A stretch of 64,000 nt of DNA from Nocardioides sp. (GCF_044226305.1 NZ_JBGAHF010000013.1:33883-97882); one strand, 5' to 3'; shown: positions 1 to 64,000, numbered from the stretch's first letter. Numbers and translations are program-made. The notes: generated from the letters alone by a model not told the origin.

Positions 1-354
1 GAGGTCCAGGGTGACCCACGGCGCACCCGGGGGGAACCGGACCGCGACCACCTGGGCGTAGTCGTAGTCGTGGCGCCGGTAGCCGTTGACCACCACGAGG
101 TGCTCGTCGGTCGCCAGCACCCGCGAGCGGACCAGGGCGTGGAACAGCATGAACACCCCCACGCCGATCGCGAGGAGCGTGAGCCGCTGGAACACCGTGA
201 ACTTGTCCCGGGTCTCCTGGTCGAAGGTGAACCAGGTCATCGCGCACACCACGAGCAGCCCGCCGCCGAGCACGGCCCCGGCGAGGCGGACGCCGAACGG
301 CCGCCAGGTGCGCGGCAGCGACACCGGGCGCACCGGCTCAGAGCCGGCAGGCAT
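1..354 (-). CDS. PH-domain-type membrane protein, 3' end runs off the window
   Basis: Read manually: ATG at 354 gives MPAGSEPVRPVSLPRTWRPFGVRLAGAVLGGGLLVVCAMTWF..., two hydrophobic segments then VVVNGYR..YDWAQVVAVRF. The start overlaps the hisG stop. Not in the ORF track because it is truncated. Confidence 0.7.
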   Translation of the reverse strand, partial: MPAGSEPVRPVSLPRTWRPFGVRLAGAVLGGGLLVVCAMTWFTFDQETRDKFTVFQRLTLLAIGVGVFMLFHALVRSRVLATDEHLVVVNGYRRHDYDYAQVVAVRFPPGAPWVTLDL

Positions 355-1186
355 GGATGTCGGTCAGCAGGATGCCGCGGGCGCCGATCTCGAACAGCTC
401 GTCCATCAGGCGCTGGGCGCCGTCGCGCGGGACCATGGCACGCACCGCCGACCAGCCCTCGCGATGCAACGGGGAGACCGTGGGGCTCTCGATCCCGGGG
501 GTGAGCCGGACCGCGTCGGAGACCCGGTCGCTGGGGATGTCGTAGTCCATCATCACGTAGCTCCGCGCGACCAGGACGCCCTCGATCCGGCGCCGGAAGA
601 TCTCGAAGCCGTCGGGCACCGCGCCGCTGCGCGTGACGAGCACCGCCTCGGACTCGAGGATCACCTCGCCGAAGACCTCCAGCCCGGCCTGCCGCAGCGT
701 GCTGCCGGTCTCCACGACGTCGGCGATCACGTCGGCGACGCCGAGCTGGATGCTGGTCTCGACGGCGCCGTCGAGGCGGGTCACCGTGGCCTCGATGCCG
801 CGCTCCTCGAGGAACGACCGCACCACGCCGACGTACGACGTGGCGATCCGCTGTCCCGCGAGCTGGCTCGGGTCGGTGAAGACCCCCTTCGGGCCGGCGA
901 AGCGGAACCGGCTCCGGCCGAAGCCCAGCCCCATGACCTCCTCGGCCTTGGCACCGGAGTCCTTGAGCAGGTCGCGGCCGGTGATGCCGACGTCGAGCGT
1001 GCCCTCGCCGACGTAGAGCGCGATGTCGCGGGGACGGAGGTAGAAGAACTCGACGTCGTTCTCGGCGTCGGTGAGCGTGAGCTGCTTGGTGTCGTCGCGC
1101 TGCCGGTAGCCCGACTCCCGCAGGATGTCGGCGGCCGCGACGGCGAGTGAGCCCTTGTTCGGGACCGCGATGCGGAGCAGTGCCAT
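338..1186 (-). CDS. hisG: ATP phosphoribosyltransferase (long form)
   Basis: LRIAVPNKGSL, RPRDIALYVGEG.LDVGITGRD, DGAVE, ADVVETGSTL; C-terminal regulatory domain ending DIHACRL. Confidence 0.97.
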   Translation of the reverse strand: MALLRIAVPNKGSLAVAAADILRESGYRQRDDTKQLTLTDAENDVEFFYLRPRDIALYVGEGTLDVGITGRDLLKDSGAKAEEVMGLGFGRSRFRFAGPKGVFTDPSQLAGQRIATSYVGVVRSFLEERGIEATVTRLDGAVETSIQLGVADVIADVVETGSTLRQAGLEVFGEVILESEAVLVTRSGAVPDGFEIFRRRIEGVLVARSYVMMDYDIPSDRVSDAVRLTPGIESPTVSPLHREGWSAVRAMVPRDGAQRLMDELFEIGARGILLTDIHACRL

Positions 1187-1196
1187 GGGTCTGACC

Positions 1197-3190
<1,994 letters not shown>

Positions 3191-3194
<4 letters not shown>

Positions 3195-3898
3195 GCAGCC
3201 ACCTCCTGGGTTCCTGACGGTTCGACCGTCCGTGGTGTCGCCCGGCTCGCCCGCCACCAGGTCACGAAGCCGACGACGCACAGGCCGCCGTAGAAGACGT
3301 AGAGGATCGCCGACGGGTAGTAGCCGGAGTGCCACAGCAGCGGCACGCCGACCAGGTCGACCGCGATCCACGCCAGCCAGAAGTCGTTCCAGCCGCGGGC
3401 CATCGCGTAGGTGGCCAGGATCGAGCCGACGAAGATCCAGGCGTCGCACCAGTAGTACCAGCGCGGTGCTGGCCAGCCGGCCCCGACGACGCTGAACGCC
3501 CACTGGCACACCACGACGCCGACCAGCGCCGCGACGAGGTAGCGGGCCCGCTCGCGCACGGTCGCCCAGCGGGGGTCGATCGCGGGGGCGTCGCCGCCCC
3601 CGCGCAGCCGGCGCTGCTCGCTCCAGCGGTACCAGCCGTAGATGCTCGTGGCGATGAAGAAGACCTGCCGCCCGGCCTGCCCGAACAACGGCTGCTGGGC
3701 CTGGGCGTCGAAGGTCGCGGCGACGAACACGGTGAAGAGCAGCACGTTGCCGACGATGCCGACCGGCCAGGCCCACACCCGGCGGCGCAGACCGCCGACG
3801 GCCGAGGCGAACCCGAACGCGTTCCCGACGATCTCCCGCCAGGTGATGGCGTGGCCCGCGACGGTCAGGTGGGCGTCGTACAGGGCGGAGATGCTCAT
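3191..3898 (-). CDS. PnuC-family transporter, probably riboflavin uptake (RibM/PnuX type)
   Basis: Start reassigned to MSISALY (3898); multi-TM protein with WAWPVGI, YGWYRW and [11 protein letters not shown]; embedded in the rib operon with overlapping stop/start codons. Confidence 0.85.
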
Positions 3899-4494
3899 GA
3901 GCGCTCCTGGTAGGGCAGCAGGCGCTCGACGTACTTGGCGATGACGTCGACCTCGAGGTTGACCCGGTCGCCCGGGCCACGGGTGCCCAACGTGGTGCGG
4001 GCGAGGGTCTCGGGGATCAGGCTGACCGTGAACCGGTCCTCGCCGGCCTCGACCACGGTGAGGCTGACGCCGTCCACGGTGATCGAGCCCTTGTCGACGA
4101 GGTAGCGCGCGAGCTCGGTCGGCAGCGAGATCTCGACGACCTCCCAGTGCTCGCTCGGCGTCCGGCTGAGCACGGTCCCGACCCCGTCCACGTGGCCCTG
4201 GACGATGTGGCCGCCCAGGCGCTTGTCGGCCGTGACCGCGCGCTCGAGGTTGACCGGGTCGCCGGGCCGCACGCCGCACAGGCTGGTCTTGTCGAGCGTC
4301 TCCTGCATGACGTCGGCGGTCCAGGTGTCGCCCTCGAGCGTCGTGACCGTCAGGCAGCAGCCGTTGACGGAGATCGAGTCCCCGAGCCCGGCGTCCTCGA
4401 GCACCGTCGTGGCCCGGACGGTGAGCCGGACGGCGTCGCCCTGGTCCACCACGGCGGCGACGGTGCCGAGCTCCTCGACGATTCCGGTGAACAT
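3895..4494 (-). CDS. ribE: riboflavin synthase (alpha chain)
   Basis: Signature N-terminus [10 protein letters not shown]; [40 protein letters not shown]. Confidence 0.97.
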
Positions 4495-4495
4495 C

Positions 4496-5527
4496 TCAGT
4501 CCTCTCCTGGTGCGAGGGTCAGACGAACGTTGGGCTCGTCGCCCTCCAGCACGGTGATGTCGGTGACGCGGGGACGGAACGCGTCGGCGATCGTGGTGAT
4601 TCCGAGGTCGGCCACGGCGCTCCGTCCGGCGCCGAGCAGCATCGGGGCGACGTAGACGACGATCTCGTCGACCAGGCCGGCCCGGAGGAACCCGGCAGCC
4701 AGGGTCGGGCCGCCCTCGAGGAAGACGTGCTGCCGGTCCCGGGCGCGCAGCTCGGCGAGAGCCGCGTGCGGGTCGCGGGTGCGCAGGTGCACGGTCTCGG
4801 CGTCCTCGTTGAACACCCGGCGGTCCGCCGCGAGGTCGCGCTCCCCCATCACGGCCCGCAGCGGCTGGCGCTCGCGGGGCCGGTCCTGCTCGTCCCGGAC
4901 GGTCAGCAGCGGGTCGTCGACCTCGACGGTGTTGGTCCCGACCAGCATCACGTCGGCGAGCGCCCGCAGCCGGTGGGTGTCCCGGCGGGCGGCCGGGGAG
5001 CTGACCCAGCGGCTGGTCCCGTCGGCGGCGGCGCTGCGGCCGTCCAGGGTGGTCGCGAGCTTCCAGGTGACGAACGGGCGGCCGTGCTCGACGGCGAAGG
5101 TCCAGTGCCGGTTGACCGACCGCGCCTCGGCGGCCAGCAGGCCCGACTCGACCTCGACGCCGGCCGCGCGCAGCGTGCCCGCGCCACCGGCGGCGGTCGG
5201 GTTGGGGTCGTCCTGGGCGAACACCACCCGTCGTACGCCGGCCTCGGCGAGCGCCTGCGCGCAGGGCCCGGTCCGGCCGGTGTGGTTGCACGGCTCGAGG
5301 GTCACGACCGCCGTCGTGCCTCGCGCCCGTGCCCCGGCCCGGGCCAGGGCGTCGGCCTCGGCGTGCGGGGTGCCGGCACCGCGGTGGAAGCCCTCGGCGA
5401 CCGTGGTGCCGCCGGCGTCGAGGAGGACGCAGCCGACCCTCGGGTTCGGACCGAGCGGGACGCCCGGGGTCGCCGCCAGCGCGAGGGCGCGACGCATCGC
5501 GGCCTGCTCGGCGCCGGTGAAGCCCAT
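4496..5527 (-). CDS. ribD: diaminohydroxyphosphoribosylaminopyrimidine deaminase / reductase
   Basis: Start reassigned to MGFTGAE (5527); PNPRVGCV, HAE, TLEPCNHTGRTGPC, LATTLDGR, EGG. Confidence 0.95.
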   Translation of the reverse strand: MGFTGAEQAAMRRALALAATPGVPLGPNPRVGCVLLDAGGTTVAEGFHRGAGTPHAEADALARAGARARGTTAVVTLEPCNHTGRTGPCAQALAEAGVRRVVFAQDDPNPTAAGGAGTLRAAGVEVESGLLAAEARSVNRHWTFAVEHGRPFVTWKLATTLDGRSAAADGTSRWVSSPAARRDTHRLRALADVMLVGTNTVEVDDPLLTVRDEQDRPRERQPLRAVMGERDLAADRRVFNEDAETVHLRTRDPHAALAELRARDRQHVFLEGGPTLAAGFLRAGLVDEIVVYVAPMLLGAGRSAVADLGITTIADAFRPRVTDITVLEGDEPNVRLTLAPGED

Positions 5528-5619
5528 CGGTCCTGCCCCTCGTGTCCGGTCGCGGACTCCGGGGCGTGATGGGTGCGGCGCACGTCGTCCGCGACGGGAC
5601 GACGAGGCGGTCCTCACCT

Positions 5620-5770
5620 GCGTGCGCTTCCCATCCGGACTTTCACCGTCGGTCCAGGAGTTCCACCTGGTCAACCGCACACTGGCTGTGAGCGGGTCGC
5701 GGACTTCTGAACGAAGTTGCCTTCGTCCAGATCACCGCCGGCTCGGAATTACACCGACCCCAGAGCACGC
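5620..5770 (-). ncRNA. FMN riboswitch (RFN element)
   Basis: Minus strand reads GCGUGCUCUGGGGUCGGUGUAAUUCCGAGCCGGCGGU...AGUCCGCGACCC...UUGACCAGGUGGAACUCCUGGACCGACGGUGAAAGUCCGGAUGGGAAGCGCACGC, with all conserved RFN blocks; directly upstream of ribD. Confidence 0.95.
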
Positions 5771-5876
5771 GAGCTTCTCAACTCGTCGCGGCAAGTTTGC
5801 CACACGAGGCACCATGCGGCGGCGTGGCTCCGGTCACAAGGCTCCGTGCGGCCCGCGTGAGTTTCTCCGACCCCGC

Positions 5877-6539
5877 TCAGCCGGCGGCGGCCTCGGCGCG
5901 GGCGCGGAGGTCGGCGACCATCCGGTCGGGGTCGTCGGCGGAGTAGACGGCGGAGCCGGCGACGAAGACGTCGGCGCCGGCCTCGGCGCAGCGCTCGATC
6001 GTCTCCAGCGAGATCCCGCCGTCGACCTGCAGCCAGGTCTCGACGCCGTGCTTGGCCATCAGCTCGCGGGCACGGCGGATCTTCGGGAGGCAGAGGTCGA
6101 GGAACTTCTGGCCGCCGAAGCCCGGCTCCACCGTCATCACGAGCAGCATGTCGAGCTCGGGGAGCAGGTCCTCGTAGGGGTCGACGGGCGTCGCGGGCCT
6201 GAGCGCCATCGCGGCCCGCGCCCCGTGGGCGCGGATCTCGCGGGCCAGCCGGACCGGCGCCTGCGCCGCCTCGACGTGGAAGGTCACCGACCCGCAGCCG
6301 GCCTCGACGTACGCCAGGGCGTTGCGGTCGGCGTCCTCGATCATCAGGTGGGCGTCGAGCGGGACGTCGGTGGAGCGGGCCAGCGCCTCGACCATCGTCG
6401 GCCCGAAGGTCAGGTTCGGGACGAAGTGGTTGTCCATCACGTCGACGTGCACCCAGTCGGCGCTGCCGATCCGGGCGACCTCCTCGCCGAGGCGCGCGAA
6501 GTCGGCGTTGAGGATGCTCGGCGTGATCTGGATGCCCAC
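5877..6539 (-). CDS. rpe: ribulose-phosphate 3-epimerase
   Basis: Start reassigned to GTG at 6539; [54 protein letters not shown]. Confidence 0.96.
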
Positions 6540-6549
6540 GGACGGCAGC

Positions 6550-7521
6550 CTATTCGCCCGCGTCCTCGGGGTCGGCCGGTGGTGCGGCGCCGTCGCGCTC
6601 GTCCCGCGCGGCCCACTCCAGGAGCGGGGCGATGTCGAAGACGTGGTCGTCGATGTCGGCGTGCAGGTCGCCGATCTCGGCGAAGCGGTCGGGCACCGTG
6701 AAGATCGTGCAGTCACGCGGGTCGACGTCGTCGACCTCGTCCCAGCGGATCGGCGTCGAGACCCGGGCGTCCGGCAGGCCGCGGACCGAGTACGCCGCGG
6801 CGATGGTGTGGTCGCGCGCGTTCTGGTTGTAGTCGACGAAGAGCTGGTGCGGGTCTCGGTCCTTCTTCCACCAGGTGGTGGTGACGTCGTCGGGGGCCCG
6901 GCGCTCGACCTCGCGCGCGAAGGCGAGCGCGGCCCGCCGTACGTCCTTGAAGCCGTGCTCGGCGGCGATCCGGACGTAGACGTGCATCCCCTTGCTGCCG
7001 CTGGTCTTGGGGTAGCCCACCGCACCGAGCTCGTCGAGGACCTCGTGCGCGACGTGCGCGACCCGCCGGACCTGGTCGAAGTCGCTGAGCGGCCCCGGGT
7101 CGAGGTCGATGCGCCACTCGTCGGGCAGCTCGGTGTCGGGTCGCCGGCTGTTCCAGGGGTGGAACTCGACCGTGGACATCTGCACGGCCCAGATGACCGA
7201 CCCGAGCTCGGTGACGCAGAGCTCGTCGGCGGTGCGGTTCCACCGCGGGAAGTGCAGCCGGACCGTCTCCACCCAGGGCGGCGCGCCGGCCGGGAGCCGC
7301 TTCTGGTGCACCTTGTCGCCGGCGAGGCCCTTCGGGAACCGGTGCAGCATGCACGGCCGCTCGTAGAGCGCGTTGACGATGCCCGGGCCGACCGCCAGGT
7401 AGTACTCGACCAGGTCCAGCTTCGTCGCACCGGACTCCGGGAAGTAGACGCGGTCCGGGTTCGACACCCGCACGACCCGGTCGTCGACCTCGATCTCGAC
7501 CGACGGCGACTTCGAGGGCAT
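6550..7521 (-). CDS. stand-alone LigD-type polymerase / AEP primase-polymerase (Prim-PolC/PolD-like)
   Basis: [40 protein letters not shown]...T..AAYSVR: AEP catalytic motifs; no ligase or nuclease domain. Confidence 0.88.
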
Positions 7522-7560
7522 GGCGCCAATCTAGGGGGTGGGTCGGCATACGGTTCGGAC
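7522..7560. promoter_or_regulatory. back-to-back -10 elements for two leaderless divergent transcripts
   Basis: Minus strand: TAGATT (7533-7528), 6 nt, ATG(7521). Plus strand: TACGGT (7549-7554), 6 nt, GTG(7561). Both match TANNNT, and neither gene has an SD. Confidence 0.6.
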
Positions 7561-8298
7561 GTGGACTTCGACCAGCCGCCCGTGATGCGCGTCGAGGTGG
7601 ATCCCGGGCGACAGCTCGCCCCGGACACCTGGCCGATGACCATCCCGGCCGTCGCGCAGCTCGCACGCGAAGGTCTCGACCTCTCGCCGTTCGTCACCTT
7701 CCTGGTCGGCGAGAACGGCTCCGGGAAGTCGACCCTCGTCGAAGCGATCGCGATGGCCTACGGCCTCGGCCCGGAGGGTGGGTCCACCGGCAGCCGGCAC
7801 GCGACGCGGTCGTCGGAGTCCCCGCTCGGGCGGACCCTGCGCCTGCATCGCGGACTCGGCGCCGGGCGATGGGGCTTCTTCCTCCGGGCCGAGACGATGC
7901 ACGGGTTCTACAGCTACCTGGAGGACAACCCCGGCCCCCAGGATGCCGCGCGCCGGGATCCCCGCTTCCACGAGATGAGCCATGGCGAGTCGTTCCTCGA
8001 GGTGCTCAGGACGCGCTTCGACTCCTCGGGCTTCTACTGCCTCGACGAGCCGGAGGCGGCGCTGTCGTTCTCCTCGACGCTCGGCCTGATCTCGACCCTC
8101 GGCGCCGTCGTCGAGGGCGGCGGCCAGGTCCTGTGCGCCACCCACTCGCCGGTCCTGGCGGCGATGCCGGGCGCCACCATCCTCGAGGTCGGCCCCTGGG
8201 GTCTGCGTCGCTCGAGCTGGGAGGACCTCGAGCTCGTCCAGCACTGGAAGGCGTACCTCGACGCGCCGGGGCGGTACCTGCGGCACGTCCTGGACTAG
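7561..8298 (+). CDS. stand-alone ABC-superfamily ATPase (COG3910/AAA_21-like)
   Basis: Start reassigned to GTG at 7561; Walker A GENGSGKS, signature MSHGE, Walker B YCLDEPE, H-loop ATHSP; no TM segments. Confidence 0.85.
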
Positions 8299-8305
8299 CC
8301 GCGTC

Positions 8306-9730
8306 CTACGAGGTCCGACGCAGCAGCGCCATGAACATCGCGTCTGTGCCGTGCCGGTGCGGCCACAGCTGGAGCGTGCCCGGCACCGGGCCGGCGCAGT
8401 CGGGGACGTCGGGGAGCAGCGGCGTGGCGTCCTCGAGGCGTACGTCGGCATGGCCCTCGAGCACCGACGCCACGACGCCCCGCGTCTCGGAGAGCACCGG
8501 CGAGCAGGTCGCGTAGAGCACCACCCCGCCCGGGCGCACCAGGTCGATCGCCGCCGCGACCAGCTGGCGCTGGAGCAGGACCAGGCCGAGCAGGTCGTCC
8601 GAGCGCCGCCGCCAGCGCGCCTCGGGGCGGCGACGGAGCGCTCCGAGCCCGGTGCACGGAGCGTCGACCAGGACCCGGTCGAAGACGCCGTGCCGGTAGG
8701 GCGGCGCGGTGCCGTCGGCCGTCACCACCCCGGCGACCCCGTCCGCGCCGCGCAGGGCGCGGCGCACCAGCCCGGCCCGGTGCTCCTGACGCTCGTTGGC
8801 GACGATCCGCGCGCCGCGCTCGGCGGCCAGGGCCGCCAGCAGCGCGGCCTTGCCGCCCGGCCCGGCGCACAGGTCCAGCCAGTGCTCGTCCCTGCCCTCC
8901 ACCGCCGCGGCAGCCAGGGCGATCGCAACCAGCTGTGAGCCCTCGTCCTGCACCCCGGCCCGGCCCGCGGCCACGGCCGGGACCTCCCCGGGGTCACCCC
9001 CCGGGAGCACCGTGCCGTACGGCGAGAACGGCGTCGGCTCGCCCGGCAGCTCGTCGCGGGTCGCCCGTCCCGGGCGCGCGACCAGCGTCACCCGGGGCGG
9101 CTCGTTGTCGGCGGCGAGCAGCGCGTCGAGCTGGTCGGGGCCGACCGCGGCGGACAGCTCGTCGACCACCCACTCGGGATGGCTGAAGGCGATCGACGCG
9201 TACCGCGTCGGCGCGGTCCGCCGGTCGGGTGCGACCTGGGCGATCCAGGTGTCCAGGTCCTGCTGGGCGACCCGGCGCAGCACGGCGTTGGTGAAGCCGC
9301 CGGCGCCCGAGGTGCCCTTGGCGCGGACCAGGTCGACGGAGGTGCTGATCGCGGCGTGGGGCGGGACCCGCATCGACAGCAGCTGGTGGCAGCCCAGCCG
9401 GAGCGCGTCGAGCACCTTCGCCTCGACCTTGCGCAGCGGCCGGTCCACGCAGGAGGCGAGGATCGCGTCGTAGGTGCCCTGGCGCCGGATCGTGCCCGAG
9501 ACCAGCTCGGTCGCGAACGCGGCGTCGCGCCCGTGCAGGTCGAACTGCCGGAGCACCGAGGGCAGCACCAGGTTCGTGTAGGCGCCGTCCACCCGCACCG
9601 CCTTGAGCACCTCGAGGGCCGCGAGCCGGACCGGGTCCACGCCCGGCCGGGGACCGCCCGGACGCCGCCCGCGTGCGGCCCCGCCACTGTCGGGCCCGGA
9701 GCCGGTCCGGCGGGTCGACCCGTCACCCAT
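8306..9730 (-). CDS. rsmB: RsmB/Sun (NOL1/NOP2) RNA m5C methyltransferase with NusB-like N-terminal domain
   Basis: VQDEGSQL, LDLCAGPGGK, DRVLVDAPCTGLG.LRRRPE, LYATCS. Confidence 0.92.
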   Translation of the reverse strand: MGDGSTRRTGSGPDSGGAARGRRPGGPRPGVDPVRLAALEVLKAVRVDGAYTNLVLPSVLRQFDLHGRDAAFATELVSGTIRRQGTYDAILASCVDRPLRKVEAKVLDALRLGCHQLLSMRVPPHAAISTSVDLVRAKGTSGAGGFTNAVLRRVAQQDLDTWIAQVAPDRRTAPTRYASIAFSHPEWVVDELSAAVGPDQLDALLAADNEPPRVTLVARPGRATRDELPGEPTPFSPYGTVLPGGDPGEVPAVAAGRAGVQDEGSQLVAIALAAAAVEGRDEHWLDLCAGPGGKAALLAALAAERGARIVANERQEHRAGLVRRALRGADGVAGVVTADGTAPPYRHGVFDRVLVDAPCTGLGALRRRPEARWRRRSDDLLGLVLLQRQLVAAAIDLVRPGGVVLYATCSPVLSETRGVVASVLEGHADVRLEDATPLLPDVPDCAGPVPGTLQLWPHRHGTDAMFMALLRRTS

Positions 9731-9800
9731 CCGTGGCGGACTTCCGCGACTCCCGAGTGGTGGACGGCCACGTCATGGGATGACCGTATCGACTCGACGC

Positions 9801-10736
9801 TCAGCGCTCATCGGTGGCTCCTACCGTGGACCCCGAGCCGACCCGGACGCCGCGGGCCCAGTCCGCGGCCGGCATCTGCTTGCGGCCGAACGGGCGCACC
9901 TCCCCCAGCCGCACGGCCCGGGTGCCGGTGCCGACGAGCACCTCGCGCTTGGTGACCAGCAGCTCGCCGGCCGGCAGCTCGACGTCGGCCAGGGTCACCG
10001 GGCCCAGCTTGAGCCGCTCCCCGTCGTAGGTCGTCCAGGCCCCGGGCGCCGGGGTGCAGGCGCGGACCTGTCGGTCGATCGCGACCGCCGGGTCGGTCCA
10101 GTCGACCCGGGCGTCCTCGACCTCGACCTTGGGGGCGTAGGAGACGCCCTCGGCCTGCTGCGGCCGGGCCTCGAGGGAACCGTCCTCGAGCCCGTCCAGG
10201 GTCGCGACCAGCAGCCCCGACCCACCCTCGGCCAGCCGCTCGAGGAGGGTGCCGGCGGTGTCGTCCGGGCGGATCAGCTCGGTCATCACGCCGAACGCCG
10301 GTCCGGCATCGAGCTCCTTGACGAGGCGGAAGGTGGTCGCCCCGGTGACCTCGTCGCCGGCCCAGATCGCCCACTGGACCGGGGCGGCACCGCGCCAGGC
10401 CGGCAGCGCGGAGAAGTGCAGGTTGACCCAGCCGAGCGGCGGGATGTCGAGGGCGGACTGCGGGACGAGCGCGCCGTAGGCGACGACCGGGCAGCAGTGC
10501 GGCTCGAGCGCGCGCAGATGCTCCTGGAACTCCGGGTCCCGCGGGTGGGCCGGCTTCAGGACCGGGACGCCGAGCTCCTCGGCGCGCTGGGCGACCGGGC
10601 TCGAGACCAGCCGGCGTCCGCGCCCGGACGGGGCGTCCGGGCGGGTGACGACGCCGACCAGCTCGTGGTGCGACGCGGCGATCGCGTCGAGGGAGGGGAC
10701 GGCGACCTCCGGGGTGCCGGCGAACACGACCCGCAT
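9801..10736 (-). CDS. fmt: methionyl-tRNA formyltransferase
   Basis: [43 protein letters not shown]. Confidence 0.97.
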
Positions 10737-10743
10737 CGGCTGC

Positions 10744-11289
10744 TCAGAACCCCAGACCGTTGGTCGCGTGCGGCGAGACCTTGACCATCGGACGCTCGAG
10801 ACCGAACCACTCGGACTCGCGGATCGCCCGCATCGCCGCCTTCCGCGCCTCCGCGTCGAGGCGGTCGATGAAGAGGATCCCGTCGAGGTGGTCGGTCTCG
10901 TGCTGGATGGCCCGGGCGAGCAGGTCGGACCCGGTCACGACCAGCGGCTCCCCGTGCATGTCGAAGCCGCGGGCCACCACCGACAGCGCACGCGTGCAGT
11001 CGAAGCTGAGGTCGGGCAGCGAGAGGCAGCCCTCGGGGCCCTCCTGGAGCTCGGCGGAGAGGTCGAGCCGCGGGTTGACCAGGTGGCCGACCTCGCCGTC
11101 GACGTTCCAGGTGAAGACGCGCAGGCCGACGCCGATCTGCGGAGCGGCGAGCCCGGCTCCCGGGGCCTCGAGCATGGTGTCGGTCAGGTCCTCGACCAGC
11201 TTGCGCAGCTCCTTGTCGAAGTCGACGACCTCGAGGGCGGGCTTGCGCAGGATCGGGTCCCCGAACAGGCGGATCGGCGTGACGGCCAC
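10744..11289 (-). CDS. def: peptide deformylase
   Basis: [24 protein letters not shown]. Confidence 0.97.
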
Positions 11290-11374
11290 GGACCCATCCT
11301 AGGAGGACCCCCAGGACGGTCACTCCCCCGCCGTCGCTCCCCCGCCGTCGCTCGCCCGTCGACGGGTCCGGCCG

Positions 11375-13390
11375 TCACAGCGTCGGCGGGTCCACCTGGA
11401 TCCGGACCGCCTGGAGCTTGCGGCTCGACCGCAGCCGTTGCAGCTCGCGGAGCGCCGCGGAGAGCCCGGCACCCTGGGCACGTGGGACCCGGACGACGAC
11501 GCGACTCTCGCCGTCGGCCACGTCGACCGGTCCGAGCACCTCGGCTCCGGCGGGTGCGACCAGGAGCGTGAGCGCGTCGTCGACGGCGCCGGGGTCCCCG
11601 GTGATGGTCGCCAGCCGGCTGGCCGGGGGCAGGTGCGCCGCCATCCGCTCGGCGGTCTCGCGGGCGGCGAAGCCGGCGGGGTCCCACCGCACCAGGGCCT
11701 GCAGGGCCGGGTGGGCGGGGTCACCGACCGCCACGACCCGGCCGCCGAGGCGGGCGAGCGCCGCGGCGCCGGCCCAGCGGCGCAGGGCCTCCTCCTCGGC
11801 ACGCAGGTCGATCCGCGACAGCAGCAGCCAGGTGTCGAGCAGCACGACGGCGGCGTACCCGCCGGTCGCCACGGGCTCGGCGCCCGGCGTGGCCACCACG
11901 ATCTCCGGGGTGTCCCCGACCGTCGCGAGCACCCGGTCGCCGGAGCTGGTGCGCACGGGCGTGCCGGGGAACGCCCGGCCCAGCTCCTCCGCGGTCCGCG
12001 CGTCGCCGAGCACGGGGGCGCGCAGGCCGCGGTGGCCGCACTCGGCGCACGCCCAGCCCTCGGCGGCGGTGCCGCACCAGCGGCACGCGGGCGGGGTCGT
12101 GGCGCCGGTGAGGCCCAGGGGCCCGCGGCAGGCCGCGCACCGGGCCGGGGTGCGGCAACGCTCGCAGGCGAGCGCGTTGACGTAGCCGAGCCGTGGCGTC
12201 TGCACCAGCACCGGCCCGGACCCGAGCGCGTCGCGGACCACCACGTGCACGTCGTGGGGGACCCGGCCACCCCGGGCACGGGTGTCGCTCTCCCCCACCA
12301 CGGTGACCCCGACCCGGCGCCGGGCCTCGCGGGTCGCCGCGAGCTCGCGCGCCCAGCCGGTGCGCAGGAGGTACTCGCCCTCGACGGTGCGCACGAAGCC
12401 GCCGACCAGCGCGGCCGCACCCTCCCGCTCGGCACGCAGCAGCAGCGTGTCGCGGGTGTGCGGGTAGGGCGCCCGCGGCTCGGCGTGCAGGTCGTCGCCG
12501 TCGTCCCAGACCACGACGAGCCCGAGGTCGTGCACCGGGGCGAACGCCGCAGCGCGGGTGCCGACCACCACCCGGCGGGCACCGCGGCTGACGGCGAGGA
12601 AGTCGGCGTAGCGCCGGGCGGGCCCGGCGTCCGCGGTCAGCGTGACGTGCTGGTCGGGCCCGAGCACGGCAGTCAGTGCGGCGTCGACCCGGGCGACGTC
12701 CTTGCGGTCGGGGACACAGACGAGCACGCCGCGCCCGGACGCCCGGGTGGCGGCGGTCGCGTGGGCGAGGAGCAGCGGCCAGTCGGTCGCCGGCGCCGCC
12801 GTCCACACCGCCCGGGGGCTGCCGCCCTCCGCGAGGTGGCGCAGGAAGGCGGCGGCCGGCTCGTGGCCGGCCCAGGCGGACTCGGCCGCGCCCGCGTCGT
12901 ACGGCGGCAGGTCCGGTGCGGGTGGCGACGGCCTCTTCTCCGTGGTGGCGTGCCGGGCGGGGACGGCGAGGCGGAGCACGTCGGAGCGGGTGCCGGCGTA
13001 GCGCGACGCGAGCTCACCGGCCAGGGCGGCGACCTGGGCTGCGAGCACCGGCTCGGGGCTGACCACCCGACGCAGCGGTGCCAGGCGCCCGTCGTGGTCG
13101 CTGGTGGCCGCGCGGGCGAGGACGAACCCGTCGACGTCCTGCCCCGCGAAGCGGACCTTCACCCGGGCACCGGGCCGGGCGTCGTCGGCCATCGTCGACG
13201 GCACGGAGTAGTCGAAGGTCCGGTCGAGGTGCGCCAGCGGCACGTCCACCAGGACCCGGGCGACCGGGTCGACGGCCGCGGGTCCGGCCGGCGGGCGGCT
13301 CCGCGCCGCCCGCGCGCGGGCCGCCTTCACCTCCGCCCGCGCGAGCCCGGGCAGCAGCTCGGGCTGCGCCTCGGGTGGGGGGTCGGCCAT
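11375..13390 (-). CDS. priA: primosomal protein N' (actinobacterial type, helicase motifs degenerate)
   Basis: Start reassigned to MADPPP (13390); HLDRTFDY, PGARVKVRF, VVGTRAAAFAP, two Zn-finger pairs CxxC...CxxC, DP at the C-terminus; syntenic with def/fmt. Confidence 0.9.
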   Translation of the reverse strand: MADPPPEAQPELLPGLARAEVKAARARAARSRPPAGPAAVDPVARVLVDVPLAHLDRTFDYSVPSTMADDARPGARVKVRFAGQDVDGFVLARAATSDHDGRLAPLRRVVSPEPVLAAQVAALAGELASRYAGTRSDVLRLAVPARHATTEKRPSPPAPDLPPYDAGAAESAWAGHEPAAAFLRHLAEGGSPRAVWTAAPATDWPLLLAHATAATRASGRGVLVCVPDRKDVARVDAALTAVLGPDQHVTLTADAGPARRYADFLAVSRGARRVVVGTRAAAFAPVHDLGLVVVWDDGDDLHAEPRAPYPHTRDTLLLRAEREGAAALVGGFVRTVEGEYLLRTGWARELAATREARRRVGVTVVGESDTRARGGRVPHDVHVVVRDALGSGPVLVQTPRLGYVNALACERCRTPARCAACRGPLGLTGATTPPACRWCGTAAEGWACAECGHRGLRAPVLGDARTAEELGRAFPGTPVRTSSGDRVLATVGDTPEIVVATPGAEPVATGGYAAVVLLDTWLLLSRIDLRAEEEALRRWAGAAALARLGGRVVAVGDPAHPALQALVRWDPAGFAARETAERMAAHLPPASRLATITGDPGAVDDALTLLVAPAGAEVLGPVDVADGESRVVVRVPRAQGAGLSAALRELQRLRSSRKLQAVRIQVDPPTL

Positions 13391-13420
13391 GCGGGCAGTT
13401 CTACCAGCGCCCGCCCCCGG

Positions 13421-13448
13421 CGCCGGGGCCGCGTCCACGGCCCCGGCG
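13421..13448 (-). terminator. GC-rich stem-loop after the M4 peptidase gene
   Basis: CGCCGGGGCCG-cgtcca-CGGCCCCGGCG, a perfect 11-bp stem about 10 nt past the stop; no U-tract. Confidence 0.5.
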
Positions 13449-13457
13449 TCGGCCGGC

Positions 13458-15935
13458 TCAGGTCACGGGACCGACAGCCTTCGAGGTCGCCGAGACGGGG
13501 TCCGCACCGGACTTCTTCGCCGTCACCCGGACCGCGATCTTCCGGCCCTTGTCGCCCTTGACGAGCTTGTAGGTCTTCGCCTTCGCCCCACCGATGGCGT
13601 TGCCGTTGCGCAGCCACTGGTAGCTGAAGGTCACGCCGGCAGGCGTCCAGGTCCCCGGCTTCGCGGTCAGCGTCTTGCCCACCTTCGGCGTCCCGCTGAT
13701 GCTCGGCAGCTTCGTGTTCGTGATCGGGACGTCGCAGGTGTAGACCCGGACGTCGTCCACGAACCAGCCGATGAAGCCGACGGACGAGTCGGTGAAGACG
13801 TAGAACGACGGAGTCACCGCCTGGCCGGCCCACGACGACAGGTCGAGCCGGCTGGCCACCCAGCCGAGGCTGTCGCCGCCGAAGGCCGGGACGCCGCCGA
13901 GCGGGTTGCCGTACTGGGTGGACAGCACGTCCTCCGGGCCGTTCACCCACGGCTTGTCGCTCGTCTCGACGTCGTTGATGCCGACCACGCCGCCGTCGTA
14001 GAACGCGTTGCTGTCGTAGTCGAGCAGCCGCCAGTGCTGGAACCACAGGTAGCTCTTCTGGCCCGCCGGCAGGGGGATCGCCGAGGTCGCGACGATGCCG
14101 CTGCCGCCGGTGGCGGGCGGGTCGCTGGAGTACCAGGAGTCCTGGCCCGAGCTGGCGTTGCTCCCCCAGTTCAGCGACTCGCCGCGGTTCCACGTCGGGC
14201 CGGCCTCGAACTTCGACGTCGGGTCGCCGGTCTCGCTGTCGAACAGCACCCGCTTGGTCGTGCCCGCCGGGCAGGTGTCGGGCGCGTCGGCCGGCTGCGG
14301 GGCGTTCGGCGGGGTGGTCGTGAGCTCGGTGGCGAGCCCCGCCTTGTGGACCGAGGTGCAGGTCGCAGCGGTGAAGCCGGCGACCCCGGCGCCGACCAGG
14401 TCCTCGCAGCCCTGGTCGAGGACGGACGCCAGGTCGGCGAAGTCGCTGCCGGAGGAGAGCATCGTGATCACGTCGAGGTAGAGGACAGCGGTCTTCGTCA
14501 GCCCGGCGTCACCCCCGTCGATCCCGGTGACGGTCTGGCCGTTGAACGTGCCGCCCTGGGAGATCAGGTACGCCGTCTTGTTGCCGACCCCGCTGTTGGT
14601 GTGCACGCCGCCGTTGTCGTCGTACGTCGCGTCCGCGGTGTAGAACCCGCTGGTCATCCGGTCGGGCTGGTCGTAGATGGTCGGGTCGTGCAGGTCGCGG
14701 ATCGCCCCGATCGGCAGGTCCTCGCCGAGCCTCCAGTCGGTCGGCGAGTCACCCGGCGTGGCGTAGCGGTGGTCGACGATCTCGCCCATGATGTCGGCCA
14801 TCGACTCGTTCATGGCGCCGGACTGGCCCCAGTAGAAGAGCTCGGAGCTGTGGTCGACGATCCCGTGGGTCATCTCGTGGCCGACCACGTCGTCGGCGCT
14901 GGCGTACCCGTCGCCGTAGTACATCTGGTGCCCGTTCCAGAACGCGTTGGCGTACGGGCACGGGCGGCTGGCGTAGCAGAACCGGACGGTCGAGGCGAGC
15001 TTCTGCACACCGCCGACGTCGATGCCGAGCACCTGGGTGAGGTCGATGCCGCCGATCGCGGCGTAGAAGTCGGAGACGGCGCCGGCGTACTCGAAGGCCT
15101 TGTTCACGTCGTTGACACCGCTGGCGGGCCCGCCCTCGGTCCGCGCGAAGCCCGAGCTGCACGGCGACTCCGAGGCGACCGGTCCGTTCGCCGCGTCGCA
15201 GATCACCCGGTCGATGCCCTCGATCGTGTCGAGGTTCATCAGCACCGCGCCGGAGCGGACGTCCACCAGCACCAGGCGCCGGATCCCGACCCCGTCGCCG
15301 ACCTCGAAGCGCCACACGGTGCGGGTGCCGAGCCGCGCCGGGGCGTCGAGGACCCGCGGGTCGAGCAGCCAGCGACCCTGCGAGCCGACCTCCAGCCGGC
15401 CAGCGGGGACGCCAGCAGCCTTGGCGGCCGCGGTGCGCGCGGTGGCCGCCGCGGCCCCCTCGCCGACGACCGGCTCGGCGGCCGAGGTCTCGGCGGACAC
15501 CGTGGCCAGCACCGAGCCGAGCTCCCGGTCCGGCCGCAGCCCGACGACCACCTCGCCACCGATGACGGGGACGCCGTCGACCCGCTGCTGGAACCGCACG
15601 ACGTCCTGGTCGGCGACCGAGCGGGCCACGGCGTGCAGGACCAGCTGGTCCGCCGCGACGCCGACCGCGGCGCCGTACCGCTCCAGGTGGGTCCGGGCGG
15701 CCGCGACGACGGGGGTGGCCCGGCCGACGCCGGGGTCGTCGACGGACGACGCGGCCGGGATCCCGATGAAGCCGGGCCGGATCCGCAGGGCGCCGTCCGC
15801 GTCCGCGCGCAGCGCCGCGCGGGCCGAGTCGCGCGCGGACGGAGCCGCCGAGACCACGGCTGGCGCGACCGTCAACGAGGCGGCGGCGAGCGCACCGATG
15901 GTTCCGAGACCGACGAGGACACGTAGTCGGGTCAT
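13458..15935 (-). CDS. secreted M4 (thermolysin-family) metallopeptidase with C-terminal accessory domains
   Basis: Start MTRLRV (15935) with signal peptide; propeptide VRFQQRVDGVPVIGG; NAFWNG, DVVGHEMTHG, GAMNESMAD, GGVHTNSG; C-terminal Ig-like PSISGTPKVGKTLTAKPGTW. Confidence 0.9.
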   Translation of the reverse strand: MTRLRVLVGLGTIGALAAASLTVAPAVVSAAPSARDSARAALRADADGALRIRPGFIGIPAASSVDDPGVGRATPVVAAARTHLERYGAAVGVAADQLVLHAVARSVADQDVVRFQQRVDGVPVIGGEVVVGLRPDRELGSVLATVSAETSAAEPVVGEGAAAATARTAAAKAAGVPAGRLEVGSQGRWLLDPRVLDAPARLGTRTVWRFEVGDGVGIRRLVLVDVRSGAVLMNLDTIEGIDRVICDAANGPVASESPCSSGFARTEGGPASGVNDVNKAFEYAGAVSDFYAAIGGIDLTQVLGIDVGGVQKLASTVRFCYASRPCPYANAFWNGHQMYYGDGYASADDVVGHEMTHGIVDHSSELFYWGQSGAMNESMADIMGEIVDHRYATPGDSPTDWRLGEDLPIGAIRDLHDPTIYDQPDRMTSGFYTADATYDDNGGVHTNSGVGNKTAYLISQGGTFNGQTVTGIDGGDAGLTKTAVLYLDVITMLSSGSDFADLASVLDQGCEDLVGAGVAGFTAATCTSVHKAGLATELTTTPPNAPQPADAPDTCPAGTTKRVLFDSETGDPTSKFEAGPTWNRGESLNWGSNASSGQDSWYSSDPPATGGSGIVATSAIPLPAGQKSYLWFQHWRLLDYDSNAFYDGGVVGINDVETSDKPWVNGPEDVLSTQYGNPLGGVPAFGGDSLGWVASRLDLSSWAGQAVTPSFYVFTDSSVGFIGWFVDDVRVYTCDVPITNTKLPSISGTPKVGKTLTAKPGTWTPAGVTFSYQWLRNGNAIGGAKAKTYKLVKGDKGRKIAVRVTAKKSGADPVSATSKAVGPVT

Positions 15936-16057
15936 ACCTGCGAGCCTAGGAACCACCACCCGCGGGCGGCATGGCCCAGATGGGCCCCGGCGCCGCCACC
16001 CTCAGGGCACCGTCGGGCGCACCACCAGGCCAGTGCGCCTGGGCGTCGACCCTGGGG

Positions 16058-17248
16058 TCAGAGGCCGGCGGCCGCCCGCAGCGCGTCGGCGCGGTCGGTG
16101 CGCTCCCAGGTGAACTCGGGGAGCTCACGACCGAAGTGGCCGTACGCCGCCGTCTTGGCGTAGATCGGGCGCAGCAGGTCGAGGTCCCGGATGATCGCCG
16201 CCGGGCGCAGGTCGAAGACCTCGAGCACGGCCTGCTGGATCTGCTCGTCGCTGACGACGCCGGTGCCGAAGGTCTCGACGAAGACACCGACCGGCTGGGC
16301 CTTGCCGATGGCGTAGGCGACCTGCGCCTCGCAGCGGCGGGCCAGGCCGGCCGCGACCACGTTCTTGGCCACCCAGCGCATGGCGTAGGCAGCGGAGCGG
16401 TCGACCTTCGACGGGTCCTTGCCCGAGAAGGCACCGCCACCGTGGCGCGCCATGCCGCCGTAGGTGTCGACGATGATCTTGCGGCCGGTCAGGCCCGCGT
16501 CGCCCATCGGACCGCCGACCACGAAGCGGCCGGTCGGGTTCACGAGCAGGCGGTAGCCCTCGGAGGGGATCGGGAACCCCGCGAGCACCGGGTCGATCAC
16601 GTGCTTCTTCACGTCGGCCTCGAGGGTGCCGAGCTCGGTGTCCTCGTCGTGCTGGGAGGACAGGACGACCGTGTCGACCCGGACCGGGCGGTTGGCCTCG
16701 TCGTACTCGATCGTGACCTGGGTCTTCCCGTCGGGCCGCAGGTAGGGCAGCGTGCCGTCCTTGCGGACCGCGGTGAGCTGCTCGGCGAGCCGCTGGGCGA
16801 TGACGATCGGCAGCGGCATGAGCACGTCGGTGTCGTCGCAGGCGTAGCCGAACATCAGGCCCTGGTCGCCGGCGCCCTGCTTGTCCATCGCGTCGACCGA
16901 GCCGGTGCGGCTCTCGTGGCCGGTGTCCACGCCCTGGGCGATGTCACCGGACTGGCCGCCGATCGCCACCATCACCCCGCACGAGTGCCCGTCGAAGCCC
17001 TTGACCGAGGAGTCGTAGCCGATCTCGATGATCCGCTCGCGGACGACCTTCTTGACGTCGACGTAGCCGGTGGTGGTGACCTCGCCGGCGACGACGACGA
17101 GGCCGGTGGTCAGCAGCGTCTCGACGGCGACCCGGCTGTAGGCGTCCTGCTCGAGCATCGCGTCGAGCACGGAGTCGCTGATCTGGTCGGCGATCTTGTC
17201 GGGGTGGCCCTCGGTCACTGACTCCGAGGTGAACAGGCGTCCGGTCAT
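16058..17248 (-). CDS. metK: S-adenosylmethionine synthetase
   Basis: [36 protein letters not shown]; start at ATG 17248 (TAGGGT + 6 nt upstream). Confidence 0.97.
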
Positions 17249-17257
17249 GCGCACACC

Positions 17258-18517
17258 CTAACCAGAGGCCAGGCGGGCCGTGACCTCGTCCCAGATGACA
17301 TGCGCCAGGGCGGTCTTGGACCCCCGCGGGACCTCGACGGCCGGGCCGTCGGCGGCGAGGATCACGGCCTCGTTCTCGGAGCTCCCGAACACCGCTCCCC
17401 CGCTGACGTCGTTGACGACGAGGAGGTCGCAGCCCTTGCGGGCGAGCTTGGCCCGGGCCAGGTCGAGGACCGACCCGGTGTCGTCGCCGGTCTCGGCGGC
17501 GAACCCCACCACCACCTGCCCGGGGCGGAGCCGCTCGGCGCTGAGCTCGCGGAGGATGTCGGGGTTCTGGGTCAGCTCGAGCGGCGGGACCGCGCCGTCG
17601 GCCGTCTTCTTGATCTTGTGCTCGCTCGCGTCGACGGGGCGGAAGTCGGCCGGCGCGGCCGCCATCACGACGGCGTCGGCCGCGGCCGCCGCGGAGACGA
17701 CCTCCTGGCGGAGCTGGGCGGTGGTCTCGACCCGGACCACCTTCACGCCCGCCGGGTCCAGCAGCGTGGTGTTGGCCGCCACCAGGGTCACCTCGGCACC
17801 GCGGGCCGCCGCGGCCCGCGCGAGCGCGTAGCCCTGGAGCCCGGACGAGCGGTTGCCGAGGAAGCGGACCGGGTCGAGGTACTCGCGGGTGCCGCCCGCG
17901 GACACGACGACCCGGCGACCGGCCATGTCGGGCCTGGTGGCGCCGCGGCCGAGCACCTCACGGCAGACGTCGAAGATCTCGGCGGGCTCGGGCAGCCGGC
18001 CCTTCCCGGTGTCCTTGCCCGTGAGCCGGCCCTCGGCCGGCTCGACGACGAGGCCGCCCCGCTCGCGCAGGGTGGCGACGTTGGCCTGGGTCGCCGGGTG
18101 CTCCCACATCTCGGTGTGCATCGCGGGGGCGAACACGACCGGGCAGCGGGCGGTGAGCAGGGTGTTGGTGAGCAGGTCGTCGGCGAGGCCGTGGGCCGCC
18201 TTGGCCATCACGTCGGCGGTCGCCGGGGCGACCACCACCAGGTCGGCCGACTGGCCGATCCGCACGTGCGGCACCTCGTGGACGTCGGTCCACACGTCGG
18301 TCGCCACCGGCTTGCCGGACAGTGCCGACCAGGTCGGGGCGCCCACGAACTCCAGTGCTGCCGCCGTCGGGACCACGGTCACGTCGTGGCCGGACTCGGT
18401 GAACAGCCGGAGCAGCTCGCAGGCCTTGTACGCCGCGATGCCGCCGGACACGCCCAGGACGACGCGGGGCCGCCCCCCGGACTGGGGAGCGGCCTCGGAC
18501 GTGGTGGTGCTGGTCAG
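17258..18517 (-). CDS. coaBC: bifunctional phosphopantothenoylcysteine decarboxylase / synthase
   Basis: RVVLGVSGGIAAYK, APAMHTEMW, GGTREYLDPVRFLGNRSSG, VGFAAET. The start must lie upstream of GTG 18451; CTG at 18517 is proposed. Confidence 0.93.
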   Translation of the reverse strand: MTSTTTSEAAPQSGGRPRVVLGVSGGIAAYKACELLRLFTESGHDVTVVPTAAALEFVGAPTWSALSGKPVATDVWTDVHEVPHVRIGQSADLVVVAPATADVMAKAAHGLADDLLTNTLLTARCPVVFAPAMHTEMWEHPATQANVATLRERGGLVVEPAEGRLTGKDTGKGRLPEPAEIFDVCREVLGRGATRPDMAGRRVVVSAGGTREYLDPVRFLGNRSSGLQGYALARAAAARGAEVTLVAANTTLLDPAGVKVVRVETTAQLRQEVVSAAAAADAVVMAAAPADFRPVDASEHKIKKTADGAVPPLELTQNPDILRELSAERLRPGQVVVGFAAETGDDTGSVLDLARAKLARKGCDLLVVNDVSGGAVFGSSENEAVILAADGPAVEVPRGSKTALAHVIWDEVTARLASG

Positions 18518-18527
18518 CGGATCACTC

Positions 18528-18851
18528 TCAGGCGCCCGCGGCGTCGGCGGCGGCAGCCGCGGCGGCGGCCTCCTCGGCAGCGAGCTCGGCGGGGTCGATG
18601 TCCTCGCAGGTGAGGAGGTCCTCGTTGATCTCGCGGAGCGCGATCGAGAGCGGCTTCTCCTGCACGTGGGTGTCGACCAGCGGGCCGACGTACTCCAGCA
18701 GGCCTTCGCCGAGCTGGGAGTAGTAGGCGTTGATCTGCCGGGCGCGCTTGGCGCTGTAGAGGACCAGCTTGTACTTGCTGTCGGTCTTCGTCAGCAGGTC
18801 GTCGATCGAGGGGTTGGTGACGCCCTCGGCCGCGATGGTGGGTCCGGACAC
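18528..18851 (-). CDS. rpoZ: RNA polymerase omega subunit
   Basis: [39 protein letters not shown]. Confidence 0.96.
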
Positions 18852-18860
18852 GCTAAAGCC

Positions 18861-19460
18861 TCACAGATCAGTCGGGGATGGCTCCATCAAGGCTACCAAC
18901 TGCTCGGCTGCATCGTGAATCTCGTGGTTGACGATGGTCCGGTCGAACTCGTCCTCGGCGGCCAGCTCCTCGCGTGCGGTCTCGAGCCGGCGGGCGCGCT
19001 CGTCCTCCGACTCGGTGCCGCGGCCGACCAGCCGGCGCACCAGCTCCTCCCACGACGGGGGCTTCAGGAACACGAACAGCGCCTCGGGCATCGTCCGGCG
19101 GACCTGCCGGGCGCCCTGGAGGTCGATCTCGAGCATCGCCGGCCGACCGGACGCCAGCGCCAGGTCGACGGGCTGGCGCGGGGTGCCGTAGCGCGCCGCC
19201 TTGTGCACCACGGCCCACTCGAGCAGCTCGTCGTGGGCCACCATCCGGTCGAACTCCTCGTCGGAGACGAACCAGTAGTGCACGCCGTTGACCTCCCCCG
19301 GGCGCGGCGGTCGCGTGGTGGCGGAGACGGAGATCCACACCTCGGGGTGGCAGCGGCGCACCTCGGCGGCGACCGTGCCCTTGCCGACCGCGGTCGGGCC
19401 GGCGAGGACCAGCAGACGGGACCGGCGCTCGGGAGCGGCCGCACCTGCCGGCTCAGTCAC
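18861..19460 (-). CDS. gmk: guanylate kinase
   Basis: Start reassigned to GTG at 19460; [38 protein letters not shown]. Confidence 0.96.
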
Positions 19461-19773
19461 GCGCGGCGAACTCCTTCTCCAGCGCGGCGACCTGCTTGGC
19501 ACCGAGCCCGCGGACCCGGCGGCTCTCGGCGATCCCGAGCTTCTCCATCAGCTGGCGGGCCCGGACCTTGCCGAGGCCGGGCATCGACTGGAGCAGGTCG
19601 ACGACCCGCATCTTGCCGATGACGTCGTTGCGCTGGCCCTCGTGGAGGACGTCGACGATCGAGGCGCCCGAGTTCTTGAGCCGGTTCTTCACCTCGGCCC
19701 GCTCCCGGCGGGAGGCGGCGGCCTTCTCGAGGGCCGCCTGGCGCTGTTCGGGGGTGAGCGGGGGCAGAGCCAC
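19453..19773 (-). CDS. mihF: actinobacterial integration host factor (mIHF/sIHF)
   Basis: [43 protein letters not shown]; canonical position between pyrF and gmk. Confidence 0.95.
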
Positions 19774-19841
19774 GGGCGGGTCCTTGTCAGGGAGGTCGGG
19801 GAGGTCGGGAGGGGCGCGGCCGGTCCGGCCGATGCGAGGTC

Positions 19842-19871
19842 AATCTAGTCAGAACTGTTGTGGCGCAGCAA
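19842..19871 (-). promoter_or_regulatory. sigma70-type promoter of mihF
   Basis: Minus strand TTGCTG (19871-19866), 18 nt, TAGATT (19847-19842), about 70 nt upstream of the start. Confidence 0.6.
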
Positions 19872-19941
19872 TCGAGGCCGGACTGGTCTTGGCGGCTCTC
19901 CCCGGCCGGCGACGACTCGGGCACCGGTCCCGGTGCCGCGG

Positions 19942-20388
19942 CTAGAGCGTGAGCGGGGTCTTGCACACGTCGCGGGCCTGCTGGTCGAGGTCCTGGAGCG
20001 CGCGCAGCGTGGTCCCGCTGCCCAGCTGCTTCGCCGCGGCGTCGATCCGGGCCCTGTCCTCGGCGGAGAGCCCGGCCGGCGGGTGGGCGCGGTCGTACGT
20101 CGCCGGGTCGACCCCCGCGTCCTCGAGGGCCTGCTGGAGCGCCTCGATGCTGGTCACCACCTGCTGCCACTCGTCGGTGATGTCACCGGGCGCCTGGTCC
20201 TGCAGCTCGCGGAAGATGTCGAGCGCCGCGAGGAGGGCGTCGGGGTCCCCGCTGCCGACGATGTCGCTGAGCTCCTGCTGGTGGTCCTTCACCGCCCCGC
20301 AGTACGCGTCCTGGTCGGACCCGCCGCAGGCGGTGAGCGTCGGCAGCACCACGCCGACGACCGCGCCGAGGACCAGGACCCGCCTCAC
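19942..20388 (-). CDS. hypothetical lipoprotein
   Basis: GTG at 20388 overlaps the pyrF stop; MRRVLVLGAVVGVVLPTLTAC (lipobox), then GGSDQDAYC and an acidic helical domain with a second Cys near the C-terminus. Confidence 0.75.
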   Translation of the reverse strand: MRRVLVLGAVVGVVLPTLTACGGSDQDAYCGAVKDHQQELSDIVGSGDPDALLAALDIFRELQDQAPGDITDEWQQVVTSIEALQQALEDAGVDPATYDRAHPPAGLSAEDRARIDAAAKQLGSGTTLRALQDLDQQARDVCKTPLTL

Positions 20389-21206
20389 GCGCGGAGCTCC
20401 TCGTTGGTGCGCAGCACGGCCTCGCGCATCGCCGCCACGTCCGGCCCGAGCCGGAGGACCTCGCGGGAGGAGCTGGGCAGCACGGCCGCGGCGGCACCGA
20501 AGATCCGGCGCACGTCGGCGACGGTCCCGCCCTGCGCGCCGAACCCCGGCGCGAGGACCGGCCCGCCGAAGGCGAGGTCCTCCTCGGTGGAGCCGATGGT
20601 CGCGCCGACCACGGCACCGAAGGAGCCGAGCGGCTCGGCGTCGGCGTTGAGACGGCGCAGGTGCTCGAGCACCCGGCCGGCGACCGTGCCGCCGTCGTCG
20701 GTGCGGGCGTGCTGCACCTCGGGACCCTCCTTGTTGGAGGTGAGGGCGAGCACGAACAGCCCGGCGTCGTGCCGCCGGGCGGTGTCGACGAACGGGTCGA
20801 GGGACCCGAAGCCGAGGAACGGGCTGACCGTGATCGCGTCCGCGGCGAGCGGCGAGGCGGGGTCGAGGTAGGCGTCGGCGTACGCCTGGCTGGTCGAGCC
20901 GATGTCGCCGCGCTTCACGTCGAGCAGCACCAGGGCCCCGGCAGCACGCGACGCGGCCACCACCTGCTCGAGCACGGCGACGCCGCGGCTGCCGAACCGC
21001 TCGTAGAAGGCCGACTGAGGCTTGACCACCGAGGCGTGCGGCGCCACCGCCTCGACGGTCGTCAGCGCGAACCGCTCGAGCCCGGCCACGTCGTCGTCCA
21101 GGCCCCACTCCTGCAGCAGGGCGGCGTGCGGGTCGATCCCGACGCAGAACGGCCCCCGCTCGGCGATCGCGGCGTGCAGGCGGGCACCGAACCCGTGGTC
21201 GGTCAT
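20385..21206 (-). CDS. pyrF: orotidine-5'-phosphate decarboxylase
   Basis: Start MTDHGF (21206); CVGIDPH, KPQSAFYERFG, LLDVKRGDIGST, LTSN, GAVVGAT, PGFGAQGG. Confidence 0.96.
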   Translation of the reverse strand: MTDHGFGARLHAAIAERGPFCVGIDPHAALLQEWGLDDDVAGLERFALTTVEAVAPHASVVKPQSAFYERFGSRGVAVLEQVVAASRAAGALVLLDVKRGDIGSTSQAYADAYLDPASPLAADAITVSPFLGFGSLDPFVDTARRHDAGLFVLALTSNKEGPEVQHARTDDGGTVAGRVLEHLRRLNADAEPLGSFGAVVGATIGSTEEDLAFGGPVLAPGFGAQGGTVADVRRIFGAAAAVLPSSSREVLRLGPDVAAMREAVLRTNEELRA

Positions 21207-22057
21207 GGGGTCTCCTCGGTTCTCGGGGCGGGCTCGCCCGCCATCGTGGCGAGCTCGCTCGCCAGGCGGGCGATGGTGGTGGGGTCGTGGAGGAGCGCGG
21301 TGCCGACCTGGACGGCGATCGCGCCGGCGTCGAGGAAGCTCCGGGCGTCCGCGGCCGTGGCGATCCCGCCGCAGCCGACGATCTCGGCGTCCGGCAGCGC
21401 GGCCCGCACCTCGGTGACGCAGCGCAGGGCGACCGGGCGGATCGCGGGACCGGACAGGCCGGCATCGCGGCCGTCGGGCAGGGCGGCCGGCAGGGCGCCG
21501 CCGACCACCACGGCGCCGGCGCCGGCGTCGAGGACCGCGCGCGCGGGCTCGGCGACCCGGCCGAGGGCGGGGCGCAGCTTGGCGAGCACCGGGATGCCGC
21601 GGGGCAGGTCGCGGGCGACGGCTCCGACCAGGGCGGCGGCGTGGAACGGCTCGCCGCCGACCGCCACCTCGATCGCGGCCAGCCCGGGCGCGCGTCCCAG
21701 CCTCCGGGCCACCTCGGCGTGCTCCCCCAGCGTCGCGCCGCCGATGGAGACGACCACCCGGGTGCCCGACCGCGCCAGCCAGGGCAGCTCCCCGGCGAGG
21801 AACGGCTCCAGGCCCGCGCTGGGCTGGCCGGTGGCGTGCAGCATCCCGGACGGCGTCTCGAGCACCCGTGGCGGGTGGTCGCCCGGGCGCGGGTTGAGCG
21901 TCACCGAGCGGGTCACGAACGCGCCCAGGGCGCCGAGGTCGCCGCCGGGGAGGTACGGCGCGAGCTCCCGGCCGGTGCCGCCGCACCCGGCGGCCACCAG
22001 CACGGGCCCGGCCAGCGTCAGGCCGGCGAGGCCGACCGTCGTCGTCGAGGCGCTCAT
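21203..22057 (-). CDS. class-1B dihydroorotate dehydrogenase-like flavoprotein with degenerate active site
   Basis: Start MSASTT (22057); homologous blocks PRVLETPSGML, AKLRP, GLSGPAIRP, GCGGI, VQVGTA, but no NxSCPN loop. Confidence 0.8.
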   Translation of the reverse strand: MSASTTTVGLAGLTLAGPVLVAAGCGGTGRELAPYLPGGDLGALGAFVTRSVTLNPRPGDHPPRVLETPSGMLHATGQPSAGLEPFLAGELPWLARSGTRVVVSIGGATLGEHAEVARRLGRAPGLAAIEVAVGGEPFHAAALVGAVARDLPRGIPVLAKLRPALGRVAEPARAVLDAGAGAVVVGGALPAALPDGRDAGLSGPAIRPVALRCVTEVRAALPDAEIVGCGGIATAADARSFLDAGAIAVQVGTALLHDPTTIARLASELATMAGEPAPRTEETP

Positions 22058-22857
22058 CCCAGCTCCGCCCAGCGGACCCGGTCGCCGCGGACCACCGGGC
22101 CCTCCGTGCAGGCGCGGACCTCCCGGGCCACACCGTCCTCGCCGACCACCGGCAGCGGGCACCCGCGGCACAGCCCGGTCGCGCACGGCTGCGGGACGGC
22201 GACGGCCGTCTGGCTCCAGGCGCCCTGCCCCTCGGCCGCCGCGGCGACCGCGTGCAGGGTGTCGACCGGCCCGGCGGCGTACACGACCTCGGCCGCCGCG
22301 CGGGCGAAGGTGTCGACGAGGACGTCGGCCGCACGACCGCGGATGCCGACCGAGCCGTCGGCGGTGACGACGGTGACCGCCCGGGCCGAGCGCCGCGCCT
22401 CGAGCGCGGAGAGCAGGTGTGCCTCGTCGCGGGCGGCCACGACCAGCGTGACCGCGCACCCCCGCTCGCGCAGCCGCTCGGCCAGCGGGAACAGCGGCGC
22501 GGCGGCCCAGTCCTCCCCCACCAGCACGCAGCTGACCGGCTCCTTCGGGAGCGCGAACGGCCGTCCGAGCGGCCCGGTCAGCTCCAGCTTCGCGCCGACC
22601 GGGAGCCCGGCGAGCCAGGAGCCTCCGGTGCCCGCGGGCTCGACGACGAGCTGGAGGGCGGCGCCGTAGCCGCCCACCGTCCGGACCCGGTGGATCCAGT
22701 ACGACCGGCGCGCCAGGTGGGCCGAGTCCGCCAGCGAGACGGCGACGAAGGTGCCCGGCCGGAACCGCTCGGGGACGCCGGGTGCCACGACGGTCAGGTG
22801 CCGGTAGGCCCCGACCCGCTTCGAGTCGAGCACCTCCCCCGTGACGTGCACCGTCAT
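22054..22857 (-). CDS. pyrK: dihydroorotate dehydrogenase electron-transfer subunit-like (FAD, 2Fe-2S)
   Basis: Start MTVHVT (22857); [16 protein letters not shown]-terminal CATGLCRGC...ACTEGPV four-Cys cluster motif. Confidence 0.82.
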
Positions 22858-23869
22858 CCTCGGGCGTCCTGGACGCCGCGCACGATCCGTCGCGGCCACA
22901 GCGGGCCCTCGTAGACGAGGGCGGTGTAGCCCTGCAGGAGCGTCGCCCCCGCGTCGAGCCTGGCCCGGGCGTCCTCGACGGTCGTGATGCCGCCGACGCC
23001 GATCAGCGTGAGGTCCGGTCCGACCCGCTCGCGCAGCAGCCGCACCACCTCGAGTGCCCGCGCGGTCAGCGGCGCACCGGACAGGCCGCCGGCACCGACC
23101 TCCGCGACCCGGGCGGCGGGCGTGCGCAGGCCCTCGCGGGAGATCGTGGTGTTGGTGGCGATGATGCCGTCCAGGCCGACCGCGAGCGCGAGGTCCGCGA
23201 CGCCGAGGACGTCGTCGTCGGCCAGGTCGGGGGCGATCTTCACGAGCAGGGGCACGCCCTCGGCCACCCGCTGGACGGCGGTCAGGATCGGCTCGAGCTT
23301 CTCGACGGCCTGGAGGTCGCGCAGGCCTGGCGTGTTCGGAGAGCTGACGTTGACCACCAGGTAGTCGGCGTACGGCGCCAGCAACCGCGCGGACTTCTCG
23401 TAGTCGCGGACCGCCTCCTCCTCGGGGACGACCTTGCTCTTGCCGATGTTGACACCCAGGACGGGCGCTCCGTCCGCCGTCGAGCGCCGGCCGCGGGCCC
23501 GGAGCCGGTCGGCCACCACCTCGGCCCCGTCGTTGTTGAAGCCCATCCGGTTGACGACCGCGCGGTCATCGGGGAGCCGGAACAGGCGCGGCTGCGGGTT
23601 GCCGGGCTGCGCCTCACCGGTGACGGTGCCGACCTCGACGTGCCCGAAGCCGAGCGCGGCGAGGCCGTCGATGCCGACCGCGTTCTTGTCGAACCCCGCC
23701 GCCAGCCCCAGGACGTTGGGGAAGGTCAGCCCCAGCGCCTGCACGGGGCGTCCCGGCACCCGCCGCCGGGCGGTCACCGGCCGAGCCGCCCGGATCGCCC
23801 GGAACGCGGAGTGGTGCGCCCGCTCCGGGTCGGTCCGGGTGAGGACGTGGTCGAAGAGGGCGCGGTAGA

Positions 23870-23873
<4 letters not shown>
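22854..23873 (-). CDS. pyrD: quinone-dependent (class 2) dihydroorotate dehydrogenase
   Basis: Start GTG at 23873; [44 protein letters not shown] (catalytic Ser), VKIAPD, ATNTT, GGLSG. Confidence 0.96.
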
Positions 23874-27216
<3,343 letters not shown>

Positions 27217-27217
<1 letters not shown>

Positions 27218-28428
27218 CAGGCGTCCTCTCCTGGCGTGCTGTTTCCGTTCAATTGCTCGGTCTGGCCCGCATCCGGGCCCGAATCTGCGTCACTTCCCAG
27301 CAATTGAACGGAATCGACGCCACCGCCCATCAGCTGGACGAACCGGTCGAAGAGGTACGCCGCGTCGTGCGGGCCGGCGGCGGCCTCGGGGTGGTACTGG
27401 ACGGAGAATCCCCGCAGCCTGCCGGCCGCGTCGCGGAGCTCGAGGCCCTCCACGACGTCGTCGTTGAGGCACACGTGGCTCACGGTCGCCTCCCCGTACG
27501 GCGTGGTGGTGCTGCCCTCGAGCGGCGCGTCGACCGCGAACCCGTGGTTGTGGGCGGTGACCTCGACCTTGCCGGTGGTGCGGTCCATCACGGGCTGGTT
27601 GATGCCGCGGTGGCCGTACTTCAGCTTGTAGGTGCCGAACCCGAGGGCCCGGCCGAAGAGCTGGTTGCCGAAGCAGATCCCGAAGTAGGGGATCCCCGCG
27701 GCGAGCGCGCCCTGGAGCACCTCGACCTGCTGGGTCGTCGCCGCCGGGTCGCCGGGGCCGTTGGAGTAGAACAGGCCGTCCGGCCCCACGGCGCGGATGT
27801 CGGCGAGGGTCGCGGTGGCCGGCAGCACGTGCACCTCGATCCCGCGCTCGGCCATCCGGTGCGGCGTCATCGACTTGATGCCGAGGTCGAGCGCGGCCAC
27901 CGTGAGGCGCTTGTCGCCGATCGCGGGGACGACGTACGCGGCCTGGGTCGAGACCTCGGACGCGAGCTCGGCGCCGGCCATCTCGCCGGACTGCCGGACC
28001 CGGGCCAGCAACGCGGCCGGGTCGGTCTCGGTCGAGGAGATGCCGACGCGCATCGCGCCCCGCTCGCGCAGGTGGCGGGTCAGGGCGCGGGTGTCGATGC
28101 CGGAGATGCCCACCACGCCCTGGGCTCGCAGCTCGTCGTCCAGCGACCGCTGGGAGCGCCAGCTGGACGCGCGCCGGGCGGGGTCGCGGACGACGTAGCC
28201 GGCCACCCAGATCCGCGCGGACTCCGGGTCCTCGTCGTTGACCCCGGTGTTGCCGATGTGCGGCGCGGTCATCACGACGACCTGGCGGTGGTACGACGGG
28301 TCGGTCAGCGTCTCCTGGTAGCCGGTCATGCCGGTGTTGAAGACCGCCTCGCCGAACGTCTCCCCCTCGGCGCCGTAGGTCTCGCCGCGGAAGGTGCGTC
28401 CGTCCTCGAGGACCAAGATCGCGGTCAC
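27217..28428 (-). CDS. carA: carbamoyl-phosphate synthase small subunit with an atypical C-terminal extension
   Basis: Start GTG at 28428; [52 protein letters not shown]; about 35 extra residues after FDRFVQLM. Confidence 0.96.
27243..27313. repeat. 71-bp element bounded by a perfect 15-bp inverted repeat (REP/MITE-like)
   Basis: TTCCGTTCAATTGCT (27243-27257) and AGCAATTGAACGGAA (27299-27313), with an inner GGCCCG-catc-CGGGCC hairpin; AT-rich relative to its surroundings. Confidence 0.75.
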
Positions 28429-29345
28429 TGCGCCTCCTCCGGCTCGGTGCGGCCCTCCAGCTCGGTGAGGAAGGCGGTGAGGCCGGCGACGTAGGTGTCG
28501 TGGTCGTCGGCCAACGCGAGGTGGGAACCCTGCGGGCTGTGGTGGTAGCGACCCCGGGGCAGCTGGTCGGCCATCCACCGCAGGTGGGCGGGGTCCATCG
28601 TGTCGTGCTCGGCGCCCATGACCAGGGTCGGCACGTCGATCCGGGCCAGGTCGCGGCTGCGGTCCCAGTCCCGGAACGAGCCGACCGCGCCGAGCTCGCT
28701 CGGGCCGTTCAGCAGGTCGTAGACCTCGTGGTTGATGTGGGCGAACGAGGTGACGACCACCTCCGGCCACTCCTCGAGCGGCAGCCGGCAGACGTGGTCG
28801 ACGTAGTAGTGCTCCATGAGGAGCGCCTCGTACGCCGGGTCGCCGGTCTCGCCCGCTGCCTCCATCCGCTTGATCTCGGCGAGCGCGTCCTGGTCCATCG
28901 CCGGCATCAGCACCTGCTCGGCGTACGCGTTGTAGGCCGGGATGCTCGACATCATGTTGGAGACGACCAGCCCCTGGAGCGCGTCGGGGTGGGCCAGGGC
29001 GTACTCGATCCCGAGCATCCCGCCCCACGACTGCCCGTAGAGCACGAACCGGTCCAGGCCGAGGGCGGTGCGCACCTGCTCGACCTCGTCGACGAACCGG
29101 TCGACCTGCCACAGCGACTCGTCGTGGGGCTGGTCGGAGAGGAACGACCCGAGCTGGTCGTAGAAGTACAGCTCGAACCCAGCGGCGGCGAGCGGCTCCT
29201 CCAGCGGGAGGAGGTACTCGTGGGTGGCGCCGGGGCCGCCGTGCAGCATCAGCACCTTCAGGCGCGGGTTGTCGCCGACCTGGCGGGTCCAGACCTCGAA
29301 GGTCCCGGCGTGCGTCTCGACCGGGATCCTCCGCTCACCGCTCAC
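28425..29345 (-). CDS. proline iminopeptidase-like alpha/beta hydrolase (peptidase S33)
   Basis: Start GTG at 29345; LHGGPG, YDQLG, nucleophile elbow GQSWGG, EHDTM, GSHLA. Confidence 0.88.
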
Positions 29346-30621
29346 TGCAGCTTCCCGTCGAGGACGGTGGGCGTGCCGCGCAGGAACGTCGCGACCACGC
29401 GACCGGGCAGCTCCATCCCGCGGTACGGCGTGTTGCGGCTCAGGCTCGCCGACTCGGCCGCGTCGACCGTGCGGCGCGCGGCGGGGTCGTAGAGCACGAC
29501 GTTCGCCGGCTCGCCGGCCTCGAGGGGCCGGCCGTGCCGGTCGGCGACCCGGCCGATCCGCGCCGGCGCGTAGGACATCCGGTCCGCCACGCCGGCCCAG
29601 TCCAGGAGGCCGGTGTCGACCATCGTCTCCTGCACGATCGAGAGCGCGGTCTCGAGACCGAGCATCCCGAACGCCGCGGCGGCCCACTCGCAGTCCTTGT
29701 CCTCGTGGGGGTGCGGCGCGTGGTCGGTGGCGACGACGTCGATCGTCCCGTCGGCCAGGCCGGCCCGGAGCGCCTCGGCGTCGGCGGCCGTGCGCAGCGG
29801 CGGGTTGACCTTGTAGATGGGGTCGTAGGTCGCGGCCAGCTCGTCGGTGAGCAGGAGGTGGTGGGGGCACGCCTCGGCGGTGACCTGGACCCCCTTGCCC
29901 TTGGCCCAGCGGACCAGCTCGACGGAGCCGGCGGTCGAGACGTGGCAGACGTGCAGCCGGGAGCCGACGTGCTCGGCGAGCAGCACGTCGCGGGCGATGA
30001 TCGCCTCCTCGGCGACGGCCGGCCAGCCGGCCAGCCCGAGGCGGCCGGAGAGCTCGCCCTCGTTCATCTGGGCGCCCTCGGTCAGCCGCGGCTCCTGGGC
30101 GTGCTGGGCGACGACCCCGTCGAAGGCCTTGACGTACTCCAGCGCCCGGCGCATCAGCACCGCGTCGCTCACGCACCGGCCGTCGTCGGAGAAGACCCGG
30201 ACCCGGGCGGCCGAGTCGGCCATCGCGCCGAGCTCGGCGAGCCGCTCGCCCTGGAGGCCGACGGTCACCGCGCCGACCGGGAACACGTCGCAGTAGCCGG
30301 CCTCGCGGCCCAGCCGCCAGACCTGCTCCACGACGCCGGCGGTGTCGGCGACCGGTTCGGTGTTGGCCATCGCGTGGACGGCGGTGAAGCCACCCATCGC
30401 GGCGGCCTGCGTGCCGGTCTCGACGGTCTCGGCGTCCTCGCGGCCCGGCTCGCGCAGGTGGGTGTGGAGGTCGACGAGGCCCGGGAGCGCGATGAGCCCG
30501 GTGCCGTCGACCACCTCGGCGTCCGCCGGCGCGCCGGCCGCGTCGGCGATGACGCCGTCGCGCAGCAGCAGGTCGGTCGGCTCTCCGCCGAGGATGCTGA
30601 CGTTCTTGATCCAGTACGTGG

Positions 30622-30625
<4 letters not shown>
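29342..30625 (-). CDS. pyrC: dihydroorotase
   Basis: Start GTG at 30625; [35 protein letters not shown]. Confidence 0.96.
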
Positions 30626-32228
<1,603 letters not shown>

Positions 32229-32305
32229 GTCGATCGGCGACGACACTACCTCCGTCCCGGCCGCGCCGGTCAACCGGCACCCCGGATTCTCACCCGGTGG
32301 ACGGC

Positions 32306-32905
32306 TCAGCCCTCGACCTCGTCCGCCCAGGCCGCGTGCTCCCGCCTGGCCCACCGCGCGGACACCGCGCCGACCCGCATCCCCCGCCGCGCCTCGGGGT
32401 CGCGGATCGCGAACGCGACGTGCCCCAGCACCAGGAGTCCCAGCCCGAGGGCAGCCCAGTCGTGCACGAAGGTCGCCCCGGAGCGCCACGACAGCCGCAC
32501 CAGCCCGGTCCAGAACATGATCGCGCCGGTCCCCAGGAGGACGCCGGTGGACCCGGCGACCAGCCAGGCGTTCACCTTCTGCCCCGCGTTGAACTTGCCG
32601 ACCCGGATCCGCCCGTCGCGTCGGGTCCGGGTCACCAGCCACCGCCAGTCGGACGGGGTCAGCCGGTCGAGCCGCCGCAGGTCGGAGCGGTACGCCGCCG
32701 ACAGCGCACCGAGCAGCATCGGGACGGGCAGCGCCAGCCCGGCCACCACGTGCACCATCTCGACGGTGTGCCGGTGCCCGACCACCAGCATCACCGAGCC
32801 GTTGTAGAGGACCGCGGCGGTGACGAGGCACGTGCCCATGAGGATCGCGACGGCCCGGTGCACGGCGCGCTCGGCCGGCGTGAAGCGCGCGAGGGTGTCA
32901 CTCAC
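32306..32905 (-). CDS. cytochrome b-type membrane subunit (FdnI / Ni-hydrogenase cytochrome b-like)
   Basis: Four hydrophobic segments with His at VHRA, VHVV, VHDW and GHVA; GKFNAGQK motif; its start overlaps the molybdoenzyme stop. Confidence 0.8.
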   Translation of the reverse strand: MSDTLARFTPAERAVHRAVAILMGTCLVTAAVLYNGSVMLVVGHRHTVEMVHVVAGLALPVPMLLGALSAAYRSDLRRLDRLTPSDWRWLVTRTRRDGRIRVGKFNAGQKVNAWLVAGSTGVLLGTGAIMFWTGLVRLSWRSGATFVHDWAALGLGLLVLGHVAFAIRDPEARRGMRVGAVSARWARREHAAWADEVEG

Positions 32906-33581
32906 CGATGAGCCCGTCGAGGGGATAGCCGCGCTGCTCCCAGTAGCCCGGGCGGTTGGCGGTCACCAGCTCGATCCCGGAGAGCCACTTGGTGCTCTTG
33001 TAGCCGTACATGGGCGCGGCGTAGACCCGGACAGGGCCGCCGTGGTCGTGGGTGACCGGTCGGCCGTACATCGTCAGCGCGACGAGCACGTCGTCCGCCC
33101 GCGCCTGGTCGAGGGTCATGTTCTCGGTGTAGGCGCCGTCGAAGGAGGTGAACCGCACGGCGGTCGCGTCGGGCGTGGGCGCCGCCCGCTCGACCAGGTC
33201 GGCGAGCCGGACGCCGCTCCAGGGGACGTCGTCGACCTGCCAGCCGGTCACGCAGTGGAAGTCGCGGGTCAGGTGCACCTGCGGCAGCTCCTGGAGGTCG
33301 GCGAGCGTGTACGTCGTCGGTTCGGCCACCTCGCCGGACACCGTGAGCCGGTAGGTCGTCGCGTCGCGCGGCTCCACCGGACCGGTGACGGAGTAGTAGC
33401 GGAAGGTGTTGCCGAGCGGGACCAGGCTCGTCAGACCGGTCGGGTCGTGCGCGAGCAGCCGGCTCAGCCGGTCCTGGACGGCGGCCCCGGTCAGCACCCC
33501 CACCGCACCGAGCCCGAGCAGGCCGAGGACGACGCGACGCCCGACCGGCGTCCCCTCGAGCTCGGAGCGCTCGTCCGGCAT
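32898..33581 (-). CDS. sulfite-oxidase-family molybdopterin oxidoreductase (MsrP/YedY-like)
   Basis: Twin-Arg segment VGRRVVLGLLGLG; DFHCVTGW (Mo-ligating Cys), WSGV.L, HGGPVR, YGYKSTKWL..I, GYWEQRGY. Confidence 0.87.
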   Translation of the reverse strand: MPDERSELEGTPVGRRVVLGLLGLGAVGVLTGAAVQDRLSRLLAHDPTGLTSLVPLGNTFRYYSVTGPVEPRDATTYRLTVSGEVAEPTTYTLADLQELPQVHLTRDFHCVTGWQVDDVPWSGVRLADLVERAAPTPDATAVRFTSFDGAYTENMTLDQARADDVLVALTMYGRPVTHDHGGPVRVYAAPMYGYKSTKWLSGIELVTANRPGYWEQRGYPLDGLIGE

Positions 33582-33585
33582 CGGC

Positions 33586-33777
33586 TCAGGGCTTCCGACC
33601 GCGCACGCCGAGCACCACGAGGACGACCCCGGCGACCAGCACGACGGGCCCGATCACCGACCACGTCGTCGTACCGCTCATCGGGCTGCCCTGGACGACG
33701 TCGAACCCCTGCAGGGTCCAGAGCAGGCCGAGCAGCGCGAGCACGGCGCCGACGACGACCCACAGGGGCTTGGCCAT
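33586..33777 (-). CDS. small two-TM membrane protein
   Basis: 63 aa with two hydrophobic helices around WTLQG...GSPMSG; 4 nt upstream of the molybdoenzyme gene. Confidence 0.72.
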   Translation of the reverse strand: MAKPLWVVVGAVLALLGLLWTLQGFDVVQGSPMSGTTTWSVIGPVVLVAGVVLVVLGVRGRKP

Positions 33778-33844
33778 GCCTCAACTCAAGCACGGACCAC
33801 CTGAGCGCCGGCCACCTCGAGGAGGACCGAGGCGACCGGGACCC

Positions 33845-34777
33845 TCAGCGCCCGGCGGCGGCCGCAGCCGGCGCCGGCTCGACGCGCGTGCCGGCCCGGC
33901 CGGCGACCACGTCGACGATGTCGTGCAGGGCGCCCACGCCGGCGGGACGACCGGTGGCGGTGACGAAGCCGCACACCGCCTCGACCTTCGGCCCCATCGA
34001 TCCTGCCGGGAAGTCCATCGCGCGCAGCTCGTCCGGCGTCGTCCGGCCGAGGAGCCGCTGCTGCGGCGTGCCCCAGTCCGCGTACACGCCGTCCACGTCG
34101 GTGACGATGACGAGCAGGTCGGCCTCCAGCTCCCGGGCCAGCAGGGACGCCGCCAGGTCCTTGTCGACGACCGCCTCGACCCCGTGCAGGATCCCGTCGG
34201 CGTCGAGCACGGTGGGGATGCCACCGCCGCCGGTGCAGACCACGACGGTGCCGGCCTCGACCAGGGTCCGGATCGACGGCACCTCGTAGATGTGCTGCGG
34301 AGCCGGCGAGGGCACCACCCGGCGGTACGACGACCCGTCCTGCCGGATCGTCCACCCGTTGTCGGCGGCGAGCTCCTCGGCGTCCTCGCGGAGGTAGACC
34401 GGGCCGATGAACTTGGTCGGGTCCTGGAACGCCGGGTCGTCGGGGTCGACGCGGACCATGGTCAGGAGCGTGGCGATGTGCTGGTCGGTCGGCAGCACGT
34501 TCCCGAGCTCCTGCTCGATCACGTACCCGATCATCGCCTCCGTCTGGGCTCCCAGGACGTCGAGCGGGTAGGGACGCACGTCCTGGTAGGCCGCGGCCTG
34601 GAGGGCCAGCAGCCCGACCTGGGGCCCGTTGCCGTGGGCGACCACGACCTCGTTCCCGGGCACGACCTCGGCGATCCGCTCCGCCGCGACCTTGATGTTC
34701 GCCCGCTGGTTCTCGGCGGTGAGCGGCTCTCCCCGCCGCAGGAGGGCGTTGCCGCCGAGGGCGATCACGATGCGCAT
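33845..34777 (-). CDS. arcC: carbamate kinase
   Basis: [42 protein letters not shown]. Confidence 0.96.
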
Positions 34778-34787
34778 CAGGTCCTCC

Positions 34788-35792
34788 TCACGCCAACGAC
34801 GCCACGAGGAGCGCCTTGACGGTGTGCATGCGGTTCTCCGCCTGGTCGAAGGCGATGTTGGCGTCGGACTCGAAGACCGCGTCGGTCACCTCGATGCCGT
34901 GCGCCAGCTGCGGGTACTGCCCGACGACGCGGGCGCCCACGGCGGTCTCGGTGTCGTGGAAGGCCGGCAGGCAGTGGAGCACCTCGACCCGGGGGTTGCC
35001 GGTCGCCCGCAAGAGCTCGTCGTTGACCTGGAACGGCAGGCACCGGTCGACCCGCTCGCCCCAGGACTCCACGGGCTCCCCCATCGAGACCCACACGTCG
35101 GTGTAGACGAAGTCGACGCCAGCGACGGCGGTCCGGGGGTCGTCGGTGACGGTGATCCGGGCGCCGGAGGTCTCCGCGAGCTCGTGACAGAGCTTGAGCA
35201 GGCCCTCGGCCGGCCACAGCTCCTCCGGCGCGCCGATGCGCACGTCCATGCCCAGCTTCGCCGCCACCAGCACCAGCGAGTTCGCCACGTTGTTGCGCCC
35301 GTCGCCGACGAACGCGAACGCGATCTCGTGCAGCGGCTTGTCGGTGTGCTCGCGCATCGTCATGACGTCGGCGAGCATCTGGGTCGGGTGGAACTCGTCG
35401 GTGAGCCCGTTGAAGACCGGGACCCCGGCGTACCGGGCGAGGGTCTCGACGACCTCCTGCGAGAAGCCGCGGTACTCGATCGCGTCGTACATCCGCCCGA
35501 GCACGCGGGCGGTGTCCTTGACCGACTCCTTGTGCCCGAGCTGGGAGGAGCTCGGGTCGATGTAGGTGACGTGCGCACCCTGGTCGTAGGCGGCGACCTC
35601 GAAGGCGCACCGGGTGCGCGTGGAGGTCTTCTCGAAGATCAGGGCGATGTTGCGGCCGCCGAGCAGCGGCCGCTCGGTCCCGGCGTACTTGGCGCGCTTG
35701 AGGTCCCGGGCGAGGTCGAGCAGGTGACGGATCTCGTCGGGTGTGTGGTGGCGCAGGCTGAGCAGGTGCCGCCCGCGGAGGTTGACCGGCAT
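34788..35792 (-). CDS. arcB: ornithine carbamoyltransferase (catabolic context)
   Basis: [39 protein letters not shown]. Confidence 0.95.
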
Positions 35793-35819
35793 GGTGATTC
35801 CTCTCTGTCCCGGACGGGA

Positions 35820-37139
35820 TCAGTAGTCGACGGGGTCGCGCAGGATCGGGCAGGTCATGCACCGGCCGCCGCCCCGGCCCCGGCCGAGCTCGCTGGCGTC
35901 GATGGTGATGACCTCGATGCCGGCCTTGCGCAGCTGGGTGTTGGTGTGGGTGTTGCGGTCGTAGCCGACGACGACGCCCGGTTCGAGGGCGAGGACGTTG
36001 TTGCCGTCGTCCCACTGCTCGCGCGCGGAGCCGTAGCGGTCACCACCGGTCGGGACCACCCGCAGGCGGACGCCGAGCGCCTCGCCGACGACGTCGACGA
36101 AGGGTCGGTCCTCCCGGCGGGCGTCGAGCCCGGAGGGGGCCGAGTCGTCGGGACGCAGCGAGAACGCGTCGATGGCGTCGACGACCGGGTGGTAGGCCGT
36201 CACGACGTCCCGGTCGCAGAAGGTGAAGACGGTGTCGAGGTGCATCGCCGACCGGGCGCGGGGCAGCTCGGCCGCGATCACGCGGGTCGCCGCGCCCGCG
36301 GCGAACAGCGCGCGCGCCACCTGGGTGATCGCCTGCTGGGAGGTCCGCTCGCCCATGCCGATCAGCACGACGCCGTTCCCGGCCGGCATCACGTCGCCGC
36401 CCTCGATCGTCGCCTGCCCCCGGTCCAGGGGCTGTTGGTCCGGATCACCGAACCACACCGTGAACGGCTGGTCGGCGAAGTCGGGGTGGAAGCGGTAGAT
36501 CGCCGTGGTGAGCAGGGTCTCCTGCCGGCGGGCCGGCCAGTACATGCTGTTGAGGGTCACGCCCTGGTAGATCCACGAGCTGTTGTCGCGCGCGAACAGG
36601 GTGTTGGGCAGCGGCGGCAGCACGAACTGGGTGACGCCGGTGTCCCGGAAGGCCCGGACGAACGGCCCTCCGAGGTCGGCCGGCACGTCGGCGAGGACGA
36701 CCCCTCCGACCAGGTGCTCGGCCAGCTTCTCGGCGGGCAGGCTCTCGAGCCAGGCCCGCACCTCGTGCACGAGGCCGGGGCCGACCTGGTCGTCGGTGAC
36801 CTTGCGGTCGAGGATCCAGGCCCGGCCGTCGGGGAGCCGCACGACGTCGGTGAGCAGGTCGAGCATCTCGAGGACCTCGACGCCGCGGTCGCGCATCTTC
36901 GCCATGAAGTCGAAGTGGTCCCGCTTGGCCTGGCTGACCCAGATGGGGTCGTCGTAGAGGAGCTCGTCGCAGTTGTCCGGGGTCAGCCGGAGGTGGGCCA
37001 GCCCGGGAGAGCAGACCAGCACGCGTCGCAGGCGGCCGGCCTCGGACCAGACGCCGACGCGGGCGCTCCTCGGGTCGCTCGTCGGGCCGCTGCTCGGGGG
37101 GCTGCCGGGCGACGTCTGCGTCAGGTGTCCGGTGGTCAT
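35820..37139 (-). CDS. arcA: arginine deiminase
   Basis: Start MTTGHL (37139); [51 protein letters not shown]. Confidence 0.96.
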
Positions 37140-37243
37140 GGTGAGCCTTCCTCGCTGGTGTCGTCCCGGACGCCTGACCGGGACCGATGGGCGTGACCAC
37201 CCGTGCGGAGCGGCCTCCGGCCACCCCGCACGGGTCGGGTCCG

Positions 37244-38713
37244 TCAGACGGAGACGAAGCCCTGGAACAGGCCGATCACGCCGGCCACGGCGAGCGCCGC
37301 GACGACAGCCACGACGAACCGCTCGGCCAGGGTGAACACCTGCTGGCGCGACTGCTTGCGCGCCCAGACGTAGAACGCCGTGCCGATCAGGTAGAACAGC
37401 CCAGCCACGAGGACGTACTCCCAGCCACCCGCGTAGACGAGCCACACGGCGTACGCCAGGGCGACGGTCCCGACGGCGAGCTCCCACGGTCGGTGCTCGT
37501 GCGGGCCGTAGCCCTCGCCGGTCACCGCCAGCTTGATCTGGTAGGCGGCCGACCACAGGTAGGGCAGCAGGATCAGCGAGGTCGCCAGGTAGATCAGGTC
37601 GGTGTAGGTGTTCTCGTTCACGAGCGTCCACAGCAGCATCAGCTGCACGCAGCCGTTCGTCAGCCAGAGGGCGGTCGCCGGGGAGCCGTGCCGGTTCTCC
37701 CGGGCCAGCTGCGTCGGCAGCACCCCCTCGAGAGCGGGCAGGCGCAGGATCTCGACGCACAGCAGCACCCAGGAGATCAGGGCACCGAGCAGCGAGATGG
37801 CCAGGCCGAGCGAGATGAAGCCCGTGCCCCAGCTGCCGACCTCGTGCCTCATCAGGCCCGCCATCGACGGGTCCTCGAGCCCGGCGATCTTCGCCTGGGC
37901 CATCAGGCCGTACGCGAGCAGGTTGACCGCGAGCAGCAGGGCCAGCACCCCGAGGAAGCCGATGATCGTCGCCCGGCCGACGTCGCTGCGCTTGCCGGCC
38001 CGACGCGAGTAGACCGACGCGCCCTCGACACCGATGAACACCCAGACCGTCACCAGCATCATGTTCTTGACCTGGTCCAGCGTCGTGCCGAGCCCGGCGT
38101 CGTTCCCCCAGATGTCCGCGGTGAAGATGCCGGCCTTGAAGCCGACGGCCGCGATCGCGATGAAGGTCAGGATCGGGACGACCTTGGCGACCGTCACGAT
38201 CGTGTTGACGAAGGCGGCGCTGTGCACCCCGCGCAGGGCGAGGGCGTGCACGACCCAGAGGACGATCGACGCGCCGACGATGGCCGTCACCGTGTTGCCG
38301 CCCTCGAACCCGTCGAAGAAGTAGCCCAGGGTCGACATCAGCAGGACCAGGTAGCCGACGTTGCCGATCCAGGCGCTGATCCAGTACCCCCAGGCGGAGG
38401 TGAAGCCGATGTAGTTGCCGAAGCCCGCACGGGCGTACCCGTAGACCCCGCCGTCGACGTCCGGCTTGCGGGTGGCGAGCGCCTGGAAGACCAGGGCCAG
38501 CATGAGCATGCCGACACCCGTGATCGTCCATCCGATGAGCAACGGACCAGGAGCGGCGCTCCCGGCCATCTGCGACGGCAGGGCGAAGATGCCGCTACCG
38601 ATCATCGAGCCCACGACCAGCGCGATCAGGGCGGGAAGAGCAAGTGCGGCACCAGGGCCCCTCGTGTGCCTCGCAGGCGAGTCCGGCGACTGCCGGATGA
38701 GCTGCTGAGTCAT
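37244..38713 (-). CDS. arcD: arginine/ornithine antiporter (APC family)
   Basis: [31 protein letters not shown], multi-TM; SD GAGGAGG; first gene of arcDABC. Confidence 0.92.
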
Positions 38714-38851
38714 GTCTCGGGCCTCCTCGAGGGCGGCCGACGGGGTGTCACCCGCCCTCTCTGGACGCTAGGAGACGACCGTCCCGCCCGGCAGAGGCGA
38801 ACGGCACCTCCTTGCACGCCCGGACCGTGACGACGGCCACGCCCGTCGGGG

Positions 38852-39868
38852 TCAGCCTCCGGACACGTCCAGCAGCACCTTGCCGACCGCGCCGGCCTCG
38901 ACCGCGTCGTGGGCGGCCGCGGCCTGGTCGAGCGGGTAGTGGTGCACCGGCAGGCCGGCCTCCTCGCCGACGCGGAGCGCCCCGGCGGCGATCGCCGCGT
39001 TGACGTCCTCGACGGCCGCCCGCACCAGCCCCGGGTCGAGCGTGTAGAGGATGAGGAACTGGAACCGCAGGTTCTTCCCGAACGCCGCCCGCAGCGGCAT
39101 CGTCATCTCGTCGCCGCCGTTGTTGGCGTAGATCGAGACCAGGCCGTGCACCTTGACGACCTCGAGGTCGATGCCGACGTTCTGCGCCGGCGCCACCTCG
39201 ACCGCGATGTCCACGCCGTCCGGGCAGAGCGCCCGGACCTCCTCGACCACGTCGGAGCTGTGGTAGTCGATCGTGTGGTGCGCGCCGGCGGCGGTCGCGA
39301 GGGCCGCCTTCCCCGGGCTGCTGACCGTGGCGACGACCGTCGCTCCCGACCACCGGGCCAGCTGGATCGCGGCGTTGCCGACGGCCCCCGCTCCCCCGGC
39401 GACCAGCACCGTGCGGCCGGCGAGCGCGCCCGGTCCGAGCCGGGCCGGACCGAGCTCGGAGGCGGTCAGCGCGCGGTGCGCGGTCACGGCCGGCACGCCG
39501 ACGCTGGCACCGAGGTCGAAGTCGGCACCCTCGGGCAGGTGCACGACCTTGGCGACCGGCTGCACCGTGTGCTCGGCAGCGGTCCCGTGGGCGCGCCCGT
39601 GCTGCGCCAGCACCAGCCACACCCGGTCCCCGACCGCGAACCCCTCGACGCCCTCACCCAGCGCGTCGACCACACCGGCCCCGTCCTGGCCGGGCGTCAC
39701 CTCGTCGTACCCGCTCATCATGCCGGCGCGGAACTTCCAGTCCGTCGGGTTCACCCCCGACCTCACCAGCCGGACCCGGACCTCGCCCGGGCCGGGCTCG
39801 GGCAGGTCGCGCTCGACGACCTGGAGGACGGAGGACGGACCGGTCTCGCGGTAGACGACGGCGCGCAT
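38852..39868 (-). CDS. NADPH:quinone reductase / zeta-crystallin-like MDR oxidoreductase
   Basis: GVNPTD, PGQDGAGVV, GDRV, GGAGAVG, GKVLL; no Zn-binding Cys cluster. Confidence 0.88.
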   Translation of the reverse strand: MRAVVYRETGPSSVLQVVERDLPEPGPGEVRVRLVRSGVNPTDWKFRAGMMSGYDEVTPGQDGAGVVDALGEGVEGFAVGDRVWLVLAQHGRAHGTAAEHTVQPVAKVVHLPEGADFDLGASVGVPAVTAHRALTASELGPARLGPGALAGRTVLVAGGAGAVGNAAIQLARWSGATVVATVSSPGKAALATAAGAHHTIDYHSSDVVEEVRALCPDGVDIAVEVAPAQNVGIDLEVVKVHGLVSIYANNGGDEMTMPLRAAFGKNLRFQFLILYTLDPGLVRAAVEDVNAAIAAGALRVGEEAGLPVHHYPLDQAAAAHDAVEAGAVGKVLLDVSGG

Positions 39869-39944
39869 GGCGTGGCTCCTCGGTGTAGGGGTACGGCCTG
39901 GTGGCTACGGTCACCGGGTAGGTAACCGTCCGCCAGGAGGATCC

Positions 39945-40349
39945 ATGCCCGAGCTGCCGTTCCCCGACCACGTCCGCGACCTGCTCGCGAAGCCGAACCC
40001 GGCCGTCGTCGCGACCCTGCGGTCCGACGGCGCGCCCGTGTCGGTGGCGACGTGGTACCTGCTCGACGGGGACCGGGTGCTGCTCAACATGGACCACTCC
40101 CGGGTGCGGCTGGCGCACCTGCGGCGCGACCCCCGGCTCTCGCTCACCGTGCTCGACGAGGCCGGGTGGTACACCCACGTCTCCCTCGTGGGCCGGGTCA
40201 TCGAGCTGTACGACGACGCGGGGCTCGCCGACATCGACCGGCTGAGCACCCACTACCGCGGCCAGCCGTACCCGAACCGCAAGAGCCCGCGCGTCTCCGC
40301 CTGGATGAGCATCGACCGGTGGCACGGCTGGGGCGCCGTCAGCGACTGA
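39945..40349 (+). CDS. PPOX-class probable F420-dependent oxidoreductase
   Basis: SD AGGAGG then ATG at 39945; AVVATLRSDGAP, W, LRRDPRLSL; split beta-barrel pattern. Confidence 0.85.
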   Translation: MPELPFPDHVRDLLAKPNPAVVATLRSDGAPVSVATWYLLDGDRVLLNMDHSRVRLAHLRRDPRLSLTVLDEAGWYTHVSLVGRVIELYDDAGLADIDRLSTHYRGQPYPNRKSPRVSAWMSIDRWHGWGAVSD

Positions 40350-40365
40350 GCCCGAGCGGTGCCGG

Positions 40366-41823
40366 CTACAGCGCGGCGGCCATCCCCGCGCAGGCCTTGA
40401 GCCACTGCATCCGGGTGTGCTGGGACAGCTGGGCGTACGGCACGACCGACCCGGCGACCAGGGCCGGGTCGTAGGGGACGCGGTAGACCCCGCGGGTGCG
40501 CTGCTGGTAGACCTCGACGAGGTCGTCGGCGAGCTTGCCGTCGACCTGCGCGGACGGGTCCGAGAGCACCGTGACCGCCTTGTACTTGAGGTTCTGGTAG
40601 CCGGCGTCCTGGAGCGCGTCGAGCATCCACAGGCCGCTGTAGCCGGTGTCCTCGCGCACCGTCGACGTGACGACCAGCAGGTCGGCCGCCCCGGCCGCGG
40701 CGAGCCAGTTCTCGGCGCGCATGTTGTTGCCGGTGTCGATGAGGATCACCCGGTAGAACCGCTCGAGCAGCTTGTGGACCGCGTCGAAGTCCTGGGCCCG
40801 GATCGTCCCAGTGACGTCGGGGCGCTCGTCGGAGGCGAGGACGTCGAAGTGCGCGTCGCCCTGTGACCGCACGAACGCGCCGAGGTCGCCGATGCGGGAC
40901 TGGTAGACGTCGGTGAACCGCTCGAGGTCCTCCAGCAGCTCGCGCGTCGTGTTGCGGTGGGTGCTGCGGGTGCCGCGGATGCCGAGGGTGCCGCGGGTCT
41001 CGTTGTTGTCGCACGCGACGACGCCGCCGCCACGCACGGTGCCGAACGTGTAGCCCGCCGCCAGCACGCCGGTGGTCTTGGCTGCGCCGCCCTTGGGGTT
41101 GATGAACGCGATCGTGCGCGGTCCGTCGAAGTCCCGCTGGATCATCCGGCGGTCGTCCTCGTAGGCGCGCTCGGCCGGCCCCATCTTCGGGGTGACCAGG
41201 CCGCCGGTCCAGCGGCGCAGCTGGCCCCGCCAGCCCCAGGTCGCCGGGCCGTGCTCCTGCGAGGCGTCGCGGCGGTCGAGGAAGTCGGTCGCGGTCATGA
41301 ACCGGCGGACCTCGCCCTCCGGGGCGGTGGCCTCGCCCGCGTCCTCGGCGGCCGGTACGGCGGGCGGACGGGTCTCTCCCGGCAGCGGGGCCGGCAGCGG
41401 GGCCGAGGAGGCGTCCGGCCGCGGGGCGGCCGCCGGCGGCGCTGCCGGGGGCGCCGTCGTCGTCGGCGGCCGGTGGGCCGGTGGCGGCGTGGTCGGCATC
41501 GGGCCGAGCGGCGCGGACAGCGGTGCACCGGGTGCCTGCTGACCCGGGTACGGCGCCGGCGGGGCCGCCGGCGGGGCGGCGGGCGCGCCCTCGGGCGGCG
41601 GGCCGAGGGGGTCGCGCAGCGGGTCACCGACGGGACCACCCAGCGGGTCGCCCAGCGGGTCGTTCAGCGGGTCGGGCCGGGAGCCGGCCGAGCCGACCGC
41701 ACGGTTGCTGCGGCGCACGGCGTACTCGGTCAGGTCCTCCGGCTGGTAGAGCCGGTCGCTGGTGTCGTCGTCGACGGCCCGGCCGTCGTCCCTCGACCCG
41801 GCCGAGCTCCATGCCTCCGACAT
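40366..41823 (-). CDS. MinD/ParA-family ATPase with a long Pro-rich N-terminus
   Basis: FINPKGGAAKTT (deviant Walker A), DNNETRG, ILIDTGN, VPYDP.L; about 190-aa Pro/Ala-rich N-terminus; SD GGAGG. Confidence 0.82.
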   Translation of the reverse strand: MSEAWSSAGSRDDGRAVDDDTSDRLYQPEDLTEYAVRRSNRAVGSAGSRPDPLNDPLGDPLGGPVGDPLRDPLGPPPEGAPAAPPAAPPAPYPGQQAPGAPLSAPLGPMPTTPPPAHRPPTTTAPPAAPPAAAPRPDASSAPLPAPLPGETRPPAVPAAEDAGEATAPEGEVRRFMTATDFLDRRDASQEHGPATWGWRGQLRRWTGGLVTPKMGPAERAYEDDRRMIQRDFDGPRTIAFINPKGGAAKTTGVLAAGYTFGTVRGGGVVACDNNETRGTLGIRGTRSTHRNTTRELLEDLERFTDVYQSRIGDLGAFVRSQGDAHFDVLASDERPDVTGTIRAQDFDAVHKLLERFYRVILIDTGNNMRAENWLAAAGAADLLVVTSTVREDTGYSGLWMLDALQDAGYQNLKYKAVTVLSDPSAQVDGKLADDLVEVYQQRTRGVYRVPYDPALVAGSVVPYAQLSQHTRMQWLKACAGMAAAL

Positions 41824-41887
41824 CGGTGCCTCCCTCGAGAAGTGCGCTCGTCGTGCTGTGCAGGGTCCTTCCCCGAACGTCAGCGCC

Positions 41888-41998
41888 TCACACGCTCCGG
41901 AGCCGGTCCGAGCCGTCGAGGGCCCGGTCCAGGGTCTCGTCGAAGGCGCCGTCCAGGGCGAGGGCGATCAGGACGCGGAGCTTGAGCAGCATGGTCAC
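41888..41998 (-). CDS. unannotated small protein (34-36 aa)
   Basis: GTG ACC ATG...TGA gives (VT)MLLKLRVLIALALDGAFDETLDRALDGSDRLRSV; all 36 sense codons end in G or C; fills the gap between two genes. Confidence 0.6.
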   Translation of the reverse strand: MTMLLKLRVLIALALDGAFDETLDRALDGSDRLRSV

Positions 41999-42051
41999 GG
42001 CGACCTAGGTCCCCGGCGCCGGTGGCGCCCAAACCTCCGTGCCGGCCGGGC

Positions 42052-43356
42052 TCAGAGGTCGTCGAGCGCCGCGGCGATGGCGCGGTGGAAGGTCGGGTAG
42101 GCGTAGTGCACGCCCCGCAGGGTCTCCACCGGCACCGCGGCGTGCACCGCCACCGAGAGCAGCCCCAGCACCTCGCCGCCGTACGGCGCCACGACGGTCG
42201 CCCCGACGAGCACCCCACGGTCCGCGTCGGCGACCACCTTGACGACCCCTTCGGCCTCGGCGATCCAGCCGCGGCTCGAGCGTGGCACGTCGGCGTGCCC
42301 GACCGCGACGCGCAGTCCGGCGGACCGCGCCTGCTCCTCGGTCATGCCGACCGCCCCGACCTCCGGGTCGGTGAAGGTCACCCGGCTCACGGCGTGGTGG
42401 TCGGCCCAGGGTCCGTCCTCGCCGAGCAGGTCGCGGACGGCCACCTGCGCCTGGTAGAGCGCCAGGTGGGTGTGGTCGCCGTGCCCGGTGATGTCGCCGA
42501 CCGCCCACAGCCGGTCCCCGGCCCGCATCCGCTCGTCGGTCGCGAGGTGGTCGGCACCGGGGTCGAGGCCCACGGTCTCGAGGCCGACGTCGCCGAGGTT
42601 GGTCCGGCGCCCGGTGGCGACGAGCAGGTGCTCGGCCGCGATCGTCGCGCCGGCGAGGTCGACCTCGAAGCCGTCGCTGTGGCGGACGGCGACGGGCGCG
42701 CTCCCGAGGTGCACCTCGACCCCCTCGGCGGCGAGGACCCGGGCGACGACCTCGCTCGCCTCCGGCTCCTCGTTCCCGAGCAGCCGGTCGGTCGGCTCGA
42801 CGACGCGCACCCGACTGCCCAGCCGCGCGGCCGCCTGGGCCAGCTCGCAGCCGATCGGCCCGCCGCCGAGCACGACCAGCGAGGCGGGCGCGTCGGTCTG
42901 CCGCACGACGTCGCGGTTGGTCCAGTACGGCGTGCCGGCCAGCCCGGGGAGGTCGGGGACCGCGGGATCGGTGCCGGTGTCGAGGAGCACGCCGAGCCGC
43001 GCGTCGTACGTCGTCCCGTCGACCTCGACGCGGCCCGGGCCCGCGAGCCGGCCGGTGCCGCGCACCAGGCGGACACCGGCCTCCTCGAGCGGCTGTGCGT
43101 GGGTGTGGTCGCTCCAGTCATGGTTGGCCTCGCGGATCCGCGCCGCGGCGCTCGGCCAGCCCCGCCGCTCGTGGGCGGCGTGGACGAGCAGCTTCGACGG
43201 CGTGCAGCCCCAGAACGGGCACTCGCCGCCGACCAGGTCCCGCTCGACACCGACCACGTCGAGCCCGGCCTGCGCCAGCTTGCGGGCGGCGTGCTCGCCG
43301 CCGGCCCCGAGCCCGAGGACGACGACGTCGGTCCCGAGCACCGGGTGGCCGGACAA
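42052..43356 (-). CDS. class-I pyridine nucleotide-disulfide oxidoreductase (Lpd/MerA-like), paralog 1
   Basis: GLGAGG, GGECPFWGCTPSK, GGGPIG.E, AVGDI, C-terminal YPTFHR. Confidence 0.88.
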   Translation of the reverse strand: MSGHPVLGTDVVVLGLGAGGEHAARKLAQAGLDVVGVERDLVGGECPFWGCTPSKLLVHAAHERRGWPSAAARIREANHDWSDHTHAQPLEEAGVRLVRGTGRLAGPGRVEVDGTTYDARLGVLLDTGTDPAVPDLPGLAGTPYWTNRDVVRQTDAPASLVVLGGGPIGCELAQAAARLGSRVRVVEPTDRLLGNEEPEASEVVARVLAAEGVEVHLGSAPVAVRHSDGFEVDLAGATIAAEHLLVATGRRTNLGDVGLETVGLDPGADHLATDERMRAGDRLWAVGDITGHGDHTHLALYQAQVAVRDLLGEDGPWADHHAVSRVTFTDPEVGAVGMTEEQARSAGLRVAVGHADVPRSSRGWIAEAEGVVKVVADADRGVLVGATVVAPYGGEVLGLLSVAVHAAVPVETLRGVHYAYPTFHRAIAAALDDL

Positions 43357-43359
43357 CGG

Positions 43360-44256
43360 CTACTTCGAGAGGTGCCGGGCGCGGGCGAGGGTGAACAGCC
43401 CGTAGCAGGCCAGGCCGACGCCGATCAGGCCGAGCAGCACCGGGCCGAACGGCTGCTGGAGGACGGCGAGGAGCGCCTCGTCGAGGCCGCCGGACTTCTT
43501 CGCGTCGTGCGTCAGCGCGGCGTAGCAGAACAGGCCACCGACGACGCCGATCGCGATCCCCTTGGCGGTGTAGCCGGCCTTGCCGAAGGCGATGTAGGCC
43601 TGGCCGCTCTGGCCGCTGCGGCCCTCGGCGTCCAGCTTCTCGGCGAACTTCTCGGTCCAGGCGGTCCACACCTGGTAGGCGCCGTAGCCGATGATCGCGA
43701 GGCCCGCGGCACCGACGAGCAGCTGACCGCCCGGCCAGTTCATCACCGTCGCGGTCCAGGTCGTCTGCGAGCTCTTGCCGCCGCCGCTGCTGCTGGACTG
43801 CGTCGCGACGCTGAAGCCGCTGATCGCGACCGCGGCGTACAGGACGGCCTTGAACGCCGACATCACCCGCTTGCGGGTGCGCTTGCTCTCGTCCTGCTCG
43901 TCGCGGTGCCCCACTGCTGCCTCGAGGCCCTTCCAGACGACCAGGAAGACCATCCCGACGGTGACGGCCCACACGAGGGCGTCGCGGAAGGGCTGCTGGG
44001 TCAGCTCGCGGAGGGCGCCGGTGCTGGACGGGCGGCCCTCGTGGTCGCCGAGCGCCAGCTGCACGGCGAGCCAGCCGACGAGCAGGTAGATGAGGGCGTA
44101 GGCGACCAGGCCGACACGGGCGGCCTTGTCCATCCAGTCGCTGTCCTGGGCCTGCCGGCCGGCGTCCTTGGCCTGGTCGGCGGCGTTGCCGGCGGAGTTC
44201 TTGGCGGCGTTGCCGGTGGGGCTGCCGGTGGGGCTGCCGGTGGGGCTGGTGGTCAT
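43360..44256 (-). CDS. multi-pass membrane protein (DUF1206-like)
   Basis: AR.GLVAYALIY, QQPF/QQPFG repeats, GGLDEAL; internally repeated TM hairpins. Confidence 0.75.
   Translation of the reverse strand: MTTSPTGSPTGSPTGNAAKNSAGNAADQAKDAGRQAQDSDWMDKAARVGLVAYALIYLLVGWLAVQLALGDHEGRPSSTGALRELTQQPFRDALVWAVTVGMVFLVVWKGLEAAVGHRDEQDESKRTRKRVMSAFKAVLYAAVAISGFSVATQSSSSGGGKSSQTTWTATVMNWPGGQLLVGAAGLAIIGYGAYQVWTAWTEKFAEKLDAEGRSGQSGQAYIAFGKAGYTAKGIAIGVVGGLFCYAALTHDAKKSGGLDEALLAVLQQPFGPVLLGLIGVGLACYGLFTLARARHLSK
44211..44248. repeat. 12-bp tandem repeat x3 (encodes SPTG repeats)
   Basis: TGCCGGTGGGGC three times, in frame in the N-terminus of the DUF1206-like protein. Confidence 0.85.
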
Positions 44257-44257
44257 G

Positions 44258-45640
44258 TCAGCTCGTTTCGAGACCTCCCAGCGCCGTCTCGATGGCGCGG
44301 TGGAAGGTGGGGTAGGCGAAGATCATGCTCTTCAGGGTCCGGACAGGGACCGCCGCGTGCACCGCGACGGCGAGGAAGCCGAGGATCTCGCCGCCCGCGG
44401 GCCCCATGGCCGATGCACCCACCAGCACACCGCGGTCGGCGTCCTCGACGACCTTGATCAGTCCGTGCCCGCCCGGGCCGTGCGTGAAACCACGGGAGGA
44501 CTGCTCGAGCGGGGTCGAGCCGGTCCGGACCCGCAGCCCCGCCTCCCGGGCCGCCTGCTCGGTCAGGCCGACGCCGCCGACCTCCGGGTCGGTGAAGGTG
44601 ACGTGCGGGACCGCGTGGTAGCTCGCCGGATCCCCGTCCTCCCCCAGGACGTCGCGCAGCGCCACCGCCTGCTGGTACATCGAGACGTGGGTGAAGGCCC
44701 CGTGGCCGGTCACGTCGCCGATCGCCCACAGCCGCTCCCCCGCCCGCAGGTGCTCGTCGACCTCGATCGTCCGGGCCGCCGGGTCGAGGCCGACGGTCTC
44801 GAGCCCGAGGTCGTCGAGGTTCGGGACCCGGCCGGCGGCGACCAGCAGCTTGTCGGCCACCAGCTCCTCGCCGGTGTCCAGGCCGAGGGTGAACGCGCCG
44901 TCGGCGTACGCCGCCCGCTGCAGCTCGACGCCGGTGAGGACGCGGATGCCCTCCTGGGCGAACACCTCGGCCAGCAGCTCGCCCGCCTCGGGCTCGTCGG
45001 CCGGCAGCAGCCGCGGCCCGTGCTGGAGCACGGTCACCCGGACCCCGAACCGGGAGAACACCTGGGCCAGCTCGCAGCCGATCGGGCCGCCCCCGACCAC
45101 GACGAGGGAGGCGGGCAGCTCGGTGACCCGCACGGCGTCGCGGTTGGTCCAGTACGGCGTGCCCGCGAGCCCCTCGACCGGCGGCACGGCCGGCCGGGTT
45201 CCCGGGTTGACGACGACCCCGCGGCGGGCGGTGTAGGTCACCGTCGCACCGTCCGCGGTCTCGACCGTGACGCGCCCGGTGCCGGCGAGCCGGCCGACCC
45301 CGTGGTGGACCGTGGCGCCGGCGTCACGCAGCCGGTCGACCGCGATCGTGTCGTCCCAGCCGGCCGTGGCCTGCTCGTCGACGCGGCGGGTGACCACGGA
45401 CCACGCGGGGGTGATCGTCGCCTCGCCGGCGACCTCCGCCGCCCGGCGTACCTCGGCGACGACGTCGCTGCCGCGCACCATCATCTTGGTCGGGATGCAC
45501 CCGTAGTAGGGACACTCGCCCCCGACCAGGTGCTTGTCGACGGCCACGACCTCGAGGCCCGCCTGGGCGGCGCCGGTCGCGAGTGCCTCGCCGCCGGGGC
45601 CGGTGCCGATGACGACCAGGTCCACCTCGTGCTCAGTCAT
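44258..45640 (-). CDS. class-I pyridine nucleotide-disulfide oxidoreductase (Lpd/MerA-like), paralog 2
   Basis: Start MTEHEV (45640); GTGPGG, GGECPYYGCIPTK, GGGPIG.E, AIGDV, YPTFHR. Confidence 0.88.
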   Translation of the reverse strand: MTEHEVDLVVIGTGPGGEALATGAAQAGLEVVAVDKHLVGGECPYYGCIPTKMMVRGSDVVAEVRRAAEVAGEATITPAWSVVTRRVDEQATAGWDDTIAVDRLRDAGATVHHGVGRLAGTGRVTVETADGATVTYTARRGVVVNPGTRPAVPPVEGLAGTPYWTNRDAVRVTELPASLVVVGGGPIGCELAQVFSRFGVRVTVLQHGPRLLPADEPEAGELLAEVFAQEGIRVLTGVELQRAAYADGAFTLGLDTGEELVADKLLVAAGRVPNLDDLGLETVGLDPAARTIEVDEHLRAGERLWAIGDVTGHGAFTHVSMYQQAVALRDVLGEDGDPASYHAVPHVTFTDPEVGGVGLTEQAAREAGLRVRTGSTPLEQSSRGFTHGPGGHGLIKVVEDADRGVLVGASAMGPAGGEILGFLAVAVHAAVPVRTLKSMIFAYPTFHRAIETALGGLETS

Positions 45641-45701
45641 GCGCCCCAGCATGGCGGGAGCGGACAAGCGGGGCGAGGGCGGACCGGGCGTCAGACCGGC
45701 G

Positions 45702-46109
45702 TCAGACCAGGGAGGCCTTGTCGCGCAGGATGCTGCCGAGCACGCCGTTGACGAACTGCGGCGACTCGTCGGTGGACAGCTCGCCGACCAGCGTCATCGC
45801 CTCGGAGACGGCGACCGCGCCGGGCACGTCGTCGGACCAGAGCAGCTCCCAGACGGCGATGCGCAGCACGTTGCGGTCGACGGCCGGCATCCGCGCCAGC
45901 GTCCACCCCTCGGCGTACGACGACAGCACCTCGTCGATGCGGTCGCGGTGCTCCTCGACGCCCCGGACCAGGACGGCGGTGTACTCGTTCGTGGGCCCCT
46001 CACCCTCGGCGACCGCGCGGTCGAGCGCCTCGAGGGCGGGCTCGCGGCGCAGCTCGGAGGCGTAGAGGAGGTCCAGCGCTCGCTTGCGGGCCTTGGAACG
46101 GGCAGCCAC
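45702..46109 (-). CDS. nusB: transcription antitermination factor
   Basis: ARSKARKRAL, WTLARMPAVDRNVLR, EA..L...ST.ESPQFVNGVL. Confidence 0.96.
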   Translation of the reverse strand: MAARSKARKRALDLLYASELRREPALEALDRAVAEGEGPTNEYTAVLVRGVEEHRDRIDEVLSSYAEGWTLARMPAVDRNVLRIAVWELLWSDDVPGAVAVSEAMTLVGELSTDESPQFVNGVLGSILRDKASLV

Positions 46110-46112
46110 GGA

Positions 46113-46676
46113 CTAGGACTTCACACGGCCGAGGTAGGAGGAGTCGCGGGTGTCGACCTTGACCTTCTCGCCCTGGTTGATGAACAGCGGCACCTGAATC
46201 TCGTGGCCGGTCTCGAGGGTGGCCGGCTTGGTGCGGCCCGTGGCGCTGTCGCCGGCGAGGCCGGGCTCGGTGAAGGTGATGACGAGCTCGACCGAGGCCG
46301 GGAGCTCGATGAAGAGCACGCGGCCCTCGTTGGTGGCGATGATGACGTCCTGGTTCTCCAGGAGGAAGTTCTTCGCGTTGCCGACGATCTCCGGCGGGAC
46401 CTCGAGCTGCTCGTAGCTCTGCACGTCCATGAAGACGTAGGAGGAGCCGTCGTTGTAGAGGTACTGCATCGTGCGGCGGTCGACCGTGGCGGTCTCGACC
46501 TTGGTGCCGGCGTTGAAGGTCTTGTCGACGGTCTTGTTGGACTCGACGTTCTTCAGCTTGGTGCGCACGAAGGCGGGGCCCTTGCCCGGCTTCACGTGCT
46601 GGAACTCCACGACGGCCCAGAGCTGGCCGTCGATGTTGAGAACCATGCCGTTCTTGAGGTCGTTCGTCGATGCCAT
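46113..46676 (-). CDS. efp: elongation factor P
   Basis: [38 protein letters not shown]. Confidence 0.98.
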
Positions 46677-46779
46677 GCGCGCGTGTCAGCCTTCGTACGT
46701 CGGTGGGTCGTGCGGCCACCCGGACCGCCGGGCACCAGCGGACGAGTCTATCGGGCCGGGCTGCTCGCCGAGGAATCGG

Positions 46780-47574
46780 CTACTCCAGCGCCCAGACCAT
46801 GCGCACGGTCACCGCGGTGTGCTGCTTGCCGGCTCGGACCGGGACCGCCGCCAGAGCGCTGTCGGCCGTGGTCTCGCGGGCGAGCTGGGCGTACGGTGCC
46901 GTCGGCAACGGCGTGGTGTGCACCTCCCGCAGCGTGAGCACGTCGCCGAGCCGCTGGCCCGACGCCTCGGCGTACTGCTCCGCCTTGGCGCGGGCCTCGG
47001 CCACGGCGGCGTCCCGCGCCCGGCCGGTGACCGCCTCGGTGTCGCCCACCAGCAGGCGCAGGTCGGACACCCGCACCGCGTCGCCGCCGGCGGCCACCGC
47101 GCCCGAGACGGCGGCGCCGCCCTGAGCCAGGTCCCGGACCAGGACGGTCGCGCGCTGGGTGACCCGGTAGCCGGTGATCGTCGGCGGGTCGTAGGGGTGG
47201 TAGTCGTAGACCGGCGACATCGACAGCCCCGTCGTCTGCACGTCGGCCTTCGCCACGTCGTACTCCCGCAGGGCGGCCAGGACCCGCGCCATCGACGTGC
47301 TCGCGGCGTCGAGCGCCGAGCCCAGGTCGGGGCGGGTCAGGGTGACCCCGAGGTCGAAGGACAGCTCGTCGGGCACCGCGGTCGCGTCTCCGGTCCCGGT
47401 CATCGTCAGCACCCGGGCCCGCTCGGGTGCGGCCGTCGGTGCCGGGTCGTCGGCCGCCTGCGCCGGCGTACCGCCGCCGCCGCTGCTGCCGAGCAGGTAG
47501 GCCACCACCAGGGCCAGCGCCACCAGGCCGGCCAGGAGGAGGGTGCGCACACTCACGGTCACGTCGGCGTTCAT
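46780..47574 (-). CDS. SIMPL (DUF541) domain protein
   Basis: N-terminal TM; TGTGDATAVPD, A..EARAKAEQYA...G..LG, VPV.AG, V....W.L. Confidence 0.85.
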   Translation of the reverse strand: MNADVTVSVRTLLLAGLVALALVVAYLLGSSGGGGTPAQAADDPAPTAAPERARVLTMTGTGDATAVPDELSFDLGVTLTRPDLGSALDAASTSMARVLAALREYDVAKADVQTTGLSMSPVYDYHPYDPPTITGYRVTQRATVLVRDLAQGGAAVSGAVAAGGDAVRVSDLRLLVGDTEAVTGRARDAAVAEARAKAEQYAEASGQRLGDVLTLREVHTTPLPTAPYAQLARETTADSALAAVPVRAGKQHTAVTVRMVWALE

Positions 47575-47612
47575 GCGGGTCCGACGTGCGGCGCGCCCTC
47601 GTGGTTCCGGCG

Positions 47613-47658
47613 GACGGTCGAGTCGGGACTCGACCGTCAGCAGTCCCGACTCAACCGT
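47613..47658. repeat. three-arm inverted repeat forming alternative hairpins
   Basis: GACGGTCGAGTC (47613-24) pairs with GACTCGACCGTC (47627-38), or 47614-30 pairs with 47642-58 at 16/17; overlaps the aroQ stop. Confidence 0.75.
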
Positions 47659-48085
47659 GGGGGCGGGCGAGGTGCTCCAGGGCGAGGCGGTAGCCGTCGA
47701 TCCCGTGGCCGGCGACCACCTCCGCGGCGTGCGGAGTGACGACCGAGGTGTGGCGGAACTCCTCGGGGCGCTGGAGCGGGTCGGAGATGTGCACCTCGAC
47801 CAGCGGCGCGGTCAGCTGGGCGCAGGCGTCGTAGATCGCCCACGAGTAGTGGGTCCAGGCGGCGGCGTTGAGCACGACGGCGTCGCCGTCGTCGGCCGCG
47901 GCGTTCAGCCAGTCGAGCAGCTCGCCCTCGTGGTTGGTCTGCCGGACCTCGACCTCCAGGCCGAGCTCGCTCCCCCACGCCCGGCACATCCCGGCCAGCT
48001 CGGCGTGGGTCGTGTGCCCGTAGATCTCGGGCTGCCGGCGCCCGAGCCGGCCGAGGTTCGGCCCGTTGAGGACCAGCACCCTCAC
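47651..48085 (-). CDS. aroQ: type II 3-dehydroquinate dehydratase
   Basis: VLNGPNL..LG.RQPEIYG, QTNHEGELLD, NAAAWTHYS, EVHISD. Confidence 0.95.
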   Translation of the reverse strand: MRVLVLNGPNLGRLGRRQPEIYGHTTHAELAGMCRAWGSELGLEVEVRQTNHEGELLDWLNAAADDGDAVVLNAAAWTHYSWAIYDACAQLTAPLVEVHISDPLQRPEEFRHTSVVTPHAAEVVAGHGIDGYRLALEHLARPHG

Positions 48086-49194
48086 CGGGAGCCCCCGATC
48101 GCGGCGTAGGCGTTGCGCAGGTCGACCACGGACGGCCCGGCCAGCACGGTCGGCACCGCCAGGTCGGCGAGGACGACGAAGCGCAGCTGCGACCCGCGGG
48201 CCTTCTTGTCGACCTTCATGGCGGCGTGCAGGTCGTCGAAGGACGCCTTGGAGTACGACGTCGGCAGCCCGACCCGCGCGAACACCTCGTGGTGCCGGGC
48301 GACCACCTCGGGCGCCAGGGTGCCGGCCCGGGCGGCCAGCTCGGCGACGTACACGCAGCCGATCGCGACCGCCTCGCCGTGCCGGATCCGGTAGTTCTCG
48401 GTGCGCTCGATCGCGTGCGCGAGGGTGTGGCCATAGTTGAGCACCTCGCGGCCGGGGTGGCCCTCACCGCCGCCGGTCTCGCGCAGGTCCGAGGAGACGA
48501 CCTCCGCCTTCACCCGCACGGCCCGCTCGACGAGCTCGCGGAGCACGGCCGAGTCGGCGGTGATCGATCCGGGGTCGCTCGCCTCGACCAGCTCCAGGAT
48601 CGCCGGGTCGGCGATGAACCCGCACTTGATCACCTCGCCGAGGCCCGCGACCAGCTCGGTGCGCGGCAGCGAGCGCAGCAGCGTGAGGTCGCAGAGCACC
48701 CCGGCAGGCTCGTGGAAGGAGCCGACCAGGTTCTTGCCCCGACGGGTGTTGATGCCGGTCTTGCCGCCGACCGCCGCGTCGACCATGCCGAGCAGCGTGG
48801 TCGGCACGTGCACGACCTTGACCCCGCGCAGCCAGGTCGCGGCGACGAAGCCGCCGACGTCGGTGGTCGCGCCGCCGCCGAAGGTGACGATGGCGTCGGA
48901 GCGGGTGAACCCCGCCTCCCCCAGCGCCTCCCAGCACGACACGGCGACCGCCGCCTTCTTCGCCCGCTCGCCGTCGGGCACCGGCAGCACCATGACGTCG
49001 TACGCCGCCGCCAGCGAGTCGAGCACTGGGTTGACCAGCTCGGCCAGCACGTCGGAGAACACGACCGCGACCCGCTGCACCCCGACGCCGAGGAGCTGCG
49101 GCAGCCGGTCGGCGAGGTCGTGACCGACCACGACGTCGTACGGCGCCGGCCCCTCCACGCGCAGGACCGTGTCCCTCGCCCTCCTCGTGGTCAC
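48082..49194 (-). CDS. aroB: 3-dehydroquinate synthase
   Basis: Start GTG at 49194; GGGATTDVGGF, PTTLLGMVDAAVGGKTG, EVIKCG, LNYGHT..HA.E, HGEAV. Confidence 0.96.
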   Translation of the reverse strand: MTTRRARDTVLRVEGPAPYDVVVGHDLADRLPQLLGVGVQRVAVVFSDVLAELVNPVLDSLAAAYDVMVLPVPDGERAKKAAVAVSCWEALGEAGFTRSDAIVTFGGGATTDVGGFVAATWLRGVKVVHVPTTLLGMVDAAVGGKTGINTRRGKNLVGSFHEPAGVLCDLTLLRSLPRTELVAGLGEVIKCGFIADPAILELVEASDPGSITADSAVLRELVERAVRVKAEVVSSDLRETGGGEGHPGREVLNYGHTLAHAIERTENYRIRHGEAVAIGCVYVAELAARAGTLAPEVVARHHEVFARVGLPTSYSKASFDDLHAAMKVDKKARGSQLRFVVLADLAVPTVLAGPSVVDLRNAYAAIGGSR

Positions 49195-49694
49195 GAACCG
49201 TCCTTCCCCAGCGCCGTCACGATCTCCTCCGCGACATCCTCCGGGGTCCGCCCGTCGGTGTCCACGACCAGCGTCGCCACCGACTCGTAGACCGGCGTGC
49301 GCTCGTCGAGCAGGGCCTTGATGCGGCCGCGGACGTTGCCGAGCAGCATCGGCCGGGAGCTGCCGAGCCCGACCCGCTTCACCGCGTCGGCGAGGCCGAC
49401 CCGCAGGAAGACCACGTCGTGCCCGGCGAGCAGGTCGCGGGTGCCGGGGTCGAGCACCGCTCCACCGCCGAGGGTGAGCACGCCGTCGTGGGTGGCGACC
49501 GCCTCGGCGACCGCGGCCCGCTCCAGCGCCCGGAAGGTCTCCTCGCCGTCGTCGACGAAGATGTCCGCGATCGTCTTGCCCGCGGTGGCCTCCACGTCGT
49601 GGTCGGTGTCGCGCACCGGCTGGCCGAGGCGCCGGCCCACCAGCGCGCCGAGCGTCGTCTTGCCCGCACCCATCGGGCCGACCAGCACGATCAT
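49191..49694 (-). CDS. aroK: shikimate kinase
   Basis: [28 protein letters not shown]. Confidence 0.96.
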
Positions 49695-50869
49695 CGGTAG
49701 CGCAGCGCGTCCAGGTAGGACTGCGCGTTGCGTCGGGTCTCGCCCACGGAGTCACCGCCGAACTTCTCGAGCACGGCGTCGGCGAGCACCAGCGCGACCA
49801 TCGCCTCGGCGACGATCCCGGCGGCGGGCACGGCGCAGACGTCGGAGCGCTGGTGGTGGGCGACCGTCTCCTCGCCGGTGGTGACGTCGACGGTGCGCAG
49901 CGCCCGCGGGACCGTGGCGATCGGCTTCATCGCCGCTCGCGCTCGCAGCACCTCGCCGGTGGTCATGCCGCCCTCGGTGCCCCCCGAGCGCCCGCTGGTA
50001 CGTCGCAGGCCCTCGTCGGTCGGCACGATCTCGTCGTGCGCCCGGGAGCCGGGGGTCGCGGCGGTCTCGAAGCCGTCACCGATCTCGACGCCCTTGATCG
50101 CCTGGATGCCCATCAGCGCCCCGGCGAGCCGGGAGTCGATGCGCCGGTCCCAGTGCACGTGCGAGCCCAGGCCCGGCGGCAGGCCGTGCACGACGACCTC
50201 GACCACGCCGCCGAGGGTGTCGCCGTCCTTGTGCGCCTGGTCGATCGCCTCCACCATCAGCTTGCTCGCGTGGGCGTCGAGGCAGCGGACCGGGTCGTCG
50301 TCGAGCCGGGCCACGTCGTCGGGCTGCGGCCACAGCCCGGCCGGGGCGCGGACGCCGCCGAGCTCGATCACGTGCGAGACGATCCGTGCGCCGACCGACT
50401 GCTCGAGGAAGCTCGAGGCCACGCGACCGAGCGCCACCCGGGCGGCGGTCTCGCGTGCCGAGGCCCGCTCGAGCACCGGACGGGCCTCGTCGAAGTCGTA
50501 CTTCTGCATGCCCACCAGGTCGGCGTGGCCGGGCCGGGGCCGGGTCAGCGGGGCGTTGCGCGCCAGGTCGTCGAGCACGGCGGGGTCCACCGGGTCGGCC
50601 GACATCACCTGCTCCCACTTCGGCCACTCGGTGTTGCCGACCTGGATCGCGACCGGGCCGCCCTGGGTCTCGCCGTGGCGGACGCCGCCGACCAGGGTCA
50701 CCTCGTCCTGCTCGAACTTCATCCGGGCGCCGCGTCCGTAGCCGAGGCGGCGCCGGGCGAGGGCGTCGGCGATGTCGTCCGACGTCACCCGGACGTGGGC
50801 GGGCAGCCCCTCGAGGATCGCGACCAGGGAGGGGCCGTGGGACTCACCCGCGGTCAGCCAGCGCAGCAT
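49691..50869 (-). CDS. aroC: chorismate synthase
   Basis: [57 protein letters not shown]. Confidence 0.97.
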
Positions 50870-50909
50870 GGCGCCAGTGTTCCACGAACCCCCTCGGTGG
50901 GATTCACCG

Positions 50910-51677
50910 TCACCCGGTGACGAGATGGGACCAGAGCGTCCCGCCCAGCACCACCCCGGCCAGTGCCCCGCCGAGGAGGAACGGTCCGAACGGGTACGCG
51001 ACCTTCAGCACCCGCCGGTCCCAGCGCAGCAGCGCGACGACGAGTCCCGGGACCGAGAACGCGAGGAAGCCGCCGTACACCCCGATGAGGAGCTCGGGCC
51101 AGCCGAGGTAGGCGAGCGCGAACCCGACGACCGCGGAGAGCCGGACGTCGCCGAACCCCATCCCGGCGGGGTACACCCACCACAGCACGTAGAAGAACGC
51201 GAACACGCCGACGGCGCCGAGGAGGCCCCGGACCAGCGCGGCGGGGTCGTGGGAGAGCAGCGCGCTCACGGTGCCGAGCAGGACGACGGCCCCGAACAGC
51301 GGCCAGACCACCACCGTGGGCAGCAGCCGGGTGCGCAGGTCGATGACCGCGAGGGCGACGCCCACCGGGACCAGCGGCAGCAGGAAGAGCAGCGGCCAGG
51401 CGAGGCCGACCGAGGCGCCGACGAGCCCGCCGGCGACCGCGCTCGTCCCCGCCGCCAGCAGCGGCAGCCGCGGCTCGGCCGCGATCGCGGCGTACGGCGG
51501 CTTGGGGTCGGGCTCCGGACCGGGCCCGGACCCGGGGCCGGCGTCGGCCGCCGGGTCCGGCTCCGCCAGGGGCTCGGGCTCGGGCTCGGGCACCCGCCGG
51601 ATCAGCGCCGGCACCAGCAGCCCGGCCGCGCCGCAGCCGACCACGCCGAGCGCGACCGCCGCCGGGTCGACGCTCAC
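50910..51677 (-). CDS. A24-family (prepilin) peptidase
   Basis: Start GTG at 51677; ID...RLLP and GMGFGDVRL (two catalytic Asp), PFGPFL; TM-rich. Confidence 0.87.
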
Positions 51678-52489
51678 CCGGGCCGCCGGGACCCGAGCTC
51701 GCGCACCCCGGCCGCGCGCATCGCCTCGAGCGGCCCGGGCCGCCCGGTGAACATCTCGAACTGGAGCACCGCCTGGTGCACGAGCAGGTCCAGGCCCCCG
51801 ACGAGCACCCGGTCGGCACCCACGGAGGCGGCCAGCGGCGTCGGCCACGGCTCGTAGAGCGCCTCGAAGACCACAGCGGTGTCGGCGCAGCGCGCGACCA
51901 GCCCCGCGTCCTGGGCGGCTGCCGGCACCGTCGACACCACGACCTCGCCCACGACGGTGCCCCCGGTCAGCGGCAGCACCTCGACGTGCGGGCCGGACGG
52001 GTGCGCGGCGATCGCCGCGGCCGTCGCTGCGGCCCGCTCGGGTGCCCGCGCGAGCAGCCGCACGGACGTCGCGCCGAGCTCGCAGAGCGCCAGGCCGGTC
52101 GACGCCGCGGTCGCTCCGCCGCCGAGCACGGTGCCGGTCGTCACCGGTCCGTCGTACCGCTCACGCACCGCGGCGACCGCGCCCGGGAGGTCGGTGTTGT
52201 CGGCGAGCACCACCACCCCGTCCTCGAGGAGCAGCGTGTTGGCCGCGCCGGCCAGCCGGGCCCGGTCGCTCACCGCCCGGGTCAGCAGCAGCGCCCGTCG
52301 CTTCAGGGGCATCGTCAGCGACAGCCCGCGCCACTCCGGCCCGAGGCCCGCGACGGCGTCGGTCAGCTCGTCCTCGCCGACCCGCAGCGCGTCGTAGCGC
52401 CAGTCGAGCCCGAGTTCGGCGTACCCGGCGTGGTGCAGGGCCGGTGACAGGGAGTGGGCGATCGGGTCACCCATGACGGCGCAGCGCAT
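51674..52489 (-). CDS. aroE: shikimate dehydrogenase
   Basis: GDPIAHSLSP.LH, SLTMPLK, AANT, DNTD, GGGATA, LLVHQA..QF. Confidence 0.95.
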   Translation of the reverse strand: MRCAVMGDPIAHSLSPALHHAGYAELGLDWRYDALRVGEDELTDAVAGLGPEWRGLSLTMPLKRRALLLTRAVSDRARLAGAANTLLLEDGVVVLADNTDLPGAVAAVRERYDGPVTTGTVLGGGATAASTGLALCELGATSVRLLARAPERAAATAAAIAAHPSGPHVEVLPLTGGTVVGEVVVSTVPAAAQDAGLVARCADTAVVFEALYEPWPTPLAASVGADRVLVGGLDLLVHQAVLQFEMFTGRPGPLEAMRAAGVRELGSRRPG

Positions 52490-52504
52490 GGTCGGTCGCA
52501 GGGG

Positions 52505-53716
52505 TCAGCAGCGGTCGGACTGCGTCGCGCAGTACTGCTGGAGCTCGTCCTTGTAGGTGAGGAACTCGTCGTAGGAGTCGGTGAACTTGGTCTCGCCGGT
52601 GCGCAGGTTGGTCGTCACGTAGAAGAACCACGGACCGTCCGCCGGGTGAGCGGCCGCCGCGATCGCGTCGTCGCCGGGGGCCTCGATCGGCGTCGGGGGC
52701 AGGCCCTTCTGCTTGTAGGTGTTGTACGGCGAGTCCGCCACGGAGTCGATCTCGTCCTGGGTCAGCACCGCGACCGTCGGCCGGTCGAGGGCGTAGTTGA
52801 CCGAGGCGTCGACCTGGAGGAAGCCGGCGCTGGGGTTGCCGTCGATCTCGAGCCGGTTGTAGATGACCCGGGCGATCTTCGGCATGTCGTCACCGCGCCC
52901 CTCGGCCTGGACCAGGCTCGCGACCGTCATCAGCTCCTGCGGCGTGTAGCCGAGGTCGGCGGCGGCCGACTCGAGGTCGGCGTCCTCGGCCGCCTGCTTC
53001 CAGCGGTCCACCATGTCGGTGAGCATCGAGGTCGGGGTCGCGTCCGGGCCGAAGTCGTAGGTGGCCGGGAACAGGTAGCCCTCGGGGTTGCCCTCGGCGT
53101 AGTCCGGCAGGCCGAGCTTGCTCGGGTCCTCCAGGACCTTCTCGAAGTCGGCCTCGGAGTACTTGGTCTTGTCCGCCAGGATGGCGACGGTGTCGACGAC
53201 GCGGAGCCCCTCCGGGATCGTCACCGTGTCCTTCACCAGGTTGGACGGGTCGACCAGGATGTCGACGACGTCGTCGGAGGCCATCTCCTTCTTCAGCTGG
53301 AAGTAGCCGGCCTGGATGCTCGACGACTCCGGGTTGCTGTTCGCGGCGTCGATGAAGGACTCCACGGAGGCCACGACGCCGGCGGCCTTGAGGTTCCGGC
53401 CGATCTCCGACGCGGTGTCGCCCGAGTGGACCTGGAAGGTCACCTCGCCGTGCCCGGGGCCGGGGTAGTCGGGAGCGGAGGAGAACTGGTCCCCCACCTT
53501 GTCGATGCCCCAGGTCACCACGAAGTAGAACCCGCCGATGACCACGGCGAGCGCGACGAGGACCGCCAGGCACCCGGGCAGGCTGCGCCGCTTGCTGCCC
53601 CGACGTCGTCCCGTCTCGTACGTCGTCGTCTCGTCCTCGAGGTCGCCGCGGTCGTCGGGGTCGGTCACGTCGTCGGCACCGAGCAGCGGGTGGTTGCTCT
53701 CGTGCTCGTCGGTCAT
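52505..53716 (-). CDS. mltG: endolytic transglycosylase (YceG family)
   Basis: Single TM; TIPEG, EGYLFPATY, ASLVQAEG, VIYNRL, LQVDAS, SPYNTY...GLPPTPI. Confidence 0.93.
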   Translation of the reverse strand: MTDEHESNHPLLGADDVTDPDDRGDLEDETTTYETGRRRGSKRRSLPGCLAVLVALAVVIGGFYFVVTWGIDKVGDQFSSAPDYPGPGHGEVTFQVHSGDTASEIGRNLKAAGVVASVESFIDAANSNPESSSIQAGYFQLKKEMASDDVVDILVDPSNLVKDTVTIPEGLRVVDTVAILADKTKYSEADFEKVLEDPSKLGLPDYAEGNPEGYLFPATYDFGPDATPTSMLTDMVDRWKQAAEDADLESAAADLGYTPQELMTVASLVQAEGRGDDMPKIARVIYNRLEIDGNPSAGFLQVDASVNYALDRPTVAVLTQDEIDSVADSPYNTYKQKGLPPTPIEAPGDDAIAAAAHPADGPWFFYVTTNLRTGETKFTDSYDEFLTYKDELQQYCATQSDRC

Positions 53717-54171
53717 CAGGTCTCCTCCACGATCTCGCCCGGCGGGTTCCCCGTGGTGCGTTCTGCGTCCAGCGCGTGCTGGAGGATGAGCACGGCCGCC
53801 GCCTGGTCCACGACCGCGCGCCGCTTGGCCCCGGTGCGGCCTCGGTCGCGCAGCATAGCCTCCGCGGACACCGTGGTCATCCGCTCGTCGACGAGGCGCA
53901 CCCCGATCGGGTGCACCCGGCGGGCCAGCGCGGCCGCGAACTCGCGCACCTTCACGGCCGCCGGGCCCTCCCGGCCCGACAGGGACCGGGGCAGGCCGAC
54001 CACGAGCTCCACGGCCTCCTCCTCGGCCGCGATGGCCGCGATCCGGGCGAGGTCGCCCTTGCCGCGCCGCACGGTCTCGACCGGGGTCGCCAGGAACCCG
54101 GTCGGGTCGCTGCGCGCGACGCCGATCCGGGCGTCCCCGGGATCGATGCCGAGGCGGACGCCGTGGCGCAT
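53716..54171 (-). CDS. ruvX: YqgF/RuvX pre-16S rRNA nuclease
   Basis: LGIDPGDARIGVA.SD, VVGLP, DERMTT, DQAAAVLILQ. Confidence 0.95.
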   Translation of the reverse strand: MRHGVRLGIDPGDARIGVARSDPTGFLATPVETVRRGKGDLARIAAIAAEEEAVELVVGLPRSLSGREGPAAVKVREFAAALARRVHPIGVRLVDERMTTVSAEAMLRDRGRTGAKRRAVVDQAAAVLILQHALDAERTTGNPPGEIVEET

Positions 54172-54184
54172 CAGGCCGGTGCCG

Positions 54185-56884
54185 TCATCCGCCGGCGACC
54201 CGCCCGACCTCGGTCTCGACGAGCGCCAGCGCCTCGTCGATCCGCGAGGCGTCGGTGCCGCCGCCCTGGGCGACGTCGTCCTTCCCGCCGCCCTTGCCGC
54301 CGACGAGCGGACCGACCGCGCGGACCAGCCCGTTCGCGCTCAGGCCACGCGCCCGGGCCTCGTCGTTCACCGCCGCGACCACGGACACCTTGCCGTCGAG
54401 GGCCCCGATGACGACCGCGACCCCGGGCTCCCCCTGGGGCAGCCGGCCGCGGACGTCCAGCGCCAGCGCGCGCACGTCGCCACCGCCCGCGCCGTCGGCG
54501 CGGTGGGCCACCAGCAGGACCGGACCGACCCGGGTCGCCCCCGCGGCCAGCTCGCCGGCCGCAGCCAGCAGGTGCTGGACCCGGACCTTCTCGATCTCCT
54601 TCTCGGCGGCGCGCAGCTTTTCGACGATGTCGCTGACCCGCTCGGGCAGCTGCTCCGGGCGCACCTTGAGGGTCTCGGAGAGCTGGTTGACGAGCACGTG
54701 CTCGCGGGCGAGGAAGCGGTAGGCGTCGCTGCCGACGAGCGCCTCGACCCGGCGCACGCCCGAGCCGATCGACGACTCCCCGAGCAGCTTGATGACGCCG
54801 AGCTTGCCCGAGCTGCCGGCGTGCGTGCCGCCGCACAGCTCCCGGGCCCAGTCGCCGACGCTGACGACCCGCACCCGGTCGCCGTACTTCTCGCCGAACA
54901 GCGCCATCGCTCCGGACGCCACGGCCTCCTTCTGGGTCATGATCTCGGCGTGCACGGCCAGGTCGTCGAGCACGACGTCGTTCACCCGCGCCTCGACGTC
55001 CGCCATCACCGAGGCCGGCACGGCGCCGGTGGCGGAGAAGTCGAAGCGGAAGCGGCCCGGTGCGTTCTCCGAGCCCGCCTGGGTCGCGGTCTCCCCCAGC
55101 GCCTCCCGGAACGCCTTGTGCACCATGTGGGTCGCGGTGTGGGCGCGGGAGATCGACCGCCGCCGCTCGACGTCGACGCGCAGCTGCGCCGCCAGCCCCG
55201 GCGTCACCTCGCCCTCGAGCACGCGCACGTGGTGGGCGACGACCCCGGTGACCGGCGACTGCACGTCGAGCACCTCGACGCGGGCCCCGTTCTCGAGCTC
55301 GATCACGCCCTGGTCGGCGAGCTGTCCGCCGCCCTCGGCGTAGAACGGCGTGCGGTCGAGCACCAGCTCGACCAGCTCGCCCGGCCCCGCCGCACGCACG
55401 ACCCCGCCCGCGGCGACGATCCCACGCACCGAGCCCTCGTCCACGACGCTGTCGTAGCCGGTGAAGACCACCGGCGCGCCCATCGCGTCGGCGACCTCGC
55501 GGTAGGCCGACGCGTCGCGGTGCTGGCCCTTCTTCGACTTGGCGTCGTCCTTGGCCCGCTGCCGCTGCTCGTCCATCAGCCGGCGGAACCCGGCCTCATC
55601 CACGGCGAGCCCCTGCTCGGAGGCCATCTCGAGGGTCAGGTCGATCGGGAACCCGTAGGTGTCGTGGAGCGCGAAGGCCTGGTCGCCCGGGAGCGTCGTG
55701 CCACCGGTCTTCTTCAGCGCGGCGGTCGCCTGGTCGAAGATCGTGGTGCCGGCCCGCAGGGTCTGCCGGAACGCGTGCTCCTCGGCGTAGGCGACCGTCG
55801 AGATGCGCTCCCAGTCCTGGTGGAGCGCCGTGTAGGTCTCGCCCATCTTGTCCCGGCTCACCGGGAGCAGCTCGGGCAGCGCCGGGTCCTCGTAGCCGAG
55901 CAGCCGCATCGAGCGGACCACGCGGCGGAGCAGGCGGCGCAGCACGTAGCCGCGCGCCTCGTTGCCGGGCGTCACCCCGTCGGCGATGAGCATCATCGAG
56001 CTGCGGACGTGGTCGGTGACCACCCGGAACCGGACGTCGTCCTCGTGGTCGGCGCCGTAGCGACGCCCGGTGAGCGCCTCGGCCTTCTCGATCACCGGGT
56101 AGAGCACGTCGATCTCGTAGTTGTTCTCCTTGTCCTGCAGGAGGAACGCCACCCGCTCGAGGCCCATGCCGGTGTCGATGTTCTTCTTCGGCAGCGACCC
56201 CGCGATGTCGAAGTCCGACTTGGAGCGCACCGCGGAGAGCGAGTCCTGCATGAAGACCAGGTTCCAGATCTCCAGCAGGCGGTCCTCGAGGTCGACGGGC
56301 ATGTCGGGTCCGAGGGCGGTCGGGTCGAAGTCGGGACCGTACGCCGGGCCCCGGTCGATGAGGATCTCCGAGCACGGCCCACCGGGTCCGGGCACGCCCA
56401 TCGACCAGTAGTTCTCCTTCTTGCCCAGCCGCAGGATGCGCTCGTCGGGCAGGCCGGTGACCTTCTTCCAGAGCTCGACCGCCTCCGGGTCCGCGTCGTA
56501 CACGCTCGGGTAGAGCCGACCCTCGGGCAGACCGAACCCGCCGTCGGTGACCGGCTTGGTGACCAGCTCCCAGGCGAGCTCGATCGCGCCCTCCTTGAAG
56601 TAGTCGCCGAAGGAGAAGTTGCCGCACATCTCGAAGAACGTGTTGTGCCGGGTGGTCTTGCCGACGTCCTCGATGTCGGCGGTGCGCACGCACTTCTGCA
56701 CGCTGGTGGCCCGCGCGTACGGCGGCGTCTCCTGCCCGAGGAAGTAGGGCTTGAACGGCACCATGCCGGCGTTCACGAACAGCAGGTTCGGGTCGTCCAA
56801 CAGCAACGAGGCCGAGGGCACCGGCGTGTGGCCGTGCGACTCGAAGTGAGCCACGAACCGGCGGCGGATCTCCGCGGTGTCCAT
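54185..56884 (-). CDS. alaS: alanine--tRNA ligase
   Basis: LLFVNAGMVPFK, QKCVRT, GNFSFGDYFK, IDTGMGLER, DTYGFP, HTATH, ELCGGTH, GKGGGK. Confidence 0.98.
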   Translation of the reverse strand: MDTAEIRRRFVAHFESHGHTPVPSASLLLDDPNLLFVNAGMVPFKPYFLGQETPPYARATSVQKCVRTADIEDVGKTTRHNTFFEMCGNFSFGDYFKEGAIELAWELVTKPVTDGGFGLPEGRLYPSVYDADPEAVELWKKVTGLPDERILRLGKKENYWSMGVPGPGGPCSEILIDRGPAYGPDFDPTALGPDMPVDLEDRLLEIWNLVFMQDSLSAVRSKSDFDIAGSLPKKNIDTGMGLERVAFLLQDKENNYEIDVLYPVIEKAEALTGRRYGADHEDDVRFRVVTDHVRSSMMLIADGVTPGNEARGYVLRRLLRRVVRSMRLLGYEDPALPELLPVSRDKMGETYTALHQDWERISTVAYAEEHAFRQTLRAGTTIFDQATAALKKTGGTTLPGDQAFALHDTYGFPIDLTLEMASEQGLAVDEAGFRRLMDEQRQRAKDDAKSKKGQHRDASAYREVADAMGAPVVFTGYDSVVDEGSVRGIVAAGGVVRAAGPGELVELVLDRTPFYAEGGGQLADQGVIELENGARVEVLDVQSPVTGVVAHHVRVLEGEVTPGLAAQLRVDVERRRSISRAHTATHMVHKAFREALGETATQAGSENAPGRFRFDFSATGAVPASVMADVEARVNDVVLDDLAVHAEIMTQKEAVASGAMALFGEKYGDRVRVVSVGDWARELCGGTHAGSSGKLGVIKLLGESSIGSGVRRVEALVGSDAYRFLAREHVLVNQLSETLKVRPEQLPERVSDIVEKLRAAEKEIEKVRVQHLLAAAGELAAGATRVGPVLLVAHRADGAGGGDVRALALDVRGRLPQGEPGVAVVIGALDGKVSVVAAVNDEARARGLSANGLVRAVGPLVGGKGGGKDDVAQGGGTDASRIDEALALVETEVGRVAGG

Positions 56885-57195
56885 CAGATGCTGCCTTCCT
56901 CGGATGTCTCGGTGGGTGGGTCGGAGGTGGTCGGGCCGGCCGGGACCGCCTTGTGGCGGCCGCCGGTGAGCGCGGGTGTCCCATGAGGCACGAGACCGAG
57001 GCGGTCGCGCAACTCCGATTCCTTCTCGGCGCTCGCCTGGGCGACCTCATCGCGGAAGACCCGAGCGCCGACCTCGAAGGCGCCGAGCCGGTCCTTGAGG
57101 CCGTCCACGGTGAAGACCTCGGCCGCGCGCCGGCCCCGGACCATCACGTAGACGGCGGTCCCGGCTCCGGCGGCGAACCAGAGCCCGCGCCTCAT
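56884..57195 (-). CDS. small conserved protein upstream of alaS (DUF6167-like)
   Basis: MRRGLWFAAGAGTAVYV, N-terminal hydrophobic helix; its stop overlaps the alaS start. Family name recalled, not searched. Confidence 0.7.
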   Translation of the reverse strand: MRRGLWFAAGAGTAVYVMVRGRRAAEVFTVDGLKDRLGAFEVGARVFRDEVAQASAEKESELRDRLGLVPHGTPALTGGRHKAVPAGPTTSDPPTETSEEGSI

Positions 57196-57698
57196 GCGGC
57201 CGTGTCTTCCTCGTCGAGGGCGGCGCGGTCCGCGGCACGCGCCTTCCGCAGCAGCTCCTTCTGCAACCGGAGCCGCCGCCGACGCGAGGTCCGGACCTCC
57301 CTGCGCATCTCGAAGCGGATCCGGTTGCGGGTCTCGGCGTCGAGCGCCCGCCGGACGCCGTGCGCCAGCGACGCGGCCTTGACGACCGTCTCGCGCAGCA
57401 CCAGGTCGGCGAACAGCGCACCGCCGACCTGCGGGGCGGCACCCGGCTCGGGCCCGGGCTCGGTCGCTGCCTGTCCGAGGTCGGTGATGAGGAACTCGGC
57501 GTCGGCCGCGGGTCGCGGGTCGGCCCGGTCCACCCGGCGCTCGAGCTCCTCGAGCTGCGCCTGGAGCGCCGCGGTCTCGGCACGGGCGCGGTCCAGCTCC
57601 TGGGCGGTGCGGGACCGGGCGCGCACGAGCACCACGCCGAGCCCCAGCGCGACGGCCGCGAGCCCGATCGCCAGCACGGGCACGATCCAGTCCTGCAT
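57192..57698 (-). CDS. hypothetical membrane-anchored coiled-coil protein
   Basis: N-terminal TM, heptad-like AQELDRARAETAALQAQLEELERR, Arg-rich C-terminal helix; overlapping stop/start with the next gene. Confidence 0.75.
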   Translation of the reverse strand: MQDWIVPVLAIGLAAVALGLGVVLVRARSRTAQELDRARAETAALQAQLEELERRVDRADPRPAADAEFLITDLGQAATEPGPEPGAAPQVGGALFADLVLRETVVKAASLAHGVRRALDAETRNRIRFEMRREVRTSRRRRLRLQKELLRKARAADRAALDEEDTAA

Positions 57699-57752
57699 GG
57701 TGACCGACCCTATCGCGGGGTCATCGGCCGAGCCCGCCGAGACCCCGCACGC

Positions 57753-59117
57753 TCACGCGTCCCCGCCTCGGATGATGCGACGGACCCGCTCCCACCGCTC
57801 CTTGATGGCGGCCTCGGCGCCCAACGAGGTCGGCTGGTAGTACGCGCGGTCGAGCACGACGTCCGGGGCGTACTGCTGCTCGGCGATGCCGTAGGGCTCG
57901 TCGTGGCTGTAGGTGTAGGTGCTGCCGTGCCCGATCTTCTTCGCACCCGCGTAGTGGGCGTCACGCAGGTGTGGCGGCACCTGACCGATCTTCCCGGCCC
58001 GGACGTCGGCGAGGGCTGCTCCGATCGCCGTGGTGACGGCGTTCGACTTCGGCGCCACCGCGAGGGCGATCGTCGCGTGGGCCAGGGTCAGCTGGGCCTC
58101 GGGCATCCCGATCAGCTGCACCGTCTGCGCAGCCGCGACCGCGGTCGCGAGCGCGGTCGGGTCCGCCAGGCCGATGTCCTCGGAGGCGAGGATCATCAAC
58201 CGGCGGGTGATGAAGCGGGGATCCTCCCCCGCCTCGATCATCCGGGCCAGGTAGTGCAGCGCGGCGTCCGCGTCGGAGCCGCGCACCGACTTGATGAACG
58301 CGCTGACGACGTCGTAGTGCTGGTCCCCCTGGCGGTCGTAGCGGACCGCAGCCCGGTCGACGGCGGTCTCGGCGGTCGCCAGGTCGACGGTGGCGAGCCC
58401 CTGGGACGTGGCCGCGCCCGCGGCCGCCTCGAGGTAGGTCAGGGAGCGACGGGCGTCACCGCCGGCGAGCCGGACGAGGTGGTCGAGCGCCACGTCCTCG
58501 ACGGTGACCGCACCCGCGAGGCCCCGCTCGTCGACGATCGCCTGCTCCAGCACCGCGCGGACGTCGTCGTCCGAGAGCGACTCGAGCCGGAGCAGCAGGC
58601 TGCGCGAGAGCAGCGGCGAGATCACGCTGAAGAACGGGTTCTCGGTGGTAGCGGCAACCAGCGTCACCCACCGGTTCTCCACCCCGGGCAGCAGGGCGTC
58701 CTGTTGCGCCTTGCTGAACCGGTGCACCTCGTCGACGAAGAGCACGGTCTCCCGGCCGCCGGCGACCAGCTCCGCGCGCGCGGCGTCGATCGCTGCACGC
58801 ACCTCCTTGACGCCGGCCGAGACCGCGGACACCTCGACGAAGCGGCGGTCGGTCTGCTGGCTCACGATCGCCGCGATCGTGGTCTTGCCGGTGCCGGGCG
58901 GCCCCCACAGCAGCAGCGACATCGGCTGGTCGCCCTCGACCAGCCGGCGCAGGGGCGAGCCCGGGGCGCGCAGCTGCTCCTGCCCCACGAGCTCGTCGAG
59001 GGTGCGCGGCCGCATCCGCACCGCCAGCGGCGCCGACGCGTGGGTGTTCGCGTTCAGCGAGCCGCCCCCGGACCGGGGACCGGTGCCGGGGGCGTCGAAG
59101 AGTCCGTCGTCCACCAT
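57753..59117 (-). CDS. rarA: replication-associated recombination protein A (MgsA)
   Basis: Start MVDDGL (59117); [67 protein letters not shown]. Confidence 0.96.
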
Positions 59118-59137
59118 CGGAGGGGAGGCGTCGGCTG

Positions 59138-60448
59138 CTAGGCGCTCGCCATCGTCTTCCGCTCCAGGTCGAACCAGGTGTCCGAGAAGCCGGGCTCGTT
59201 GCCGACCTCGCTGCTCGGCGTGGCACCGGGGTTCGGCGTGCCGCTGTCGTCGACCCCCAGGAGCGAGGCCGTCACCGGGCGGTCCGGGTGGTGCCCGAGC
59301 TCGCCCGCGAAGTGGCAGGCGACCTTGTGCCGCTTGCCGACCTGGAGCAGCGGCGGCTCGACCCGGGCACAGATCTCCTGCGCGAGCGGGCAGCGGGTCC
59401 GGAACCGGCACCCGGACGGCGGGTTGATCGGGCTGGGCACGTCGCCCTGCAGCCGGATCCGCTCGCGCCGACCGCCGATGGCGGCCTGCTTCACGTCCGG
59501 CACGGCCGAGAGGAGCGCCTGCGTGTAGGGGTGGTTCGGGCGGTTGTAGAGCGTCTCGCGGTCGGCGATCTCGACGATCTTGCCGAGGTACATCACCGCG
59601 ACCTCGGGGCAGAAGTGCCGCACGACCGCCAGGTCGTGCGCGACGAACAGGAACGAGATCCCGAACTCCTTCTGCACGTCCTGCAGCAGGTTGATGACCT
59701 GCGCCTGGATGGAGACGTCCAGGGCCGAGACCGGCTCGTCGGCCACCAGCACCTTCGGCTGGAGCGTGAGCGCCCTGGCGATGCCGATGCGCTGGCGCTG
59801 GCCACCGGAGAACTCGTGCGGGTAGCGGTTGTAGTGCTCCGGGTTCAGGCCGACGATCTCGAGCAGCTCCTGCACGCGCGGCAGGATCTTGTCCTTCGGC
59901 ACCACGTTGTGGATCGCCAGGGGCGCCCCCACGATCGCACCGACCGTGTGCCGCGGGTTCAGCGACGTGTAGGGGTCCTGGAAGATCATCTGGATCTCAC
60001 GCCGCAGCGGCTTGAGGCCGCGCGCCGAGGTCTTCGTGATGTCCTTGCCGTCGAAGACGATCGACCCACCGGTCGGCTCGTAGAGCCGGGTGATCAGCCG
60101 GCCGGTCGTCGACTTGCCGCAGCCGGACTCGCCGACCAGGCCGAGCGCGCCGCCCGCGGGGAGCTGGAAGGAGATCCCGTCGACGGCCTGGACGTGGCCG
60201 ATCGTGCGCCGGACGATGCCCGCCGACTTCACCGGGAAGTACATCCGCAGGTCGCGGACCTCCAGGATCGTCTTGGCGTCGACGGGGGCGACCGACGGCG
60301 CGTGCGGCACCTCCTTCTCGACGAAGGTCGCCGCGTCGTCGGTGGGGTCCTCGCTGTGGCTCGCCATGTTCTCGCCGGGCATGCCGGCGAAGGTCGGCAG
60401 CTCCTCGGAGTTCGGGTCCCCGAATCCGATCGGGCCTTGGTTGCTCAT
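59138..60448 (-). CDS. oppF: peptide/oligopeptide ABC transporter ATP-binding subunit (OppF/DppF type)
   Basis: Start MSNQGP (60448); [37 protein letters not shown]-terminal CRF.TRCP...C...CH. Confidence 0.92.
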
Positions 60449-61491
60449 CGCTCCTCCACCAGGTCCGGCGCGATCGCCGGCAGGACCTCTTGCTCGAACA
60501 CGAGATAGGAATCGGGGATGTGGCACCGCTTCAGGTGCGTCTCCGAACGGCTGCCCGGGACCAGCTCGGGCAGGGTCGTCGCGCACAGGTCGCCCTCGAC
60601 CTTGTCCTGGAAGGTGCACCGCGGGTGGAACATGCATCCCGGCGGCGGGCTCAGCAGGCTGGGCGGGTTGCCCGGGATCGGGATCAGCGCCGCGTTGGGG
60701 TCACCACCCACCTCCGGGATGCTGGAGAGGAGCCCCCACGTGTAGGGCATCTCGGGGTGGGTGAGGATCTCCTTCGTCGTGCCGTACTCGACGGCCCGGC
60801 CGGCGTACATCACCAGCACGTCGTCGGCCATCTCGGCGACGACACCCAGGTCGTGGGTGATGATGATGACGGCGGAGTCGAACTCGCGCTGCAGGTCCTG
60901 GAGGAGGTCGAGGATCTGCGCCTGGACGGTCACGTCGAGCGCGGTGGTCGGCTCGTCGGCGATCAGCAGGCCCGGGTTGTTGATGAGGCCCATCGCGATC
61001 ATCGCGCGCTGCCGCATGCCGCCGGAGAACTGGTGCGGGTAGTCGTCCACCCGCCGGTCCGGCTGCGGGATGCCGACCCGGTCGAGCATCTCGATCGCGC
61101 GGGCCTTGGCGGCCTTCTTGCTGACGTCGTGGTGGACGCGGTACGCCTCACCGATCTGGTTGCCGACGGTGTAGTAGGGGTGCATCGCCGAGAGCGGGTC
61201 CTGGAAGATCATCGAGACCTCCTTGCCCCGGCGACGACGCATGTCCTCGTCGCTGATCTTGAGCAGGTCGACGCCGTCGAGCAGGATCTCGCCGCTGACG
61301 ATCGCGCTGGTCTTGCGGTGCAGGCCCAGGATCGCCGAGCTCGAGACCGACTTGCCGGAGCCGGACTCGCCCACGATCCCGAGCGTCTTGCCCCTCTCGA
61401 GGTCGAAGGAGAGCCCGTCGGTCGCCTTGACGACCCCGTCGACCGTCGGGAAGTGGACCTTCAGGTCCCGGACGGAAAGAAAGCTGGACAA
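60445..61491 (-). CDS. oppD: peptide ABC transporter ATP-binding subunit (OppD/DppD type)
   Basis: TTG start; [43 protein letters not shown]. Confidence 0.93.
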
Positions 61492-61501
61492 GGTTCTCCC
61501 C

Positions 61502-62518
61502 TCAGCCGACGCGGACGCGCGGGTCGATGACGGCGTACAGGACGTCGACGATGATGTTGGCGACGATCACGAACGCTCCCAGGAGGAGCACCAGGCCCAC
61601 GATCGTGGGCAGGTCGTAGGTCAAGTTCGACTGCACGGCCAGCTTTCCGAGTCCGTTGTAGTTGAAGACTGTCTCGGTGATGATCGCACCACCCATCAAA
61701 CCGGCGAAGTCCAGGCCGATCAGGGTGACCAGGGGGGTGAGCGCCGCACGCATGCTGTGCTTCACCAGGACCCGGCGGCTCTTGAGGCCCTTGGCCCGCG
61801 CGGTCCGGATGTAGTCCTCGGTCATGGACTCCAGCACGAAGGCGCGGGTCATCCGCACGTAGCCCGCCATGTAGAGCAGGGCGAGCGTGAGGCCGGGCAG
61901 CAGCAGGCCCTGGAGCCAGAGTCCGACCCCTCCCTCCGCTATCGGGGTGTACTCGGGGATCGGCACCCACTCCCACTTGATCGCGACGAACTTGAGGAGG
62001 AACAGGCCGATGAAGAACGCCGGGAAGGCGTAGAAGACGAGGGAGAACGCGACGATGCCGCGGTCCATGATCGTGCCCTTCTTGACCGCGGCGATGGTCC
62101 CGAAGATCACCCCGCCCGACACCCACATCACGAGGGCGGCGAGGGCGAGGGAGAGCGAGACCGGGAAGGCCTCCTTGATCTCGCTGTTGACGGTGGCACT
62201 GTTGACGACGGAGTAGCCCATGCAGGGGGCCGGGCAGCTGCTGACCAGCTGCGGCGCCTTCTCCCGCAGCGCGGGGTCGTTGGGGTACTCACGGCCGGCG
62301 ACCACGCCGCGCATGAAGTCGGTCCACTGGACCACGACGGGCTGATCGTAGCCGAGCGCCTTGTTGGTCTGCTCGATCAGGGCCGGCGAGCAGTTCTTGC
62401 CGCAGGCGTAGCGGCCGGGGTCGACCGGCGAGGCGAAGAAGAGCACGAACGTCACGAAGCTCATCAGGATCAGCAGGATCACGCCGATGAACAAGCGGCG
62501 GACGACGTAGGCGAACAT
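61502..62518 (-). CDS. oppB: peptide ABC transporter permease (OppB/DppB type)
   Basis: Start MFAYVVRRL (62518); EAA motif EDYIRTARAKGL, GGAIITETVF...G.G. Confidence 0.93.
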   Translation of the reverse strand: MFAYVVRRLFIGVILLILMSFVTFVLFFASPVDPGRYACGKNCSPALIEQTNKALGYDQPVVVQWTDFMRGVVAGREYPNDPALREKAPQLVSSCPAPCMGYSVVNSATVNSEIKEAFPVSLSLALAALVMWVSGGVIFGTIAAVKKGTIMDRGIVAFSLVFYAFPAFFIGLFLLKFVAIKWEWVPIPEYTPIAEGGVGLWLQGLLLPGLTLALLYMAGYVRMTRAFVLESMTEDYIRTARAKGLKSRRVLVKHSMRAALTPLVTLIGLDFAGLMGGAIITETVFNYNGLGKLAVQSNLTYDLPTIVGLVLLLGAFVIVANIIVDVLYAVIDPRVRVG

Positions 62519-62602
62519 CGGGGGACCACCTCGGGGATTCTCGAGCGCTGGGCTGGGCCTGCAGGTTGTGCTGGCTACAGCATGCACCCTGGACGGAGGT
62601 GA

Positions 62603-62633
62603 GGGTGAGGGCCTCGCGACGAGACCCTCACCC
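62603..62633 (-). terminator. intergenic stem-loop after the substrate-binding protein gene
   Basis: GGGTGAGGG-c-CTCG-cgac/gac-CGAG-a-CCCTCACCC; no U-tract, so likely an mRNA stabiliser or partial terminator. Confidence 0.55.
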
Positions 62634-62718
62634 CCGCACGTCGGGGGGGCGGGCCTTGCACGGCCAGGCGGCCGCCCGCGGCGACCGCCCGACGCAGGTG
62701 TTGCGGATGCTGATGTGA

Positions 62719-64000
62719 TCAGCTGGAGACGCCGATGGCACCCAGGTCCGGGTAGCCGTTCGACGACGGGGTCGTCGTGTAGTTGGTGACGTCCGAGCCG
62801 TACATCATGTAGAACTTCGTGATGCTGAGCGGGATGTAGGCCACGTCCTCGCCGAGCTGGATGTCAGCCTGCTGCAGGGCAGCGGTCTGGGCGTCCAGGT
62901 CGGACGCGTTCTGCGCCTCGTCCACGATCTTGTTGAAGGCGTCGCTGTCGTAGGCGCCGTAGTCCTGGCCGTCGCTGGCGGCGGTCAGGTTCGGGCGGCT
63001 GTCGAACAGCGGCGGCGTCACGGTGATGGCGGACGGCCAGTCGGCACCCCAGCCACCCCACATCACGTCGGAGTCCTTGTCCGGCTTCTGGATCACGGTG
63101 TAGTAGGTGTCACCGAGGCCGTCGAGCGTGACGTCGAAGCCAGCCTTGTCCCAGGTGTCCTTCAGCGCAGCGGCCCACTTGTCGGCGGTGTCGCTGGTCG
63201 GGTAGGTGAACTTGATCGGAACCGGGGTCTGGACGCCGGCGTCCTTGAGGATCTGCAGCGCCTGGTCCGGGTCACCCTCGTTGGGGCCGGCGAACGCCGG
63301 GTTCTCCTTGTAGCCGACCACGGCCGGGCTCACGATCGACTCGGCCGGGGAACCGGCCTTGTCGCCACCGAGCGCCACGTTGTAGGCGTCGGAGTTCGTG
63401 GAGACGGCGAGGGCCTTGCGGACCGCCGGGTTCGACATGGTCTCGGACCGGAAGTTCGGGACCAGGTAGTAGACGTACGGCGAGTCGACGAGGACGGAGC
63501 GGTCAGCAACCGCACCCTCGACCTGCGAGTAGTACGCCGGCGGGATGCTCGTGCCGGTGACGGCGTTCGCGTCCGTGTCCGCGATCAGGCGGTCGTACTG
63601 GGTCTCCGGGGTCAGACCGATCTGGAACTCGATCGAGTCGGGCAGCGCCTTGCGCAGCTCCGGGTCGTCGGTGGAGGCGTCGTACTGGTCGTTGCGGACC
63701 AGCGTGCCGCCCTTGTTCTTGCTCCAGGTGCCGTCCAGCTTGTACGGGCCGTTGGAGAAGATCTGGTAGTTCGACTTCTCGCCCTGGTCCTTGTCCTTGC
63801 GGTACGGGTCCATCATGTGGAGACCCGCGATCGCCAGCGGGAAGTCCGGCCACGGCTTGTTGAAGTGGTACGTGATGGTGTTGCCGTCACAGGTGACGGC
63901 CTTGTCGTACAGGTCCTGGCCCTCGCCGGTGTAGGGACCCTTGTACGCCGGGAGCCCGTCCTTGTCGGTGGGGATGTCCAGGTAGCTCAGGATGTAGTTC
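62719..64000 (-). CDS. oppA: peptide ABC transporter substrate-binding protein (family 5), 5' end outside the window
   Basis: Open frame to the window edge; FSNGPYK, LVRND.Y, VRKAL, GWGADWPS, C-terminal PDLGAIGV. Confidence 0.88.
   Translation of the reverse strand, partial: NYILSYLDIPTDKDGLPAYKGPYTGEGQDLYDKAVTCDGNTITYHFNKPWPDFPLAIAGLHMMDPYRKDKDQGEKSNYQIFSNGPYKLDGTWSKNKGGTLVRNDQYDASTDDPELRKALPDSIEFQIGLTPETQYDRLIADTDANAVTGTSIPPAYYSQVEGAVADRSVLVDSPYVYYLVPNFRSETMSNPAVRKALAVSTNSDAYNVALGGDKAGSPAESIVSPAVVGYKENPAFAGPNEGDPDQALQILKDAGVQTPVPIKFTYPTSDTADKWAAALKDTWDKAGFDVTLDGLGDTYYTVIQKPDKDSDVMWGGWGADWPSAITVTPPLFDSRPNLTAASDGQDYGAYDSDAFNKIVDEAQNASDLDAQTAALQQADIQLGEDVAYIPLSITKFYMMYGSDVTNYTTTPSSNGYPDLGAIGVSS

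Follow-up and report, generated by a model that had tools for sequence, protein, structure and literature searches.

In the dihydroorotate dehydrogenase (DHOD) B of Lactococcus lactis (1EP1-1EP3, 5KSW and 5UE9), the catalytic subunit PyrDB and the electron-transfer subunit PyrK are encoded by adjacent genes, and both folds, the gene adjacency and the gene order recur in the pair of Nocardioides genes analysed here (hereafter pyrK-like and pyrD1B-like, encoding the PyrK-like and 1B-like proteins), at ~34% and 21% identity. The pair also shares with DHOD B Lys170, the GLSGP, GxGG and VGTA phosphate motifs and the four 2Fe-2S cysteines but lacks Cys135 with its loop as well as Asn72, Asn132, Asn137 and Asn197, carries Arg in place of Lys48 and has a shortened 197-219 hairpin; the GxGxxP, CGP and RxxS motifs of L. 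lactis PyrK are degenerate in the PyrK-like protein. The closest canonical relatives that we found beside a class-2 PyrD (PyrD2) are PyrK/PyrDB of Streptomycetaceae (Kitasatospora, Streptacidiphilus and some Streptomyces), which occupy the same operon slot in Kitasatospora and share Ser104; unlike the Nocardioides proteins, most of these retain K48, NxSCPN and NT and appear, by their residues, to be active, although a minority combine K48R with Cys loss as in Nocardioides. The best sequence and fold matches of the PyrK-like protein are PyrK homologues of the NfnA/SudB type (4YLF, 5JCA_S), which consist of FNR-like FAD/NAD and C-terminal 2Fe-2S domains; these, however, have a GltD-like partner and bind FAD and NAD(P)H, whereas the PyrK-like protein has degenerate nucleotide motifs and is partnered with a DHOD barrel.

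In fungi, too, a class-2 DHODH can be accompanied by a second DHODH-like protein; these class-1A DHODH-like proteins do not complement pyrimidine auxotrophy but, in contrast to the Nocardioides pair, they are active as oxidases, on an altered substrate, and have no PyrK partner (PMC10395836). The trypanosomatid prozymes of AdoMetDC and deoxyhypusine synthase (PMC6221367, PMC3663545) are likewise dead paralogues maintained by selection in the pathway of a live enzyme; they form hetero-oligomers with their own live paralogue, whereas here the live enzyme belongs to the other DHOD class and any interaction with it is putative. In one study, PyrK and Actinobacteria come up together solely in a tree-rooting argument (PMC3224940), and neither a dead PyrDB/PyrK pair nor the coexistence of class-2 with class-1B DHODs in actinomycetes turned up in our full-text literature search.

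The stretch of DNA that we analysed, 64,000 nucleotides from a Nocardioides sp. genome (NZ_JBGAHF010000013.1:33883-97882; hereafter, the window), encompasses five minus-strand genes in the order carB, pyrD2, pyrK-like, pyrD1B-like and pyrF (Table 1). A preliminary description of this DNA reported translational coupling of the last four genes through 4-nt overlaps and an intact class-2 PyrD, and we confirmed both. The carB junction is coupled likewise, all four junctions being GTGA or ATGA overlaps, and PyrD2 contains NRMGFNN, NVSSPN (with the Ser base) and ATNTT, matches the Pfam family DHO_dh with E = 5.6e-85 and scores 495 bits against the curated equivalog threshold of 433 (NCBIfam NF003648), so that the equivalog score, the Ser base and an N-terminal extension all place it in class 2. 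PyrF scores 276 bits with TIGR02127 (cut-off 110.6). A metatranscriptome contig covers positions 21284-23553 of the window, within the pyrimidine operon region.

Table 1 Genes and sequence features of the pyrimidine operon in the window.
Feature	Position	Strand	Description
carB	23870-27217	minus	upstream neighbour; stop overlaps pyrD2 start
pyrD2	22854-23873	minus	class-2 quinone-dependent dihydroorotate dehydrogenase, 339 aa, GTG start
pyrK-like gene	22054-22857	minus	267 aa; homologue of the DHOD-B electron-transfer subunit
Altered FAD-binding RxxS motif	22690-22710	minus	RRSYWIH; L. lactis RRPISIS
Degenerate NAD-binding GxGxxP motif	22495-22518	minus	GEDWAAAP; genus consensus GEGYAAAP; L. 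lactis GGGIGVPP
Four 2Fe-2S cysteines (C225, C230, C233, C250)	22096-22185	minus	CATGLCRGC...C; align with the cluster cysteines of L. lactis PyrK
pyrD1B-like gene	21203-22057	minus	284 aa; TIM-barrel homologue of the DHOD-B catalytic subunit
K48R (VTRSVT) and N72H, LQNPG to QPSAG (MLHATGQPSAG)	21812-21916	minus	alignment to 1EP1
Catalytic-loop deletion site	21641-21673	minus	IEVAVGGEPFH in place of the canonical loop; 12-residue deletion
Shortened beta-hairpin, N197 to GLSG motif	21434-21508	minus	VVGGALPAALPDGRDAGLSGPAIRP; 9-residue deletion and N197G
pyrF	20385-21206	minus	273 aa; OMP decarboxylase subfamily 2; ATGA overlap with the 1B-like gene

The TIM-barrel fold of the 1B-like protein is evident from the match to Pfam PF01180 (DHO_dh; E = 1.2e-36) and from the AF2 model (pLDDT 80.8, pTM 0.83), for which the closest PDB structures are those of DHODB (5KSW/1EP3, TM 0.80), but the score of this protein, 182.7 bits, falls below the curated PyrDB threshold of 269 (NCBIfam PRK07259). 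The preliminary description held that the substrate-site residues have changed jointly and that the flavin-binding features remain. Every motif quoted in support was found (VTRSVT, MLHATGQPSAG, VVVSIGG, IEVAVGGEPFH, AKLRP, VVGGAL, GLSGPAIRP, GCGGI and QVGTA), and alignment to L. lactis PyrDB (1EP1) reveals K48R, N72H, N132A and N197G together with deletion of C135, P136 and N137. At the orotate-binding positions N72, N132, N137 and N197 and at Lys48, the window thus has His, Ala, a deletion, Gly and Arg, and the catalytic Cys of the NxSCPN loop is gone with the loop itself, for six lost sites in all. The change that was read from VSIGG does not belong to this set: N104S is no sign of degeneration given that Ser104 is present in 120/120 Streptomycetaceae PyrDB, most of them canonical, and is normal in actinobacterial PyrDB. 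As for flavin, AKLRP, GLSGPAIRP, GCGGI and VGTA are present, and the comparison with 1EP1_A shows Lys170 retained alongside the phosphate-binding GLSG, GxGG and VGTA motifs; flavin retention is nevertheless less secure than described because the altered N132, N197 and K48 are also isoalloxazine contacts in family-1 enzymes, as known from the DHODA/DHODB structures. With the isoalloxazine-side Asn and Lys residues altered while the phosphate motifs and Lys170 stay, the affinity of the barrel for flavin may be low in the window's clade, or its ligand may be a different phosphorylated compound.

Among 39 positions that are at least 90% conserved in canonical PyrDB, the window alters 6/6 catalytic/substrate sites vs 6/33 others (Fisher p = 2.8e-4, the canonical set having itself been chosen on those six sites), and the structural and phosphate-site residues that are invariant in canonical proteins are preserved in the Nocardioides 1B-like sequences. 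These observations support the selective loss of substrate and catalytic residues that the preliminary description proposed, as well as the conclusion that the 1B-like protein, judged by its residues, cannot be a normal dihydroorotate dehydrogenase. The same holds beyond the window: across 76 Nocardioides copies, K48R is fixed (76/76), position 135 is never Cys (Ala in 52, Pro in 8, Gly in 6, Ser in 6 and Val in 4), 47 copies have Asn and 27 have His at position 72, and the hairpin between N197 and GLSG invariably comprises 14 residues, vs 23 in 82/88 canonical Streptomycetaceae proteins and in 69/88 other canonical ones. The 12-residue loop deletion is restricted, within this set, to the window's subclade (6/76 sequences: the window, L004, L017 and L081-L083); taken more broadly, catalytic-loop deletions occur in more than one lineage, including N. 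dubius P0123, one locus with a 6-aa deletion and several metagenomic clusters. The apparent dead state is, by this distribution, genus-wide and older than the lineage of the window, with the loop deletion a later step in one subclade.

The sole Pfam domain detected in the PyrK-like protein is the Fe-S domain PF10418; the top NCBIfam score (84.6 vs a cut-off of 220) and the PyrK equivalog score (78.4 vs 224) both fall short. Sequence matches in the PDB are NfnA (4YLF) and PyrK (1EP1_B), and the AF2 model resembles NfnI-S and PyrK (TM 0.76-0.81), with the FNR-like fold preserved. The four cluster cysteines and the GEDWA sequence in the NAD motif are as originally described, and the former proved to be conserved genus-wide, at least 99% in each column among 80 Nocardioides-type PyrK-like sequences and invariant in alignment A3. 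The FNR-type motifs RxxS, GxGxxP and CGP were not recovered, reading RSYW, DWAAAP and AAGP in the window and RALW, GYAAAP and AAGP in the genus; the PyrK homologues of Streptomyces sp. and Kitasatospora retain GYGSAP and GHGSVP, respectively, at GxGxxP, and at the Ser position of RxxS, Nocardioides has Trp and Kitasatospora has Phe, Ser being kept in Streptomyces sp. NBC_01304. The preliminary description suggested an electron conduit, a sensor or a scaffold as possible roles; because the NAD and FAD motifs are degenerate throughout the genus, an NADH-fed electron conduit formed by the pair is unlikely.

The order carB-pyrD2-pyrK-1B-like-pyrF is found in 80/80 Nocardioides species loci and in three closer relatives, and an intact PyrD2 adjoins the pair at every Nocardioides locus. 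In Streptomycetaceae, PyrDB beside PyrD2 is mostly canonical (Cys in 105/120, Lys48 in 99/120), and at both loci examined, PyrK/PyrDB lies in the pyrimidine operon with PyrD2, in Kitasatospora as carB-pyrD2-pyrK-pyrDB-pyrF-mihF-gmk-rpoZ and in Streptomyces sp. NBC_01304 after pyrF. A live PyrK/PyrDB adjoining PyrD2 is therefore the likely starting state, of which Nocardioides would have fixed a dead version. Most Streptomyces are not known to carry the pair; S. coelicolor has carB-pyrD-pyrF. Degenerate copies are present also in Marmoricola, Intrasporangium, some Kitasatospora and Actinomycetota MAGs, so that the module may be conserved as an accessory more widely in Actinomycetota; in Intrasporangium and one MAG, no pyrD2 is found among the genes adjoining the pair.

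The preliminary description considered the pair to be maintained free of frameshifts and named slow decay after the class-2 takeover as the alternative, in which a class-1B enzyme redundant beside class-2 PyrD would be a relic heading for loss. With frameshifts from assembly error set aside, the pair is intact in 83/83 Nocardioides-type loci: frameshifts are confined to assemblies in which carB, pyrD2 or pyrF is disrupted as well, which for the four broken pyrK-like genes points to assembly error, and in the eight 1B-like HSPs with apparent stops, tblastn had extended the match through the genuine stop codon. For 13 independent closest species pairs, pooled dN/dS is 0.205 for pyrD2, 0.137 for pyrK-like, 0.180 for 1B-like and 0.187 for pyrF, values that, at a GC3 of 96-99%, are unreliable in absolute terms and hold for gene-to-gene comparison alone; all-pairs estimates (0.30-0.43 for every gene) were discarded as inflated because dS saturates at GC3 of ~97%. 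The catalytic Cys is lost clade-wide (76/76), in close relatives included, from a gene with dN/dS well below 1 (0.18), the outcome by which the preliminary description had proposed to recognize maintenance; the combination that it had named as a sign of simple decay, NxSCPN kept by close relatives and dN/dS near 1 or frequent frameshifts here, was not observed. Within the loop-deletion subclade, the values are 0.27 (pyrD2), 0.18 (pyrK-like), 0.28 (1B-like) and 0.20 (pyrF), and between the window and its 95%-identical relative L081, 0.019 for pyrK-like and 0.22 for 1B-like. In the closest pairs of this subclade, the non-synonymous rate of the 1B-like gene is about twice that of its neighbours, which suggests some relaxation there and fits slow decay, as do the absence of the pair, as far as known, from most Streptomyces, the scattered Kitasatospora and Streptacidiphilus copies that combine K48R with C135A/G/V, and the stepwise degeneration from genus-wide base loss to loop deletion in the window's clade. 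This alternative is nonetheless largely refuted, and we regard it as very unlikely, given the intact genes, a conserved order and fixed K48R, selection equal to or stronger than that on pyrD2 and pyrF, the 4-nt overlaps retained at most loci, and the many residues of both proteins that are invariant genus-wide, new lineage-specific ones among them. The overlaps, present at all junctions in the window, could also mean that the reading frames are kept for ribosome transit to pyrF via the ATGA junctions, the proteins themselves being useless; such a constraint would keep frame but not sequence, contrary to dN/dS of 0.14-0.18 and to the dozens of positions, the Fe-S cysteines among them, that do not vary, and the pair of Streptomyces sp. 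NBC_01304 is retained although it follows pyrF, so that we find this reading scarcely credible.

A different proposal is that the pair is still a flavin/Fe-S oxidoreductase, but one acting on another substrate or acceptor in a remodelled, more open active site. Genus-conserved new residues (R48, R172, G196, A198, R216, D137 and the REPFH motif) ring the old active site, the near-invariant, Nocardioides-specific R161, R172, R177, R216, H275 and REPFH could mark a new one, the capping hairpin is trimmed in every Nocardioides copy, the NAD region of the PyrK-like protein is conserved in a new form rather than scrambled, and the fungal class-1A DHODH-like proteins proved to be dihydrouracil oxidases (PMC10395836). 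Against this stand the variation of the catalytic-base position within the genus, the occurrence of both Asn and His at position 72, the loss of the entire loop, D137 and the REPFH Arg included, from the window's clade while constraint elsewhere is unchanged, and the high variability of pocket residues across the wider degenerate family, which together make a new enzyme an unlikely outcome. That the 1B-like protein is still a dihydroorotate dehydrogenase with an alternative base is very unlikely. In the window, the loop is missing and the four orotate-binding Asn and Lys48 are all changed. Ser is the catalytic base of class-2 DHODs, and Ser135 occurs in six Nocardioides copies and Asp137 in most; moreover, JGI and some NCBI records call the protein DHOD, and Intrasporangium and one MAG have no adjacent pyrD2. 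However, the base position is Ala in 52/76 copies, the curated PGAP models reject the protein, which is named tRNA-dihydrouridine synthase or HisA/HisF-related TIM-barrel protein instead, and PyrD2 is adjacent throughout Nocardioides.

The reading that we prefer, with a probability of roughly 0.65, is that the pair is a maintained dead derivative of DHOD B rather than a decaying relic. The residue losses, as far as sequence can tell, show it to be dead as a DHO:NAD+ oxidoreductase, and it is conserved in the genus, under selection and transcribed; with catalytic residues lost, purifying selection and a transcript, it qualifies as a pseudoenzyme whose inactivity is deduced from sequence. Both genes would derive from the NAD-dependent class-1B DHOD, a PyrK2-PyrD2 heterotetramer that some actinomycetes apparently still hold in working form beside class-2 PyrD, and in the Nocardioides lineage dihydroorotate would be oxidized by the class-2 enzyme. 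As judged from sequence, both ends of the putative electron wire are lost: the PyrD-like subunit no longer has the dihydroorotate/orotate pocket and the catalytic base, and in the PyrK-like subunit the NAD(H) and FAD RxxS motifs are degenerate. The middle remains, with the TIM barrel, its phosphate glycine motifs and Lys170 on one side and the FNR-like fold with all its 2Fe-2S cysteines on the other; the pair shares a transcript and translational coupling with pyrD2 and pyrF and experiences purifying selection of equal strength. Because the window's subclade could dispense with the catalytic loop, the role that is kept does not seem to depend on it. We tentatively suggest, at less than even odds, that the maintained pair persists as a flavin/[2Fe-2S] accessory, for instance as a relay or sensor of redox or as an assembly partner in the pyrimidine pathway, without substrate turnover. 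A prozyme-like variant, in which a heterotetramer that carries Fe-S and flavin but itself lacks substrate sites contacts a live pyrimidine enzyme (class-2 PyrD or PyrF), or responds to redox or iron status, and thereby tunes de novo pyrimidine synthesis, is rather improbable.

Genes without a use are normally soon lost from bacterial genomes. In this case, the substrate sites are gone from both subunits, but selection on the two remains enzyme-grade genus-wide, which makes them a clean, testable bacterial pseudoenzyme pair. The natural series from live proteins in Streptomycetaceae through base-less ones in most Nocardioides to loop-less ones in the window's clade could help to map the portions of the DHOD B scaffold that have a non-catalytic role. 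Annotation pipelines variously name the members of the pair dihydroorotate dehydrogenase, tRNA-dihydrouridine synthase, HisA/HisF-related TIM-barrel, iron-sulfur cluster-binding or hypothetical protein; with such inconsistent names, metabolic reconstructions can endow Nocardioides with an NAD-linked DHOD that is almost certainly absent.

A putative physical PyrK-PyrD complex would find indirect support in the adjacency of the genes, their 4-nt coupling and distances that still co-vary weakly (r = 0.38 without one divergent clade). Mirror-tree co-evolution of pyrD2 and pyrK-like (partial r 0.60) was rejected as evidence of interaction, r dropping to 0.27 without one divergent clade.

The genome segment analyzed here (GC content of about 72-77%; origin, a Nocardioides-type actinomycete), near-identical sequences of which are present in activated-sludge and bioreactor metagenomes, encompasses a long minus-strand pyrimidine operon. 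Within this operon, a pyrK-like gene and a gene resembling class-1B pyrD (hereafter 1B-like) lie next to class-2 pyrD (pyrD2), with GTGA/ATGA overlaps of 4 nt at the carB/pyrD2, pyrD2/pyrK, pyrK/1B-like, and 1B-like/pyrF junctions. The preliminary description presented the pair as a catalytically stripped PyrD1B-like protein and PyrK beside an intact PyrD2, and all the motifs it quoted were located at the reported positions.

Features of the pyrimidine operon and its surroundings, in operon order
Feature	Coordinates	Strand	Remark
molybdopterin oxidoreductase-domain gene, then cytochrome b561-family gene	32306-33581	-	MsrP/MsrQ-like; just upstream of pyrR
pyrR	31575-32180	-	first in operon order
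pyrB	30622-31578	-	after pyrR
pyrC		-	after pyrB
alpha/beta-hydrolase (Abhydrolase_1)	~28425-29350	-	coding region; between pyrC and carA
carA		-	between hydrolase gene and carB
carB	23870-27217	-	
pyrD2	22854-23873	-	
pyrK-like	22054-22857	-	
pyrD1B-like	21203-22057	-	
pyrF	20385-21206	-	
small lipoprotein gene	19942-20388	-	after pyrF; 148 aa
mihF, gmk, rpoZ, coaBC			in that order after the lipoprotein gene

In the 1B-like protein, the substitutions K48R, N72H, N132A, and N197G/T198A (L. lactis PyrDB numbering) are accompanied by the disappearance of C135/P136/N137 along with a 12-residue loop; K170, A23/G25, GLSGP, GxGG, and VGTA are retained. Among the 39 sites with at least 90% conservation in two canonical PyrDB sets, 12 differ, that is, 6/6 catalytic or substrate-binding sites and 6/33 others (p = 2.8e-4), but those six sites served to select the sets, so that the test is chiefly a measure of how well the remaining sites are preserved. 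The VSIGG change (N104S), originally counted among the losses, does not belong there, given that Ser occupies this position in 120/120 Streptomycetaceae PyrDB, the majority of which are canonical. The PyrK-like protein retains C225, C230, C233, and C250 (own numbering) and carries RSYW in place of the FAD motif RPIS, DWAAAP in place of GxGxxP, and AAGP in place of CGP.

PyrD2 passes the NCBIfam equivalog for quinone-dependent dihydroorotate dehydrogenase (DHOD; score 495, cut-off 433), whereas the 1B-like protein, despite a Pfam DHO_dh match, fails the class-1 equivalog PRK07259 (183 vs 269), and the PyrK-like protein matches only the C-terminal DHODB Fe-S domain in Pfam and fails its best NCBIfam model (85 vs 220). 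By sequence, the closest solved structures are L. lactis DHOD B (E = 2e-35 for PyrDB and 1e-13 for PyrK) and NfnA (E = 9e-19). Both folds are kept in AlphaFold2 models built from family alignments: the 1B-like model (pLDDT 80.8, pTM 0.83) best matches DHODB structures (TM 0.80), and the PyrK-like model (pLDDT 76, pTM 0.71) best matches the NfnI small subunit and PyrK (TM 0.76-0.81). Two regions over the former active site, the lid (residues 60-74) and residues 190-194, are modelled with low confidence. The pair is DHOD B by descent but lacks the defining catalytic features in both subunits and falls below the curated family thresholds; the public annotations of the two proteins contradict one another.

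Scanning one genome per species yielded 80 Nocardioides or Nocardioides-like loci, all with the order carB-pyrD2-pyrK-like-1B-like-pyrF, as in three closer relatives found by exact protein look-up (95%, 79%, and 81% identity). In the 76 aligned 1B-like sequences, K48R is universal and Cys135 is always replaced (Ala in 52, Pro in 8, Gly in 6, Ser in 6, and Val in 4), which places the loss of the catalytic base before the radiation of Nocardioides. All 76 also keep K170 and share a 9-residue deletion in the hairpin that leads from N197 to the GLSG motif; Asp occupies position N137 in 66, and Arg position S172 in 75. Retention is partial at N72 (47 Asn, 27 His), N132 (69 Asn), and N197 (65 Asn). 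With gene order and residue losses genus-wide, we rejected a lineage-specific accident. The catalytic loop is additionally deleted in a six-member subclade (the window, L004, L017, and L081-L083), and other loop deletions occur in N. dubius (P0123), in one locus (6 residues), and in several metagenomic clusters, which indicates that whatever is still selected does not require the loop. In a divergent Nocardioides clade (L035, L042, L073, L075, L076, L079, and L080), pyrD2 and, above all, pyrK-like stand much further from the remaining sequences (distance ratios of 1.5 and 1.8, respectively, vs 1.2-1.4 for carB, pyrF, and 1B-like), possibly through replacement or recombination of a pyrD2-pyrK block or through joint acceleration.

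At a GC3 of 96-99%, synonymous distances saturate and absolute dN/dS values are inflated, so genes were compared only within the same pairs. Pooled over the 13 independent closest species pairs, dN/dS was 0.205 for pyrD2, 0.137 for pyrK-like, 0.180 for 1B-like, and 0.187 for pyrF; within the deletion subclade, the respective values were 0.27, 0.18, 0.28, and 0.20, and between the window and L082, 0.135, 0.143, 0.29, and 0.132. Against the 95% identical L081, pyrK-like gave 0.019 and 1B-like 0.22. Both genes of the pair are thus under clear purifying selection; of the four genes, pyrK-like shows the strongest constraint, and 1B-like is somewhat relaxed within the window's subclade. The clade-wide residue loss under constraint that had been proposed as a check is therefore borne out. 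Across the loci, we found no frameshift confined to the pair; where pyrK-like is broken (four cases), carB, pyrD2, or pyrF is broken in the same assembly. The frameshifts in carB, pyrD2, and pyrK-like within 5 kb of the 'complete genome' of Nocardioides ungokensis (L023, CP059164) most likely reflect uncorrected long-read errors rather than pseudogenes. The pair is probably transcribed: a 2.3-kb biofilm metatranscriptome contig, for which DNA carry-over is possible, spans 21284-23553 (pyrD2, pyrK-like, and 1B-like) at about 98% identity, the majority of the listed differences being synonymous. Contigs from one metatranscriptome (X11) and one metagenome (X2) carry an in-frame 3-nt insertion (CGT) at 22036, near the 1B-like 5' end, a strain polymorphism that leaves the reading frame undisturbed.

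When 50%-identity representatives were searched exhaustively, about 40 clusters among the top 150 proved to lack the canonical set of residues; their pockets are highly variable, but K170 is kept. The rest strictly follow K-N-N-(N/S)-N-S-C-P-N-K-N-T. Organism names attached to the degenerate clusters include Marmoricola, Nocardioides dubius, Intrasporangium, and unclassified Actinomycetota. A PyrK/PyrDB pair accompanies PyrD2 in the same operon in Streptomycetaceae (Kitasatospora, Streptacidiphilus, some Streptomyces, Embleya, and Allostreptomyces): the Kitasatospora order is carB-pyrD2-pyrK-pyrDB-pyrF, and Streptomyces sp. NBC_01304 has carB-pyrD2-pyrF-pyrK-pyrDB. Most of these PyrDB sequences are canonical, Cys being present in 105/120 and Lys48 in 99/120, and a minority combine K48R with C135A/G/V; the K48R and Cys-to-Ala state occurs in a minority of the Kitasatospora copies, such as the K. 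cineracea group. The class-1B pair appears functional, judging from its residues, in Kitasatospora sp. NBC_00315 (L084, 4911-8817) and Streptomyces sp. NBC_01304 (L085, 3842-7960), which would then own two DHOD systems. Intrasporangium and one MAG have carB-pyrK-like-degenerate 1B-like-pyrF without adjacent pyrD2; Intrasporangium sp. DVR (L086, 6075-7957) and the Actinomycetota MAG (L087, 5185-7022) show K48P or K48R and Cys135 replaced by Val or Ala. The mostly canonical pair in Streptomycetaceae and the degenerate copies elsewhere suggest a likely history in which an ancestral actinomycete operon held a working NAD-linked DHOD B, alongside a quinone-linked PyrD, after which the 1B enzyme stayed active, was lost, or was fixed in a dead but selected form in Nocardioides and scattered lineages.

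What is the pair kept for? Residual DHOD activity is unlikely, the pair being unable, on every sequence criterion, to act as a DHO:NAD+ oxidoreductase. Slow decay, in which both genes would simply be eroding, is also unlikely for a pair that is conserved and selected. Nocardioides keeps the barrel and phosphate-site glycine, proline, and charged residues of canonical PyrDB (G25, G57, R62, E65, G69, G80, E130, K170, G189, G219, S221-P223, P227, G248-G249, G263-A264, and G270); constraint is gone or altered at S24, K48, N72, G75/L76, S134-N137, and N197/T198, and the genus has nearly invariant residues of its own (R161, R172, R177, G196, A201/A202, R216, H275, T278, and an REPFH motif). As read from the alignment, such a pattern marks a protein whose fold still matters while the DHO pocket does not, and a phosphate-bearing ligand probably still matters; retention purely as a constraint of operon architecture is likewise unlikely. 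The same pattern leaves room for a new site, and the main rival explanation is a new oxidoreductase activity at the remodelled, opened site.

A PyrK-like/PyrD-like complex may still form, as suggested by the adjacency of the two genes, their translational coupling, and a residual, weak distance co-variation (r = 0.38). We tentatively propose, with low confidence, that the pair carries a 2Fe-2S cluster and perhaps flavin, and would serve as an accessory, that is, a redox relay, redox sensor, or assembly partner, rather than as an enzyme. Our literature search found no paper describing such a pair, and nothing characterized so far works like it. The natural series of live, base-less, and loop-less forms offers a route to why a dead two-subunit flavo-iron-sulfur enzyme is kept.

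Very long overlapping 'shadow' open reading frames lie on the opposite strand and in other frames at 17300-27300 (for example, 24077-27307 on the plus strand, 1076 aa); we rejected these as genes, such frames being a usual by-product of about 75% GC. The Abhydrolase_1 frame as listed extends too far upstream owing to the high-GC open frame. The predicted lipoprotein, whose signal peptide ends in the lipobox LTAC, has no Pfam match; the start of its gene overlaps the pyrF stop (GTGA), so that it is translationally coupled to the pyrimidine operon, and it occupies the same position in the relatives L082 and L083.
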